Part shown: positions 1 through 64,000 of the stretch, piece after piece
How positions within the stretch are numbered: the stretch's first letter is position 1
Layout: every line of letters starts with the position of its first letter
Origin: an uncultured Gemmatimonadales bacterium
GTDB lineage: Bacteria; Gemmatimonadota; Gemmatimonadetes; Longimicrobiales; RSA9
NCBI GenBank assembly: GCA_963708135.1
Contig: OY970192.1
Coordinates: 544,001 to 608,000 of the forward strand
DNA: 64,000 bases
Reading direction: 5' to 3'
Made by a program: the position numbers and the translations under genes
The notes under the pieces: model-generated
Databases searched by the model: none
What the model was told of the DNA's origin: nothing
What the model saw: only the letters and a program-made list of their open reading frames with translations

Positions 1-1
1 G

Positions 2-331
2 ATCGTGGTGGATCCGCGCGAGAAGGGGGTCGAGCCGTTCGCGCTCGTGAACCCGGTCGTCCTGGACGCGAGCGAGGCGGTGGAGCGGGGCGAGGAGGGC
101 TGTCTCAGCATCCCGGGACTGAAGGAGATCGTGGAGCGGCCCGCGGAGGTGGTGGTGGAAGCGCTCGGCCCCGACGGCGAGCAGCTCCGGATCGAGGCCA
201 CCGGCCTGCTCGCGCGCGTGCTGCAGCACGAGGTCGATCACCTGGATGGCATTCTCTTCCTCGACCGGGTGAGCCCGCTCAAGCGCAAGATGCTGCTCAA
301 GCGGTGGCAGAAGGTGAAGCCGGAGGGCTGA
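2..331 (+). CDS. def: Peptide deformylase (5'-truncated by window edge)
   Basis: EGCLSIPG and QHEVDHLDG motifs; directly upstream of fmt. Confidence 0.95.
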   Translation: MVVDPREKGVEPFALVNPVVLDASEAVERGEEGCLSIPGLKEIVERPAEVVVEALGPDGEQLRIEATGLLARVLQHEVDHLDGILFLDRVSPLKRKMLLKRWQKVKPEG

Positions 332-332
332 C

Positions 333-1277
333 GTGCGCATCGTGTTCTGGGGCACCCCGGAGTTCGCGCTCCCGTCGCTGCGGGCGCTGCTCGGCGAGGG
401 CCACGACGTGGTCAGCGTCGTGACGCAGCCGGACCGCCGCGCGGGCCGCGGCCGCGCCGTCGCCTCGCCGCCGGTGAAGGTGCTCGCCGAGCAGGAGTTC
501 ATCCCCGTGCTCCAGCCGGAGAAGCCGAAAGGCGACGATTTCCTCCTCCAGCTCGGCGCGCTCGAGCCGGACCTCTCCGTGGTGGTGGCGTACGGCCAGA
601 TCCTGGTGCCGGAGGTGCTCGCGCTGCCGCGGCTCGGCTCCCTCAACGTGCACGCCTCGCTGCTTCCCGCGCTACGCGGCGCCGCGCCGATCCAGCGGGC
701 CATCATGCGCGGCCACGCGGAGACGGGCGTGACCATCATGCGCATGGTCGAGGCGCTGGACGCGGGGCCGGTCCTGCGCCAGGTTCGCGAGCCGATCGGA
801 CCGGAGGAGACGGCGCGCGACCTGGGCGCGCGGCTGAGCGAGCTGGGCGCCGAGGCGCTGGTCGAGACGCTCGCGCTCATGGAGATGGACGAGATCGAGG
901 AGACGCCGCAGGACGATGCGGCCGCCACCTACGCGCCCCGCCTCAGCCGCGATGACGCGCACGTGGACTGGAGCCGGGATGCGGAGAGCGTCGGTTGCCA
1001 GGTGCGCGGGCTCGACGCCGTGCCGGGCGCGTGGGCGAGCGTGAACGGGCAGGAGGTCAAGCTGTACCGGCCGCTCCCCGAACCCGACCGGCGGCACGAG
1101 GCCGAGCCCGGCACGGTCCTCGAGGTGCACGGCACCGACCCCACCACCGCGATCCTCGTGGCGTGCGGCCGCGGCGCGGTCTGCATCCGCGAGGTCAAGC
1201 CGGCCGGGAAGCGGCGCATGACCGCCGCCGAGTGGGTGCGTGGTCGGGGCGTGGAGAAGGGCGACCGCTTCGAATGA
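333..1277 (+). CDS. fmt: Methionyl-tRNA formyltransferase
   Basis: RIVFWGTPEFA, VVTQPDR, NVHASLLP..RGAAPIQ, LDAGP motifs. Confidence 0.97.
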   Translation: MRIVFWGTPEFALPSLRALLGEGHDVVSVVTQPDRRAGRGRAVASPPVKVLAEQEFIPVLQPEKPKGDDFLLQLGALEPDLSVVVAYGQILVPEVLALPRLGSLNVHASLLPALRGAAPIQRAIMRGHAETGVTIMRMVEALDAGPVLRQVREPIGPEETARDLGARLSELGAEALVETLALMEMDEIEETPQDDAAATYAPRLSRDDAHVDWSRDAESVGCQVRGLDAVPGAWASVNGQEVKLYRPLPEPDRRHEAEPGTVLEVHGTDPTTAILVACGRGAVCIREVKPAGKRRMTAAEWVRGRGVEKGDRFE

Positions 1278-1927
1278 CGGCGACCGCACGGCCGGCGGTG
1301 ATCCTGCCGCGACTGCACCTGGTCACCGATGACGAGGTGCTCTCGGCGGCTTCCTTCGCGCAGCGGGCGGAGCGGGCGCTCGAGGCGGGCGGGGCCGGTG
1401 TAGCACTGCATCTGCGCGGGCACGCGCAGGCGGGCGGGTGCCTCTTCGCGCTGGCGGAGCGTCTGGCGCCCGCGGCACGGGCGGCGGGCGCGCTGCTCCT
1501 GGCGAACGACCGGGTGGACGTGGCGCTCTGCGCCGCCCTGGACGGGGTCGAGCTCGGCCGGCGCTCGATCCCCGTGGCGGATGCGCGCGCGCTGGTCGGG
1601 CCGGAGCGGCGTATCGGATACTCCGCCCACGCGCTGCCGGAGGCGCTGGAGGCCGTGGGCGAGGGGGCGGACTTCCTGGTGATGGGGACGGTGTACGCCA
1701 CGCCGTCGCATACCGGGCTCGAGCCGGCCGGGCCGGAGCTGGTGGCCGAGGCCGCCCGCCTCGCCCCGGTGCCAGTCCTCGGCATCGGCGGCGTGACGCC
1801 GGAGCGCGCGGCGGCGCTGGCCCGGCGGGGCGCGCACGGCGTGGCGGTGGTGCGGGGCGTATGGGGGGCGGAGGATCCGGCCGCCGCGGTCCGCGAATAC
1901 CTGGACGCACTCGGGAGCGAGGCATGA
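1274..1927 (+). CDS. thiE: Thiamine-phosphate synthase / TenI family protein
   Basis: LHLVTD, NDRVDVA, GYSAH, VLGIGGV motifs; ATG overlaps fmt stop (ATGA); next to thiS and thiG. Somewhat divergent (ATPSH instead of the usual TxxK). Confidence 0.8.
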   Translation: MTATARPAVILPRLHLVTDDEVLSAASFAQRAERALEAGGAGVALHLRGHAQAGGCLFALAERLAPAARAAGALLLANDRVDVALCAALDGVELGRRSIPVADARALVGPERRIGYSAHALPEALEAVGEGADFLVMGTVYATPSHTGLEPAGPELVAEAARLAPVPVLGIGGVTPERAAALARRGAHGVAVVRGVWGAEDPAAAVREYLDALGSEA

Positions 1928-2133
1928 CGGACATCACGGTGACGATCAACGGGACGGAGCGGCGGGTCGCGCCGGGGCTCCGGCTGCCCGCGCTGCTGGA
2001 CACGCTGGGACTGGACGCGCGGCTGGTGGTGGTCGAGCACAACCGCGAGATCCTGGAGCGCGGGCGGCTGGGCGAGGTGGAGGTCCGGCAGGGCGATGTG
2101 CTGGAGCTGGTCCACTTCGTGGGCGGCGGCTGA
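1924..2133 (+). CDS. thiS: Sulfur carrier protein ThiS
   Basis: 69 aa, VVVEHNREI, C-terminal ELVHFVGGG; ATGA overlap with thiE. Confidence 0.95.
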   Translation: MTDITVTINGTERRVAPGLRLPALLDTLGLDARLVVVEHNREILERGRLGEVEVRQGDVLELVHFVGGG

Positions 2134-2231
2134 GAGGTCCACGAGGGGCAATGTTGCGCGTGGGACGGGGCGGGGGTGGGGAAGGGATCGAGGGCGAAGG
2201 CGAAGGCGAAAGCGTGAACTCGGGGGAGAGC

Positions 2232-3029
2232 ATGGCGACGGTAGTGGAGCATAGGAGCGAGGGGCCGCTGGTGATCGCTGGGCGGGAGCTGCGCTCGCGA
2301 CTGATCGTGGGGACGGGCAAGTATCGGACGAACGAGGAGATGGTGCGGGCGATCGAGGCGTCGGGCGCGGAGATCGTGACGGTGGCGGTGCGGCGGGTGG
2401 ACCTGGACCGGACGAAGGAGGAGGGGATCCTGTTCCACCTGGATCCGGAGAAGCTGTTCCTCCTGCCGAACACGGCGGGCTGCACGACGGCGGAGGACGC
2501 GGTGCGCTACGCCCGGCTGGGGCGGGCGGCGGGCTTCTCGGATTGGGTGAAGCTGGAAGTGATCGGCGACCAGGCGACGCTCATGCCGGACGTGGTGGCC
2601 ACGCTGGAGGCGGCCAGGACGCTGGTGGCGGACGGCTTCCACGTGCTCGCCTACACGAACGAGGACATCGTGACGGCGCAGCGGCTGGAGGATGCGGGCT
2701 GCGCGGCGGTGATGCCGCTGGCCAGCCCGATCGGCAGCGGGCTCGGGCTGGTGAGCCCGTACTACGTGCGCGAGATCAAGGCGCGCCTGTCGGTGCCGGT
2801 GATCGTGGATGCGGGCGTGGGCACGGCATCCGACGCGTGCGTCACGATGGAGCAGGGCGTGGACGGGATCCTCATGAACACGGCGATCGCCGCGGCGCGC
2901 GAGCCGGCGCGGATGGCCGCGGCCATGCGCATGGCGGTGGAGGCGGGCAGGCAGGCGTATCTCGCGGGCCGGATGCCGCGCCGGGAGGTGGCGGTGCCGT
3001 CGTCGCCGGAGCAAGGCATGCTGGCGTGA
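2232..3029 (+). CDS. thiG: Thiazole synthase
   Basis: SRLIVGTGKY, LPNTAGC, WVKLEV, MPLASPIGSG, VDAGVG; ATG at 2232 after GGGGAG. Confidence 0.97.
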   Translation: MATVVEHRSEGPLVIAGRELRSRLIVGTGKYRTNEEMVRAIEASGAEIVTVAVRRVDLDRTKEEGILFHLDPEKLFLLPNTAGCTTAEDAVRYARLGRAAGFSDWVKLEVIGDQATLMPDVVATLEAARTLVADGFHVLAYTNEDIVTAQRLEDAGCAAVMPLASPIGSGLGLVSPYYVREIKARLSVPVIVDAGVGTASDACVTMEQGVDGILMNTAIAAAREPARMAAAMRMAVEAGRQAYLAGRMPRREVAVPSSPEQGMLA

Positions 3030-4336
3030 GCGCGACCCCCGCCCGCCGCGCCGCGCTGGTCGCGCTGCGCGCGCTGCGGCGGGGGGAGCTGCTGGACCGC
3101 GCGTTGGGGCGGGTCATGGCGCAGGTGCCGGCGGCGGAGCGGCCCTGGCTGCAGGAGCTGGTGTACGGCACCGTTCGACTGCGCGGGCGGCTGGACCATC
3201 TGCTCGACGCGCTGTTGCGGCGCGGCGTGGATTCCGTCCGGCCGGACGTGCTGGACGCGCTGCGGCTCGGGGCGTACCAGCTGCTCGAGATGGGGAGCGT
3301 GCCGGCGTACGCCGCCGTCTCGCAGGCCGTCGAGATGGCCAGGGACGAGGCGGGGAACGGAGCCGGCGGCCTGGTGAACGGGGTGCTGCAGTCGCTCCGT
3401 CGGGAGGGGCCGGGGATCGCGTTCCCCGACTTCGAGCGGGACCCGGTGGGTTACCTCTCGACCTGGGGCTCGCACCCGCGCTGGCTGGTGGAGCGGTGGG
3501 TCGCGCGCTTCGGTGCCGCGGACGCCCGGGCGCTGGTGGAAGCGGACAACCGGCGCCCGGAGCTGTACCTGCGGCCGGTGGGCGTGGATGCGGCCGGCGC
3601 CGCCGCCCGGCTGGCCGCCGCCGGCATCGATGCGGCGCCGGTGCCCGGCGCGCCCGATGCGGTGCGGCTGGCGGCGTCCGCGCCCGTGCTGGATGCGCTG
3701 GCTGCGGTACCGTCGATCGTGCAGGATCCGGCCGCGGGGCTGGTGGTGCGGTACGCGGCGCTGCCGGCCGGGGCCCGGGTCATCGACCTGTGCGCCGCGC
3801 CCGGCGGGAAGGCGGTGGCCCTGGCGGAGCGGGCGGCGCTCGTGGCCGCGGCGGACATCTCGGAGTGGCGTCAGGGCCGGCTGCGGGAGACGCTCGTCCG
3901 GCTGGCGGATGTCCGGCTGCCGGTGCGCCTGGTGGTGGCGGACGCGCGGCGGCCACCGTTCCGGGAGGTGGACGCGGTGCTGGTGGACGCGCCGTGCACC
4001 GGGACGGGGACGCTCCGCCGGCACCCGGACGGGCGGTGGCGGCTCGGCCCCGCGGACCTCGGGGCGCTGGTGGCGCTGCAGCAGGAGATCCTCGCCGCCG
4101 CGGCCGCGCTGGTGCGGCCGGGTGGTGTGCTGGTGTACTCGACGTGCTCGCTGGAAGCGGAGGAGAACGAGCAGCAGATGGAGTGGTTTCTGGCCGGGCA
4201 TCCCGGCTTCTCGCCCGCGCCGCCTGCCGGCGCCGTGGACGCCGCGCTGCTGGACGGTGGGGGGCGGCTCTCGGTCCTGCCCCAGCGCAGCGGCTACGAC
4301 GGCGCGTTCGCGGCGCGTCTCGTGAGGGTGGCGTAG
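3026..4336 (+). CDS. rsmB: 16S rRNA m5C967 methyltransferase RsmB/Sun
   Basis: NusB-like N-terminus (ELVYGTVR, LRLGAYQL), SHPRWLV, DLCAAPGGK, DAPCTGTG, YSTCS; GTG overlaps thiG stop. Confidence 0.93.
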   Translation: MSATPARRAALVALRALRRGELLDRALGRVMAQVPAAERPWLQELVYGTVRLRGRLDHLLDALLRRGVDSVRPDVLDALRLGAYQLLEMGSVPAYAAVSQAVEMARDEAGNGAGGLVNGVLQSLRREGPGIAFPDFERDPVGYLSTWGSHPRWLVERWVARFGAADARALVEADNRRPELYLRPVGVDAAGAAARLAAAGIDAAPVPGAPDAVRLAASAPVLDALAAVPSIVQDPAAGLVVRYAALPAGARVIDLCAAPGGKAVALAERAALVAAADISEWRQGRLRETLVRLADVRLPVRLVVADARRPPFREVDAVLVDAPCTGTGTLRRHPDGRWRLGPADLGALVALQQEILAAAAALVRPGGVLVYSTCSLEAEENEQQMEWFLAGHPGFSPAPPAGAVDAALLDGGGRLSVLPQRSGYDGAFAARLVRVA

Positions 4337-5053
4337 ATGGCGCTCGGCGACTCGATCCGACGCATGCACCGCCCGCGCCGGGGTGCGCGAGCGCGGGGCA
4401 AGGAGGCGGCCGAGCGTCGTCCGCGGGCTCGCGGCCACGCGGGCCTGCCGTGGCTGCGCTGGATCGGGGTCGGCCTGCTGCTCGGGGCGCTGCTGCTCGG
4501 CGGGGGCTATCTCTTCGCGGAGCTCGTGATCTTCCCGCCCCGGCCGGAGACGAACGTCGTGACGGCCACGGTGCCGGACCTGCGGGGGAAGGACGAGGCT
4601 GCCGCGCGGCGGGCACTCCGCGCCGTCGGCCTGGTGCTCGGGCGCGTGGAGGCGCAGTCGGACCCGAACGAGCAGCCGGGCCGGATCGTGGCGCAGGCGC
4701 CGCTTCCGGGCCAGCGGCTGAAGCCGCGCGAGACGGTGGACGTGGCGCTCAGCACCGGTCCGGCCCGCGTCATGCTCCCGGACGTGACCGGGTTCCCCGT
4801 GGCACGCGCAACGACGATGCTCACGAGCCTGGGCTTCACGGTGCAGCAGCGGACGGTGCAGAACAACACGGCGGCGGGACGGGTGGTCGGCATGACGCCC
4901 GACCCGACCACATCCTACACGTTGCCGCGTCCCGTCGTGCTGGACGTGAGCTCCGGGCCGCCGCCCCCGCCGGCGGACACGCTGGCGCCGCCGGACAGCG
5001 CGGCAGCGCCCGACACGGCGCCCAGGCTGCCGCCGGTGATCCGTGGCCACTGA
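4337..5053 (+). CDS. Membrane-anchored PASTA-domain protein (two PASTA repeats)
   Basis: Single TM helix then VPDLRG..A...L and LPDVTG..A...L repeats. Confidence 0.8.
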   Translation: MALGDSIRRMHRPRRGARARGKEAAERRPRARGHAGLPWLRWIGVGLLLGALLLGGGYLFAELVIFPPRPETNVVTATVPDLRGKDEAAARRALRAVGLVLGRVEAQSDPNEQPGRIVAQAPLPGQRLKPRETVDVALSTGPARVMLPDVTGFPVARATTMLTSLGFTVQQRTVQNNTAAGRVVGMTPDPTTSYTLPRPVVLDVSSGPPPPPADTLAPPDSAAAPDTAPRLPPVIRGH

Positions 5054-5065
5054 GCGGAGCCCGCG

Positions 5066-5620
5066 ATGACGCGGCAGACGCGCGACTGGCTGGTGCGCGG
5101 CACCGTCGTGGCCGCTCTGGCGGTGGTCGTCGTGCTCGGCTGGAGGAGCCAGCGTGGCGGGCCGATCGTGGCGGGGAGCCGGGCGCCGGAGTTCCGGGCG
5201 GAGAGCCTGGCGGGGGACACCATCTCGCTGGCGTCGCTGCGGGGGCACGTGGTGCTGCTGAACGCGTGGGCTACGTGGTGCGCGCCGTGCCGGGAGGAGA
5301 TGCCGGCGCTCGAGAAGCTGTACCGCGAGCTGGGCCCGAAGGGGCTGCGGGTCGTGGCGGTGAGCGAGGACGCGGCGCCGGCGGGCGTGGAGGCGGCGGC
5401 GTCGCGGCGCGACGTCGCCTCGTTCGCGCGCGAGCTCGGCCTCACGTTCCCGGTGCTGCTCGACCCGTCCGGGCGGCTGCAGGAGGGTTGGGGGATCATC
5501 GGCCTGCCCACGACGTATCTGATCGGGCGCGACGGTCGGGTGGTGCGTCGGCTGCTGGGTCCGAAGCAGTGGGACGCGCCGCCCTACTCGACCGAGCTGC
5601 GGTCTCTGCTGGAGGGATGA
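5066..5620 (+). CDS. TlpA/ResA-family thiol-disulfide oxidoreductase
   Basis: N-terminal TM, LNAWATWCAPCREEMP, GLPTTYLI. Confidence 0.92.
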   Translation: MTRQTRDWLVRGTVVAALAVVVVLGWRSQRGGPIVAGSRAPEFRAESLAGDTISLASLRGHVVLLNAWATWCAPCREEMPALEKLYRELGPKGLRVVAVSEDAAPAGVEAAASRRDVASFARELGLTFPVLLDPSGRLQEGWGIIGLPTTYLIGRDGRVVRRLLGPKQWDAPPYSTELRSLLEG

Positions 5621-5621
5621 G

Positions 5622-6350
5622 GTGCGCTGGCTCCTGGACCGGCTGACCCACAACTGGACGCTGAAGCTGGCGGCGCTCGGGCTCGCGATCCTGCTCTGGA
5701 GCCTGGTGAAGTCGGAGGAGCTGACGCGCGTGACGGTGCCCGACATCCCCGTGCAGGTGCTGCTGCGCGATCCCGGCTGGGACCCGGCCGAGCCGCCCAG
5801 CCCGCAGACGGTGAGCGTCGTCTTCACGGGGCCGGTCCGCGAGGTGGTGCGGCTGGCGGTCGAGCGCCCGCGCGTGGTCGTGCCGGTCGAGCAGGTCACG
5901 GACTCGGTGGAGGTGCTCGTGCTGCGCACCGCGTGGGTCCAGCTCTACGGCAGCTTCACGCGCACGCGCGCCGAGGACATCCGGCCGAGCACCGTCCGCC
6001 TCGTCTTCGACCCGGTCTCCACGCGGCTCGTGCCGCTCGCGCTCCCCACGCGCGGCGCGCTGCCCCCCGGCATCGCGCTCGAGGGCCCGGTCCGCATCGA
6101 GCCGCCGAGCGTCCGCGTGAGCGGCCCCAAGCGCCGGCTGGAGGGGATCGATTCGATCGAGCTGCCGCCGCTCGACCTCACGCACGTCACCGGCCCCACC
6201 ACGCTGCGTGTGGGCGTGGACACGGCCGGCCTCGGACTGCTCGTCTCGCCCACCACAGTCCGGATCTTCGTGCCCGCCGGCCAGCCGCCGGACTCCACGG
6301 CTGGCGCGCCCGACAGCGCCGCCGCCCGCCCCCGCACGCCGCCCCGTTGA
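5622..6350 (+). CDS. CdaR/YbbR-family protein
   Basis: NWTLKLAALGLAILLW N-terminal anchor; P.TVSV.FTGP and P.SVRVSGP YbbR-type repeats. Confidence 0.75.
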   Translation: MRWLLDRLTHNWTLKLAALGLAILLWSLVKSEELTRVTVPDIPVQVLLRDPGWDPAEPPSPQTVSVVFTGPVREVVRLAVERPRVVVPVEQVTDSVEVLVLRTAWVQLYGSFTRTRAEDIRPSTVRLVFDPVSTRLVPLALPTRGALPPGIALEGPVRIEPPSVRVSGPKRRLEGIDSIELPPLDLTHVTGPTTLRVGVDTAGLGLLVSPTTVRIFVPAGQPPDSTAGAPDSAAARPRTPPR

Positions 6351-6352
6351 GC

Positions 6353-7402
6353 ATGGCGGCGTCCGCCCCCCTGATCCTCGGCCTCGAGACTTCGTGCGAC
6401 GAGACGTCCGCCGCAGTGATCCGGGGGGAGGACGAGGTGCTCGGGCACACCATCCTCTCGCAGGACATCCACGAGATCTACGGCGGCGTCGTCCCCGAGC
6501 TGGCGTCGCGCGCGCACCTGCGCGCCGTGGACGACGTGGTGGACGGCGCGCTGCGCCAGGCCGGCGTGGGCCTCGACCGGATCGACGTGCTCGGCGTCAC
6601 CGCAGGCCCCGGCCTCATCGGCGCGCTCCTCGTCGGTCTCGCCTGGGGCAAGGCGGTGGCCTACGCGCTCGGGCGCCCGCTCGTCGCGGTGCACCACATG
6701 GAGGCCCATCTCTTCGCCGCCTCGCTCGAGACGCCGGAGGCGCACCCGCCGTTCGTGGCGCTGCTCGTCTCGGGCGGCCACACCATGCTCCTCTGGGTGC
6801 CGGCGTGGGGCCGCTACGAGCTCCTCGGCGAGACCCGCGACGACGCCGCCGGCGAGGCCTTCGACAAGGTGGCCAAGATCCTGGGGCTCGGCTACCCGGG
6901 CGGCCCCGTGATCCAGCGTGTGGCGCCGGAGGGCGACGCCGCGCGCTTCGACTTCCCGCGCCCGATGCTCGCGGGCAACCAGCGCGAGGGCGACCCCGAC
7001 TACTACGACTTCTCGTTCAGCGGGCTCAAGACGTCCGTGCTGACGCGGGTGCGCGCGCTGGCCGAGGCCGGCACGCTCGGCGAGGAGGTGCCCTCCGTGG
7101 CCGCGTCCTTCCAGGCCGCCGTGGTGGAGGTGCTCGTGGCCAAGACGATGCGCGCCGTGGCCGCGCGCGGCTGCGCGCGCGTGCTGATCGGCGGGGGGGT
7201 GGCCGCCAGCCGCGCGCTGCGGGAGGGGATGGCGGCGGCGCTTGGCGCGGGCGGCGTGCTCTTCCACCCCACGCCGCGGCTGGCTACCGACAACGGCGCG
7301 ATGATCGCCCGCGTGGCGGCGTTCCGCCACGGGCGCGGCGAGCGCGCTCCGCTGGACGTGACCGCGCGCGCGGACCTGCCGTTCCCGGGACTCACCCGGT
7401 GA
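6353..7402 (+). CDS. tsaD: tRNA t6A threonylcarbamoyltransferase TsaD
   Basis: LGLETSCDET, GGVVPELASRAH, HHMEAH, LLVSGGHT, DDAAGEAFDK, TDNGAMIA. Confidence 0.97.
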   Translation: MAASAPLILGLETSCDETSAAVIRGEDEVLGHTILSQDIHEIYGGVVPELASRAHLRAVDDVVDGALRQAGVGLDRIDVLGVTAGPGLIGALLVGLAWGKAVAYALGRPLVAVHHMEAHLFAASLETPEAHPPFVALLVSGGHTMLLWVPAWGRYELLGETRDDAAGEAFDKVAKILGLGYPGGPVIQRVAPEGDAARFDFPRPMLAGNQREGDPDYYDFSFSGLKTSVLTRVRALAEAGTLGEEVPSVAASFQAAVVEVLVAKTMRAVAARGCARVLIGGGVAASRALREGMAAALGAGGVLFHPTPRLATDNGAMIARVAAFRHGRGERAPLDVTARADLPFPGLTR

Positions 7403-7463
7403 GGCGGTCTCCGGCGCATTCCGTCCCCCGAGTGGCCTCGCCGCCGGCGCCGCGGAGCGCCGC

Positions 7464-8345
7464 ATGCTGACGCTGCTCCACCTCTCGGACGTGCACTTCG
7501 GCCCGCCCTACGTGCCGGAGGTCGGCGAGGCCGCGCTGGCCGCGGCGGAGGCGCTCGCGCCGGAGATCATCGTGGTGAGCGGCGATTTCACGCAGCGCGC
7601 GAAGCGCGAGCAGTTCCAGGAGGCGCGCGCGTTCCTGGACCGGCTGCCGGCCGTCCCGCTGGTCGTCACGCCGGGCAACCACGACGTGCCGCTGTACCGC
7701 GCGGCGGAGCGCCTCTTCTCTCCCTACGCGCTCTACCGCGAGTACATCTCGGATGCGCTGGACACCGCGCTGGTGCGCGACGACTGCGTGATCGTCGCGC
7801 TGAACAGCACGGCGCCGCTGCGGGCGCTGACGAACGGGCGCATCTCGCGCGGCCAGCTCGACTATGCGGCCGAGGTGCTCGGCGCGGCGCCGCCCGGCGT
7901 GCCGCGGATGGTGGTGGCGCACCACCATTTCGCCGCCGCGCCCGACTATGAGGGCGGCGAGGTGATGCCGAAGGCCAAGCGCGCGATCGACCGCTTCAAC
8001 GAGCTGCACGTGGACCTGATCATGGGCGGGCACCTGCACCGCGCCTACATCGGGAACTCTCTGGACCTGTATCCGGGTACGGAGCGCGAGCACGGAATCA
8101 TCATCGTGCAGTGCGGCACCACGACCTCCCGCCGCGGCAGGGCGCGCGAGCGCGAGAAGAACTCGTTCAACCTGATCCGCGTAGGAGAGGATGTGCTGCG
8201 GATCACCCATTACATGTACTTCGACGATGCCGGCGGCTTCGCTCCCGTGAGCCGGCACATCTTTCCGCGCGGCCGCGGCTACATGAGCGCCCCGCCGGAG
8301 TCGATCGAGGACCACGCCCCGGACCGGCCGCGGGCGCAGGAATAG
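7464..8345 (+). CDS. Calcineurin-like metallophosphoesterase
   Basis: DVHFG, SGDFTQ, PGNHD, AHHH, GHLH motifs. Confidence 0.9.
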   Translation: MLTLLHLSDVHFGPPYVPEVGEAALAAAEALAPEIIVVSGDFTQRAKREQFQEARAFLDRLPAVPLVVTPGNHDVPLYRAAERLFSPYALYREYISDALDTALVRDDCVIVALNSTAPLRALTNGRISRGQLDYAAEVLGAAPPGVPRMVVAHHHFAAAPDYEGGEVMPKAKRAIDRFNELHVDLIMGGHLHRAYIGNSLDLYPGTEREHGIIIVQCGTTTSRRGRAREREKNSFNLIRVGEDVLRITHYMYFDDAGGFAPVSRHIFPRGRGYMSAPPESIEDHAPDRPRAQE

Positions 8346-8350
8346 ACTCG

Positions 8351-10657
8351 ATGAGGCAGCTCCAGATTCGCCGTCGGATTTGGCGAGGCGGGCCCGTGCG
8401 GCGTCCGCGGCGGGGCGCGCGCCCGTGCGCTCGCGCCGCCGCGGCCCTGGCCGGCATGGCGCTGCTCGCGGCCCGCCCCTGCGGCGCGCGGGCGCAGGAG
8501 GCGCCCCCCACGGGGGCGGAAGTCGTCGAGGTCCGCTTCGCGGGCGCGCGCGCCTTCTCGCCGGACGTGCTCCAGGGGGCGATCGCCACGACGCCGAGCA
8601 GCTGCAAGAGCCCGGCGCTCTTCTTCCTATGCTGGGCGGGGATCGCGGTGGACCGGCAGCTCTACGACCCCGTGACGGTGCGCGCGGACGCGCTGCGGCT
8701 GCGGCTCTTCTACTACCAGCGTGGCTATCGCGCGGCGAAGATCGAGGCGTCCGCGCGCCGGGTGGGCGAGGACGCGAGCGTCGCATTCCGCATCGACGAG
8801 GGACGGCCGACGCTGGTGGAGGATGTCCTCATGGCCGGGGCGGACCCCGGGCTCGAGGCGGCGCTGTCCCGGGACCTGCCGATGGCGGCGGGACGGCCCT
8901 TCAGCCTGGTGGGTTACCAGGCGGAGCGCGACTCGCTCGAGGCGCGGCTTCGCAACCGCGGCTACGCGCACGCCGCGGCACTGGCCGGCTACCGTATCGC
9001 GAGCGACTCGCCGTACGTGGCGCACGTGCGCTACGACCTGGTGCCGGGGGCGCTGGCGCGCATCGACCAGATCCGCGTGATCGGTGCGAAGCGCGTCTCG
9101 CCCGCGGTCGTGCGTCGCATGCTGACCTTCAAGCGGGGCGACCTGTACAGCGTGCGGGAGATCCTGCGTAGCCAGCGCAACCTGTTCGGGCTGCAGGTGT
9201 TCCGACACGCGGAGATCACGCCCGACCTGGACTCGCCGGTGGACAGCCTGGTGCCGATCCAGGTGCAGGTGAACGAGGGTGACATCCACCGCGTCCGCTT
9301 CGGCGCCGGCATGAACACGGCGGACTGCGTGAACGCCGAGGGGCGCTGGACCAGCCGCAACTTCCTCGGCGGCGCGCGCCGGCTCGAGCTGCGCGGGCAG
9401 ATCGCCAACGTGCTCGCCGGGGCGCTCGACCCGGTCCCCTGCTACGACACCGGCGCGGGCATCTACCGCAAGCTGGCCGGCGCCGTCACGGCGGACTTCA
9501 CACAGCCGTGGTTCTTCAGCCCCCTGAACAGCATGAGCGCGGGCCTTTTCGTCGAGCGCCGGACGGTGCCGCAGGTGTTCGTGCGGACGGCGCGCGGCGG
9601 CTACGTCTCGCTCTCGCGCTCGCTCGGCGTCGGGACCAGCGTCTCGGTCGGCTTCCGCCCCGAGGTCACGGAGCTGCAGGCCGAGGGCGACCTGCTCTTC
9701 TGCACGAACTTCACGATCTGCGAGCAGAAGGACATCCAGGTGCTCGAGTCGCCGCACTGGCTCGCGCCGCTGACGCTCTCGTGGGCGCGGGACCGCTCGA
9801 ACGCGCTGTTCGCCCCCACGCACGGCTCGGTGCTGCGCTTCGATGGCGAGCTGGCGGGCGCCATGACCGGCTCCGACTTCTCCTACGCGCGCCTTGCGGC
9901 CGAGCTGAGCGAGTACAGGAGCCTCGGCAGCGGCGTTGTGCTCGCCGCTCGGCTGCGTCCCGGCTGGGCGCGTTCCCTCGGCGAGCCGCCCGAGGCCGGC
10001 GGGCTCGGGCTGCACCCGCAGAAGCGCTTCTTCGCCGGCGGCCCGAACAGCGTGCGCGGCTACGCGCAGTACCGCCTCGGCCCGAAGGTCCTGACCGCGG
10101 ATGCCGCGCGCATGCTGGCCGCCCCCGACTCGCTCGGCGGCGCCGGCTGCAGCGCGCAGCAGATCAACGACCGCAGCTGCGACCCCGGCGCCCTGCCGGC
10201 CAGCTCCTTCGACGTGCACCCGGTGGGCGGCGCCGCGCTGCTCGAGGGCAACGTGGAACTGCGCGTTCCCCTCTGGTGGGACAACGTCCGCGCCGCCACC
10301 TTCCTCGACTTCGGGCAGGTCTGGCCGCAGGCCTCGCAGGCCCGCCTCCGGGGGCTGGCTTTGACACCGGGCATCGGGGTCCGCTATTTCAGCGCGATCG
10401 GGCCGATCCGCATCGACGTGGGCTACAACGGCAGTGCCGCCGAGCGACTTCCCGTGCTGACGACGGAGGTGTGCGCCTACGTCAGCGCGGAGCAGCCGTG
10501 CGCGCCGATCGAGGTCGGCCGCAGCTACGCGCCGGGCGAGCTCCGCGACGTGCCGAACGGCCAGTTGCGCGCGCTCGACACGAACGTTCTCTGGCAGCCA
10601 CGCGGGAGCCTGCTCAGCCGGCTCCAGCTCCAGTTCTCGATCGGACAGGCGTTCTAG
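8351..10657 (+). CDS. tamA: Omp85/TamA-family outer membrane protein
   Basis: POTRA-like repeats (YYQRGY, LRNRGY), FFAGGPNSVRGY loop motif, GPIRID, C-terminal SIGQAF; upstream of tamB. Start could be ATG 8456. Confidence 0.85.
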   Translation: MRQLQIRRRIWRGGPVRRPRRGARPCARAAAALAGMALLAARPCGARAQEAPPTGAEVVEVRFAGARAFSPDVLQGAIATTPSSCKSPALFFLCWAGIAVDRQLYDPVTVRADALRLRLFYYQRGYRAAKIEASARRVGEDASVAFRIDEGRPTLVEDVLMAGADPGLEAALSRDLPMAAGRPFSLVGYQAERDSLEARLRNRGYAHAAALAGYRIASDSPYVAHVRYDLVPGALARIDQIRVIGAKRVSPAVVRRMLTFKRGDLYSVREILRSQRNLFGLQVFRHAEITPDLDSPVDSLVPIQVQVNEGDIHRVRFGAGMNTADCVNAEGRWTSRNFLGGARRLELRGQIANVLAGALDPVPCYDTGAGIYRKLAGAVTADFTQPWFFSPLNSMSAGLFVERRTVPQVFVRTARGGYVSLSRSLGVGTSVSVGFRPEVTELQAEGDLLFCTNFTICEQKDIQVLESPHWLAPLTLSWARDRSNALFAPTHGSVLRFDGELAGAMTGSDFSYARLAAELSEYRSLGSGVVLAARLRPGWARSLGEPPEAGGLGLHPQKRFFAGGPNSVRGYAQYRLGPKVLTADAARMLAAPDSLGGAGCSAQQINDRSCDPGALPASSFDVHPVGGAALLEGNVELRVPLWWDNVRAATFLDFGQVWPQASQARLRGLALTPGIGVRYFSAIGPIRIDVGYNGSAAERLPVLTTEVCAYVSAEQPCAPIEVGRSYAPGELRDVPNGQLRALDTNVLWQPRGSLLSRLQLQFSIGQAF

Positions 10658-10660
10658 GCC

Positions 10661-13600
10661 GTGACTCACGCGCTGCGCGTCCTGAAGACCGCGCTGATCC
10701 TGGCGCTCGCGCTCGTGGCGCTCGCCCTCGCCGCGCTGCTCCTGCTCACGCGCACGCCGCTCGGCGTGACGCGCGCCGGCGAGTACGTGTTGGGCTCCTT
10801 CCGCCGGCAGATCCACGGCTCGCTCCGGGTCGGCTCGGTCCGGAGCCGCTCGCTGCTCGGGGGCGTGACGCTGCACGACGTGGCGATCGATGGGCCGACC
10901 GGTGCGCCCTTCCTGCGCGTGGACAGCGTGAGCGTCGGCTACGACTGGCGCTCGCTGGTGCGCGGCCGGATCGTGCTCCACGACGTCACCCTCTACCATC
11001 CGGTGCTCGAGCTCGAGCAGGTGCCGGGCGACACCCTCTGGAACTTCGAGCACATCTTCCTCGACACGACCGCGGGCCCGTCCGCGAACCGGCTCATCCT
11101 GCTTCGGGCCGTCCACCTGGTGAACGGCTTCGCCACGGTGGCGTACCCGCTCTCCGTGAAGGGGCGCTTGCAGCCCTCGGATACCGCGCGGCTGCTCGTC
11201 CGGCACGTGCCGACCGGCTGGCAGCGGGTCATGCGCTTCGAGGGCGTGAACGGCCGGCTGCCGCGCGTGCTCTGGTCCTCGCCCGACGAGCCCGGCCGGC
11301 TCTTCAACGTGGACTCGATCGCGGGGCTCGCCTACGTGTGGCAGGAGCCCGTGCCGATCCGCCAGGGCGCGGGCACGCTGGCTTCGCGCGACTCGATCGT
11401 CTCCTTCGACTTCCCGACCGTCCGGCTGCCGGTCACACGCGGCTCCATCCTCGGCCGCGTCATCGTGCGCCACGAGCAGAACGACTACGACGTGCGCGTG
11501 CGCACCGACACCTTCTCCTTCTCCGACCTCGGCTGGGTCTACCCGCGCTTCCCCGCCCACGGCGGCGGCAGCGGCGAGCTGCGCATCCTGACCGTGCCGC
11601 GCGGCACGCTCTGGCTCATGCAGGACGCGCGCATCCAGGCGCCCGGCACGCGCGTGGCCGGCTCGTTCGGCATCGTGACCGGCGACACGCTCTACTTCAC
11701 GAAGGTCTCGCTCCGCGCCTCGCCCTTCGACCTCGAGCTGGTCGAGTCCATGCTGCCCGGCGGGCTCCCCGTGAAGGGGCTGCTCGTGGGGACCGTGGTG
11801 GTCGACGGCCCGCTCTCCGCGCTCGACACGCACGGCGACCTGCACCTGGCCGGCCGCGGCGGCGGCGAGAACCGCGTCGACTGGCGCGGCACGCTCGACC
11901 TCAGGGCGCCCTACGCGGCGCGCGCCTTCACCGCCGACCTCCACGGACTCGACCTCGCCCTCCTGTCGGTGATGGTGCGCGACCTCCCGCTGACCGGCTC
12001 CGTCTCCGGCCGCATCCAGGCGACGGGGCGCCTCGACCGCTCCCTGCGCCTCGTCGCTTCCCTCGACCACGAGCGCGCCGGCGCGCCGCCATCCCACATC
12101 GATGGCTCCGGCAGCCTGGCCATGCGCGAGGGATCCCCCGATGTTGACCTCCAGCTGCGCGCCACGCCCTTCGAGCTGGGCGCGCTGACGAGCGCGTTCC
12201 CCTTCCTCACCCGCCTCGAGGGGCAGGCGAGCGGCCCCGTCACCGTCCGCGGCACGCCCGCCGACCTGGGCGTGCACGCCGATCTCGAGACCCCCGCCGG
12301 CCCCGTCACCATGGACGGGCGCTTCGATCTCACCGGCGCCCGGCCCATCTACCACGCGACGGGCACCGTCACCGGCTTCCGGCTCGGCCGCGCGCTCACC
12401 GCGCTGCCCGCGGCCAGCACGCTCACCGCCCGGTTCCGCGTGGACGGCTCCGGCGCCGACCTCGCGTCCGCCGCGGCCACGGCCGTGGTCCACGTCGACA
12501 CGGCGCACGTGGGCGCGCTGGCGGTGCACGATGGGCTGCTTCGCCTCGACGTCCGCGACGGCGTGGCGCGCGTGGACACGCTCACCCTGCCCACCAACGC
12601 GGGCCGGATCACCGGCGATGGCTCGCTCGGCCTCGCGCCCGGCCGCTCGGGCACGGTCCGCCTCGCCGTGCGCGCCGACTCGCTGGCCGCGCTGCGCCCC
12701 TTCTTCTTCCCGGACACCCTGCTCCTGGCCGGGGCGGGCGCGCAGCCGCCATCCGCGCCGTACTTCGACGGCGACCTGCGGGCGAGCGCGAAGCTGGTCG
12801 GCAGCATCTCGGACTTCGACGTGAGCGGCGACGCGGCGCTCGACCGGCTCGTCTTTGGCGAGCTGCGCGCCCGCCGCGCCACGCTCCGCTTCACCGGCAG
12901 CGGCGTGGGCGGCCCGCGCTTCGGCCTGCACGTGGAGGCGCGCGCCGACTCCGTCCGCCTCGGCGCCCGGCAGGTGGACACCGCCGCCTTCGCGCTCGAC
13001 TACGCAGGCCCGGAAGGGGTGCTGCGCTTCGACGCGGCCGCGCCCGGCCGCGGCGCGTACCGCCTCTCGAGCCGGTTCCGCCGCGCCGGCGACGGCCTCC
13101 TCTTCGACATCGGCGAGCTCCGGTTCGGGGGGGACGAGGGGTTGTGGCGGCTGGCGGCGCCGGCGCGCCTGAGGGTGGCCGCCGACGCCGTCGACCTGGA
13201 CAGCCTCTCGCTCGTCGGGGCCGGCGGCGGTTCGATCACCGCCCATGGCGCCCTCGGCTGGAGCGCAAGAGACGCGGCCGGCCGGCCCACCGATCCGCCG
13301 CTCTCCTTCGCGCTGGATGTCGAGCGCGCCTCGATCCCGGACTTCCTGCGGCTCGCGCAGACCGATCCGCGCGCCGGCGGCGTGGTCAGCGGCCGGCTTT
13401 CGCTGGGCGGCTCCGCCCTCGCGCCGGTGATCGGCGGAACGGTGACGGTGGACAGCCTGCGCTACGGGGACCGCGCGCTGCAGCGCCTCCAGGCGACGAT
13501 GGCGTACGCGGACCACCGGCTCGACCTCCGGCTCGAGGGCCGCGAGGGTGGCCGGCGCATCCTGGCCGGCAACGGGCGGATCCCGCTGGACCTCGCGCTG

Positions 13601-15124
13601 GCCCCGGACGTGACGCGGCGGCCGCGCGAGCCGCTCGCCTTCACGCTCGAGACGGATACCATGCCGGCGGGGCTCCTCACGAGCTTCGTGGAGGGGATCG
13701 AGGACACGCAGGGCAGCGTCACCGGCACGCTGCGCGTGGGCGGCACGACCGCGGATCCGAGCGTGACGGGCGAGCTGGCCCTCCGGGACGGCGGGATGGT
13801 GTGGACGCCGGCGGGCGTGCGCTACCGGGACCTGGAGGGGACGGCGCGGATGCAGGGTGATCGGACGGTGCGCGTCGCGCTGGCGGGCCGGTCCGGCGGC
13901 GGCACGGCGCGCATCGAGGGCACCGTCGCCTTCAACACGCTGGACGATCCGCGCCTCGCCCTGACGATCGAGCCCGCCGCGTTCCTGGCGGCGAGGCGCC
14001 GCGACGTGGACCTGACGGCGTCGGGGCGGCTCCAGCTCGGGGGCAGCTACCGTTCGCCGCGGATCTCCGGCCGGCTCACGGTGGAGAGGGGCACGCTCTA
14101 CCTCGACCAGGTCTGGCGGCAGTACAACATCGTGGAGCTCGACGATCCGCTCCTCTTCGACGTGGTGGACACCTCCGTGGTGGCCATGCGCGCCATCCTG
14201 CCGGATGTCGAGTCGAGCCCGTTCCTGAAGAATCTCGTCGTGTCCGGCTTCACCATGGACGTGGGGCGGGACGCCTGGCTGCGCGGCAAGGACATGAACG
14301 TCGAGGTGACCGGCGCGCTCTCGGTGGAGTACGGCCGGCAGGCGGACAGCCTCCGTATTGCCGGCTCGCTCACCGCCGTGCGCGGCACCTACCAGCTCTA
14401 CGGCCGGCGCTTCGAGATCCAGAGCGGGACGGTCGAGTTCTTCGGCACCCCCGACTTCGACCCCGGCCTCGACTTCACGGCCGTATACCACGGCGCCCGC
14501 AGCGCGCAGGGCGACCCGCTGAACATCCAGGCGAACGTGACCGGGACGCTGCAGAACCCGCGCGTCACGCTGACCAGCGACGCCACGCCCGCCATCAACG
14601 AATCGGACCTGGCCAGCTATCTGCTCTTCGGCCGCCCCACCTACGCGCTCGCCCCGAGCGAGCAGCGCGCGCTCGGCACGGCCGCCTCGCGGCTGGGCGC
14701 GCTCTCCGCGCCCGCCGGGCTGCTGCTCGATGCCATCGGCCCGAGCTTCCTCGGCTACGCGGCCAGTGGCCTCGAGGCCTTCGCGCAGAACCTCGGCCTC
14801 GACTACGTCTCGCTCAGCTCGGCCGAGGTCGCGCAGACCGACCCCGGCACCCCGCTCGGCCTGCTCTCGCGCACCCAGCTCGAGGTCGGCCGCTACGTCG
14901 GCGACGACCTCTTCGTCGCCTTCACCCAGAGCCTGTCCGGAATGGGCGGCGCCACCGAGTACCGCAAGCCCGGCGTCAAGGTGGAATGGCGCCTGCTGCC
15001 GAGCTGGACCGCGGAGTTCTTCGCGGACGACCGGTGGGCCCGCATGCCGTCGTACGGGCTCGAGCAGACCGCGCAGGCCAAGAAGGTCTTCGGCATGTTC
15101 CTCTTCCGCGAATGGGGGTACTGA
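10661..15124 (+). CDS. tamB: Translocation and assembly module TamB (AsmA/DUF490)
   Basis: 1487 aa, N-terminal anchor, glycine-rich beta repeats, C-terminal DUF490-type motifs (GTLQNPRVTLTSD, SYLLFG, LEVGRY). Confidence 0.85.
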   Translation: MTHALRVLKTALILALALVALALAALLLLTRTPLGVTRAGEYVLGSFRRQIHGSLRVGSVRSRSLLGGVTLHDVAIDGPTGAPFLRVDSVSVGYDWRSLVRGRIVLHDVTLYHPVLELEQVPGDTLWNFEHIFLDTTAGPSANRLILLRAVHLVNGFATVAYPLSVKGRLQPSDTARLLVRHVPTGWQRVMRFEGVNGRLPRVLWSSPDEPGRLFNVDSIAGLAYVWQEPVPIRQGAGTLASRDSIVSFDFPTVRLPVTRGSILGRVIVRHEQNDYDVRVRTDTFSFSDLGWVYPRFPAHGGGSGELRILTVPRGTLWLMQDARIQAPGTRVAGSFGIVTGDTLYFTKVSLRASPFDLELVESMLPGGLPVKGLLVGTVVVDGPLSALDTHGDLHLAGRGGGENRVDWRGTLDLRAPYAARAFTADLHGLDLALLSVMVRDLPLTGSVSGRIQATGRLDRSLRLVASLDHERAGAPPSHIDGSGSLAMREGSPDVDLQLRATPFELGALTSAFPFLTRLEGQASGPVTVRGTPADLGVHADLETPAGPVTMDGRFDLTGARPIYHATGTVTGFRLGRALTALPAASTLTARFRVDGSGADLASAAATAVVHVDTAHVGALAVHDGLLRLDVRDGVARVDTLTLPTNAGRITGDGSLGLAPGRSGTVRLAVRADSLAALRPFFFPDTLLLAGAGAQPPSAPYFDGDLRASAKLVGSISDFDVSGDAALDRLVFGELRARRATLRFTGSGVGGPRFGLHVEARADSVRLGARQVDTAAFALDYAGPEGVLRFDAAAPGRGAYRLSSRFRRAGDGLLFDIGELRFGGDEGLWRLAAPARLRVAADAVDLDSLSLVGAGGGSITAHGALGWSARDAAGRPTDPPLSFALDVERASIPDFLRLAQTDPRAGGVVSGRLSLGGSALAPVIGGTVTVDSLRYGDRALQRLQATMAYADHRLDLRLEGREGGRRILAGNGRIPLDLALAPDVTRRPREPLAFTLETDTMPAGLLTSFVEGIEDTQGSVTGTLRVGGTTADPSVTGELALRDGGMVWTPAGVRYRDLEGTARMQGDRTVRVALAGRSGGGTARIEGTVAFNTLDDPRLALTIEPAAFLAARRRDVDLTASGRLQLGGSYRSPRISGRLTVERGTLYLDQVWRQYNIVELDDPLLFDVVDTSVVAMRAILPDVESSPFLKNLVVSGFTMDVGRDAWLRGKDMNVEVTGALSVEYGRQADSLRIAGSLTAVRGTYQLYGRRFEIQSGTVEFFGTPDFDPGLDFTAVYHGARSAQGDPLNIQANVTGTLQNPRVTLTSDATPAINESDLASYLLFGRPTYALAPSEQRALGTAASRLGALSAPAGLLLDAIGPSFLGYAASGLEAFAQNLGLDYVSLSSAEVAQTDPGTPLGLLSRTQLEVGRYVGDDLFVAFTQSLSGMGGATEYRKPGVKVEWRLLPSWTAEFFADDRWARMPSYGLEQTAQAKKVFGMFLFREWGY

Positions 15125-17019
15125 TTCCCGACCCAGGCCGTCCGGACCCCTCTCGCAGGCAGCGCCGCGCCCGCGCCCGGAACCGCCGTCTCGGCAGCTA
15201 CGTCCGGCACCCGACCAAGGCCCCGCCGATCGGCGCCGCCCGCCACGGCTGGCAGGTCTTCGTGGACTGGTTCAACGGGCTCGAGCTCGACGAGAGCACG
15301 ATCCTCCTCGCCTTCGCCCTCGCCGTCGGCGCCGCCGCCGCCCTCGGGGTCGTCGCCTTCTTCAAGCTCATCGACTGGGCTTACTTCGCCCTCTTCCGCT
15401 GGCCCGTCGAGCTCTACCCCGCGCTCAGGTACCCGATCTACCGGCCGCTGCTCACCGCCGCCGGCTTCGCGGGCGCCTACTGGCTCGCCCGCCGCCTGGC
15501 CGGGGGCGAGGACGGCCCGAACATCCCCTACGTCCAGCTCTCCGTGGCCCGCCGCGGCGGCGACGTGCCTACCCGCGAGGGCATCGTGCACGCCGCCGCC
15601 AGCGCCGTCACCCTCGGCTCCGGCGGCTCCGCGGGCAGCGAGGGCCCGGTCGCCGTGTTGGGCGCCACCGTCGGCTCCTGGCTCGGACGGGTGTTCCACT
15701 TCGACTCCTCGCGCGTGAAGATCCTCGTCGGCGCGGGCGCCGCCGCCGGCATCGCCGCCTCGTTCAACGCGCCGCTCGCGGGCGCGTTCTTCGGACTCGA
15801 GGAGATCATGGGCGACTTCACGGCCGGCAGCTTTCCGCCGATCGTCGTCGCCAGCGTCATCTCGGCGGTCATCTCGCGCGCCTTCTTCGGCAACCATCCC
15901 GCCTTCCCGGTGCCGCAGCAGTACGGCTTCGCGCTCTGGCGCGAGGTGGTGCTCTTCTATCCCCTGCTGGGCGTCGCGGCCGGGTTCGTGGGCGTCTTCT
16001 TCGTGCGCACCTACTTCGGCCTCGGCGAGCTCGTGCGTCGCTCGCAGCTCTCGCCCACGCTGCTGCCCTGGATCGGCGGCGCCATCGTCGGCCTCATCGT
16101 GCTCGTCTCCGGCGGCGTCCTCGTCGGCTACGGCCACCTGGCCGTCCGCATCGAGGTGTTCGGCGGCATGGCCTTCGGCACCCTCGCCCTGCTCACGCTC
16201 GGGAAGATCGTCGCCACCTCGATCACGCTGAACGCCGGCGGCTCCGGCGGCGTCTTCACGCCCTCGCTCTACATCGGCGCCGCCTTCGGCGGCTGCTTCG
16301 GCGTGGGCCTCGCCGACCTCTTCCCCAGGCTCGGCCTGCACCCCGAGGCGTACGCGCTCGTCGGCATGGGCACCATGGTCGCCGCCGCCACGCGCGCGCC
16401 GATCACCGCCATCCTCATCGTGTTCGAGATGACCAACGACTACGCGATCATGCCGCCGCTCATGCTGGCCACGGTGATCGCGTACCTGGTCTCGCGCACC
16501 TTCGAGCGCGACTCCCTCTACAGCGGCTGGCTCGCGCGCCGCGGCGAGAGGATCGAGCACGGCACGGACCGCGACATGCTCGCCCGCCTGTCCGTGCGCG
16601 ACGCCTACGACCCGAACCCGCAGGTCATCGGCGAGGCCGCGCCGCTGCCGCAGCTGCTCGAGCACCTCGGGCAGGGCGAGCAGATCGAGTTCCCCGTCGT
16701 CGACGAGGACATCCGCGTGCTGGGCGTCATCACCATCGCCGACCTCGGCCGGGCCGCGCTCGACTACCGCGACCTCTCCTCGCTCCTCGTCGCCGCCGAC
16801 GTGGCCACCCCGACCGAGACCGCCACCCTCGAGAACTCGCTCCTCGAGGCCATGCGCCGCATGGGCGTCCGCGGCACCGGCTCGCTGCCCGTCGTGGACG
16901 CGCACGGCAAGCTCGTCGGCCTCATCAGCCGCGGGCACATCCTGGCCGTCTACGAGCGCGCCATCGCCGGCGAGAACGTCAGCGCCGGCACGGGACCGCC
17001 CCGCCCGGCGGAGGGGTAG
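15112..17019 (+). CDS. ClC-family anion/H+ exchanger with two C-terminal CBS domains
   Basis: GSAGSEGP, FNAPLAG..FGLEE, GGSGGVFTPSL, EMT..Y, SLY; CBS motifs FPVVD and LPVVD. Start uncertain. Confidence 0.9.
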   Translation: MGVLIPDPGRPDPSRRQRRARARNRRLGSYVRHPTKAPPIGAARHGWQVFVDWFNGLELDESTILLAFALAVGAAAALGVVAFFKLIDWAYFALFRWPVELYPALRYPIYRPLLTAAGFAGAYWLARRLAGGEDGPNIPYVQLSVARRGGDVPTREGIVHAAASAVTLGSGGSAGSEGPVAVLGATVGSWLGRVFHFDSSRVKILVGAGAAAGIAASFNAPLAGAFFGLEEIMGDFTAGSFPPIVVASVISAVISRAFFGNHPAFPVPQQYGFALWREVVLFYPLLGVAAGFVGVFFVRTYFGLGELVRRSQLSPTLLPWIGGAIVGLIVLVSGGVLVGYGHLAVRIEVFGGMAFGTLALLTLGKIVATSITLNAGGSGGVFTPSLYIGAAFGGCFGVGLADLFPRLGLHPEAYALVGMGTMVAAATRAPITAILIVFEMTNDYAIMPPLMLATVIAYLVSRTFERDSLYSGWLARRGERIEHGTDRDMLARLSVRDAYDPNPQVIGEAAPLPQLLEHLGQGEQIEFPVVDEDIRVLGVITIADLGRAALDYRDLSSLLVAADVATPTETATLENSLLEAMRRMGVRGTGSLPVVDAHGKLVGLISRGHILAVYERAIAGENVSAGTGPPRPAEG

Positions 17020-17076
17020 TAGCGAGCACCACCGAAATGAACCGAGTCCGCTAATCCGTCTTCGGGTGAGGTCGAA

Positions 17077-17952
17077 ATGGCCAGAACGAAGGTCTTCATG
17101 ATGATGGCGGGGCTCACGGCCCTGCTGGTCGTGCTCGGCGGCGCCGTGGGCGGGCGCGCCGGCATGATACTCTTCTTCGCGTTCGCCGCCGTCATGAACT
17201 TCGGCATGTACTGGTTCAGCGACCGCATGGTGCTGCGCTCCTACGGCGCGCGGGTCATCGCGCGCGCGGACGCGCCCGAGCTCTACGACCTGGTGGACCG
17301 CCTGCGGCAGCGGGCGGGGCTGCCGATGCCGGTGGTGGCGATCGCGCCATCCCAGCAGCCGAACGCGTTCGCCACGGGGCGGAGCCCCGAGCACGCCGTG
17401 GTGTGCTGCACGGCGGGCATCCTGCAGCTGGTGGGCAAGGATGAGTTGGAGGGGGTGCTGGGCCACGAGCTGGCGCACGTCAAGCTGCACCACATGCTCG
17501 TCGGTACCATCGCCGCCACCATGGCGGGCGCGATCTCCATGATCGGCAGCGTGGTGCGCTGGGGCGCGATCTTCGGCGGCTTCGGCGGCCGCGACCGCGA
17601 CAGCGGCGGGCTGGAGCTGCTGGTGATGGCGATCGTCGCGCCGATCGCGGCCATGATCATCCAGTTCGCCATCAGCCGACAGAACGAGTTCCAGGCGGAC
17701 GCGCTGGGCTCCGAGATCAGCGGCAAGCCGCTCTCGCTGGCGCACGCGCTCGAGCACCTGGAGAGCTATGCGCAGCGGATCCCGATGCGGGTGAATCCAG
17801 CCGCGGCCCAGCTGGCCATCGTGAACCCGCTCGCGGGCGTGAAGGGCGCCGGCTTCATGCGCCTCTTCAGCACCCATCCCAGCACCGAGGAGCGCGTGGC
17901 GCGGCTGCAGGAGCTGGCGCAGAGCCCGGAATTCCACGCGCTCGGGGCCTGA
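17077..17952 (+). CDS. htpX: Zinc metalloprotease HtpX (M48)
   Basis: PNAFATGR, HELAH, SRQNEFQAD, LFSTHP..EER. Confidence 0.95.
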   Translation: MARTKVFMMMAGLTALLVVLGGAVGGRAGMILFFAFAAVMNFGMYWFSDRMVLRSYGARVIARADAPELYDLVDRLRQRAGLPMPVVAIAPSQQPNAFATGRSPEHAVVCCTAGILQLVGKDELEGVLGHELAHVKLHHMLVGTIAATMAGAISMIGSVVRWGAIFGGFGGRDRDSGGLELLVMAIVAPIAAMIIQFAISRQNEFQADALGSEISGKPLSLAHALEHLESYAQRIPMRVNPAAAQLAIVNPLAGVKGAGFMRLFSTHPSTEERVARLQELAQSPEFHALGA

Positions 17953-17968
17953 GGTTTCGCCTCCTCCG

Positions 17969-18916
17969 GTGCCCGGTCAGGCGACGTCACGCCCCGCCGG
18001 CCCCTACGCCGGCCGCACCTTCATCATTCTGAATCCCGCCGCGGGCTCCGAGGACGCGGCCCGGCTGCGGCGTCTCGTCGGCGGCGCCTTCGCCGCCCGT
18101 GGGGCGCCGTTCGACCTGGCCGCCACGGAGCACCCCGGGCACGCCACGGAGCTCGCGCGCGAGGCCGTCGCCCTCGGCTACCGCGCCGTCTGCGTGGTGG
18201 GCGGCGACGGCACCCTCGCCGAGGCGGCCACGGCCGTCGGCGGCAGCGACGTCCCGCTCGCCATCATCCCGCGCGGCACCGCCAACCAGCTCGCCGCCAA
18301 CCTGGGCCTGCCCGTCGAGATGGAGGCTGCCGTGGACGTGGCCGTGGCCGGCACGCCCGTCCCCTTCGACCTCGGCCAGGTCAACGGCCGCGCCTTCGCG
18401 CTCGTGACCGGCGCCGGCTACGATGCCGCCGTCATGTCCGCCGCCACCCGGCCGCTCAAGGAGCGCTGGGGCTTTGCCGCCTACCTCTATGCCGCCGCCA
18501 AGGAGGCGCTCTCCGCCGCGCCGGTCCCGTTCCGCATCACCCGCGACGGCGAGACCATCGAGGTGCGCGCGATCACCGTGATGATCGCCAACGTGGGGGC
18601 CCTCTTCGCCAGCTTCCTGCCCTTCGGCTTCTCCCTCGCCCCCGAGCCCGACCTGTCGTGGCGCGATGGGCTCCTCGACGTGCTCGTGCTCGCGCCCCGC
18701 AGCGCGCCCGAGTTCGCGGGCGTGCTCTGGAGCGCCGCCCGGCGGCGCTTCGAGGGAGGTGGCCGGATGCTCCACTTCCAGGCGCGCGAGATCACCGTCG
18801 AGGCCGATCCCCCCGTCCCGATGCAGGTGGACGGCGACCCCGCCGGCACGACCCCCCTCGCGGCCAGCGTCGTGCCCGGCGGGCTGCGCATCCTCGTGCC
18901 GCCCCGGCTCGTGTGA
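17969..18916 (+). CDS. Diacylglycerol/lipid kinase family protein (YegS/DagK-like)
   Basis: ILNPAAG, GGDGTL, PRGTANQLA, DGLLDV, QVDGD. Confidence 0.9.
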   Translation: MPGQATSRPAGPYAGRTFIILNPAAGSEDAARLRRLVGGAFAARGAPFDLAATEHPGHATELAREAVALGYRAVCVVGGDGTLAEAATAVGGSDVPLAIIPRGTANQLAANLGLPVEMEAAVDVAVAGTPVPFDLGQVNGRAFALVTGAGYDAAVMSAATRPLKERWGFAAYLYAAAKEALSAAPVPFRITRDGETIEVRAITVMIANVGALFASFLPFGFSLAPEPDLSWRDGLLDVLVLAPRSAPEFAGVLWSAARRRFEGGGRMLHFQAREITVEADPPVPMQVDGDPAGTTPLAASVVPGGLRILVPPRLV

Positions 18917-19782
18917 GCGACGGCGCGGGCGAGGCGCGTGTCGCCGAGATCGCCACGGGCGACGGTGTCCGCCTCGCCCTGCACCGCCTCGGCCGCCCCG
19001 GCGCGCCGCCCGCCCTCCTCGTCCCGGGCACCTTCTCCAACCACACCTTCTGGACCGGCACCCGCGGCACCGGTTTCGCCCGTACGCTCGCCGCCGCCGG
19101 CTTCGAGGCCTGGTGCCTCGACCCGCGCGGCCACGGCCGCAGCCAACGCCCGGCGCCCGGCGACCGCTGGAACTTCGAGGACTGGGCCCGGGAGGACCTG
19201 CCCGCCGCGCTGCGCGCCGCCGCCGCACACGGGCCCGTCCTCCTCATCGGCCATTCCGCCGGCGGCGCCGCGGCCCTCGCCTGCCTCGGCGCGGAGCCCG
19301 CGCTGCGCCGCGCCGTCCGCGCGGCCGTCGTCGCCGCCACGCCGCTCCCCTGGCTGCAGGCGTTCCGCCTCGGGATCAGCCGCTTCGCCCGCGCCACCTC
19401 CCGCCTGCTCGGCCGCTTTCCGGCGCGGGCCTTCCGCCTCGGCCCCGAGGATGAGCTCGCCGGCGTCATGACGCAGTGGATGACCTGGAACATCGAGGGC
19501 CACTGGACGGGCGAGGACGGCACCGACTACGCCGCTTGCCTGGCCGAGCTCGAGCTGCCGATGCTGTTTCTGGCCGGCACCGGCGACCGCATCGAGGCTC
19601 CGCCCATCGCCTGCCACGCCCTCTTCAAGGCCGTCGGCTCCGCCGACAAGACCTTCCTCCTGTGCGGCCGCGACACCGGCTTCTCCGAGGACTTCGACCA
19701 CGCCGGGCTGCTCGTCAGCCGCGCCGCGAGGGAGGAGGTCTGGCCGAAGATCATCGCCTGGATCGAGGCGACCGTCGGTTGA
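18913..19782 (+). CDS. Alpha/beta-fold hydrolase
   Basis: DPRGHGRS, nucleophile elbow GHSAGG, GTGD acid, FDH catalytic His; GTG overlaps previous stop. Confidence 0.85.
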   Translation: MSDGAGEARVAEIATGDGVRLALHRLGRPGAPPALLVPGTFSNHTFWTGTRGTGFARTLAAAGFEAWCLDPRGHGRSQRPAPGDRWNFEDWAREDLPAALRAAAAHGPVLLIGHSAGGAAALACLGAEPALRRAVRAAVVAATPLPWLQAFRLGISRFARATSRLLGRFPARAFRLGPEDELAGVMTQWMTWNIEGHWTGEDGTDYAACLAELELPMLFLAGTGDRIEAPPIACHALFKAVGSADKTFLLCGRDTGFSEDFDHAGLLVSRAAREEVWPKIIAWIEATVG

Positions 19783-20000
19783 CATTGGCGTGCCCGGCCG
19801 GAGGCATCGGGGCGGGCGGCGTCCTCGGGCCGCGGATAGGAGAGTGGGAGACCGAGGACGGGTCCGGGTGCGCGGAAGCATCGCGGCCAGTCGGTGCGGT
19901 CCTGCCCCGGATGAAGGAGGGGGGGACCCCGGGTGAGCGGCGTGGGGTGCGCCGAGCGCCGGGCCTCGCGAGCTCTTCGGCGCGCCGCAGCCGCGAGGTG

Positions 20001-20125
20001 CCCGGCGGCGGAAGCGCGCCCGGTGTGGCGCCGCGCGCGCGCGCGGGGATGGTCGCCGCGCCCGGCGGCGGAAGCGCGCCCGGTGTAGCGCCGTGCGCGC
20101 GCGCCGGGATCCTCGCCGCGCCCGG
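20001..20125. repeat. Tandem direct repeat, two 60-bp units plus a 5-bp partial unit
   Basis: 20001-20060 and 20061-20120 match at 55/60 positions. Confidence 0.9.
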
Positions 20126-20288
20126 TTACAGCTCGGCGCGACGAACGCGGCCGCATCCCCCACTCTCCCACTCCCCCACTCTCGCGCTCCTCGGCCGCCC
20201 GGCCCCGTCGGCCCTTGCAGTCGCCCTGGAGGCCGGCGAAATTGAGCGGCTGTCGTTTCATGATTACGCTGACTGGAGGAGACGGCGT

Positions 20289-20852
20289 ATGCCGATGCCC
20301 GCCACGCAGATCCGCCGCGGCACCGTGATCGTCTTCAACGGCGATCCCTGCCGCGTCGTCGAGTTCCACCATCATACGCCGGGCAATCTGCGCGCGTTCG
20401 TGCAGGCCAAGATGCGCAACCTGCGCACCGGCTCCGCCTTCGAGCACCGCTTCCGCGCCGCGGACACGGTGGAGAAGGCGGAGATGGCCACGCACGAGCT
20501 GCAGTTCCTCTACAGCGACAGCCACCACTACCACTTCATGAACAACGAGACCTTCGAGATGCTCGAGCTGGATGACGAGACGCTCGGCGAGGCCGCGCAG
20601 TGGCTGACGCCGAACATGGTCATCATGGCCGAGTTCTACGAGGGCCATCCGATCGGCATCGAGCTGCCCTCCTCTCTGGAGCTCAAGGTGGTCGAGACGG
20701 AGCCGGTCATGAAGACCGCCACGCAGACCGCCTCCCCCAAGCCCGCGAAGCTGGAGAACGGCGTGACCGTCCAGGTCCCCGCCTTCATCAGCGAGGGCGA
20801 TGTGCTGCGGGTCGACCCGAGGGAAGGGAAGTACCTCGAGCGCGCCAAGTGA
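20289..20852 (+). CDS. efp: Translation elongation factor P
   Basis: TPGNLRAFVQAKMRNL, KPAKLENG..VQVPAFI, YLER; SD GGAGGA at 20275-20280. Confidence 0.96.
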   Translation: MPMPATQIRRGTVIVFNGDPCRVVEFHHHTPGNLRAFVQAKMRNLRTGSAFEHRFRAADTVEKAEMATHELQFLYSDSHHYHFMNNETFEMLELDDETLGEAAQWLTPNMVIMAEFYEGHPIGIELPSSLELKVVETEPVMKTATQTASPKPAKLENGVTVQVPAFISEGDVLRVDPREGKYLERAK

Positions 20853-21005
20853 ACGGCGCCGCCCCGCGCGCCAGCGCGGGGCGGCGCCCGCCTGGCATCC
20901 CGAGCCCCGAGCATCCTGTTGCTCCGGCCGCCGGTCGAACCCTATCTTGCCAACGCACCCCCGCGGACTCACCACTCCGTTCACCTCCTGACCGGATTGC
21001 CGCAC

Positions 21006-23486
21006 ATGCCGACACTCTCCGCCGCGCCCCGCCGGCGCGCGTCGCGCTTCCTCGCGACGCTCGCGCTCTTCTCCGCCCTGGCCGCCCCGCTCGCGGCGCA
21101 GGCTCCCTACAAGCTCCCGCCGAAGCAGATCGTCAACATCCTCGACGCGCTGCCGCTGCCGCAGGGGCAGCTCAGCCCGGACCGACAGTGGCTGCTGCTC
21201 GAGCAGCGGCCCAGCATGCCGACCATCGCGGACATGTCCGAGCCGATGTACCGCCTTGCGGGCAACCGCATCGCCCCGGCGACGAACGGCCCGGGGCGCA
21301 CGAACTGGCGCATCCTCTCGCTCTCCCTCGAGCGGGTCTCCGACGGCGCGAAGCGGGAGATCGAGACGCCCGAGGGGGCCATGCTGGGCTGGCCGAGCTG
21401 GTCGCCGGACGGAAAGCGCGTGGCCTTCACGCGCACGACCGGGGACGGCATCGAGCTGTGGGTCGCGGACGCCGCCGCGGGACGGGCGCACCGGCTGGGC
21501 GAGGGCCGCCTGAACGCCACCGGCCCCACGCCCTGTCGCTGGACGCCCGACTCCGCCCACCTGCTCTGCCTGTACGTGCCCGACGGCCGGGGCGCGGAGC
21601 CGCAGGCGCCGAAGGTGCCGATCGGGCCGGTGGTGCAGGAGACGAAGGGGCACGCCGCTCCGGCCCGCACGTACGAGGACCTGCTCGAGACCCCGCACGA
21701 CGAGCAGCTCTACGACTACTACTTCACCTCGCAGCTGGCGCTGGTGGATGCGGCGACGGGCGAGCGCACCTCGCTCGGCGCGCCCGCCGTCTTCGCCGGC
21801 GTGGAGCCTTCGCCCGACGGCCGCTACCTGCTCGTGACGCGCACGGTCCGGCCCTACTCCTACCTCGTGCCCGACGAGGACTTCCCGAAGGTGATCGAGG
21901 TCTGGACGGCGGCGGGCGAGGTGGTGAAGAAGATCGCCGAGCTGCCGCTCGCCGAAACCACGCCGATCCGCGGCGTGCGCACCGGCCCCCGCGACGTGGC
22001 CTGGCGGCCGGACGCGCCGGCCACGCTCGTCTGGGCGGAGGCGCTCGACGGTGGCGACCCGCGCCGGAAGGCGGACTACCGCGACCACGTCGTCGCCCTG
22101 GCTGCGCCGTTTACGGGCGAGCCGGCCGAGCTCGTCAAGCTGGCCGACCGCTACGCGGGCACCGTGTGGGCGCAGCCGGGCCTCGCCATCGTCACCGACT
22201 TCAACTGGGACAAGCGGTGGTCGCGCACCTGGATGGTCAGCGCCGACCACCCGGCCACGGCGCCGCGCAAGCTGTGGGACCGCAGCGCGGAGGACCGCTA
22301 CGGAGATCCGGGCAGCATCGTGACGCGGCCGGGAGAGGGGAGCGGCGGCTCCTTCCGGCGCACGTCGAGCGATGCCGTGGCCGAGCAGAACGGGGACTGG
22401 GTCTACCTGGAGGGCGACGGCGCGGGGCCCACGGGCGAGCGGCCGTTCCTGGACCGCCTCAGCCTGAAGACGCTGAAGACGGAGCGGCTGTGGCGGAGCG
22501 ACCCGGCACACTACGAGTCCGTCGTCGCCCTGCTGGATGATGGCGCCAGGCGGGTGCTCACGCGCCGCGAGTCGGCCACCGAGCCGCCCAACTACTTCGT
22601 GCGTGCCCCGAAGGGCGGCGCGCCGCGCGCGCTGACGGCCTTCAAGGACCCCGCGCCGGAGTTCACGGCCGGGATCCAGAAGAAGGTGGTGGTCTACAAG
22701 CGCGACGATGGCGTGCAGCTCTCGGGCACGCTCTACCTGCCGCCCGGCTACCAGGAGGGGATGCGGCTGCCGGCGGTGATCTGGGCCTACCCGCGCGAGT
22801 TCGTCTCGCGCGCCGCCGCCAGCCAGGTGGTCGGATCCTCCAACCGGTTCACCTTCTTCCGCGGCCCCTCGCAGCTCTTCTTCCTGACCCAGGGCTACGT
22901 GGTCTTCGACGGCCCGACCATGCCGATCCTGGGCGGCGACACGGCAAACAACCACTACGTGGAGCAGCTCGTGGCCAGCGCCAAGGCGGCCGTGGACGAG
23001 CTGGTCTCGCTGGGCGTGGCCGACCGCGACCGCATCGGCGTCGGCGGCCACAGCTACGGCGCCTTCATGACCGCCAACCTGCTCGCGCACTCGGACCTGT
23101 TCCGCGCCGGCATCGCCAGGAGCGGCGCATACAACCGGACCCTCACGCCCTTCGGGTTCCAGAACGAGCGCCGCACCTTCTGGCAGGTGCCGGAGATCTA
23201 TGCCAGGATGTCGCCCTTCTTCCACGCGGACAGCGTGAACGAGCCGCTGCTCATGACGCACGGCATGGCCGACGACAACTCGGGCACCTTCCCGATCCAG
23301 TCCGAGCGCTTCTACGCCGCGCTCAAGGGGCTCGGCAAGACCGTCCGCTTCGTCTACCTGCCGCACGAGGCCCACGGCTACGCCGCCCGCGAGTCGGTCC
23401 TCGACGTCGTGGCGGAAATGCTCGACTGGTTCGACACCTACGTGAAGCACGCGCCGCCGCGGACCGCCGCCACGTCCGACCGGTAG
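21006..23486 (+). CDS. Secreted S9 prolyl-oligopeptidase-family peptidase (glutamyl endopeptidase-like)
   Basis: Signal peptide (LAAQA), beta-propeller, WAYPREF, GGHSYGAFMT, HG..DDN, EAHGY. Confidence 0.9.
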   Translation: MPTLSAAPRRRASRFLATLALFSALAAPLAAQAPYKLPPKQIVNILDALPLPQGQLSPDRQWLLLEQRPSMPTIADMSEPMYRLAGNRIAPATNGPGRTNWRILSLSLERVSDGAKREIETPEGAMLGWPSWSPDGKRVAFTRTTGDGIELWVADAAAGRAHRLGEGRLNATGPTPCRWTPDSAHLLCLYVPDGRGAEPQAPKVPIGPVVQETKGHAAPARTYEDLLETPHDEQLYDYYFTSQLALVDAATGERTSLGAPAVFAGVEPSPDGRYLLVTRTVRPYSYLVPDEDFPKVIEVWTAAGEVVKKIAELPLAETTPIRGVRTGPRDVAWRPDAPATLVWAEALDGGDPRRKADYRDHVVALAAPFTGEPAELVKLADRYAGTVWAQPGLAIVTDFNWDKRWSRTWMVSADHPATAPRKLWDRSAEDRYGDPGSIVTRPGEGSGGSFRRTSSDAVAEQNGDWVYLEGDGAGPTGERPFLDRLSLKTLKTERLWRSDPAHYESVVALLDDGARRVLTRRESATEPPNYFVRAPKGGAPRALTAFKDPAPEFTAGIQKKVVVYKRDDGVQLSGTLYLPPGYQEGMRLPAVIWAYPREFVSRAAASQVVGSSNRFTFFRGPSQLFFLTQGYVVFDGPTMPILGGDTANNHYVEQLVASAKAAVDELVSLGVADRDRIGVGGHSYGAFMTANLLAHSDLFRAGIARSGAYNRTLTPFGFQNERRTFWQVPEIYARMSPFFHADSVNEPLLMTHGMADDNSGTFPIQSERFYAALKGLGKTVRFVYLPHEAHGYAARESVLDVVAEMLDWFDTYVKHAPPRTAATSDR

Positions 23487-23724
23487 CGCCCCCGCGCGCG
23501 CCGCCTGCGTGAGCGGACGCAGCTTCCGCCGTCGGCGGTCCGGGCCCCGCTGCCCGGGCCGCCGGCGCGTCTCCAGGCGGACCGAGGCGGCGGCCGCGAC
23601 CGGCCCCGGCCCACGCGCCGGCCCGCCGCCACCGCGCCGGACGAGCGGCACAAAACACGGCCCGAGCGGGTAGAGTCCCTGGCGGTCCCCGGCCGCGGGG
23701 ACGAGCGCAACAGCAACCGGAACC

Positions 23725-25208
23725 ATGCCCACCATCGAGCCCGTACACGATCCGGAACCGCTCCCGCAGCGACCCGGCGCCGCCCCCTGGTGGGCCGCGC
23801 TCGTCCCGCTCAGCCTGCTGCTCCTCTCGCTCCTCGGGCTCCTGGCCACCGTGATCGTCGCCGATCGGCGCGCGCGCGGCGCGTGGGGCGAGATCTCCGA
23901 GCTCGCCACCCCGGCGGGCACCCTGGTCAACGAGCTGCAGACCGACCTCGCGCGCGAGATGGCCGGCCGCCGCGGCTTCCTGCTCACCGGCACCGCCACC
24001 TTCCGGCAGCGGCTGCGCGCCGCGCAGTTCCGCGAGGAGGTGCAGCTGCGCCGGCTGGCCGAGCTGGCTCCCCGGCTCGGTCCGGAGGTCGAGGGGCGCC
24101 TCGGCGCCGTGCGCGGCCTCGTCGCCCAGTGGCGCTCGCTCGGCCCGATCTCCGAGGGCCAGCACGCTTCCGCCGCTGCGCTCGCCGATGCCACCGCGCG
24201 CGAGCAGCAGCTCTTCGAGGAGACGCTCCTCGGCGTCAGCCGGCTCCAGCAGGCGATCGGTGCTGCCGCCCGGGAGCGCCGCGCCGTGGTCCGGCAGGTC
24301 GACCGCACCGAAAGAGAGGTGGCCATCGCGCTGATCGGCGTGGCCATCCTGGCCGCGGCGCTCTACGTCCGCTTCGCGCGGCAGCTCCGCAGCCTCGCCG
24401 AGCGGGAAGCGGCCGCGGCCGCGCTGTCCGGACGCCGCCGCGCGGAGCTCGAGCGCGTGATGGCCGACATGCAGCGGATGGCGGAAGACAAGACCCGCTT
24501 CATCCGCGGCGTCACGCACGATCTCAAGAACCCGCTCAGCGCCATGGATGCCTACGCGGAGCTGCTCCAGCTGGGCGTGCGCGGGCCGCTCTCGGAAGCG
24601 CAGGCCCAGACGGTCTCGCGGATGCGCGGCTCCGCCCGGGCCATGCTCGCCATCATCGAGGACCTGCTGGAGCTCTCCCGCGCCGACACGGGCCAGCTCC
24701 GCGTGAGCCCCGTGCCCACGGAGGTCGGTCCCGTGCTCGAGGACCTGATCGGCGCTCAGCGGGCCGTTGCGGAGACGCGCGGACTCGCGCTCCACCTCGA
24801 CCTGCCCGACCCGCTCCCCCCATCCGGACGGACGAGCGCCGCGTGCGGCAGGTCCTCGACAACCTGCTCTCCAACGCGCTCAAGTACACCCCGAGCGGCG
24901 GCCGCGTCACCGTGCGCGCCGCCACCAGGGATGCCGGACCCGGCCCGTCGGGCGGCGAGTGGCTCGTCCTCACGGTGGAGGACACGGGCCCGGGCGTGCC
25001 CGCCGAGGAGCAGGAGCACATCTTCGAGGAGTTCTACCGGCTCCACAGCAGCCGTGAAGGAACCGGCCTCGGGCTCGCCATCAGCCGCCGCATCGCCCAC
25101 CTGCTCGGCGGCGACGTCACGATCGACAGCGCGCCCGGCGAGGGTGCCCGCTTCCGTCTCTGGCTGCCGCTCGTGCGCGAGTCGCCGCTCTCCACCAACG
25201 CGGCCTGA
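23725..25208 (+). pseudogene. Membrane sensor histidine kinase, split by a one-base frameshift at a C6 run (24816-24821)
   Basis: Two TM helices and H-box THDLKNPL in one frame; N-box QVLDNLLSNALKY, DTGPG, GTGLGL in the -1 frame; one extra C restores LPPIRTDERR. May be a sequencing error. Confidence 0.75.
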
Positions 25209-25301
25209 CTCACCCCCGCGCCCGGACCACGCCGCGCCGCGCCGGGTAGCAAACCGACGGACCCGCACGGTTGACGGGGCCCGACCTCCCCGGCACCTTC
25301 C

Positions 25302-28268
25302 ATGGCTATGCCCGATGAGAAGCTGGTTGTCCGCGGCGCGCGCGAGCACAACCTCAAGAACATAGACGTCGAGATCCCGCGCGACCGGCTGGTGGTGATC
25401 ACCGGGCTGTCCGGCTCGGGCAAGTCGTCGCTCGCCTTCGACACCATCTACGCCGAGGGGCAGCGCCGCTACGTCGAGTCGCTCTCCGCCTATGCCCGGC
25501 AGTTCCTGGGCATCATGGAGAAGCCCGATGTTGACGTCATCGAGGGCCTCTCCCCCGCCATCTCGATCGAGCAGAAGACCACCGGCAGGAATCCGCGCTC
25601 GACGGTCGGTACGGTCACCGAGATCTACGACTACCTGCGCCTCCTCTGGGCGCGCGTGGGCGTGCCCCACTGCCCGAGCTGCGGCCGGCCCGTGGTCCGG
25701 CAGTCCGCCACCCAGATCGTGGACCGGGTGCTCGGCTGGCCGGAGGGGCTGCGCATCGAGGTGCTCGCACCGCTGGTGCGCGGCCGCAAAGGCGAGTTCC
25801 GCGACCTCTTCGAGGAGGCGCGCAAGAAGGGCTTCGTGCGTGCCCGCGTGGACGGCGAGCTCATCGACCTCGAGTCGCCGCCCAAGCTGAACCGGCACCA
25901 GAACCACGACGTCTCCGTGGTCGTGGACCGGCTCGTCGTGCGCGAGGAGGACCGCTCCCGGATGGCCGACTCCGTCGAGACGGCGCTCCGGACCGCCTCG
26001 GGGATCGTCGAGGTCATCGCGCACGGCGGCGAGGAGCTGGAGCGCCACCTCTTCAGCGAGCGCTACGCCTGCGTCCACTGCGGCACGAGCCTGGCCGAGC
26101 TGGAGCCGCGCCAGTTCTCCTTCAACTCGCCCTACGGCGCCTGTCCGGGCTGCGGCGGCCTCGGCACTCGCCGCGAGGTGAACCCGGACCTCGTCACGGG
26201 CGATCCGATCATCTCGCTCCTCGAGGGCGTGATCCTGCCCTGGGGCGAGCCGACCGGCCACCTGCGCCGCTCGATCCTCCCGGGCCTCGCGGAGCACTAC
26301 GGCTTCGACCCGAACCGCCCCTGGGGCGAGCTCCCCGACGAGGTGCGCGCCGCGCTGCTGCACGGCTCGGGAACCACGAAGATCCGCTTCCCCTACCGGA
26401 CCGGCGGCACCGCCGGCCACTACAGCGAGCCGTGGGAGGGGATCCTCGCCCACGTGATGCGCCGCTACGAGGAGACCACCTCCGATGCCGTGCGCGAGCA
26501 GCTCGAGCAGTATATGTCCACGCTTCCCTGCAACGTCTGCGGCGGCACGCGTCTGAAGCCGGAGAGCCTGGCCGTCACGGTCGGCGGCCGCTCCATCGGC
26601 GACATGGTGGACAGCAGCGTGGCCGCGGCGCTCGAGTTCTTCCGCTCGCTCCGCCTCACCGCGCCGCCGGCGACGACCGGCCACGCCGGAGAGCGCCCGT
26701 CCGCCACGGGTGCCGCAGGCGACGGCGCCGCGCCCGCCTCCCGCGCCGCGTCCGCCGGCCCCGACGCCGCCGAGGCGCCGGCGCTCCCGCGCGAGATCGC
26801 GGGCCCGATCCTCAAGGAGGTGACGGAGCGGCTGCGCTTCCTCTCCAACGTGGGGCTCGACTACCTGACGCTCGGCCGCAGCGCGGAGACGCTCTCGGGG
26901 GGCGAGGCGCAGCGGATCCGGCTGGCGACGCAGATCGGCAGCCGCCTGGTGGGCGTGCTCTACATCCTGGACGAGCCCTCGATCGGGCTGCACCAGCGCG
27001 ACAACGAGCGGCTGCTCGGCACGCTGCGCCAGCTGCGCGACCTCGGCAACACCGTGCTCGTCGTCGAGCACGACCGGGACACGATCCTGCACGCCGATTA
27101 CATCGTGGACCTCGGTCCGCGCGCCGGCCGCCACGGCGGCGAGGTCGTGGCCGAGGGCACGCTGCAGGACCTGCTCGCGAGCGAGCGCTCCCTCACCGCC
27201 GCCTACCTGCGCGGCGACCGCGAGATCCCCGTGCCCTCCGCGCGCCGCGCCCCGAACGCCGGCGCCCTCGTCGTGCGCGGCGCGCGTCAGCACAACCTGA
27301 AGAATCTCGACGTTCGCTTCCCGCTCGGCACCTTCACCGCCGTCACGGGGGTCAGCGGCTCGGGCAAGAGCACGCTCGTGAACGAGATCCTCTACAAGGC
27401 GCTCTCGCGCCACTTCTACCGCTCGCGCGTGGCGCCCGGCGCCCACGACGCCATCGAGGGACTGGAGCGGATCGACAAGGTCGTCGACATCGACCAGTCC
27501 CCGATCGGCCGCACGCCTCGCTCCAATCCCGCCACCTACACGGGCCTCTTCACGCCCATCCGCCAGCTCTTCGCCGAGCTGCCGGAGTCGAAGATGCGCG
27601 GCTACAGCCCCGGCCGCTTCTCCTTCAACGTCAAGGGCGGCCGCTGCGAGGCGTGTACCGGCGACGGGCTCATCAAGATCGAGATGCACTTCCTGCCGGA
27701 CGTCTACGTCCCCTGCGACGTCTGTCGCGGCAGGCGCTACAACCGCGAGACCCTCGAGGTCTTCTACAAGGGCCGCACCATCGCGGACGTCCTCGAGATG
27801 ACCGTGGACGAGGCGCTCGAGTTCTTCGACGCCGTGCCCTCGATCCGCCACCGGCTCCAGACGCTCTCCGACGTCGGCCTCGGCTACATCCATCTCGGCC
27901 AGTCCGCCACCACCCTGTCCGGCGGCGAGGCGCAGCGCGTGAAGCTCGCCACCGAGCTGGCCAAGCGCGACACCGGCCAGACCTTCTACATGCTGGACGA
28001 GCCGACCACCGGGCTCCACTTCGAGGACGTCCGCATGCTGCTCGACGTGCTGCACCGCCTCGTGGACAAGGGCAACACGGTCGTCGTGATCGAGCACAAC
28101 CTCGAGGTCGTCAAGACCGCGGACTGGATCATCGACCTCGGCCCCGAGGGCGGCGAGGCGGGCGGCCGCATCGTCGCCGAAGGCACGCCCGAGGCCGTCG
28201 CCGCGAAACCCGTGTCCCACACCGGTCGATTCCTGGCCGAGTCGCTGGGACTCGCGCCGGTGGGGTAG
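25302..28268 (+). CDS. uvrA: Excinuclease ABC subunit A
   Basis: GAREHNLKN, two Walker A motifs ([16 protein letters not shown]), LSGGEAQR twice, zinc fingers. Start 25302 or 25308. Confidence 0.98.
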
Positions 28269-28404
28269 GCGGACGGCGCGGTGACGCGAGAGGTCTCGTC
28301 CACGGCGCCCGCGGCGCCGGCGCGGGGCGCCTGATCGGCCGCGCGCGGTCCGGCGCGCCGGGGCGCGGTCCCGCCCCTCGTCGCCTTCCACTCCGGGGCC
28401 GCTC

Positions 28405-28434
28405 TTGCTGAAACCGCAAGGGTTTCGCTACCGT
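28405..28434 (+). promoter_or_regulatory. Putative sigma70 promoter with palindromic operator in the spacer
   Basis: TTGCTG-18-TACCGT; GAAACC-N5-GGTTTC at 28410-28426. Confidence 0.45.
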
Positions 28435-28472
28435 AAGGGAGCCGAAGCGCATCCTCTGCCTCGGAGCCAGTC

Positions 28473-28883
28473 ATGCTGACCCGCGAAGACATCGAAAGCT
28501 TCTTCATCCGCATGGGTGTGGAGTACAACGAGGTCGATGAAGGCCTCTGGGTGCTTCCTTCCGCGGATGATGGGACCAACCTCGTGGTCCGCTACGAGTC
28601 GCCCCTGCTGCTCCTGCGGGTCAAGATCATGACCCTGCCGGAGGACGCGGGGGCCGACGCCCGGCTCGTGCGCCTCTACCGCAGGCTGCTCGAGTTGAAC
28701 GCCACGGACATTGTCCACGGCAGCTACGGCATCGACGCCGACGAGGTGATCCTCTCGCACGCGCTGGAGCTCGAGACCCTCGACTTCCACGAGCTGCGCA
28801 GCTCCTACGAGAGCCTGCTGCTCGCCGCCTCCAGCCACACCCCGGGACTGGTCGAGCTGGTCCCGGTCGCACACGAGGCCTGA
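28473..28883 (+). CDS. CesT/YbjN-like type III chaperone-fold protein
   Basis: 136 aa, acidic, LYRRLLELNA..IVHGSYGI motif; precedes pspA. Confidence 0.75.
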   Translation: MLTREDIESFFIRMGVEYNEVDEGLWVLPSADDGTNLVVRYESPLLLLRVKIMTLPEDAGADARLVRLYRRLLELNATDIVHGSYGIDADEVILSHALELETLDFHELRSSYESLLLAASSHTPGLVELVPVAHEA

Positions 28884-28887
28884 CCCG

Positions 28888-29676
28888 ATGGGGATCTTCC
28901 AGAAGCTCTCGATGCTCCTGCGCTCGAACATCAACGATGCGATCGCGCGCGCGGAGAACCCGGAGAAGATGCTCAACCAGGTGCTCCTGGACATGCGCGA
29001 GCAGCTCGCCCGCGCCAAGCAGGAGGTTGCCGTGGCCATCGCCGACGAGCGCAAGCTCAAGGCGCAGGTCGAGGAAGAGCAGAAGCAGGCGAACGACTGG
29101 GAGCAGCGCGCCATGCTGGCCGTCCGCGAGGGGCGAGACGACCTGGCCAAGCAGGCTCTGCTGCGGCAGCAGGAGCACGGTGAGCGTGCCTTCTCGCTCC
29201 AGGACACCTGGCAGCGGCAGGCGGCCGAGACGGACAAGCTCAAGGAGTCGCTGCGCCAGCTGAACGACAAGATCGAGGAGGCCAAGCGCAAGAAGAACCT
29301 CCTCGTAGCCAAGCAGAAGCGCGCGCAGGCGCAGAAGCGCATCCACGAGACCATGGCCGGCCTCTCCGACCGCTCCGCGTTCGAGACCTTCGAGCGCATG
29401 GCCGAGCGCATCGAGGAGTCGGAGCGCCGCACCCTCGCCGCCGCCGAGGTGAGCGAGACGCTGGCCGCCGGGGACACGCTCGAGCGCGAGTTCGAGAAGC
29501 TCGGCGCCGCCCCCGGCGGCGATGTCGAGCAGCGGCTCCTGCAGCTCAAGCAGCAGATGGGGCTGCCGCTCCCGCCCGGTGCGGCGCCCGAGCAGCCCAG
29601 GCGGCTGAGCGCGCCAACGGTCGAGGACGAGGACGTCGGAGAGGTGCACGACGCGCAGGTGGAGGAGGAGGCCTAG
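28888..29676 (+). CDS. pspA: PspA/IM30 (Vipp1) family protein
   Basis: MGIFQKL..L.SNIN..I..AENPEKML.Q...DM, long coiled coil, FERMAERI. Confidence 0.93.
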   Translation: MGIFQKLSMLLRSNINDAIARAENPEKMLNQVLLDMREQLARAKQEVAVAIADERKLKAQVEEEQKQANDWEQRAMLAVREGRDDLAKQALLRQQEHGERAFSLQDTWQRQAAETDKLKESLRQLNDKIEEAKRKKNLLVAKQKRAQAQKRIHETMAGLSDRSAFETFERMAERIEESERRTLAAAEVSETLAAGDTLEREFEKLGAAPGGDVEQRLLQLKQQMGLPLPPGAAPEQPRRLSAPTVEDEDVGEVHDAQVEEEA

Positions 29677-29682
29677 CGCCGG

Positions 29683-30834
29683 ATGAATCGCCGCCCCTAC
29701 GGCGTCCTGATCGCGACCATCTTCGCGCTGCTGCTGCTCCTCTTCCTCTACAGCATCGCGGAGATCCTGCTCCTCCTCTTCGTCGCGGTCCTGCTCTCGC
29801 TCTACCTGGGCGCGATCACGGACGCGCTGCAGCGCCGGCTCGGGGTGCCGCGCGGCCTCGGGCTGGCGATCTCCGTGGTTTTCACCCTGCTCATCGTCGC
29901 CGGCATCGCCTTCCTGATCATCCCCCCCGTGCTCCAGCAGACGCAGGAGCTCCTCACGCTGTTGCCGGCCCAGCTCGAGAAGTGGGAGAGGCAGATCCAC
30001 CTCCTCGCGGAGCACCAGCCGCTGGTCGGCCAGATCCTCGGGCCCGTCAAGGAGGGCGAGAGCTACGTCGGCCCGATCCTGCAGCAGATCGGCGGCTACT
30101 TCCACGGCTTCGTGCCCTACGTGTTCGGCGGCTTCCAGGCCCTCGTCCACTTCATCGGCGTGCTGGTCATGGCCATCTACATGGCCTACCGCCCGGCCCT
30201 CTACCGCGAGGGCTTCATCCTGCTCATGCCGCCAGTCCACCGCGAGCTCGCGCGCGACCTGCTCTCGGACCTCGGCAACACGCTGCGCGCCTACATCGTC
30301 GGGCAGCTGATCGCCATGGGCTTCCTCGGCCTGCTCTCCTGGATCGGCTACCTCGTCGTGCGCGTGCCCTTCGCCCTCGCCTTCGCCGTCTTCACCGGCA
30401 CCGTCTCCATCGTGCCCGTCTTCGGGACCCTCTTCTCGACCGCGCTCCCGGCCATCATCGTGCTCGGCACCACCGGACTCGGGAAGGCGCTCCTCGTGGC
30501 GCTGGTCGGACTCATCGTCCACATCATGGAGTCCAACTTCGTGGGCCCCATGATCATGGAGCGGCAGGTCCAGCTCCCGCCCGTGCTCACGCTGCTCAGC
30601 GTGCTCGTCATGGGCCACCTCCTCGGCATCGTCGGCCTGCTCGTGGCCGTCCCCGTGCTCGCCATGGTCATGGTCATCGTGCGCCGGATCTACGTCTACC
30701 GGATCCTCGAGGGGAAGGGCTTCCGCCGCGCCATCCGCGACCAGCCCGTGGAGATCCGGCTCCCCTCCGACGGCGCCGTGCTGGTCCACCCCGGCACCCT
30801 CGAGTCGAGCATTCCCAGCCTGCTGGAGAGCTGA
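29683..30834 (+). CDS. AI-2E family transporter
   Basis: Multi-TM, YIVGQL, VPVFG, ESNFVGPMI..RQVQLPP, GLLVAVP. Confidence 0.9.
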   Translation: MNRRPYGVLIATIFALLLLLFLYSIAEILLLLFVAVLLSLYLGAITDALQRRLGVPRGLGLAISVVFTLLIVAGIAFLIIPPVLQQTQELLTLLPAQLEKWERQIHLLAEHQPLVGQILGPVKEGESYVGPILQQIGGYFHGFVPYVFGGFQALVHFIGVLVMAIYMAYRPALYREGFILLMPPVHRELARDLLSDLGNTLRAYIVGQLIAMGFLGLLSWIGYLVVRVPFALAFAVFTGTVSIVPVFGTLFSTALPAIIVLGTTGLGKALLVALVGLIVHIMESNFVGPMIMERQVQLPPVLTLLSVLVMGHLLGIVGLLVAVPVLAMVMVIVRRIYVYRILEGKGFRRAIRDQPVEIRLPSDGAVLVHPGTLESSIPSLLES

Positions 30835-30915
30835 CCCGGCTCCGTTTCCGAGCACGCTTTCCTGCAGAAGCCCTTCATCGGCGTTTGCGCCTGCGTCTTT
30901 GCCTGCGCCCGCGCC

Positions 30916-33111
30916 CTATCTCACCAGCGCCTTCCACACCATCGCCGAGATCTCGGCGCCCACTGTCTTGGCCGCCTTTTCATCCCTGTAGCCGTGCGTC
31001 ATCACGACCAGCACGTAGGGCGCGCGGTGCGGTGGGTAGACGATGGCGCCGTCGTGCTGGATCCCCGTGATCCAGCCGGTCTTGTGCGCCACGGGCGTGC
31101 CGGCGGGGAGCCCCGCCGGGATCATGTCGTTGAATTCCTGCTCCGAGAGGATGTCGGTCATGTCGCGACAGTCGGGGGGCGTGGCCGCGTCGCAGCGAGC
31201 CACCACCTCGAGCACGCGCGCGAGCGCGGCGGCCGTGGTCCGGTTGTTCATCCCGCGGTTGAACGCCGGGATGTCCTCGACCCCGCGCAGCACGTGCATG
31301 CCGTCGGCGCCGATCGCTTGCATCTCTGCCGCCACGCTGTCGGCCGTCACCAGATCGATCAGGTTGTTCGTGGCCAGGTTTGAGGAGCGCACGATCATGC
31401 GCCGAGCCAGCTCGCGGATCGGCAGCCTCGTGCCCACCCGCCGGTACAGCTCCAGCTCGCTGTCGTCCTTCGGGCTGAGCGAGTAGCTCGAGCCGTCCGC
31501 GATGCTCCTGAACGTGTTCTTCACCACCACCGAATCATCCAGCGAGAAGCGCCCCGCGGCCGCCTGCCGGTACAGCTCCAGCAGCACGGGCACCTTCATC
31601 GTGCTCGCGGCGTGCATCTCCACCTCGTCGTTCACGCCGATCGCCTCGCCGCTGCCCAGGTCCACCAGCCGGACGGCTACGGTGTCCGGCGCCTCCGCCG
31701 CCACGCGTGCGCGGATCCGCCGCTCGAGCGAGCGCCACGCCGCGCCCGTCACGCCGCTGCCGGCGCGGGGATCGTCCGCCGCGAGCGGCGGATAGAGCAG
31801 CGCAGGCCGGCGCCGCGCCTCGAACGCCGTCCGCTGGGCCGCCCACGGGGCCACGATCTCCTCGAGGGGCGCGTTCCGCTCGATCATGCCGCGCAGCCGG
31901 TCCGTGCCGGCGAGGCGGTCGAAGTGCTTCGGGATCCAGCGCAGGCTGTCCGGCGCGGCCGCGTGGATCTCCAGCAGCGCCGCCACGCTTGCCCGAACCG
32001 GGTCGTAGCGGGCTCGATCCGTGGTCACGAAGCGCAGCCCGTTCACGGCGACGCCGGCGTACTTGCCGTCCGCGGGGTGCTCCGGCGTGAACCGCACCGC
32101 GTCGAAGCGGACGCCCGGCAGTTCCCGCGCGTTGAGCCGGGCCGCGACGGCCGCCGCATCGAGCCAGGGCGCGCCCACCTGCTGGAAGGCCAGCGGCGTG
32201 CCGCGTCCGACGGACAGGTTCGTCCCCTCGAAGAGGCACGTGCCCGGATAGTCGATCGCGCTCTCCAGCGAGGGCATGTTCGGGGAGGGGGCGGTCCAGG
32301 GCAGCCCCGTCTCGTCGAAGTAGAGCCCCCGCTGCCACCCCGCCATCGGCACGACCGTGAGCTTCGCGCCGATGCGGAACGAGCCGTTCAGCATGCGGGC
32401 GAGCTCCCCGGCGGTCATGCCGTAGCGCATCGGCACCGGGTAGAGCCCCACGAACGTGGCGAACGTCGTATCCAGCACGTTGCCCTGCACGGCCGCGCCG
32501 CCGAGCGGGTCCGGCCGGTCCAGCACGATGAACTCCAGCCCGTGGCGCGCGGCCGCCTTCATCGCCAGCGCCATTGTCCAGGCGTACGTGTAGTAGCGCG
32601 TGCCCACGTCCTGGATATCGTAGACGAGGGCGTCCAGCCCGGCCAGCATCGAGTCCGTGGGCGCCTCCGTCTCACCGTAGAGCGAGTAGATCGGCAGGCC
32701 CGTGCGGGCGTCCCGCCCGCCCGTCACTTTCTCACCCGGCCTCGCCGTGCCGCGGATGCCGTGCTCCGGCCCGAAGAGCGCCGTCAGCTCGAAGCCGGGC
32801 CGCTCGTGCAGCACGTCGATCGTGCTCTCTCCCGTGGCCGTCCGGCCCGTGTGGTTGGTGATCAGCCCGAGCCTGCGGCCGCGCAGGAGCGTGTCGAGCT
32901 CGCCCGCGGCCACCCGATCCACGCCCAGCCGTACCGTCGCTTCGGAGCGCGGCGGCGGCGGACCGTGCACGGGCGCCGCGCCCGCCCCTCCGCCCGCCGG
33001 GGACGCCGGCGTCCCGGCTCCGCCGCCCGTGCTCGCGCATGCGGCCACGAGGGCCGGCAGCAGCACCGCCGCGCGTTGCGCAACTCCCTTGCTCCGTCTA
33101 CGTTTGGCCAT
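30916..33111 (-). CDS. namZ: Lipoprotein: exo-beta-N-acetylmuramidase NamZ (DUF1343) fused to a class A beta-lactamase-fold serine hydrolase
   Basis: Lipobox LVAAC; GLITNHTG, LFGPEHGIRG, SLYG, DIQDVGTRYYTY, PSPNMP; C-terminal ASTMK, SSN, HKTG. Confidence 0.88.
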   Translation of the reverse strand: MAKRRRSKGVAQRAAVLLPALVAACASTGGGAGTPASPAGGGAGAAPVHGPPPPRSEATVRLGVDRVAAGELDTLLRGRRLGLITNHTGRTATGESTIDVLHERPGFELTALFGPEHGIRGTARPGEKVTGGRDARTGLPIYSLYGETEAPTDSMLAGLDALVYDIQDVGTRYYTYAWTMALAMKAAARHGLEFIVLDRPDPLGGAAVQGNVLDTTFATFVGLYPVPMRYGMTAGELARMLNGSFRIGAKLTVVPMAGWQRGLYFDETGLPWTAPSPNMPSLESAIDYPGTCLFEGTNLSVGRGTPLAFQQVGAPWLDAAAVAARLNARELPGVRFDAVRFTPEHPADGKYAGVAVNGLRFVTTDRARYDPVRASVAALLEIHAAAPDSLRWIPKHFDRLAGTDRLRGMIERNAPLEEIVAPWAAQRTAFEARRRPALLYPPLAADDPRAGSGVTGAAWRSLERRIRARVAAEAPDTVAVRLVDLGSGEAIGVNDEVEMHAASTMKVPVLLELYRQAAAGRFSLDDSVVVKNTFRSIADGSSYSLSPKDDSELELYRRVGTRLPIRELARRMIVRSSNLATNNLIDLVTADSVAAEMQAIGADGMHVLRGVEDIPAFNRGMNNRTTAAALARVLEVVARCDAATPPDCRDMTDILSEQEFNDMIPAGLPAGTPVAHKTGWITGIQHDGAIVYPPHRAPYVLVVMTHGYRDEKAAKTVGAEISAMVWKALVR

Positions 33112-33180
33112 TCCAGAAACTCCGATCAGTGCACCGTGCGCAGCGCCGTCCGCGGACCCGCCGCGCGGCCGGAAACGAGT

Positions 33181-35121
33181 ATGCCGAAACTTCAGAATCG
33201 CCCGGCGGCGAGGTTGGCCGCCGCCCTTCTCGCCGCCGCGCTGCTTGCCGGCTGCGCGGCTGCCGCAGGCCCCTCCGGCGCTCCGGCGCCGGGCGCCGGC
33301 CGCGCGGCCACGGCCGCCCCGGCGCCGCCCCCGCCCGTGGGCCCGAACGGCGCCCGTCCCGACCGCCGCTGGGTCGAGCGCACGCTCTCGCATCTGACGC
33401 TCGAGCAGAAGATCGGACAGATGGTCGTGCCCTGGCTCGACGGTGCCTACATGCCGCTGGACGGTCCCGCCTACCAGCGACTGCGGCACCTCGTCGTGGA
33501 CGACGGCGTGGGCGGCCTCGTCATGTCCATCGGCGCTCCCCTCGAGGTGGCGCAGAAGCTCAACGAGCTCCAGCGCCTCGCCGCCGTGCCGCTGCTCGTG
33601 GCGTCGGACGTCGAGCACGGAGCCGGGATGCGGCTCAAGGCGGGCGTCGCGCTGCCGTACGGGATCGATCTCGGCGGCGCCACCGAGTTCCCGCCGCTCA
33701 TGGCGTTCGGCGCCGCCGGTGACCCTCGGCTCGCCTACGAGCTCGGCCGGATCACCGCGCTCGAGTCCCGCGCCGCCGGGATCCAGATGGCCTATGCCCC
33801 CGATGTGGACGTCAATAATAACCCGGCCAACCCGATCATCAACGTGCGCAGCTTCGGCGGCGATCCGGGCATCGTCGAGGCCATGGCCACCGCCGACATC
33901 CGCGGCATGCAGGACAACGGGCTGCTCGCCACGGCCAAGCACTTCCCGGGGCACGGCGACACCGGCACCGACTCGCACCTGGCGCTGCCGATCCTGAACG
34001 TGTCGCAGGCGCGGCTCGATTCCGTCGAGTTGCCGCCCTTCCGCGCCGCCGTGCGCGCGGGCGTCTCGGCGGTGATGAGCGCGCACATCGCCTTCCCCGC
34101 GCTCACCGGCGACACGGTGCCCTCCACGCTCAGCCCGCGCCTGCTCACCGGGCTGCTCCGCGACACGCTCGGATTCCGCGGGCTCGTGGTCACCGACGCG
34201 CTTGACATGGGCGGAATCGTGCGGAAATACGGCCCGGCCGACGCCGCCGTCCTTGCCGTCCAGGCGGGGGCCGACGTCCTGCTCATGCCGCCCGACGTGC
34301 CGGCCGCGATCGCCGCGGTGGCGGCCGCCGTCCGGGACGGCCGCATCCCGGAGGCCAGGATCGATGCCTCCGTCCGCAAGCTGCTCGACCTCAAGAGCCA
34401 GGTCGGGCTCGACCGCCGCCGCGCGGTGGACCTCTCCATGATCCCGCGCGTCGTCGGCATCCCGGCCCACCAGGCGGTGGCCGAGCAGGTCGCGCGCCGC
34501 GCGCTCACCGTCGGCCGCGACCGCGACCACCTGCTCCCCGTGGACCCCCGCCGCGTCGATCGCATCCTCAGCATCGTTTACAGCGACGACGCCGATCCCC
34601 TCGATGGGCGCGCCCTCCAGAAGGCGCTCGGCGCGCGCTACCGTGCCGTCGCCACGGCGTTCCTCGACCGACGCGCCGGGGAGCCCCAGCTCGACTCGCT
34701 GCTCGCCGCCGCCGACAGCGCCGACGTGGTCTTCTTCTCGCCCTTCGTGCGCGTCCTCGCGCGCAAGGGCGGCGTGGCCATCGCGCCCCGCGTCGTCGCC
34801 TTCGCGCGGGCGCTCGCCGCCCGCCGGCCCACCGTCGTGACCTCGTTCGGAAACCCCTACCTGCTCTCGGAGCTCCCGGACGTCTCGACCTACGTGCTCG
34901 CCTGGGGACCCGAGGACGTGATGCAGCAGGCCGCGGCGGCGGGGCTGGCCGGGGAGCAGCCGATCACCGGCTCGCTGCCCATCCGCATCCCGCCCGACCT
35001 GCCGCTCGGCAGCGGCGTGCGCATTGACGCGCTGCCGCGCACGGGCGCGGCCGCTCCGCCGCGGAGCGGCCACGCGCGGCGCCGCGGTGCCGGGCGCGCG
35101 GCCGCGGGGGCGCTCCGATGA
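33181..35121 (+). CDS. nagZ: GH3 beta-N-acetylglucosaminidase (NagZ-type), lipoprotein
   Basis: Lipobox LLAGC; DVEHG, APDVDVN.NP.NP.INVRSF, KHFPGHGDT.TDSH (NagZ motif), VTDALDM. Confidence 0.9.
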   Translation: MPKLQNRPAARLAAALLAAALLAGCAAAAGPSGAPAPGAGRAATAAPAPPPPVGPNGARPDRRWVERTLSHLTLEQKIGQMVVPWLDGAYMPLDGPAYQRLRHLVVDDGVGGLVMSIGAPLEVAQKLNELQRLAAVPLLVASDVEHGAGMRLKAGVALPYGIDLGGATEFPPLMAFGAAGDPRLAYELGRITALESRAAGIQMAYAPDVDVNNNPANPIINVRSFGGDPGIVEAMATADIRGMQDNGLLATAKHFPGHGDTGTDSHLALPILNVSQARLDSVELPPFRAAVRAGVSAVMSAHIAFPALTGDTVPSTLSPRLLTGLLRDTLGFRGLVVTDALDMGGIVRKYGPADAAVLAVQAGADVLLMPPDVPAAIAAVAAAVRDGRIPEARIDASVRKLLDLKSQVGLDRRRAVDLSMIPRVVGIPAHQAVAEQVARRALTVGRDRDHLLPVDPRRVDRILSIVYSDDADPLDGRALQKALGARYRAVATAFLDRRAGEPQLDSLLAAADSADVVFFSPFVRVLARKGGVAIAPRVVAFARALAARRPTVVTSFGNPYLLSELPDVSTYVLAWGPEDVMQQAAAAGLAGEQPITGSLPIRIPPDLPLGSGVRIDALPRTGAAAPPRSGHARRRGAGRAAAGALR

Positions 35122-38100
35122 GAGCTCCCGCGCGCACCGCCCCGCTGGCGGCCGCCTGCCTCCTCGCCCTGGCGGCGTGCGGGCCGCCGGCCGGCCCCGC
35201 GCCGTCCGCGCCCGCGCCCTCCGGCGACGCGCAGGCGCGGTGGGTGCAGAGTACGCTGGGCGCCATGACGCTCGACGAGAAGGTGGGGCAGATGCTCGTC
35301 GCCCGGGTCTGGGGCGACTTCAGGAACGTGGGCGACCCCGCGCTCGCTTCCGTGCTGCACGACGTCCGCGACCTGCACGTGGGCGGGGTGACGATCAGCG
35401 TTGGCTCGCCGCCCGAGATCGCCGGCAAGGCCGCGGCGCTCCAGCGGGCCGCGAAGGTGCCGCTCCTCATCTCGGCCGACCTCGAATACGGCCCCGGGAT
35501 GCGGCTCTGGCGCCCCGTCTACCCGCCCTACATGACCGAGGGTGGCGGCGGCACCGTGCTCCCCTACAACATGGGACTCGCCGCCACGGGCGATCCGGCC
35601 CTCGCGGAGAAGGCCGGCCGGCTGACCGCCGAGGAGGCGCGCGCCGTCGGCATCAACTGGATCTTCGCGCCGGACGTGGACGTGAACACGAACCCGGCCA
35701 ACCCGGTCATCAACGTGCGCAGCTACGGCGCGGACCCGCACGAGGTCTCCCGCTTCGCGGAGGCGTTCATCCGCGGCGTGCGCGCGGGCGGCGCGCTGAC
35801 CACGGCCAAGCATTTCCCAGGGCACGGCGACACGGGCATCGATTCGCACCTCTCGCTTCCCGTGCTGCCCTTCGACGCGGCCCGGCTGGACAGCGTCGAG
35901 CTCGTGCCGTTCCGCGCCGCCATCGCGGCCGGCGTGGATGCGGTGATGCTCGGTCACCTGGCCGTGCCCGCGCTCACCGGAGGCGACGTCGTCCCCGCCA
36001 CCCTCTCGCCCGCCATCGCGACCGGACTGCTCCGCGACAGCCTCGGCTTCAAGGGGATCGTCGTCACGGATGCGATGACCATGGGCGCGCTGCGGAACCT
36101 GCCCGGATGGTCGCCCGGCGGCATCGCCGTGCGCGCCGTCGAGGCGGGCGCCGACGTGGTGCTCTCCCCCCCCGACGTGGACGCCGCGCACGCGGCGCTC
36201 CTGCAGGCGGTGCGCAGCGGGCGCATCCCGGAGGCCCGCATCGATGCCTCGGTGCGCAGGATCCTCGCCGCCAAGGCGCGCCTCGGGCTGGAGCGCCGCC
36301 CCGCGCCCGACCTCGACTCCGTCGTCGATCGCGTGGCGAGCCCGGCCCACGACTCGCTCGCCGCCGCGCTGGCCCGCCGCTCGATCGTGCTGGTCCGGGA
36401 CTCGGCGCGGCTCGTGCCGCTGGAGGCGCGCCACGCGCGCTCGGTGGCCGCCGTCGCCTACGGCTCCGCCAACGACTTCAACACCGGCCGCGCACTGGCC
36501 GACGCGCTGCGCCGCATCTACGGCCGCTCGGACTGGCTGAAGGCGTCCGCCGCCACCACGCCCGCCGAGGCCGACAGCATCGCGGCGCGCGCGGACAGCG
36601 CGGACGCCGTCGTGCTCGGCCTCTTCCTCGGGCCGGTCTCGGGGAAGGGCACGATCTCGCTGCCGGAGCCCGCGCGGCGCCTGGCCGAGCGGCTGGCGGG
36701 GACCGGCAAGTCGCTCATCGTCGTCTCGTTCGGCGACCCGTACGGCGCGGCCAACCTGCCGCAGGCCTCCACCTACCTGCTGGCCTGGCAGCCGGACGGC
36801 CGCTGGGCACAGGAGGCCGCGGCCCGCGCCATTGCCGGGCGGGATGCCATCACCGGACGGCTGCCGATTCCTCTGGCCGGCCTGCCGATCGGCGGCGGGC
36901 TCCGGCGCGCCCCGCTCGCGGACACGCTGGTCTCGGCGGCGCCCGCGGCGGTCGGTATGGATCCGGGGGTGGTGGCGCGGGTGGACTCGATCATCCGCGC
37001 CGGCATCGCGGACGGCGCGGCGCCCGGCGTGGCCGTGGCGATCGGCCGGCACGGAAACCTCGTCGAGCTGCGCGGCTTCGGCCGCATCGACTGGGCGCCC
37101 GGCTCGCCCGCCGTGACCGACTCGACGCTCTACGACCTGGCCTCGCTCTCCAAGGTGATCGGCACGACCACGGCGGTGATGCAGCTCGTCCAGGGCGGTG
37201 AGCTCGACCTCGACGCGCCCGTCGCCCGCTACCTGCCCGAGTGGACCGGCTCGCCCGAGAAGATGGCCGTGACGGTGCGCCAGCTCATGCTGCACGAGGC
37301 CGGCTTCCCGCCCTTCGAGCCGCTCTGGCGCACGCTGCGCGGCCGCGAGCAGTACCTGCACGCCATCGCCACGATGCCGCTCCAGTACACGCCCGGAACG
37401 AAGAGCGTCTACAGCGACTTCAGCATGATCACCATGCAGTTCATCATCGAGCGCATCACGGGCGTGCCGCTCGATGTCTACCTGCGCGAGCACGTCTTCG
37501 CGCCGCTCCGGATGCGCGACACCCGCTACAACCCGGTGGCGGCGGGCCCCGTGCCGCCGGGGAAGGACTGCACGGCGGTGGCGGACATGGAGTCGCCGCT
37601 GCTCGGCCGCATCGCCTACGAGGAGGTGGACACCGTCTATCGCCACATCCACGTCCATGGCGTCGTGCACGACGAGAACGCGTGCGCGCTGGGCGGCGTG
37701 GCCGGTCATGCCGGCCTCTTTTCCTCCGCCCGCGACCTGGCGAAGTTCGCGCAGATGATGCTCGACGGCGGCCGCTACGGCAATGTCAGGATCCTCGATC
37801 CCGAGACGATCGCGCGCTTCACCACGCGCAAGGTGGAGTTTTCCAGCCGCGCGCTCGGCTGGGACACGCCGGCCGGCGTCTCCTCCGCCGGCGACTACCT
37901 GAGCGAGCGCTCCTTCGGCCACACCGGCTTCACCGGCACGAGCATCTCGGATGGACCCCGTGCACGATCTCTTCATCGTGCTCCTCACCAACCGCGTCGA
38001 CCCCACCCGCGCCAACGAGAAGCACCTGGCGCTCCGCCGCGCCGTCGCGGACGCCGTGGCGCTGTCCATCACCGACCAGAAGGTGGAGAAGCGCGCGAAC

Positions 38101-38124
38101 GCGGAGGACCATGCAACTCGCTGA
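35118..38124 (+). CDS. GH3 NagZ fused to an AmiE-like (class C beta-lactamase family) serine hydrolase; one-base insertion at 37948
   Basis: Lipobox ALAAC; KHFPGHGDTGIDSH; DLASLSK, YSD, GHAGLFS, FGHTGFTG. Removing C37948 gives SIWMDP..LFIVLLTNRV ending TGA 38122-38124. Confidence 0.85.
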
Positions 38125-39913
38125 CTGGCTGATCATCGCGGCGTACTTCGTAATCTCGGCCGCCGTCGGCCTCGCCTACGCGCGCCGCGCCGGAAAGAAC
38201 GTCACCGAGTTCTTCGGCGCCGGCCGCTCACTGCCCTGGTGGCTCGCCGGGACCTCCATGGTGGCGACGACCTTCGCCGCCGACACGCCGCTCGCCATCG
38301 CCGGCATGGTCGCGGCCAACGGCGTCGCCGGGAACTGGCTCTGGTGGAGCATGGTCATGAGCGGGATCCTGACCGTGTTCTTCTACGCCCACCTGTGGCG
38401 CCGCGCCGAGGTGCTGACCGACGCCGAGTTCGCCGAGATCCGCTACGCCGGCGGCCCCGCCGCCGTGCTGAGAGTGTTCCGCGCCCTCTACAGCGCCTTT
38501 CCCATCAACCTCATCATCATGGGCTGGGTCAACCTGGCCATGCTGAAGATCCTGGGCGTGGTGCTCGGGGTGAACCCGCTCGTCGCGTTCGGTTTCATGT
38601 TCCTCGTGACCATGTCCTACTCCGTCCTCTCCGGCCTCTGGGGCGTGGTCGTCACAGACTTCATCCAGTTCGGCATCGCCATGGGCGGCTCCATCGTGCT
38701 GGCCGTCTACGCCGTGCGGGCGGCCGGCGGCATCGACGGGCTCGTGGCGCAGCTGCCCCGGCACTACGGCTCCGCCGACGCCGCGCTCGCGCTACTGCCG
38801 TCCTCCGGCGCCACCTGGATGCCGCTCACCGCCTTCCTGGCCTACCTCGCCGTGCAGTGGTGGGCCACCTCCTACCCCGGCGCCGAGCCCGGCGGCGGCG
38901 GCTATATCGCGCAGCGCATCTTCAGCGCCCGCACCGAGCGGGATGGCGTGCTGGCCACGCTCTGGTTCAACGTGGCCCAGTACGCCGTGCGGCCGTGGCC
39001 ATGGATCCTGACCGCGCTGGCGGTGGTCGTGATCTACCCCGGCATCAACGACCCCGCCACGGCGTATCTTACGGCCGTGGTGCGGCTGCTGCCGACAGGC
39101 CTCAAGGGGCTGCTCGTGGCCGCGTTTGCCGCAGCCTACATGTCAACCATCGCCACGCAGCTCAACTGGGGCGCCTCCTACCTCATCAACGACATCTATC
39201 TGCGCTACCTCCGGCCGGACGCGCCCGAGCGACGCGTGATCTGGATCTCGCGCGCGGCCACCGCGTTCATGTTCCTCTGCTCCTCGGGCGTGACCTACTG
39301 GCTCTACGTAGCGGGCTCCATCGAGGGGGCGTGGCGGATCATCATCGCGCTCGGGGCCGGCACGGGCCTGGTCATGATCCTGCGCTGGTACTGGTGGCGG
39401 ATCAACGCGTGGTCGGAGATCAGCGCCATGGCGGCCGCGCTCATCGCCTTCACCGTTCTCTCCGCGGGCGGCGTGTTTGATCCCACGGACGCGCTCCAGG
39501 GCACCTATCTGATGCTCGTCACGACCGTGATCACCACCATCGTGTGGCTCGTCGTGACCTACATGACGGCGCCCACGCCGCGCGAGAAGCTGGAGGCGTT
39601 CTATCGCCGCGTGCGCCCCGGCGGCCGCGGCTGGCGCAGGATTCAGGACGGGCTCGGCTACCCGCACGAGCCGGTCGCCGGCGGCGCGCTCTCCTGGACC
39701 AACTGGGTGGCCGGCGTCGTGAGCGTCTACGCCTCGCTTTTCGGCGTGGGCAAGCTCATCTTCGGCCCGCGCTGGGAGGCCGTCCTCTTCCTGGCCATCG
39801 CCGCGGCCGCGTTCGCCTGGATCGCCGTGGCGCTGAAGCGCACTCAGCCGTGGCACCTCGAGCCCCTGCCGGCAGCGAAGTTGCAGCGGGCCGAAGCCGA
39901 GCAGCCGACCTGA
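38111..39913 (+). CDS. Sodium:solute symporter (SSS) family transporter
   Basis: FFGAGRSLPWWLAGTSMVATTFAADT, GLWGVVVTD, QRIFSA, AAYMST. Confidence 0.92.
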   Translation: MQLADWLIIAAYFVISAAVGLAYARRAGKNVTEFFGAGRSLPWWLAGTSMVATTFAADTPLAIAGMVAANGVAGNWLWWSMVMSGILTVFFYAHLWRRAEVLTDAEFAEIRYAGGPAAVLRVFRALYSAFPINLIIMGWVNLAMLKILGVVLGVNPLVAFGFMFLVTMSYSVLSGLWGVVVTDFIQFGIAMGGSIVLAVYAVRAAGGIDGLVAQLPRHYGSADAALALLPSSGATWMPLTAFLAYLAVQWWATSYPGAEPGGGGYIAQRIFSARTERDGVLATLWFNVAQYAVRPWPWILTALAVVVIYPGINDPATAYLTAVVRLLPTGLKGLLVAAFAAAYMSTIATQLNWGASYLINDIYLRYLRPDAPERRVIWISRAATAFMFLCSSGVTYWLYVAGSIEGAWRIIIALGAGTGLVMILRWYWWRINAWSEISAMAAALIAFTVLSAGGVFDPTDALQGTYLMLVTTVITTIVWLVVTYMTAPTPREKLEAFYRRVRPGGRGWRRIQDGLGYPHEPVAGGALSWTNWVAGVVSVYASLFGVGKLIFGPRWEAVLFLAIAAAAFAWIAVALKRTQPWHLEPLPAAKLQRAEAEQPT

Positions 39914-39932
39914 ACCAGGCGAGCGACGGAAG

Positions 39933-41930
39933 ATGCCCGACAGCGTGAGCCCAGCCGACCATACCGCCGCGATGGAGCGCCAGCACGAGCGCGTGCGCGT
40001 CGTCATCGCGAACGAGTACGACGAGATCGCGCGCCGCGTCGCGCGCCGCATGGCGGAGATCATCCGCGAGCGCGCCGCCGCCCGCCGCCCGGCCGTCTTC
40101 GGGCTGGCCACCGGCTCGACCCCGATCGGCATCTACCGCGAGCTGATCCGGATGCACCGCGAGGAGGGGCTCGACTTCGACGGTGTGGTGACCTTCAACC
40201 TCGATGAGTACTACCCGATGGACCCGGCGAGCATCCACAGCTACCACCGGTTCATGTGGGAGAACCTCTTCGATCACATCGACATCCCGAAGGAGAACGT
40301 CCACATCCCGCGCGGCGACCTGCCCCGCGCCGACGTCGAGCACCACTGCGCCGCCTACGAGGCGGCGATCCGGCGGGCGGGCGGCATCGACTTTCAGATC
40401 CTCGGCATCGGCAAGACCGGCCACATCGGCTTCAACGAGCCCGGCTCCGGCCGCGACTCGCGTACCCGGCTCGTCGCGCTCGACACCATTACCCGGCGCG
40501 ACGCCGCCTCCGACTTCTTCGGCGAGGAGAACGTGCCGACGGAGGCGATCACGATGGGCGTCGCCACCATCATGGACGCCCGCGAGATCGCCCTCATCGC
40601 CACGGGCGAGCACAAGGCGCCGATCGCGAGGCGGGCGGTCGAGGGCCCGCTCAGCCCCGACGTCGCCGCCACGTACCTGCAGGAGCACCCGGACGCCACC
40701 TTTTACCTCGATGCCGCCGCGGCGGCCGAGCTGACCCGCGTGAAGACTCCCTGGATCGTGGGTGAGATGGAGTGGACGCGCCCCGCCGAGATCCGCGCCG
40801 TCTGCTGGCTCAGCGAGATCACCGGCAAGTCCGTCCTCAAGCTGGACGACAACGACTACCGCGAGCACCACCTGAGCTCGCTCCTCGTCCGCTACGCCAG
40901 CGCCGGGCCGCTCAATGGCGACGTGTTCAACGCGCTGATCTCCAAGATCCGCGGGCGCAGCAAGCTCCCGGCCGAACGGCGCATCATCGTCTTTTCGCCC
41001 CACCCCGATGACGACGTCATCTCGATGGGCGGCATGCTCAACAAGCTGCACCAGAACGACAACGACATCGTCGTCGCCTACCAGACCTCCGGCAACATCG
41101 CCGTCTTCGACCACGAGGTGCGCCGCTATCTGGACTTCCTGCGCCGCATGGGCGGCGCCTTCGAGGCGTGTGGCGGCACCGACATGGACGCCCTCGTCGG
41201 CGAGGTCGAGCAGTTCCTCGCCACCAAGGAGCCCGGCCAGGTGGACAGCGAGCCCGTGCAGCGCATGAAGAAGATCATCCGCGAGGCCGAGGCCGTTTCC
41301 GCCATCGAGACCTTCGGGATGGGACGCGCGCAGGCCCGTTTCCTCAACCTGCCCTTCTACCAGACCGGCAAGGTGCGCAAGGACCCCGTCGGGCCGAGAG
41401 ATGTCGAGATCACCCTCGGCCTGCTCGAGGAGCACCGCCCCGAGATCATCTTCGTGGCCGGCGACCTCTCCGATCCGCACGGCACCCACCGCATGTGCCT
41501 CGAGGCCGTGCGCGGCGCGCTGGAGGACTACTCGGGCGAGGCGCCCGAGATCTGGTACTACCGGGGCGCGTGGCAGGAGTGGCCGGTCCACGACGCCGAC
41601 GTGCTCGTGCCGCTCTCCAAGGACGAGCTGCGGCTCAAGGTCTCGGCCATCTTCAAGCATCAGAGCCAGAAGGACCGCGCGCCGTTCCCCGGCCTCGACG
41701 ACCGCGAGTTCTGGCAGCGCGTCGAGGAGCGCAACAAGACCACCTCCGAGCTGGTGGACCACCTCGGCCTGCCCGAGTACTTCGCCATGGAGTCCTACGT
41801 CGTCCGCCGCGACGGCCGCCCGATCGTCACCGAGCACGTCCCCACGAGCGCCCTCGGCGCCGCCCCGACCCCCGTCCCCGGCGGCACCGAGCCCGGTGCT
41901 CCGGGCGGTCGCACGCCGCAGCCCCGCTGA
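39933..41930 (+). CDS. nagB: Long-form glucosamine-6-phosphate deaminase with C-terminal PIG-L/LmbE-like domain
   Basis: GLATGSTP, TFNLDEY, GHIGFNEPGS, AITMG; C-terminal SPHPDDD and DPHGTH. Confidence 0.93.
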   Translation: MPDSVSPADHTAAMERQHERVRVVIANEYDEIARRVARRMAEIIRERAAARRPAVFGLATGSTPIGIYRELIRMHREEGLDFDGVVTFNLDEYYPMDPASIHSYHRFMWENLFDHIDIPKENVHIPRGDLPRADVEHHCAAYEAAIRRAGGIDFQILGIGKTGHIGFNEPGSGRDSRTRLVALDTITRRDAASDFFGEENVPTEAITMGVATIMDAREIALIATGEHKAPIARRAVEGPLSPDVAATYLQEHPDATFYLDAAAAAELTRVKTPWIVGEMEWTRPAEIRAVCWLSEITGKSVLKLDDNDYREHHLSSLLVRYASAGPLNGDVFNALISKIRGRSKLPAERRIIVFSPHPDDDVISMGGMLNKLHQNDNDIVVAYQTSGNIAVFDHEVRRYLDFLRRMGGAFEACGGTDMDALVGEVEQFLATKEPGQVDSEPVQRMKKIIREAEAVSAIETFGMGRAQARFLNLPFYQTGKVRKDPVGPRDVEITLGLLEEHRPEIIFVAGDLSDPHGTHRMCLEAVRGALEDYSGEAPEIWYYRGAWQEWPVHDADVLVPLSKDELRLKVSAIFKHQSQKDRAPFPGLDDREFWQRVEERNKTTSELVDHLGLPEYFAMESYVVRRDGRPIVTEHVPTSALGAAPTPVPGGTEPGAPGGRTPQPR

Positions 41931-41939
41931 CGACGACGC

Positions 41940-43445
41940 ATGGGCCACTTCACCACCCTCGACGTCGTCGTCATCGCCGTCTACATCGCCGGGGTCACCG
42001 CCTTCGGCACGCTGCTCGGCCGTCGCCAGAAGAACGCCCGCGACTACTTCCTGGCCGACCGCAGCATCCCCTGGTGGGCCGTCTGCTTCTCCGTCATCGC
42101 CACCGAGACCAGCGCGCTCACCTTCATCAGCGTGCCCGCCACGGCCTACACCAGCGACTTCTGGATCCTCCAGCTCACCTTCGGCTACCTGATCGGCCGC
42201 ATCGCCGTGGCGATCGTGCTCCTGCCCGGCTACTTCCGCGGCGAGCTGGCCACCGCGTACGCGCTGCTCGAGGAGCGCTTCGGGCTGGACACGCGGCGCT
42301 TTGCCTCCCTCATCTTCATGGTGACGCGCGCGCTGGCCGACGCCGTCCGCGTCTTCGCCACCGCCATCCCGATCAAGCTGATCACCGGCCTGCCGTACTG
42401 GGAGGCCATTCTCCTCACCGGCCTCTTCACCCTGATCTACACCTACTACGGCGGGCTCAGGGCCGTGGTCTGGATCGACGTGGTCCAGCTCTTCATCTAC
42501 ATCTTCGGCGGCGTGGCCGCCCTCGTCGTGCTGCTGCACGTCGTGCCGGGCGGCTGGCACACCATCCTCGCCGCAGGCCGCGCGGCCGGGAAGTTCAAGC
42601 TCTTCCACATGAGCGGCGGCTTCGGCAGCGGGCAGTGGTTCTGGACCGGCATCGTGGGCGGCGCCTTCCTCTCCATGGCCTCCCACGGCGTGGACCAGCT
42701 CATCGTGCAGCGGCTGCTCGCCTCGCCCTCGCTCCGCGACGCCCGCAAGGCCGTCGTCACCAGCGGCATCGTCGTCATCGGCCAGTTCGCTCTCTTCCTC
42801 GTCGTCGGCGTCGGCCTCTTCGCCTTCTACCACGCCCGGACCTTCACCACCCCCGACGAGATCTTCCCCCGCTTCATCGTGGACTACCTGCCGCCCGGCA
42901 TCTCCGGCCTCGTCGTGGCCGGCATCCTGGCCGCCGCCATGTCCACGGTGGCCTCATCGCTGAACTCGCTCTCCTCCGCCACGACCCTCGACATCTACGC
43001 GCCCCTCGCCGGCCGCGTCGGCGACGATGAGCACCTCATGCGCGCCGGCCGCGCCTTCACCGTCCTCTGGGCCGCCATCCTCATCGGCGGCGCGATCCTC
43101 TTCCAGTTCGCCGCGCAGGGCACGCCCGTCGTCGTCATTGCCCTGGACATCGCCTCCTTCACCTACGGCGGGCTGCTGGGCGGATTCCTGCTCGGCGTGC
43201 TGGTCCCCCGCGCCCGCCAGCGCGACGCGATCCTCGGCATGGCCATCGCCATCGTCCTCATGACGACGCTCTGGATCCTCCAGCGCGTGCACGTCCTCCC
43301 GAACCTCCTCAATACCCTCTGGTTCGCCCTGTTCGGATCCGCCATCACCGTGGCCGTCGGGTGGCTGAGCAGCCGCTTCGGGCCGCCGCGCGCCGCGCCC
43401 GCCACCGCCGCGCCGGGGGACGCCGCCTCGCCCGCCGCGCCATGA
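41940..43445 (+). CDS. Sodium:solute symporter (SSS) family transporter
   Basis: YFLADRSIPWW..SVIATETSALTFISVP, GGLRAVVWID, DQLIVQRLL, AAAMST. Confidence 0.92.
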   Translation: MGHFTTLDVVVIAVYIAGVTAFGTLLGRRQKNARDYFLADRSIPWWAVCFSVIATETSALTFISVPATAYTSDFWILQLTFGYLIGRIAVAIVLLPGYFRGELATAYALLEERFGLDTRRFASLIFMVTRALADAVRVFATAIPIKLITGLPYWEAILLTGLFTLIYTYYGGLRAVVWIDVVQLFIYIFGGVAALVVLLHVVPGGWHTILAAGRAAGKFKLFHMSGGFGSGQWFWTGIVGGAFLSMASHGVDQLIVQRLLASPSLRDARKAVVTSGIVVIGQFALFLVVGVGLFAFYHARTFTTPDEIFPRFIVDYLPPGISGLVVAGILAAAMSTVASSLNSLSSATTLDIYAPLAGRVGDDEHLMRAGRAFTVLWAAILIGGAILFQFAAQGTPVVVIALDIASFTYGGLLGGFLLGVLVPRARQRDAILGMAIAIVLMTTLWILQRVHVLPNLLNTLWFALFGSAITVAVGWLSSRFGPPRAAPATAAPGDAASPAAP

Positions 43446-44362
43446 GCCTCTTCGTCGGCATCGACGGCGGCGGCACCCGCGCCACCGCGCTCGCCGTTGA
43501 CGGGGAGGGGAAGCAGCTCGCCCGCGTCGAGGGCGTGGCCGGCCTCGTCCTGCCCGACCGGCCCGAGGCCGGCGTGGACGGCCTGGCCGATCTCGCCGCC
43601 CGGGCCGTTCGTGCCGCCGCAGGCGACGCTCCCGCCGACGCACTCTGCTGCGCCCTGGCCGGCGCCGGCCGCGAGGCCGCCCGCGCCGCCGTCGAGCGCG
43701 GCCTCGCGGCCAGGCACGTCGCGCTGCGCGTGCACGTGACCACGGATGCCCACGCGGCCCTCGTGGACGCCTTCGGCAAGGGACCCGGCATTCTGCTCGT
43801 CGCCGGCACGGGCTCGATCGCGTGGGGCCGGAGCGCGCACGGGCGCACCGCCCGCACCGGCGGCTGGGGCGTGCTGCTCGGGGACGAGGGGAGCGGCTAC
43901 GCCCTGGCCCTCGCGGGACTCCGTGCCTGGCTCCGCGCCGCGGACGGCCGCGGCACCGCCACCGCACTCGCCGCCCTCCTGCCGGATGCCCTCGGCTTGG
44001 CCGGCGACGCGGACGCCGCCGCCGCGGCCGTCGTTCCCTGGGCCGCGCACGCGGACAAGGCCGCCATCGCCGCGCTCGCGCCGGTCGTGCTGGAGGCCGC
44101 CGCCGCCGGGGACGAGGTGGCGGGGCGGCTCGCGGACGAGGCGGCCGCGGCCCTCGCGCGGCACGTCGCCGCGCTCCACCGCCGGCTCGGTCCCTGGGCG
44201 GCGCCCGTCCCGGTGGCGCTGTCCGGCGGCGTGATCGCGTCCGGCCGCACGCTCCGCCCCCGCGTCGAGACGGCTCTCGGCCGGCTCGCGATCGAGCTGG
44301 AGATCCTGCCTCGCCGCGTCGATGGCGCCCGCGGCGCCGCCACGCTCGCCCGCGCCCTCTGA
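43442..44362 (+). CDS. BadF/BcrA-type N-acetyl-amino-sugar kinase (NagK/MurK-like)
   Basis: GIDGGGT, TDA, AGTGS, GGWG.LLGDEGSGY; last gene of the amino-sugar operon. Confidence 0.88.
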   Translation: MSLFVGIDGGGTRATALAVDGEGKQLARVEGVAGLVLPDRPEAGVDGLADLAARAVRAAAGDAPADALCCALAGAGREAARAAVERGLAARHVALRVHVTTDAHAALVDAFGKGPGILLVAGTGSIAWGRSAHGRTARTGGWGVLLGDEGSGYALALAGLRAWLRAADGRGTATALAALLPDALGLAGDADAAAAAVVPWAAHADKAAIAALAPVVLEAAAAGDEVAGRLADEAAAALARHVAALHRRLGPWAAPVPVALSGGVIASGRTLRPRVETALGRLAIELEILPRRVDGARGAATLARAL

Positions 44363-44495
44363 GGCACGGCGGCCGCGGCTCCCCAGCGCACGAAGCTTCG
44401 GCAAGAGGCCGCCCGCGGGCCGCGCACCCCCACACGCACCGGCACACGGTCCATTTCTCACCCACCCGAGACTGCGAGTAATCCGATCCCGCCGC

Positions 44496-44525
44496 TTGCC
44501 AAGCCGCCGGCCTCTGCTCTAGGTT
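44496..44525 (+). promoter_or_regulatory. Putative sigma70 promoter of tyrS
   Basis: TTGCCA-18-TAGGTT about 195 nt upstream of the tyrS ATG. Confidence 0.45.
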
Positions 44526-44719
44526 CGCCCCCTTCAATCACCTGGGCCGCCGGCAGAGTGCCGGCGCGCGTCCGCTCGGCGACGGTTGCGAGCCCGCCCG
44601 GATTTTCGAGCCCGGCAGCTCCCCCGCGCGCGGCAAGCCGGAGCGAGTCGGCGGGAGGTCCCGCCGGTGGGCCTTTCGTGAACGGATGCGTGTCCGCATG
44701 CGCATGCGAGGATGAGCCA

Positions 44720-45964
44720 ATGCCGTTTCCGCCGATCAACGAGCAGATGGACCGCATCCGCAGCGACGCTGTGGAGATCATCCCCGAGGAGGAGCTGGAG
44801 CGGAAGCTCCGGGCGAGCCGGGACTCCGGCCGGCCGCTCATCGTCAAGCAGGGCTTCGACCCGACCCGCCCCGACCTCCACATCGGCCACGCCGTCTCCA
44901 TGCGGAAGCTGCGCACCTTCCAGGAGCTCGGACACCAGGTCGTCTTCGTCGTCGGCGACTACACCGCGCGCGTCGGCGATCCCAGCGGCCGGAGTGAGAC
45001 CCGCCCCCGTCTCTCCCCCGAGCAGATCGAGGAGAACGCCCGCACCTATCAGGACCAGGTGGGAACCATTCTCGACCTCGACCGCGTTCGCGTGCAGCCG
45101 AACTCGAAATGGCTCGCGCCGCTCGACCTCGCCGCCCTCCTCGAGCTGACCTCGACCTACACGGTCGCACGCATGCTCGAGCGCGACGACTTCGACAACC
45201 GTATGCGCGAGCAGCGCCCCATCTCGATCATGGAGTTCATGTATCCGCTCATGCAGGCGTACGACTCCGTGGCGCTCCACGCCGACGTGGAGCTCGGCGG
45301 CACCGACCAGAAGTTCAACCTGCTCGTGGCCCGTACCGTCCAGGAGCGCTACGGCCAGGAGCCGCAGGTCTGCCTCGTCATGCCGCTCCTGCGCGGCACC
45401 GACGGACAGCTCAAAATGTCCAAGTCCTACGACAACTACATCGGCATCACCGAGCCGCCCGAGGAGCAGTTCGGCAAGACCATGTCCATCCCGGATGACC
45501 TGCTCCAGGAATGGATCCGTCTCGCCTCCGGCCTCGAGGGCGACGACGCACAGACCCTCGCCCGCATGGCCGACAATGACCCGTACCACGCCAAGCTGCG
45601 CCTCGCGCACCTCATCGCCGCCACCTACCATGGCGAGGCCGGCGCCGAGGCGGCCGAGGCCCACTTCGACCGCCTCTTCCGCCAGAAGGACCTCCCCGAG
45701 GACATCCCCGAGCTCACCCTCTCGCTCGGCGACGCCGCCCTGCGCTACCATCCCGATCGTGGCGTGTGGCTCCCCGGCGTCCTCGTCGCCGCCGGGCTCG
45801 CCGCCTCCAACAGCGAGGCCGCCCGCCTCATCGAGCAGGGTGCCGTGGCCGTCGACGAGCGCCGCGTCCAGGACCGCGGCGCCCATATCCCGGTGCAACC
45901 CGGTGGCTCCGTCGTGCTGCGTCGTGGCAAGCGTCACTTTTCGAGGGTCACGTTCGTTGTATAG
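44720..45964 (+). CDS. tyrS: Tyrosine--tRNA ligase
   Basis: GFDPT.PDLHIGH, YPLMQAYD, GGTDQKFN, KMSKS, C-terminal S4 domain. Confidence 0.97.
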   Translation: MPFPPINEQMDRIRSDAVEIIPEEELERKLRASRDSGRPLIVKQGFDPTRPDLHIGHAVSMRKLRTFQELGHQVVFVVGDYTARVGDPSGRSETRPRLSPEQIEENARTYQDQVGTILDLDRVRVQPNSKWLAPLDLAALLELTSTYTVARMLERDDFDNRMREQRPISIMEFMYPLMQAYDSVALHADVELGGTDQKFNLLVARTVQERYGQEPQVCLVMPLLRGTDGQLKMSKSYDNYIGITEPPEEQFGKTMSIPDDLLQEWIRLASGLEGDDAQTLARMADNDPYHAKLRLAHLIAATYHGEAGAEAAEAHFDRLFRQKDLPEDIPELTLSLGDAALRYHPDRGVWLPGVLVAAGLAASNSEAARLIEQGAVAVDERRVQDRGAHIPVQPGGSVVLRRGKRHFSRVTFVV

Positions 45965-46269
45965 CCGTAAGCTCTGACACCTCGGATGTAGCAGTTGGAG
46001 GCGCCATCTGGTCTGTGAGCCGCCTCGAACCTTCGATAGATCATTGCAGCGTGGGCAGATAGACGGATCCTTCCGCTGCCGTTTGCTCGAGCGAACGTTC
46101 GTTCAGCGATCCGGCAGTGACGGTCATGGATCAACTCCGGACCGCGGCCCGAGCCGCCGCCCGGAAGCGTTGCACTGGAGATCACGCGAACCCTGGACAG
46201 GAGGAAAGCGTCGAACCTGCTACGGAACGACTCGCGATCGAACTGCAACCTTTTTCGAGGGAAGCGCAG

Positions 46270-49200
46270 ATGAATGCTGCAAGACTACGCCGGGTGTTCG
46301 GCGCCCTGGCCGTGACGGCGGGATCGCTGGCGGTCCTGGGTGGCAACGTGCAGGCGCAGGAGCGCGGCACGATCACCGGGACCGTGGTGGACAAGGCGAC
46401 GGAGCAGCCCCTGACGGGGGCGCAGATCGTCCTGGAGGGGACGAATCAGGGGACGCTGACGGACGCGAAGGGTGCCTATCGGCTCGGCGGGATCCGGGCA
46501 GGGGCGGCCACGGTGAGGGCGGTGATGCTGGGCTACGAGAGCGTGTCCCGGACCGTGGCGGTGCCGGCGGGCGGCACGGCCACGGCGGACTTCCAGCTCA
46601 CGCAGTCGGCGATCTCGCTGAACGAGGTGGTGGTCACGGCCACGGGCGAGCAGCAGAAGCGGCAGCTCGCGAACGCGGTGTCCCACATCAATGCGGCGGC
46701 GGTGACCGAAGCTGCGCCGATCTCGAGCTTCTCGCAGCTACTGAACGGACGCGCGTCGGGTGTGAACGTGCTGCAGAGCTCGGGCACGGTCGGCACCGGC
46801 TCGCGCATCCGCGTGCGCGGTGCGAACAGCGTCTCGCTGAACAACCAGCCGATCATCTACATCAATGGTGCGCGCGTCTACAGTTCCGATGACGCCCTCT
46901 CGGTCGGCACGGGCGGCCAGACGGTCTCCCGGCTGAACGACATCAACCCCGAGGACATCGAGTCGATCGAGGTGATCAAGGGCCCGTCGGCGGCCACGCT
47001 GTACGGCACGGACGCGGCGAACGGCGTGATCCGGATCACGACCAAGCGGGGCCGCTCCGGCGCGCCGCGCTGGAACGCGTTCGTGGAGCAGGGTGTGCTG
47101 ACGGACCCGAACAACTACCCGCTTAACTACCGCGGCAAGGTGGCCAACGACCCGGGCGCGGCGAGCTGCTACGCATTTCAGGTGAGCGCGGGCAGCTGCA
47201 CGCAGGCGGCGATCCTGTCGTACCAGCCGCTGAACGACCCCGTGGTCAGCCCGATCGCCAACGGGCGCAGCCAACTCTTCGGGCTGAGCGTCAATGGCGG
47301 CGGCGATGCGGTGAACTACTTCCTGTCCACGGACTGGACGAAGCAGGTCGGCACGATGGAGCTGCCGGACTCGGCGCAGAAGGCGTTCAGCGGGCCGATC
47401 CCGGACTGGACGCTCCACCCCAACGATGACCGCAAGGTCAACCTGCGCGCGAACATCGGCGCCCGCGTGGCCGACGGCCTGAACGTCAACGTCTCGAGCG
47501 GCTTCGTGACCAGCCGGCTGCACCTGCCCCAGAACGACAACAATGCGCTGGGCATCGTGCCGAGTGGGCTGCTGGGCAGCTACTCGCCGCTCCTGGGCCA
47601 GCACGGCTACGGCTTTCTGACGCCCACCGAGGTCTTCTCCATCGAAACGATGCAGGAGATCAACCGCTACACGGCCAGCACGCAGGCCACCTACCTGCCG
47701 CCGTTCGCGACCTGGCTATCCGCCCGCGCCACGTTGGGCATGGACGTCACGGACCGACACGACTCGAGCTTCTCGCCAGTGGGCGCGGTGACCGAGTTCG
47801 GGCCCGTGCGCGCCTCTGGGCTGCGCACCTCGAACCGCATCCTCGTCCAGGCCTGGACGGGCGATGCCAGCGCCACGGCCTCCTTCGGGCTCACGAACGA
47901 CCTCACCTCGCGCACCACCGTCGGCACGCAGTACTTCAAGAACCTCTTCCGCGGCACCTTCGCCAACGGCGACGGGCTCACGCCCGGGACCAAGTCCCTG
48001 GGCGCGTCCTCCGAGCAGTTCGCCAGCGAGAACACGACCGAGAGCATCACCTTCGGCGTCTACGGCGAGCAGCAGTTCGGCTGGAAGGACCGCCTGTTCG
48101 TGACCGCCGGGCTGCGCGGCGACGACAACAGCGCGTTCGGCAAGAACTTCAAGGCCACCTACTACCCGAAGCTCGGCGCCTCGTATGTGGTGCTCGATGG
48201 CTCCGGTCCGGCCTATTTCGGCGTTCTCAACTCGCTCCGGCTGCGCACCGCCTGGGGCGCCTCCGGCGTGGCGCCCGGCACGCTCGACGCGCTGCGCTAC
48301 TACGATGCCTCGGTGGCCAGGATCCAGGGCTCCGAGCAGCCGGGCGTGACGATCGGCGCGGTCGGCAACGCCGACCTCAAGCCGGAGCGCTCGCAGGAGC
48401 TCGAGGCGGGGTTCGATGCCGGCCTGCTCGCCGGCCGCCTGGGACTCGAGTTCACCTACTACCACAAGAAGACGAGCGACGCGCTCATCTCGCGCACGCT
48501 CGCGCCGTCCCTCGGCGCGGCCTCGTCCCGCTTCGAGAACATCGGCTCCGTGCTGAACGAGGGCATCGAGGCAACGCTGAACGCCACGATCCTGAACTCC
48601 AATACGGCCAAGCTCGATCTGGGCATCTCCGGCGCCCACAACAGGAACAAGCTGCTCCAGCTGGGCGAGGGGATCGAGCCGATCATCTTCGGGATTCAGG
48701 AGCACAAGCCCGGCTACCCGCTTGGCGGCTACTGGTCTAAGCCGGTCTCCTTCAACGATCAGAACGGCGACGGCATTATCACCAAGGACGAGGTCACGAT
48801 CGGCGACACCGCCGTCTTCCTCGGCAACGTCCTGCCCGCCAACGAGATCTCGGTCACGCCCTCCCTGACGCTCTTCAACCGCGTGCGGGTGACGAGCCTC
48901 TTCGACTACCGTGGGGATTTCCGCCAGGACAATTTCACGGAGGAGTTCCGCTGTCGGTTCTCGACGTGCCGGGGCCTGAACGATCCCAACGCTCCACTGG
49001 CGGAGCAGGCGCGCGCGGTGAACACCGGCCTGTTCGGCGGCGGCCGCTCCAGCGAGCCCTACGTAGAGGACGCCTCCTTCTGGAAGCTCCGCGAGCTGTC
49101 CGTCACGCTGATGGCGCCCGACTCCTGGGCCCACAAGCTCGGCGGCAGCCGGCTCAACCTGGTGCTCACCGGCCGCAATCTCGGGACGTGGACCAATTAC

Positions 49201-49314
49201 GACGGCCTCGACCCCGAGATCAACGAGAACGGCGGCGCCAACTTCTCACAGGACGAGTTCCTGACGCAGCCGCCGATCCGGACCTGGCTCGCGCGCGTGA
49301 ACTTCAGCTTCTGA
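46270..49314 (+). CDS. SusC/RagA-family TonB-dependent transporter
   Basis: Signal peptide, carboxypeptidase-regulatory-like N-domain, plug (INPEDIESIEVIKGPSAATLYG..AANGVI.ITTKRG), barrel with C-terminal F. Confidence 0.93.
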   Translation: MNAARLRRVFGALAVTAGSLAVLGGNVQAQERGTITGTVVDKATEQPLTGAQIVLEGTNQGTLTDAKGAYRLGGIRAGAATVRAVMLGYESVSRTVAVPAGGTATADFQLTQSAISLNEVVVTATGEQQKRQLANAVSHINAAAVTEAAPISSFSQLLNGRASGVNVLQSSGTVGTGSRIRVRGANSVSLNNQPIIYINGARVYSSDDALSVGTGGQTVSRLNDINPEDIESIEVIKGPSAATLYGTDAANGVIRITTKRGRSGAPRWNAFVEQGVLTDPNNYPLNYRGKVANDPGAASCYAFQVSAGSCTQAAILSYQPLNDPVVSPIANGRSQLFGLSVNGGGDAVNYFLSTDWTKQVGTMELPDSAQKAFSGPIPDWTLHPNDDRKVNLRANIGARVADGLNVNVSSGFVTSRLHLPQNDNNALGIVPSGLLGSYSPLLGQHGYGFLTPTEVFSIETMQEINRYTASTQATYLPPFATWLSARATLGMDVTDRHDSSFSPVGAVTEFGPVRASGLRTSNRILVQAWTGDASATASFGLTNDLTSRTTVGTQYFKNLFRGTFANGDGLTPGTKSLGASSEQFASENTTESITFGVYGEQQFGWKDRLFVTAGLRGDDNSAFGKNFKATYYPKLGASYVVLDGSGPAYFGVLNSLRLRTAWGASGVAPGTLDALRYYDASVARIQGSEQPGVTIGAVGNADLKPERSQELEAGFDAGLLAGRLGLEFTYYHKKTSDALISRTLAPSLGAASSRFENIGSVLNEGIEATLNATILNSNTAKLDLGISGAHNRNKLLQLGEGIEPIIFGIQEHKPGYPLGGYWSKPVSFNDQNGDGIITKDEVTIGDTAVFLGNVLPANEISVTPSLTLFNRVRVTSLFDYRGDFRQDNFTEEFRCRFSTCRGLNDPNAPLAEQARAVNTGLFGGGRSSEPYVEDASFWKLRELSVTLMAPDSWAHKLGGSRLNLVLTGRNLGTWTNYDGLDPEINENGGANFSQDEFLTQPPIRTWLARVNFSF

Positions 49315-49327
49315 GGACGGAACCGAG

Positions 49328-50722
49328 ATGAACAACAGAACCCAAGACCGGGCCGCCTGCGGGGCGTTGGTGCGCTTCGCCCTGCTGGGCGGCATCCTGG
49401 TCCTCCCCCTGGCGGGCTGCGGCTCGGACCTGCTCAAGGTGACGGACCCGGACATCGTGACGCCCTCGAGTCTCTCCGGAGACATCGGCCTCAAGACCCT
49501 CTACGCCGGCGCCGTCGGAGACTTCGAGCTCGCCTATCAGGGCGGCACGGGCAACGGCAGCTTCCCGGACAACGTGGTCACAGCAGCCTCACTCATGTCG
49601 GATGAGACGATCCTCTCCGGCACCTTCCCGACGCGCACGGAGTTCGACCAGCGCAGCATCGACGTGAAGAACGGCACGCTGAGCGGCATGTTCTTCCGCC
49701 TCCAGCGTGCCCGCGCCTCCACGGAGAACGCGGCGGCCGCGATCGCGGATGCGGCGGGCGCGGCCGGCGATTCCCGGGTCGGCCGTCTCAGGGGGCTGGA
49801 GGGATTCGCCTACTTGGGATTCGCCGAGAACTACTGCGACGGCGTCCCCTTCAGTACGGCGGATGCGAGCGGCAATCTGACTTACGGCGAACAGCAGTCC
49901 AACGCGGACATCCTGACCGCGGCGGTCACGCTATTCGACAATGCCGCCGCCGCCGCCGCCGGCGACGCCGACGTGAACAACCTGGCTCTGGTCGGCAAGG
50001 CGCGTGCGCTCCTCGACCTCGGGCAGTACGCCAATGCCGCGGCCGCCGCCTCCCAGGTGCCGACCGACTTCGTCTACAACCTGGAGCCATCCATCAACTC
50101 GTCCACGCTCGGCTTCTCTCTCGAGAACGGCTTCTACAGCGCGAACACCGCGCAGCGCCGCCTCTCTGTCGCCGACGCGCAGGGGGGCAACGGCCTGGAT
50201 TTCCGTACGGCCGGCGACCCGCGCGTGCCCGTTGAGGAGAATCCGCAGGGCGGCTTCGACTCGACCAGCAAGCAATACAACCTGATCACCTTCGCGCAGA
50301 ACGGCGAGACGCTCGGCCGCGAGGCCAAGTTCCCTCTGGCCAGCGGCATCGAGGCCCGGCTGATCGAGGCCGAGGCCCGCCTGCAGGCGTCCGACGCGGC
50401 CGGGATGCTCAGCATCCTGAACGACCTCCGCGCCACCATGGCGGGTCTCGATCCCCTTACGGATCCAGGCACGCAGGCCGCCCGCGTCGATATGCTCTTC
50501 CGCGAGCGCGCCTTCTGGCTCTACGGCACCGGGCATCGTCTGAGCGACCTGCGCCGGCTCGTCCGGCAGTACAACCGCGACGCCGAGTCGGTCTTCCCAA
50601 GCGGAACGTACGAAAAGGGCGGATCCTACGGCTCGGATGTGAACTATCCGATCCCGTTCAACGAGCTCAACAACCCCAACCTTCCCACGAACGGCGAAAC
50701 GTGCACGGACCGGAGCGCCTGA
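49328..50722 (+). CDS. SusD/RagB-family lipoprotein
   Basis: Lipobox LAGC; LIEAEA, ERAFWL..TGHRL.DLRR, YPIP..E..NPN; follows SusC. Confidence 0.88.
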   Translation: MNNRTQDRAACGALVRFALLGGILVLPLAGCGSDLLKVTDPDIVTPSSLSGDIGLKTLYAGAVGDFELAYQGGTGNGSFPDNVVTAASLMSDETILSGTFPTRTEFDQRSIDVKNGTLSGMFFRLQRARASTENAAAAIADAAGAAGDSRVGRLRGLEGFAYLGFAENYCDGVPFSTADASGNLTYGEQQSNADILTAAVTLFDNAAAAAAGDADVNNLALVGKARALLDLGQYANAAAAASQVPTDFVYNLEPSINSSTLGFSLENGFYSANTAQRRLSVADAQGGNGLDFRTAGDPRVPVEENPQGGFDSTSKQYNLITFAQNGETLGREAKFPLASGIEARLIEAEARLQASDAAGMLSILNDLRATMAGLDPLTDPGTQAARVDMLFRERAFWLYGTGHRLSDLRRLVRQYNRDAESVFPSGTYEKGGSYGSDVNYPIPFNELNNPNLPTNGETCTDRSA

Positions 50723-50751
50723 CGGCGTAGACTCCACCTGCACCGGATCAT

Positions 50752-50786
50752 GGAGAGGGGCCGCTTCGGCGGTCCCTCTCCTTCTT
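50752..50786 (+). terminator. Intrinsic terminator after susD
   Basis: 13-bp stem GGAGAGGGGCCGC/GCGGTCCCTCTCC with C(UUCG)G loop, followed by TTCTT; lies between convergent genes. Confidence 0.85.
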
Positions 50787-50800
50787 CCGGACGAGGATCC

Positions 50801-51205
50801 TCAGCCGCCTCGCTTCGTCTCGATGACGAGCACGCCGTCGCCGGAGTTCTGGCCGTAGTACGTGGTTCCGTTGATGCCGCTCATGTAGTGAATGCGCAGA
50901 ACATCCCGGGCGGGAATGTCGACCAGCGAGTGGTAGTCGGCCAGCCGGGCCCCGTCGACGATCACCGCCGGCGCGTCGGTCAGGTAGACGCTGGAGGGAC
51001 CTCGGTGGTTCATGCCGTTGCCGTCGAAGCCGAGATGCGGCATCGTCAGGCGGAGCGCTTCCCACGCGGTGCGCGCCCCGGTCTTCTCGATCTGGGCGGC
51101 GGTCACGACGCGTCCCGCGCTGGCGTCCGGCGGCGGCTGGTGCAGCGGGAAGCAACCGACGGCGAGCGAGGCGGCGAGGATGGCGAGCGGAGCGGTGGGA
51201 CGCAT
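50801..51205 (-). CDS. Small lipoprotein consisting of a TonB-dependent receptor plug-like domain only
   Basis: SD AGGAGG; lipobox LAVGC; VVTAAQIEK, P.VIVDG, YG....GVLVIETKRG; 134 aa, no barrel. Confidence 0.75.
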   Translation of the reverse strand: MRPTAPLAILAASLAVGCFPLHQPPPDASAGRVVTAAQIEKTGARTAWEALRLTMPHLGFDGNGMNHRGPSSVYLTDAPAVIVDGARLADYHSLVDIPARDVLRIHYMSGINGTTYYGQNSGDGVLVIETKRGG

Positions 51206-51347
51206 GGGGCACCTCCTGGGGAAGGGGCCGCGGAGAGGGAGACCGACCGTCGTAGGGTATGAGAAAATATCGCGCGAAAGGGGCGGCGGTGCAACAGGAT
51301 CGGCGCCGACGCGGGCGGCCGTGGGACGGAGCGTCGCCTGCTGCATC

Positions 51348-51376
51348 TTGTTGCGGCGTCTGGGCGGGCTTACAAT
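51348..51376 (+). promoter_or_regulatory. Putative sigma70 promoter of the cupin-folK unit
   Basis: TTGTTG-17-TACAAT; a divergent TTGCAC-17-GATATT lies on the - strand at 51294-51266. Confidence 0.55.
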
Positions 51377-51403
51377 CCCGCCCCCGACAGGAGGAGCCGA
51401 GGG

Positions 51404-51751
51404 ATGGACGTGACGAGGGTCGAGAAGCCATGGGGCCACGAGCTCATCTGGGCCCGAACCGATCGCTACGTGGGCAAGATCCTGCACGTGAAGGCGGGCC
51501 ACGCGCTCTCGCTCCAGTACCACGAGCGGAAGGATGAGACGATCCACCTGCTGCGGGGGGAGATGCGGTTCTGGGTGGGCCCCTCGGCGGAGGCGCTCCG
51601 CGAGGTGGCGCTGCGGGCGGGACAGAGCTACCACGTCGTGGCGGGCACGGTGCACCGCATGGAGGCGGTGACGGACGTGGACATCCTGGAGGCCTCGACG
51701 CCCGAGCTCGACGACGTGGTCCGGCTGGAGGACCGCTACGGGCGCGCGTAG
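51404..51751 (+). CDS. Cupin domain protein (mannose-6-phosphate isomerase type II C-terminal-like)
   Basis: VEKPWG.E, LSLQYH..KDET, HRM, EASTPELDDVVRLEDRYGR; SD AGGAGG. Confidence 0.88.
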   Translation: MDVTRVEKPWGHELIWARTDRYVGKILHVKAGHALSLQYHERKDETIHLLRGEMRFWVGPSAEALREVALRAGQSYHVVAGTVHRMEAVTDVDILEASTPELDDVVRLEDRYGRA

Positions 51752-52271
51752 GCCGGCCGTCGCCTACCTCGGTCTGGGCACCAATCTCGGCGACCGGGAG
51801 CGGAACCTGCGCGAGGCGCTGGGCCGCCTGGCCGCCGTGGTGTCGCTGGAGGCCGCATCCGCGGTGTACGCCTCCGAGCCGATCGGCTACACGGAGCAGC
51901 CCGAGTTCTGGAACATGGCGGTGCGGGCACGCACGGACCTCGCCCCGGGCGCCCTGGTGCGGCGTGCGCGCGAGATCGAGCGCGAGATGGGACGCGCGCC
52001 GTCGTTCCGGAACGGGCCGCGCCTGATCGACATCGACCTGCTGCTCTATGACCGGGAGCGGGTGAGCGAGCCGGGCGTCGAGGTCCCGCACCCGCGGCTG
52101 ATGGAGCGCGCCTTCGTGCTGCGCCCGCTCCTCGACCTCGACCCGGCGCTGACCCACCCCGTGTCCGGGACGGCCCTCGCGGATCGTGCCGCCGCGCCGG
52201 GACTGGGGCGGGTGGAGCGGTTGTTCCCGGGAGATGCCCTGCTCGAGGAAGGCGACGATGCGGACGTATGA
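51738..52271 (+). CDS. folK: 2-amino-4-hydroxy-6-hydroxymethyldihydropteridine diphosphokinase (start codon unclear)
   Basis: AYLGLGTNLGDR (upstream of the ORF-track start), IEREMGR, GPRLIDIDLL, PHPRLMERAFVL.PL. Confidence 0.88.
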   Translation, partial: TGARRPAVAYLGLGTNLGDRERNLREALGRLAAVVSLEAASAVYASEPIGYTEQPEFWNMAVRARTDLAPGALVRRAREIEREMGRAPSFRNGPRLIDIDLLLYDRERVSEPGVEVPHPRLMERAFVLRPLLDLDPALTHPVSGTALADRAAAPGLGRVERLFPGDALLEEGDDADV

Positions 52272-53613
52272 CCCCGCGGCCCCACGCCTGCACCCCCGCC
52301 GGAGCGCCCTCCTGGCCGCGCTGCTGCTCATCCCCCTGGCGGCCGTCGGCTGCCGGGGGCAGGCCGGCCGGAAGAGCGCGGCCGCGCCCGCGACGAGCGA
52401 GCTGGCCCGTGGCGGCCCGCCGGAGCTGCGCGCGATGGTGGATTCCATGCTGCCGCGGCTCGAGGTGCTCTCCGGCCTCGCGGCCGAGCACCCGATCCGG
52501 CTGGCCACGACGAGCCGGCAGGCGGTGCGCGCGTACGTGGTCCACCGGCTGGACGAGGACCTCCCTCCCGCGCAGCTCGAAGGCGTGCGCGCCACCTACG
52601 CCGCCCTCGGCCTCATCCCCGACACGCTCGACCTGCGCCGGCTGCTCGTGAACCTCTACACGGAGCAGGTGGGCGGCTATTACGATCCGCACACCAAGAC
52701 CTTCTACACGCTCGAGGGCACCCCGCCCGACCAGCTCCGCACCGTCCTCGCCCACGAGCTGGTGCACGCGCTCCAGGACCAGCACGCCGACATCGACTCC
52801 CTCATCGCCCCCGCGCGTGGAAACGACCGGGACGAGGCGGCGCAGGCCGCCATCGAGGGGCAGGCCACAGCCGTGATGTTCGCAATGCTCGCCGAGCGCG
52901 CCAGCGGCGGCGCCGCCGATCCCGCCCGCCTTCCCGACCTCGGCGCCCAGCTCCGTCCCGCGCTCGAGATGCAGAACGCGCAGTTCCCAGTCTTTCGCTC
53001 CGCGCCCGTCATCATCCGCGAGACCATGCTCTTTCCCTACCTCGGCGGCGCCTCCTTCGTGCAGACGCTCTGGCGCCGCGCGGAGCGCGAGCGCGGCGGG
53101 CGCATGGGCGTGCGGCCGTGGCCCGCGCCCTTCGACTCGCTGCTCCCGCTCTCGACCGAGCAGGTGATGCACCCCGACAGTGCCTTCTTCCTGCGCCGCG
53201 ACACGGCGACCGCGATCGTTCTCGGTCCCACTCCCGCCGCCGCGGCGGGGGCGTGGACCACCGTCCACGAGGACGTGCTCGGGGCGCTCGAGACCGGCAT
53301 CTTCCTGCGCCAGCATCTCGGTCCCGCCGCCTCCGCTCGCGGCTGGGACGGCGACCGCTTCCGCCTGCTGCGCTCGCCGGCCGGAGGCGAGGCGCTCGTG
53401 TGGTACTCCGTGTGGGATGATGCCGGCGCCGCCGACGCTTTCGCGGACGCCTACCGCCGGACGCTCGCGAAGCGGCCGGGACGCACGGCGGTGGTCGCGC
53501 GCGTGACTCTCGAGGGACGCCCGGGCGTGCGAGTGGTGGACGTGACCGCCGGAGTGGATGCCACTACGGTCCCGCTGCCGCCCGTGACCGCGCTGCGGCC
53601 CGTCACGCGCTGA
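52258..53613 (+). CDS. Lipoprotein with zincin-type HEXXH metallopeptidase motif
   Basis: Lipobox AAVGC; QVGGYYDP, LAHELVHALQDQH, downstream EG.A third-ligand motif, FPY..G..FV, STEQVMHP, GWDGD. Confidence 0.7.
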   Translation: MRTYDPAAPRLHPRRSALLAALLLIPLAAVGCRGQAGRKSAAAPATSELARGGPPELRAMVDSMLPRLEVLSGLAAEHPIRLATTSRQAVRAYVVHRLDEDLPPAQLEGVRATYAALGLIPDTLDLRRLLVNLYTEQVGGYYDPHTKTFYTLEGTPPDQLRTVLAHELVHALQDQHADIDSLIAPARGNDRDEAAQAAIEGQATAVMFAMLAERASGGAADPARLPDLGAQLRPALEMQNAQFPVFRSAPVIIRETMLFPYLGGASFVQTLWRRAERERGGRMGVRPWPAPFDSLLPLSTEQVMHPDSAFFLRRDTATAIVLGPTPAAAAGAWTTVHEDVLGALETGIFLRQHLGPAASARGWDGDRFRLLRSPAGGEALVWYSVWDDAGAADAFADAYRRTLAKRPGRTAVVARVTLEGRPGVRVVDVTAGVDATTVPLPPVTALRPVTR

Positions 53614-53746
53614 GGGAACCGACGCGCTCGCCCCGCCGCTCCTCCGCCTCGGTGGTGCGCCGTGACAAGACCCGGCGCGCCGCGGTGGCACGCCGGGTCT
53701 GTGGCCGGGCCTCGGCCCGGTCTACCGCCGCGAGCGGGTCGGCGGT

Positions 53747-55075
53747 TCAGACGTCCATCGGGACGAGCTCCGGCGCCACCCTCCCGTTCCCGTTCGAAAC
53801 GGCCTTGCCGTTGGCGGAGGCCTTCCCGCCGCCCCGGCGGCCGTTCCCATTGCCGTTCGCGCTCCCGCCGGTCCGCGTCTTCGCGCTTCCATCCGGCTTC
53901 GCGCCGGCGGCGCCGCCCACCGGCGCTCGGCCGTTCCCGCGCCCCCGCCCGGCCGGCTTTCTGCCGATCGGGATCACACCCGTCTCCGCCGCGATCTCGC
54001 AGCCGCCCTCGCCCGGTACCGTATCCGGCTTCGGCAGCGGGTAGCGGTAGATGTCGCCCGCATAGTTGCGGAGCACGACCTCGCTGTCGGTGACCGACTG
54101 CACGTACTCGGGGAGGATCGGGATCTTGCCGCCGCCCCCGGGCGCGTCGATGACGAAGTGCGGCACGGCCAGGCCGCTGGTCCAGCCGCGCAGGGCGCGG
54201 ATGATCTCGATGCCCTTCTCGAGCCCCGTGCGGAAGTGCTCGCCGCCCGCCACCACGTCGGCCTGGTAGATGTAGTAGGGCCGCACGCGCGCCTTCACGA
54301 GCCGCTGCATGAGCTCCTTCATCACCATCGGGTCATCGTTCACGCCCTTGAGCAGCACCGTCTGTGAGCCGAGCGGTGCGCCGGCATCCGCCAGCATGCC
54401 GAGCGCCTTCACCGCCTCCGGCGTGAGCTCGTCGGGATGGTTGAAGTGCACGTTGATGTAGACCGGGTGGTACTTCTTCACGATCTCGCACAGCTCGGGC
54501 GTGATGCGCTGCGGCAGGTGGCTCGGCATGCGCGAGTGGATGCGGATGATCTCGAGGTGCGGGATCGCCCGTAGTGTGGACAGGAAATACTCGATGCGCC
54601 GGTCCGAGAGCATGAACGGATCGCCGCCGGACAGGATCACGTCCCGCACTTCGGTGTGCTCGCGCAGGTACGCGAACGCGGAGTCGAACTGGTTCAGCGG
54701 GATCTTCTCCGGGTCGCCCACCTTGCGTCGCCGCGTGCAGAAGCGGCAGTAGGTCGAGCAGACCGGCGAGATCAGGAACAGCACGCGGTCCGGATAGCGG
54801 TGCGTGAGGTTCGGCACCGGCGAGTCCGCGTCCTCGTCCAGCGAGTCCACGATCCCGTCGTGCACCTCGTTCTCCGCGCCCGTCGGCACGTACTGCCGCC
54901 AGAAGGCGTCGCCCGGCGCCTTGATCTGCGCCAGCGCCGCCGGAGTGATCCGCAGGTTGAAGGTGTCGATCGCCCGCTGCACCGCGTCGCGGTCGATGTT
55001 CTCCGCGCCGAACCGCTCGACGAGATCGTCGACGGTGGTGACGCTCTCACGCAGAATGTCTTGCCATTTGTCCAT
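53747..55075 (-). CDS. kamA: KamA-family radical SAM enzyme, probable lysine 2,3-aminomutase
   Basis: THRYPDR, CSTYCRFCTRRR, SGGDP, HFNHP, RPYYIYQAD, FVIDAPGGGGK (PLP lysine). Confidence 0.92.
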   Translation of the reverse strand: MDKWQDILRESVTTVDDLVERFGAENIDRDAVQRAIDTFNLRITPAALAQIKAPGDAFWRQYVPTGAENEVHDGIVDSLDEDADSPVPNLTHRYPDRVLFLISPVCSTYCRFCTRRRKVGDPEKIPLNQFDSAFAYLREHTEVRDVILSGGDPFMLSDRRIEYFLSTLRAIPHLEIIRIHSRMPSHLPQRITPELCEIVKKYHPVYINVHFNHPDELTPEAVKALGMLADAGAPLGSQTVLLKGVNDDPMVMKELMQRLVKARVRPYYIYQADVVAGGEHFRTGLEKGIEIIRALRGWTSGLAVPHFVIDAPGGGGKIPILPEYVQSVTDSEVVLRNYAGDIYRYPLPKPDTVPGEGGCEIAAETGVIPIGRKPAGRGRGNGRAPVGGAAGAKPDGSAKTRTGGSANGNGNGRRGGGKASANGKAVSNGNGRVAPELVPMDV

Positions 55076-55077
55076 TT

Positions 55078-55656
55078 TCAGGCCCGCCCAGATTCGAGTT
55101 GGATGCGCTTGGAGTAGATGACACGGTCATCGCCGTCCGAGTAGAAGTCCGGGACTCGTGCAACCTCGCAGTATCCGCGCCGCAGATAGAACTGCCGTGT
55201 CGGCTCATAGAACGGCTGGGACGAGGTCTCGATAATCACGAGTCGTGCATCCGTGCGGGCAAGCCTTCGCTCCACCTCCTGTAGCAGTCGGGTGCCGACC
55301 CCCAGGTTCTGCGCCGCCGGCGAGACCGCGATCCAGTACAGATCAATGGTGCCCGCCGTGAGCGGCGTGGGGCCGTAGCAGACGTAGCCGAGCAGGTCAC
55401 CCTCGGGGGTGAAGGCGCCCAGGACGGTGTAGTCCTGCTCGGGTGCGACGAAGTAGGCATCCAGCACGTCCAGCGCGACGCCGATCTCCTCGTCGCGGAA
55501 GAAGCCGGTCTCGCGCAGCAGCCGCTCGACCTTGCGGCGGTGGCGCCGATTGAGCGCCCGGAGCGCGACGGGCTCGGGGCTCTCCGCGGCGGCCGGGTCA
55601 CCCGCGCGGGCGTGCGTCGCCTCGGCGCGCGCGTTCGGCTCATTTGGCGTGCTCAT
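55078..55656 (-). CDS. GNAT-family N-acetyltransferase
   Basis: DLYWIAV, QNLGVGTRLL (acetyl-CoA motif A), IETSS, FY..RGY; ATGA overlap with upstream ligase. Confidence 0.9.
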   Translation of the reverse strand: MSTPNEPNARAEATHARAGDPAAAESPEPVALRALNRRHRRKVERLLRETGFFRDEEIGVALDVLDAYFVAPEQDYTVLGAFTPEGDLLGYVCYGPTPLTAGTIDLYWIAVSPAAQNLGVGTRLLQEVERRLARTDARLVIIETSSQPFYEPTRQFYLRRGYCEVARVPDFYSDGDDRVIYSKRIQLESGRA

Positions 55657-56612
55657 GCGGCCTCCCGCACGATGCGCTCGACCAGCTCCGCGTAGCCGAG
55701 GCCGTCGGCGGCGGCCATGCGGGTGAGGCCGGCGGAGGGTGCCAGGTCCGGGTTCGGGTTCACCTCCAGCACGAAGAGCCGGCCGTCGGCGTCGCCCCGC
55801 AGGTCCACCCGCCCGTAGCCCCGCCCCTCGACGGTGGCCCAGGCGGCCAGGGCGAGGCGGCGCGCCTCCGCCAGCATCTCGGGCGCGAGCGGCGCCGGGC
55901 AAAGCGGCACGGTGGCCAGGTCCTCGACCGACCCAGGCGCCCACTTGGCCGCATAGCCGACCATCGGCCAGCTGCCCTCGGGCGTGGCGGCGAAATCGAT
56001 CTCGGCCACGGCCAGCACGCGCTCGCCGACGATCCCGACGTTCAGCTCGCGGCCGCGCAGGAACTCCTGCACGAGGAGCGGCGCGTGCTTCCACCCGGCC
56101 GTGAGGGCGCGCTCCAGCTCGGCCGCATCGCGCGCGACGCACGCCTGCGTGATCCCCACGGAAGCGTCCTCCGCGGCCGGCTTCACGATGGCGGGGAAGC
56201 GGTTCCAGGCCGGCGCGGTGGCGCCCTCGGCGGACGCCGTCCAGCTCGGCACCGGCACGCCCGCCCGCTCGAGCAGCGCGTTCGTCCGGTCCTTCCGGCG
56301 CGCGAGGGCCAGCGTCTCGGCCCCGCTGCCGGTGAGCGGCAGCCGCATCAGCTCGATGACGGCGGCCACCCGCGCCTCTCCCGCACTCGACCCGGCGGCG
56401 CCCTCGCACAGGTTGAAGACCAGGTCGGGCGCGGCGTCTCGCAGCGCGCCGACCCACGCGTCCACATGCGCGCCCACGCCCACGCGGACCGGCGCGTGGC
56501 CGAGGTCGCCGAGCGCCACGTCCACGGCCTCCACCGCCTCGAGGACGCCGCGCTCATCGGCGGTGGCGCCCGCGCGGGCGTCCACGTCGTCGTACAGCAC
56601 GGCGATCCTCAT
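55653..56612 (-). CDS. Ddl-like ATP-grasp ligase B (non-canonical)
   Basis: FNLCEG, LTGS, IVKP..EDAS.GI, QEFL.GRE, Y.AKW, GRVDLR, LEVNPNP; lacks the GGxSxE and LHG motifs of Ddl. Confidence 0.88.
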   Translation of the reverse strand: MRIAVLYDDVDARAGATADERGVLEAVEAVDVALGDLGHAPVRVGVGAHVDAWVGALRDAAPDLVFNLCEGAAGSSAGEARVAAVIELMRLPLTGSGAETLALARRKDRTNALLERAGVPVPSWTASAEGATAPAWNRFPAIVKPAAEDASVGITQACVARDAAELERALTAGWKHAPLLVQEFLRGRELNVGIVGERVLAVAEIDFAATPEGSWPMVGYAAKWAPGSVEDLATVPLCPAPLAPEMLAEARRLALAAWATVEGRGYGRVDLRGDADGRLFVLEVNPNPDLAPSAGLTRMAAADGLGYAELVERIVREAA

Positions 56613-57688
56613 GGCCGGATCCCGTAGCGCCGGAGCGCGAAGCCGAGCACCAGGTTCAGCATCTCATCGTAGCCGATGCCCGCAGCGCGCGCCGCCTTCG
56701 GGAAGCAGGAGTTCTGCTCCGGTCGCGGCAGGATGCCCGGCAACGGATTGATCTCGATCACCTGCGGCGCGCCGGCCTCGTCCAGACGCAGGTCCACGCG
56801 CGCCCAGTCCCGGCAGCCCAGCGCGTGAAAGGCCGCGAGCGCGGTCCGCGCGAGCGCGCCGCTCAGCGCCTCGTCCACCTCCGCAGGGCACTCGAAGATC
56901 CGCAGCGGCGCCTCCTCGGTGTCCCATACCCACTTGGCCTCGTAGCCGTAGAGCGGAGCGGCCCCCGACGGCAGGGCATCGAAGCGGATCTCGACCGGTG
57001 GCAGAGCGATCGCCTCCGCGCCGTTTCCGAGGACCGCCAGCGTGAACTCGCGGCCGGGCAGGAAGCGCTCGACCAGCGCCGGCTGCCCATACTCGGCCGC
57101 GATCTCCTCGACGCGTGCGCCCACCATCGCCGCCGTCGTGCAGAACGCCCGCTCCGGGATCCCCTTGCTCGAGCCCTCGAAGAGCGGCTTGACGACGACG
57201 GGCAGCGCCGGCCTCCCGGGTGCGCCTCCGTTGCCCGCCCGCCCCCGGCTGCCGTCCACGACGGCGAACGCGGGCGTGGGCACGCCGCGCGCGAGCCAGA
57301 CCTCCTTGGCCCGCCGCTTGTCCAGCGCGAGCGCCAGCGTCAGCGGGTCGCTGCCCGTGTACGGGATGTCGTAGAACTCGCAGATGGCCGGGACGTGGGC
57401 CTCCCGGTTCGGGCCGTAGAGCCCTTCCGCGATGTTGAAGACAATGTCGGGGTGGGTCTCGCGGAGCACCAAAGGAAAGTCCGCATTGGCCTCCATGCGG
57501 ACGACGGTGCCGGCGCGGCGGAGCGCCGCCTCGACGGCGGCGATGGTGGCGGGCTCGTCCCACTCCGCGTAGCGGTCGTGGGACGGCGCGTGCGGAGGGC
57601 GCCCCCCGCCGGGAGGCTCCTCGCTACTGGGAGGCTCTTCGTCCTCCCCTGGCTTCTCGTTGTATGCGAACCCGATCCGGAGCGTCAT
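56609..57688 (-). CDS. Ddl-like ATP-grasp ligase A (non-canonical)
   Basis: FNIAEG, IPYTGS, DK..AK, VVKP..EGSSKGI, ERFLPGREFT, YEAKW, ARVDLR, IEINPLPG; lacks the GGxSxE and LHG motifs. Confidence 0.88.
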   Translation of the reverse strand: MTLRIGFAYNEKPGEDEEPPSSEEPPGGGRPPHAPSHDRYAEWDEPATIAAVEAALRRAGTVVRMEANADFPLVLRETHPDIVFNIAEGLYGPNREAHVPAICEFYDIPYTGSDPLTLALALDKRRAKEVWLARGVPTPAFAVVDGSRGRAGNGGAPGRPALPVVVKPLFEGSSKGIPERAFCTTAAMVGARVEEIAAEYGQPALVERFLPGREFTLAVLGNGAEAIALPPVEIRFDALPSGAAPLYGYEAKWVWDTEEAPLRIFECPAEVDEALSGALARTALAAFHALGCRDWARVDLRLDEAGAPQVIEINPLPGILPRPEQNSCFPKAARAAGIGYDEMLNLVLGFALRRYGIRP

Positions 57689-57718
57689 CGCTGCCTTGCG
57701 TCCCCTCGGCGTACCCCT

Positions 57719-57750
57719 AAGAAAAAGCGCGTCTCCCTCGCGAAGACGCG
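57719..57750 (-). terminator. Intrinsic terminator inside the 5' leader of the ligase-GNAT-kamA operon
   Basis: On the - strand, CGCGUCUUC-GCGAG-GGAGACGCG (9 bp) then CUUUUUCUU, ending 30 nt before the first ATG. Confidence 0.8.
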
Positions 57751-57825
57751 GCTGCCGTCGGTCGCGCCGCTCGGCGGCGGCGCAAGTCCCGTGCTCGGCT
57801 GCACGGAACCTCTCGTTTTTGCCCC
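57751..57825 (-). ncRNA. Candidate cis-regulatory leader RNA (riboswitch/attenuator) with twin NGCCGA-loop hairpins
   Basis: 11-bp hairpin 57811-57784 (loop AGCCGA) abutting a 7-bp hairpin 57783-57764 (loop CGCCGA), located between promoter and terminator. Confidence 0.55.
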
Positions 57826-57830
57826 GCACC

Positions 57831-57859
57831 AGTATAGCGCCGCGCCGCGCTGGATGGAA
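57831..57859 (-). promoter_or_regulatory. Putative sigma70 promoter of the ligase-GNAT-kamA operon
   Basis: TTCCAT-17-TATACT on the - strand. Confidence 0.6.
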
Positions 57860-57952
57860 GGGCCATGTGCCGTCGTCCGTTGCCGCCGTTGCACCCCTCG
57901 GGCTAGCTTCCCCGCCGGGACGAACTTGCACGGGGAAAGGGCAGATCGAGTC

Positions 57953-59065
57953 ATGCCGACCCTCACGATCGCGCCGCCTCCCGACGAGGCGGCGCCCTAC
58001 GCGGTGCACATCGAGGCGGGCGTGCTGGACCGCCTTCCCGGCGTGCTCTCCGCCGCCGCCCCGGCCCATCGCTACGTCATCGTGACGGACGGGGTCGTGA
58101 ACGCCCTCCTCGGCGCGCGCGTGGCGGGGGTGCTCCGCGACGCCGGGCTGCGCGTCAACATCGTGCCGGTGCCCGCCGGCGAGGCCGCCAAGACGATCCG
58201 CACATGGGAGGAAGTCCAGGAGGCCATGCTCGGGCTCGGCGTCGGCCGCGACGGCTGCGTGCTCGCGCTCGGCGGCGGCGTCGTCGGCGACCTGGCCGGC
58301 TTCGCCGCGGCCACCTACCTGCGCGGAATCCCCGTGGTGCAGGTGCCGACCACGCTGCTCGCGATGATCGATGCCTCCGTGGGCGGGAAGACGGGCGTGG
58401 ACACGCGCGCGGGGAAGAACCTGATCGGCGCGCTCCACCAGCCGCGCGCGGTCGTGGCCGACCCGGAGGTGCTCGCCACGCTCCCTGCTTCCGAGCTGCG
58501 CTCCGGCCTGGCGGAGGCGCTCAAGCACGGCGCCATCCGGGAGCGCGCCTACCTGGAGTGGATCGTGGCGCACGCGGCGGACGTGCTCGCGGGCGACGTC
58601 GCCATCCTCACCGAGCTCATCGCCCGCTCGGTCCGGATCAAGGCCGCGTTCGCGGCCGCCGACCCGCGCGAGGCCGGCCCCCGCCAGGCCCTCAACTTCG
58701 GCCACACGATCGGCCACGCCATCGAGGCGCTCACCGGCTACGCTCTGCGTCACGGCCACGCCGTCGCGGTCGGGATGGTGGCCGAGGGCGCGCTGGGCGA
58801 GCGCATCGGCGTGAGCACGCCCGGCACGGCCGCCGTGCTGCGCAGCGCCGTCGAGGCGCTCGGCCTGCCCGCCCGCGTCCCTGCCGGCATCGCACCCGAC
58901 GACATCCTGGCCGCCGTCCGTGCCGACAAGAAGGCGCGCGCATCCCGCCCCCGCTACATCCTCCTGCGCACGGTCGGCGAGATCGCGCGCGCGCCGGACG
59001 GCGCCTGGACCCACCCCGCCGACGACGCCGCCGTGCGGACGGCGCTCTCGATCCCGGACCGCTGA
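57953..59065 (+). CDS. aroB: 3-dehydroquinate synthase
   Basis: GE.AK, GGGVVGDLAGFAAA, PTTLLAMIDASVGGKTG, EALKHG, LNFGHTIGHAIE, HG.AV; upstream TTGCCG-18-TAGCTT. Confidence 0.96.
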   Translation: MPTLTIAPPPDEAAPYAVHIEAGVLDRLPGVLSAAAPAHRYVIVTDGVVNALLGARVAGVLRDAGLRVNIVPVPAGEAAKTIRTWEEVQEAMLGLGVGRDGCVLALGGGVVGDLAGFAAATYLRGIPVVQVPTTLLAMIDASVGGKTGVDTRAGKNLIGALHQPRAVVADPEVLATLPASELRSGLAEALKHGAIRERAYLEWIVAHAADVLAGDVAILTELIARSVRIKAAFAAADPREAGPRQALNFGHTIGHAIEALTGYALRHGHAVAVGMVAEGALGERIGVSTPGTAAVLRSAVEALGLPARVPAGIAPDDILAAVRADKKARASRPRYILLRTVGEIARAPDGAWTHPADDAAVRTALSIPDR

Positions 59066-59140
59066 TCGGCACCCGTTTCCGCTCCCGGAGCCGGACCCGA
59101 TCCCGCTCCCGATCCTCCACTTTTCCGCCTGCCACTTCGT

Positions 59141-59170
59141 TTGACGGCGATCACCCCCGGCCGCTATGTT
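59141..59170 (+). promoter_or_regulatory. Putative sigma70 promoter
   Basis: TTGACG-18-TATGTT upstream of the acyl-CoA ligase. Confidence 0.55.
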
Positions 59171-59240
59171 TCGTGCCGTTGTCGTTGCCGCCCCGCCGCG
59201 CGGGCGCGGCCGACGTGGAGCGACCCCCGACGGAGGCGTA

Positions 59241-60842
59241 ATGGCGCTCGAGGAGCGCGTTCGTGGCCGGTCTGTCGCCGAAGCATTGCAGGCACGGGCG
59301 GCCGAAGAGCCGGACCGTGTATTCCTGTATTTCGGCGAGCGCAAGTTCACGTACGGACAGGTCGAGGCGCGGGCGTCCGCGCTCGCGGCGGCGCTGCACG
59401 AGCTCGGCCTCGAGCGCGGCGACCGTATCGCGCTGGACCTTCCCAACTGGCCCGAGTTCGTCATCTCGCTCTTCGCCGCCGCGAAGCTCGGCGCGATCAT
59501 CGTGCCCCTCAATCCGCACTTCACCGTGCCCGAGTTGCAGTACATGCTGCGGCACTCGGAGGCGGCGGTCGTGGTCAGCGCGGAGACCTTCGCCGGGATC
59601 GACTACCTGCAGCTCTTCGAGGGCTTCCTGACCTCGCTGCCGGACCTGCAGTACCTGGTCACGGTGGGCGAGGAGGACCTCTGGTACGACGACCGCGTGT
59701 ACCAGTTCGAGGACCTGCTCTCGAGCGGTGAGGGCCGCCCGGTGCCCGACGTCGCGATCGACCCCGCCGAGGACCCCTTCGCCATCCTCTACACCTCCGG
59801 CACCATGGGCAAGCCGAAGGGCGTCGTGCTCACGCACGGCAACCTGCTCTCCACCGCCGCCCGGACCGTGGAGGGAATCGGCCTCACGCCCGATGACGTC
59901 GTGTTCGGCGTGACCACCGTGTTCCACGTGTTCGGGCTGGGTCCAGGGGTGCTCGGCACGCTCGCCGCCGGCGCCTCCCTCGTGCTGCAGGAGCAGTTCG
60001 ATCCGGCGCGCGCCCTCGATCTGATCGAGGCGCACCGCGTGACCGTGCATTACGGCGTGCCGACGGTGTTCATCACCGAGCTGCGCGAGCTCGAGCGTGT
60101 GCGGCCGAACCTGTCCTCGCTGCGCACGGGCATCGTGGCCGGTGCCCCGATCGGCGACGAGCTGGTGCGCCGCATCCGGGGACAGCTCTGTCCGGGGCTC
60201 CAGGTGGCCTACTCGCTGACCGAAACGGCCTCCACGCTGTCCATGACCCGGGCGGATGATCCGGAGAGCAAGCAGACGTACACGGTCGGCCGGCCGCTCG
60301 AGCGGACCGATGTGCGCGTGCTCGACCTGGACGGCACCATCCTCCCGATCGAGAGCCTCGGCGAGATCGCGGTCCGGGGACCGGGGGTGATGAAGGGCTA
60401 CTACCGGCAGCCGGGAGAGACGGCACAGGTGTTCGACGAGGACGGCTATTTCCTCACCGGTGACCTCGGGATCATCGACGAGGAAGGCTACGTCCACATC
60501 GTCGGCCGCCGGAAGGAGCTCATCATCCGCGGTGGCTTCAATGTCTACCCGCGCGAGGTCGAGGACCGGATCCACGCCCATCCGGCCGTACTGGACGTGG
60601 CCGTCGTGGGACTCCCGAACGAGGTGCTGGGCGAGCTGGTGTGCGCTTGCGTCGTCCCCGTGGAGGGCGCGATCATCACCGGCGAGGAGATCAAGGAGTG
60701 GTGCCGCGGCGCGCTGGCGGACTACAAGCTGCCCGACCTGGTCCGCTTCTTCGATACCTTCCCGCTCACGGGAAGCGGCAAGGTGCGGCGCGTCGAGCTG
60801 GCCCGCATGGTCAGCGCCGACGAGTCCAGCCGTCGGCCCTAG
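59241..60842 (+). CDS. AMP-binding acyl-CoA synthetase (class I adenylate-forming enzyme)
   Basis: YTSGTMGKPKG, YSLTET, TGDLG, GRRKELIIRGG.NVYP.EVE, P.TGSGK; SD GGAGG. Confidence 0.93.
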   Translation: MALEERVRGRSVAEALQARAAEEPDRVFLYFGERKFTYGQVEARASALAAALHELGLERGDRIALDLPNWPEFVISLFAAAKLGAIIVPLNPHFTVPELQYMLRHSEAAVVVSAETFAGIDYLQLFEGFLTSLPDLQYLVTVGEEDLWYDDRVYQFEDLLSSGEGRPVPDVAIDPAEDPFAILYTSGTMGKPKGVVLTHGNLLSTAARTVEGIGLTPDDVVFGVTTVFHVFGLGPGVLGTLAAGASLVLQEQFDPARALDLIEAHRVTVHYGVPTVFITELRELERVRPNLSSLRTGIVAGAPIGDELVRRIRGQLCPGLQVAYSLTETASTLSMTRADDPESKQTYTVGRPLERTDVRVLDLDGTILPIESLGEIAVRGPGVMKGYYRQPGETAQVFDEDGYFLTGDLGIIDEEGYVHIVGRRKELIIRGGFNVYPREVEDRIHAHPAVLDVAVVGLPNEVLGELVCACVVPVEGAIITGEEIKEWCRGALADYKLPDLVRFFDTFPLTGSGKVRRVELARMVSADESSRRP

Positions 60843-61185
60843 GCGCGCGCGGCGGAACGCCTTCTGCGACCCTGCGCGGGTCCGCGTGCGGGCACGCACG
60901 CGCCGCCGCAGGCGGCGGGGGAAAGGCCCGGGCTTCGCGGGGTATGAAGCCCCGGCAGCGAGCGGAGCGGCAGGTGCCGCGCAGATGGCCGGGATGAGGA
61001 TGGACAGGGTGCGCGCCGCAGCCCGTCGGCATCCGCTCGCGAAACTCAACGCATGCGTGCCCGCATGCGTAGCAATGGATGCGGGGCTCCTTCTCTGATC
61101 CCGCGGCGCCCCCCCGGATGGGGCTGGCGGCCGCGCAGAGGGGAAGAGGTCCCGCGGAAGGGAACAGTTGACAAGCTCAGGAGAA

Positions 61186-63345
61186 ATGGTCGCCAATTTC
61201 GCACGGTCGCCCCAGGGGCGGCCCACAGTGCCGGTGTACAATGCACCGCATGCTGCGCTGCTCATCGACTTCGACAACGTGACGATGGGGATCCGCAGCG
61301 ACCTCACGAAGGAACTCAAGAACCTCCTCAACAGCGACATCATCAAGGGCAAGGTGGCCGTCCAGCGCGCATACGCGGACTGGCGCCGCTATCCCCAGTA
61401 CATCGTGCCGCTGTCGGAGGCGTCCGTGGACCTGATCTTCGCGCCGGCCTACGGCAGCTCGAAGAAGAACGCCACGGACATCCGCCTGGCCATCGACGCG
61501 CTGGAGCTGGTCTTCACGCGTACCGAGATCGGCACCTACATCCTGCTCTCCGGCGACTCCGACTTCAGCAGCCTCGTGCTCAAGCTGAAGGAGTACGGCA
61601 AGTACGTGATCGGCGTCGGGATCCGGGAGTCGGCCTCCGACCTGCTCGTGCAGAACTGCGACGAGTACTACTCCTACTCGATCCTCACCGGCCTGACGCG
61701 GGCGAGCGACGAGGAGCAGGTGCCGAGCGAGGATCCGTGGGTGCTGGTCGAGCGCGCCATCCGGCAGATGGCCGAGGACGGCGACGTCATGCGCTCCGAC
61801 CGCCTCAAGCAGGTCATGCTCGAGCTCGACCCGAACTTCAACGAGTCCACGCTCGGCTTCAGCAAGTTCAACAAGTTCGTGCAGGAGTCCGCGACCCGGA
61901 ACCTGCTCTCGATCCGCAAGCTGGAGAATGGACAGTACGAGGTCCGGCCGGTGGAGGAAGGCGAGCCGAAGCGAGAGCGCGAGAGCGCCGGCGGTCGCGG
62001 CCGCGCGCGCGGCCGCGACCGGGAGCGGGATCGGGATCGGGATCGGGAGCGGGATCGGGAGCGGGAGCGGGAGCGGGAGCGGGAGCGGGAAAAGCCCCCG
62101 GCCGCAGAGCCGGCGCCGCCCGCCCGCCCGCGGGCGGAGGAGCGCGTCGAGGTGGCCGCCCCGGCGCCGTCGGCCCCCGCGGGCGGCAACGGCCGGGGTC
62201 ACGACCTGCGCGCCGCCTACGATCTGCTGCGTCGCGCCGTGTCGGACGTGGCCGACGGCGCGGGCGAGGCGGCGCGGGATTCGGACGTGAAGCGTCGCAT
62301 GCTGGAGCTCGAGCCCGGTTGGGACGAGAGCACCTTCGGCTTCAGCAAGTTCAGCCGCTTCCTGCGCCAGGCGCATGATGCCGAGGTGATCAACCTGCAG
62401 AAGGCGGACAACGGCATCTACGAGGTGCTCCTTCCCGAGGGCGCCGGCCGGCGCCCGGCCGAGGAGCCGGCGGAGTCCGCACCGCGTGGACGCGTCCGCC
62501 GCGGCGGACGGCGCGAGGCGGAGCCGGAGCCCGCCGAGCCGGCGAAGCCCGCTCCCGAGTCGGCCGCGGAGTCGCGGCCCTCGAAGCCCACCGCGGAGGC
62601 CGCGCCCGCGGAGGCGGAGAAGGTCGCGCCCGCCGTCGAGCGGAAGCAGCCGCCGGCAGCGCCGGCGGAGAAGCCGGCTGCGGCGCAGCAGGCCGCGCGC
62701 CCCGCTCCGGTCAGCCGGCTGGGGCTGCGTCGCGGGACCCGCCGTGGCAGTGCACCTTCCGGCCCGCCGCCGATCCTGCCGGGTCAGGCGGTGCCGAGCA
62801 GCAAGGCGGCGAGCGGCAGGGCGGAGAAGGAGGCCGTCCCCGCGGCGGCGGCGGAGCAGGAGTCTGCGGCGCCGGCCGTGAAGGGGCGTCGCAGCCGCGG
62901 CGGCCGTGGCCGGGGCGGGAAGCGGGAGGCCGCGCCGGAGACCGCGCAGAAGCCGGAGGAGGTTCCGGCCGCGCACGGCCTGGCCGAACGGCTGGAGCTG
63001 CCGACCGACCGCGAGGGCGTCGTCAGCTACCTGAGCCGCCGCTACAAGGGCATCGGGCGGAAGACGGCCGAGATGCTGGCCGATGCCGCGGGACCCGAGC
63101 ACGTGTTCCAGGTGCTGCACGACGAGCCTGACCGGGTCCGCGAGGTGCTGGGCGGCAAGCGGGCGGAGACCCTGCTCGAGGCCTGGGCGGCCGATTACGC
63201 CGGCCGTGCCGCGCGGGATGGAGCCGTGGCGACCGCCGCGACCGAGCCGGAGGAAGGCGAGGAGCCGAAGAGCGGCGCACGAACGCGCGGCCGGCGTGGA
63301 GGGCGGCGCGGTGCCCGGAAGAAGAAGGCCGCCGCCCCGGAATGA
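61186..63345 (+). CDS. NYN-domain (PIN-like) RNase with two LOTUS/OST-HTH domains, an RD/RE repeat and a C-terminal helix-hairpin-helix-like domain
   Basis: IDFDN, AYADW, KNATDIRLAID, SGDSDF; (F/W).ES..GFSKF..F twice; YL...YKGIG.KTA..L near the C-terminus. Start uncertain (61168-61234). Confidence 0.85.
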   Translation: MVANFARSPQGRPTVPVYNAPHAALLIDFDNVTMGIRSDLTKELKNLLNSDIIKGKVAVQRAYADWRRYPQYIVPLSEASVDLIFAPAYGSSKKNATDIRLAIDALELVFTRTEIGTYILLSGDSDFSSLVLKLKEYGKYVIGVGIRESASDLLVQNCDEYYSYSILTGLTRASDEEQVPSEDPWVLVERAIRQMAEDGDVMRSDRLKQVMLELDPNFNESTLGFSKFNKFVQESATRNLLSIRKLENGQYEVRPVEEGEPKRERESAGGRGRARGRDRERDRDRDRERDREREREREREREKPPAAEPAPPARPRAEERVEVAAPAPSAPAGGNGRGHDLRAAYDLLRRAVSDVADGAGEAARDSDVKRRMLELEPGWDESTFGFSKFSRFLRQAHDAEVINLQKADNGIYEVLLPEGAGRRPAEEPAESAPRGRVRRGGRREAEPEPAEPAKPAPESAAESRPSKPTAEAAPAEAEKVAPAVERKQPPAAPAEKPAAAQQAARPAPVSRLGLRRGTRRGSAPSGPPPILPGQAVPSSKAASGRAEKEAVPAAAAEQESAAPAVKGRRSRGGRGRGGKREAAPETAQKPEEVPAAHGLAERLELPTDREGVVSYLSRRYKGIGRKTAEMLADAAGPEHVFQVLHDEPDRVREVLGGKRAETLLEAWAADYAGRAARDGAVATAATEPEEGEEPKSGARTRGRRGGRRGARKKKAAAPE
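62020..62091 (+). repeat. Coding hexanucleotide tandem repeat, 12 x CGGGA(G/T/A), encoding (RE/RD)12
   Basis: Direct reading of the sequence. Confidence 0.95.
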
Positions 63346-63968
63346 GCGGGAGGCGAACGACGGCGGGGGCGGCGCTCCCGCCGTCTTTCTACGAGCGGGA
63401 CACGCAGCGGGTCGCGCGCGAGCTGCTGGGCAGCGTGCTGGTCTCCCGCGTTGGTGGCGTGTGGACGGCCGGGCGCATCGTGGAGACGGAAGCCTACGTC
63501 GGGCCGCACGACCCGGCCTCGCACGCCGCCGAGCGGATCGGCCGCACGGCCCGCAACGCGGCGATGTTCGGCCCGCCGGGTCGGGCCTACGTCTACCGCA
63601 TCTACGGGCTGCATTGGTGTCTGAACGCCGTCACCGGTCCGGAGGGGCAGGGGACGGCGGTGCTCATCCGGGCACTCGAGCCGCTGGAGGGGCTCGAGGT
63701 GATGGCGGAGCGCCGTGCCACCGGAAGCCGGAGCGGGGCCGCGCCGCCGCCCCTTGCCCTCGCGAGCGGCCCCGCGCGGCTCGCGCAGGCGCTGGGCATC
63801 ACGGGGGAGCTCGACACCCACCCGCTGGATGCGCCGCCACTCTGGATCGAGGCGGGCGCGCCGGTCCCGCCGGACGCCGTGGCCGCCGGGCCGCGAATCG
63901 GCGTGACGCGGGCCGCGGACTGGCCGCTCCGCTTCGTGGTCCGGGGCAGCCGCTGGCTCTCTCGCTAG
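63342..63968 (+). CDS. mpg: DNA-3-methyladenine glycosylase (MPG/AAG family)
   Basis: VARELLG, GRIVETEAY, MFGPPG.AYVY..YG.H.CLN, AVLIRALEP, GP.RL, RIGV. Confidence 0.95.
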   Translation: MSGRRTTAGAALPPSFYERDTQRVARELLGSVLVSRVGGVWTAGRIVETEAYVGPHDPASHAAERIGRTARNAAMFGPPGRAYVYRIYGLHWCLNAVTGPEGQGTAVLIRALEPLEGLEVMAERRATGSRSGAAPPPLALASGPARLAQALGITGELDTHPLDAPPLWIEAGAPVPPDAVAAGPRIGVTRAADWPLRFVVRGSRWLSR

Positions 63969-64000
63969 CGCGCTTCGATTCGCTATGTGTTGATCTGATA

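Follow-up and report, generated by a model that had tools for sequence, protein, structure and literature searches.

A promoter and an intrinsic terminator conserved ahead of an aminomutase and ATP-grasp ligase operon, with a variable leader region between them

In this study, we analyzed the leader of a four-gene operon in an uncultured Gemmatimonadales bacterium (assembly GCA_963708135.1), which lies in a stretch of 64,000 nucleotides of contig OY970192.1 (the window), and compared it with the leaders of orthologous operons. The promoter motif, the intrinsic terminator and the position of this terminator next to the ribosome-binding site were conserved, and no conserved aptamer, antiterminator or upstream reading frame was found in the leaders compared. 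Conserved ends with a variable middle fit an attenuator with read-through that is either constant or governed by a factor or condition acting on polymerase, and not a ligand-sensing leader. It seems fairly probable that the leader is a promoter-proximal intrinsic terminator (attenuator) kept with the four-gene operon, with read-through that is not set by an aptamer in the leader.

The operon and its conserved promoter and terminator

The leader heads four genes on the minus strand (two ligases, a GNAT acetyltransferase and an aminomutase), and the upstream gene is a divergent aroB. The promoter, hairpins, linker, terminator and ATG spacing given in the original prediction were all present on the minus strand at their expected places:

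57953..59065, plus strand: divergent aroB, 3-dehydroquinate synthase (NCBIfam aroB, 351.7 bits, above the cut-off of 305)
57854..57859, minus strand: -35-like hexamer TTCCAT (from the sequence; it belongs to the kept CTTCC(A/C)T motif)
57831..57836, minus strand: -10 hexamer TATACT (from the sequence; 17-nt spacer from TTCCAT)
57784..57811, minus strand: hairpin 1, 11 pairs including G-U, loop AGCCGA (MFE -16.8 kcal/mol)
57764..57783, minus strand: hairpin 2, 7 pairs, loop CGCCGA (MFE -13.9 kcal/mol)
57751..57763, minus strand: 13-nt linker GACCGACGGCAGC, which together with the end of hairpin 2 holds the sub-clade motif GCGCGACC
57719..57750, minus strand: intrinsic terminator, a hairpin (57728-57750) followed by CTTTTTCTT (terminator-scan match; MFE -16.2 kcal/mol)
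57714..57718, minus strand: AGGGG, a kept Shine-Dalgarno-like block directly 3' of the T-run (from the sequence and the leader comparison)
56609..57688, minus strand: first gene, Ddl-like ATP-grasp ligase (Pfam Dala_Dala_lig_C, E 4.5e-29)
55653..56612, minus strand: second Ddl-like ATP-grasp ligase (Pfam)
55078..55650, minus strand: GNAT acetyltransferase, start uncertain (Pfam Acetyltransf_1, E 9e-11)
53747..55075, minus strand: KamA-family radical-SAM 2,3-aminomutase (Pfam LAM_C and Radical_SAM)

Hairpin 2 abuts hairpin 1 with 0 nt between them. The terminator hairpin of the window has 9 pairs (6 of them G-C) and a loop of 5, with the U-tract CTTTTTCTT directly after it, and thus has the G+C-rich hairpin plus U-tract of an intrinsic terminator; the ligase ATG at 57688 lies 30 nt beyond the T-run. 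Closer to the ATG than AGGGG, the window carries a second copy of the block, GAGGGGA, and also AAGG. The promoter scan did not list the TTCCAT/TATACT promoter, because TTCCAT fits TTGACA at only 3 of 6 positions. Two terminator-like sites were found by the scan in 4 kb, the leader terminator being one of them.

Both ligases score below every NCBIfam Ddl cut-off, and the second adjoins the first in 9 related genomes as well as in leader L090. The best NCBIfam match of the aminomutase was lys_2_3_AblA (445 bits, below the cut-off of 525), and the KamA subfamily model was passed. The product of this operon, which is widespread in its aminomutase/ligase/GNAT form, probably contains a beta-amino acid. 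A literature search combining aminomutase, ATP-grasp and beta-lysine found nothing, and another on aminomutase, ATP-grasp and compatible solute gave no paper on the operon among the matches listed.

The first ligase has 21 orthologues (58-74% identity) in 60 related genomes, and additional leaders came from 80 genome contigs and 80 metagenome contigs. These sources gave 181 sequences, of which 174 had a placeable start codon and yielded 139 unique leaders. They were divided into set A (39 Longimicrobiales-type leaders including that of the window, drawn from close orthologues and from contigs whose ligase reaches 60% identity or more), set B (58 leaders from Gemmatimonadales, recognized by the promoter word CTATTGYG) and the remaining 42 leaders from other phyla. 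A DNA search of the 60 related genomes with the leader itself returned short G+C-rich matches only, three of them at orthologous terminators.

First, a hairpin and T-run no more than 60 nt from the start codon were present in 32 of the 39 set-A leaders with the energy threshold at -6 kcal/mol, and in 31 when it was tightened to -10; the reverse complements of these leaders gave 1 of 39, and five shuffles gave between 0 and 2. Leaving out L041 (G016) and L047 (G019), whose genomes are flagged as unpublished, the count was 31 of 37. The hairpin ended 16-39 nt before the start codon (median 29). Among the seven leaders that failed this test, two (L031 and L051) retained the hairpin with a decayed T-run, three (L036, L132 and L134) had a different layout, and two (L041 and L061) had neither hairpin nor T-run. 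In an alignment of 33 sequences the terminator helix was 83.5% paired, a value that understates the fit because MAFFT mixes two registers in this alignment; compensatory changes were present, with 5 of 9 pairs changing on both sides and U-A and U-G alternating at one position.

Second, a promoter-like CTTCC(A/C)T-N16-19-TAnnnT was found upstream in 25 of the 39 set-A leaders, and TA...T was invariant among the 25 aligned sites, although both the count and the invariance are partly circular since the sites were chosen by their match to the same pattern. Judged by a codon-phase test of orientation, the neighboring gene upstream points away from the operon in 30 of 39, and the set-A terminator is therefore not the end of an upstream gene. 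Thus, the promoter and leader terminator that had been predicted ahead of the operon are both kept in orthologous leaders.

Third, set B has a promoter TTGCGC-N17-TATTGT, a leader of about 25 nt, and a shorter hairpin, GACCG...CGGCC, with complementary insertions that lengthen its stem; after the hairpin come T5-7 and GTAGGAGG. By pattern match, the hairpin arm and T-run stood at the ribosome-binding site in 55 of 58 leaders; the energy-based finder at -6 kcal/mol recovered only 36 of 58. The word after the T-run is C(A/G)TAGGGG in set A and GTAGGAGG in set B. In 54 of 58 set-B leaders the gene upstream (thyX in L090) runs in the same direction as the operon, so that this hairpin could also end that gene. 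In the other phyla, a terminator was found in 4 of 42 leaders, which is the background level, and the other 38 failed. The U-G wobbles and the complementary stem insertions indicate pairing in RNA on this strand, and the reading of the terminator as a DNA palindrome (operator) is disfavored by the U-G positions.

The genome of the window has 72% G+C and only 321 runs of five or more T on both strands of its 5.4 Mb, so that such a run is rare. A covariance model of the terminator block (R1) found a single site in this genome (E 2.5e-11; next best 0.04), and hence no second site that could serve as evidence of a regulon. In relatives, the strong R1 matches were ligase leaders; the few others were generic terminators after rpmA and tRNA genes and, in one case, a further copy of the leader where a contig ends. 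The rpmA and tRNA-gene terminators of these relatives resemble the leader terminator (GCGCGTC...GACGCGC, T-run, CGTGG), and since such generic terminators look alike, the kept stem need not mean specific recognition; its sequence may represent the usual terminator style of the clade.

Proposed read-through of the leader terminator

The conserved unit comprises promoter, terminator and ribosome-binding site, with the RNA between them free to vary. In the proposed mechanism, transcription would begin a few bases beyond TATACT, and polymerase would pass about 70 nt of lineage-specific G+C-rich hairpins and then meet a hairpin of 9-12 pairs followed by U5, directly after which the ribosome-binding region would begin. 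Every operon transcript would be a read-through product, because no second promoter fits between the U-run and the ribosome-binding region. We infer that termination occurs at the leader hairpin and that read-through is regulated. The amount of read-through might be a fixed leak, or might be altered by something acting on polymerase or on general termination, and we lean slightly towards a changeable rather than a fixed level. A sensor that escaped our comparisons is conceivable, since a strong terminator would be expected to come with some visible means of bypassing it.

The E. coli ampC attenuator is a leader intrinsic terminator that attenuates without a riboswitch. The leader studied here resembles it in having a promoter, a short leader and a hairpin with U-run just before the ribosome-binding site, with expression by read-through, but differs in that no conserved mini-ORF or ribosome site lies beside the hairpin in these leaders.

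It is also conceivable, if rather improbable, that the terminator is the target of antitermination that needs no sensor in the leader RNA, a logic that would travel with the operon across phyla. One candidate is a factor that may be loaded at the unusual kept CTTCC(A/C)T promoter element. At phage lambda PR'-tR' (Q antitermination), transcription yields a short RNA if polymerase has not been modified at the promoter. By analogy, the present leaders have a conserved promoter region and a nearby downstream terminator, and the RNA between them need not be conserved. On the other hand, we identified neither a Q-like factor nor a binding site or promoter-proximal pause signal, and the initial transcribed region is not conserved. 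Another candidate is termination that may itself respond to a physical signal, such as ionic strength; a literature search on potassium glutamate and intrinsic terminators gave nothing usable among the matches listed. If antitermination is indeed of this kind, Desulfuromonadales may have met the same need by means of a new riboswitch-like RNA. As regards trans-acting factors, the genome has two NusG-family genes, and searches of it for CsrA, CAT_RBD and Hfq found none of the three.

Under the preferred reading, in which the leader is an attenuator with read-through not set by an aptamer, the conserved terminator ahead of the operon would mean that the operon is tightly controlled, and read-through of a single hairpin would offer a simple handle for identifying the condition that induces it.

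The region between promoter and terminator

Folding of the window leader was compared with 200 dinucleotide shuffles. Hairpin 1 had a z score of -4.55 (none of 200 shuffles folded as well), hairpin 2 of -2.26 (7 of 200 as good), the two jointly of -3.91 (none of 200) and the terminator of -2.48 (5 of 200). The centroid of the 104-nt leader is the layout of three hairpins, yet the entire leader reached a z score of only -1.88, and the 145-nt stretch -1.16.

Between orthologues, this region varied widely. In set A, the distance from the -10 hexamer to the terminator ranged from 26 to 138 nt, and some leaders had only about 20 nt before the terminator. The top hexamer shared between promoter and terminator occurred in 10 of 24 leaders, which equals the shuffle maximum; GCGCGA, present in 8 of 24, marks a sub-clade only, and in 5 of 24 leaders GCGACC is located 12-14 nt ahead of the terminator. 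The segments before the terminator showed no excess folding (mean z -0.24, none of 20 below -2, against -0.75 for the coding control). The idea that the twin hairpins form a selected aptamer is not supported by these comparisons.

Ligase relatives above about 74% protein identity were absent from the genome and metagenome collections searched. The nearest leader, L033 (protein 74% identical), has quite different hairpins, with loops UGCGGU and AUGA. The 3' arm of hairpin 1, GAGCACGRSAMTTGC, is found again in L031 and L222 and partly in L032, which represent two genomes, and by eye two pairs of hairpin 1 are compensatory between the window and L222; with no relatives beyond about 74%, L031 and L222 are the sole exception to the lack of close comparisons for covariation of hairpins 1 and 2. 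Hairpin 1 is accordingly a real local hairpin and not a shared sensor. Hairpin 2 has no counterpart in the nearest leaders, and since L056 carries ACTTGCGCGACC at the place where the window carries the hairpin, it looks like an insertion relative to L056. The twin hairpins would be local filler, whose role, if any, might be to prevent competition between the terminator and G+C-rich sequence upstream of it.

No known RNA family accounts for the leader. A covariance-model search against Rfam gave no match at gathering score in the entire window; at E of 10 or less, a single chance match was found between 57400 and 58200, within a coding region and none on the leader, and the 20 orthologous loci gave none. 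A literature search on riboswitches of Gemmatimonadetes found nothing on a leader of this kind. The original prediction had also stated that the loops fit neither guanidine-II riboswitches nor ANTAR targets, and this holds, as AGCCGA and CGCCGA fail both loop rules. Guanidine-II (mini-ykkC) RNAs carry ACGR in both hairpins. The window leader is similar in having two similar small hairpins with a common loop, but its loops are not ACGR, no match to RF01068 was found up to E 10, and its hairpins are not conserved.

Antitermination of the ANTAR type, in which the response-regulator-ANTAR protein of the genome would bind both hairpins and prevent termination, is very unlikely. According to Ramesh 2012 (PMC3369931), ANTAR targets are tandem hexaloop stem-loops before a terminator with A1 and G4 in both loops, separated by a linker of 5-12 nt in eut; for actinobacteria, Mehta 2021 (PMC8164766) gives 2-25 nt. 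The second hairpin of such targets overlaps the terminator at its 5' base. As with the targets of EutV, NasR and AmiR, the window leader has two tandem hexaloop hairpins before its terminator, and an ANTAR response regulator is encoded: one receiver-ANTAR gene was found at genome position 640.6 kb, 39 kb away, beside a HisKA_2 kinase. Of 36 genomes belonging to the same family, 34 had ANTAR genes, among them every one of the 21 whose ligase orthologue is 58-74% identical. However, the two hexaloop stem-loops occur in the window only and are not kept in orthologues, and the A1/G4 rule holds at one of four positions (A1 in one loop, G4 in neither). The linker between the hairpins is 0 nt instead of 5-12 or 2-25 nt, and hairpin 2 is separated from the terminator by 13 nt, with no overlap with the terminator base. 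Dual AnnGnn hairpins were found in 1 of 33 close leaders, compared with 0.68 in shuffles, and a search for canonical ANTAR dual hairpins at the 364 terminator-like sites of the genome gave three weak candidates, none of them convincing. Furthermore, ANTAR genes were also present in 13 family genomes without a close ligase orthologue (G009 and G034 keep a match of 40-41%), and no ANTAR match was found in the three set-B genomes with a leader terminator that were tested, for which completeness is not given.

The proposal that the leader is a new riboswitch, whose twin NGCCGA hairpins would bind a ligand and switch a GCGGC/GCCGC antiterminator against the terminator, now appears extremely unlikely. 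Several features speak for it: both hairpins are stable and unassigned to any Rfam family, five of six loop letters and the closing GC...GC are common to both, a structured leader with covariation precedes the orthologous operons of Desulfuromonadales, and the loop occurs in just 54 of the 18,495 hexaloop hairpins of the genome, so that two side by side are unlikely a priori. Hexaloop hairpins of at least 7 pairs are nevertheless common genome-wide, and the 54 NGCCGA loops that they include do not amount to an enrichment over the 41 predicted by loop composition. Moreover, twin NGCCGA loops were found in none of the 32 other terminator-bearing close leaders, which does not bear out the suggestion that the shared loop reflects selection; the different loops of L033, the apparent insertion of hairpin 2, the leaders with only some 20 nt before the terminator, and the lack of excess structure point in the same direction.

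Nor was an antiterminator signal observed. The 5' arm of the terminator paired with upstream sequence at 0.62 of its bases, compared with 0.58 in shuffles (n=24), and the ddG on adding the terminator arm was -3.75 kcal/mol against -4.14 in shuffles (median rank 0.50; none of 33 at 0.05 or below). In the window, the arm was freer than in 96% of shuffles (rank 0.96), that is, worse than shuffles for an antiterminator; if anything, the twin hairpins protect folding of the terminator. The complementarities between CGGC and GCCG and between GCGGC and GCCGC that had been proposed as pseudoknot and antiterminator are present, but amount to just 4-5 G+C pairs in a G+C-rich sequence. Across the orthologous leaders, neither a conserved aptamer nor mutually exclusive antiterminator and terminator structures, the general marks of a riboswitch, were found. 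Conservation in orthologous leaders was the check that the original prediction had set for itself, and with the aptamer absent from them the riboswitch reading fails on its own terms. Dropping it spares ligand screens on twin hairpins that are present in this genome only.

Two further pairings, between an A-run and a U-run and between ACUUGCG and CGCAAGG at the ribosome site, were seen by eye in the window and were not general. In pyrG-type reiterative transcription, a G-run at the start pairs with a pyrimidine-rich 5' arm; the window begins near GGGGC, and other leaders do not, so this type was also rejected.

Ribosome-mediated attenuation by a leader peptide is exceedingly improbable. The window does contain a frame of 39 codons, which starts at GTG 57803 with GAGAGG before it, encodes Pro-Pro-Pro over hairpin 2, and runs through the terminator to a TGA overlapping the ligase ATG. 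Also in its favor, EF-P, which rescues polyproline stalls, is beta-lysylated in some bacteria. However, no frame spans the terminator in 5 of 24 leaders, and Pro-Pro(-Pro) is encoded in 3 of 24, a frequency that CCG-rich DNA would predict. The varying length of the T-run shifts the frame, and the peptides have nothing in common except ends in ...AFS or ...FFI that are forced by the T-run; by eye, Gemmatimonadales leaders have no upstream frame. The conserved frame with regulatory codons and the 1:2, 2:3 and 3:4 pairings of a trp-type attenuator were likewise not found in these leaders, which gave no 2:3 signal.

Finally, the terminated transcript could be a product in its own right, a separate small RNA of about 105 nt that lies before the operon by chance. 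This is scarcely credible: promoter and terminator do delimit a short transcription unit, but its body shows no conservation of sequence, length or structure, the element is always found directly against the ribosome-binding site of the operon, and the genome has no second copy.

A structured leader in Desulfuromonadales

BLAST matches to a leader of the orthologous operon were found in 37 of 201 Desulfuromonadales genomes. Among 30 loci inspected, 29 had a ligase match downstream, 27 of them within about 320 nt; in the exception (L233), the contig ends just beyond the start. This leader shares with that of the window the operon and the placement of control in the 5' leader, and no homology between the two was seen by eye. 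No Rfam match was obtained for it at gathering score or at E of 1 or less.

It is about 160 nt long and conserved in sequence, with covarying helices, an anti-Shine-Dalgarno strand and no terminator; RNAalifold on 28 sequences gave 20 pairs, and compensatory changes were seen at 9 of these. An invariant AAAAAG/CUUUUU hairpin competes with pairing of ACCCCUUUU to the AAAAGGGGU ribosome site. On these comparative grounds, the Desulfuromonadales leader would be a better riboswitch candidate than the window leader, and a better place to seek a ligand that reports on the pathway. A diverged second copy of it precedes genes for an MgtC-family protein, a C39-like peptidase and a RimK-like ATP-grasp protein.

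Leaders of the operon orthologues

In the Desulfuromonadales, orthologues of the ligase and aminomutase operon were found to possess a conserved leader of their own, distinct from that of the window, in 37 of 201 genomes of the order. The leaders, with their loci given as L-numbers, are as follows:

L224-L253, and also L082, L118, L121, L126 and L210: conserved Desulfuromonadales leader, about 160 nt 5' of the ligase start
L224:1443-1604, - strand: example of this leader
L254:100-290, in genome G061: diverged second copy of its core
L078, L106, L109 and L125: Bacteroidota/Ignavibacteria leader, about 130 nt 5' of the ligase

The Desulfuromonadales leader has the order ...GCGUAACGACC..AGCAUAAAAAG[YRACCC]CUUUUUAUAGCC...GCCGCCAGGC...GGCUUUUAAAAGGGGUU..AUG and includes an anti-Shine-Dalgarno strand. 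Covariation analysis of 28 sequences revealed two helices, with compensatory changes at 9 of 20 pairs, and no match to this leader was found in Rfam; it is a candidate for a new riboswitch-like element. The diverged copy in G061 precedes genes for an MgtC-family protein, a C39-like peptidase and a RimK-like ATP-grasp protein (RLAN), and thus the control exerted by the Desulfuromonadales element may extend beyond a single ATP-grasp ligase system.

By eye, another conserved leader appeared to be common to the Bacteroidota and Ignavibacteria orthologues, in which TTGACA-N17-TATATT is followed by GUUCAUUGAAA ... AAAGGUUGAAC. This leader also had no match in Rfam.

Repeats and a second copy of the window's leader

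Between the T-run of the terminator and the ligase ATG, the window contains the following:

57694-57718, - strand: near-tandem repeat AGGGGTACGC / AGGGGACGC, then AAGG

These three purine blocks look like the terminator 3' arm GGAGACGC, and the same repeat layout was observed in the orthologous leader L050.

A second leader copy, with promoter TTCCAT-N17-TATCTT, terminator and T-run, was present in one related MAG (G033):

L222 (G033:C117:1-200), - strand: second leader copy, at a contig end

This points either to another copy of the operon in this MAG or to a strain variant.

The ANTAR gene and another ORF

The window's own genome (G000) possesses a sole ANTAR gene, which lies outside the window:

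G000, 640.1-644.5 kb (L223:2608-3300 and neighbours): receiver-ANTAR response regulator and neighbouring genes

It is followed by a receiver-HisKA_2 kinase gene, with a convergent glutamine synthetase gene. ANTAR genes occurred in 34 of 36 genomes of the same family, compared with 0 of 12 and 1 of 12 in the two sister families sampled.

Elsewhere in the window, one further ORF was noted:

49328-50722, + strand: ORF whose translation begins with a lipoprotein-like signal sequence

Judged from its translation, the product may be a SusD/RagB-type protein, a name that is our guess.
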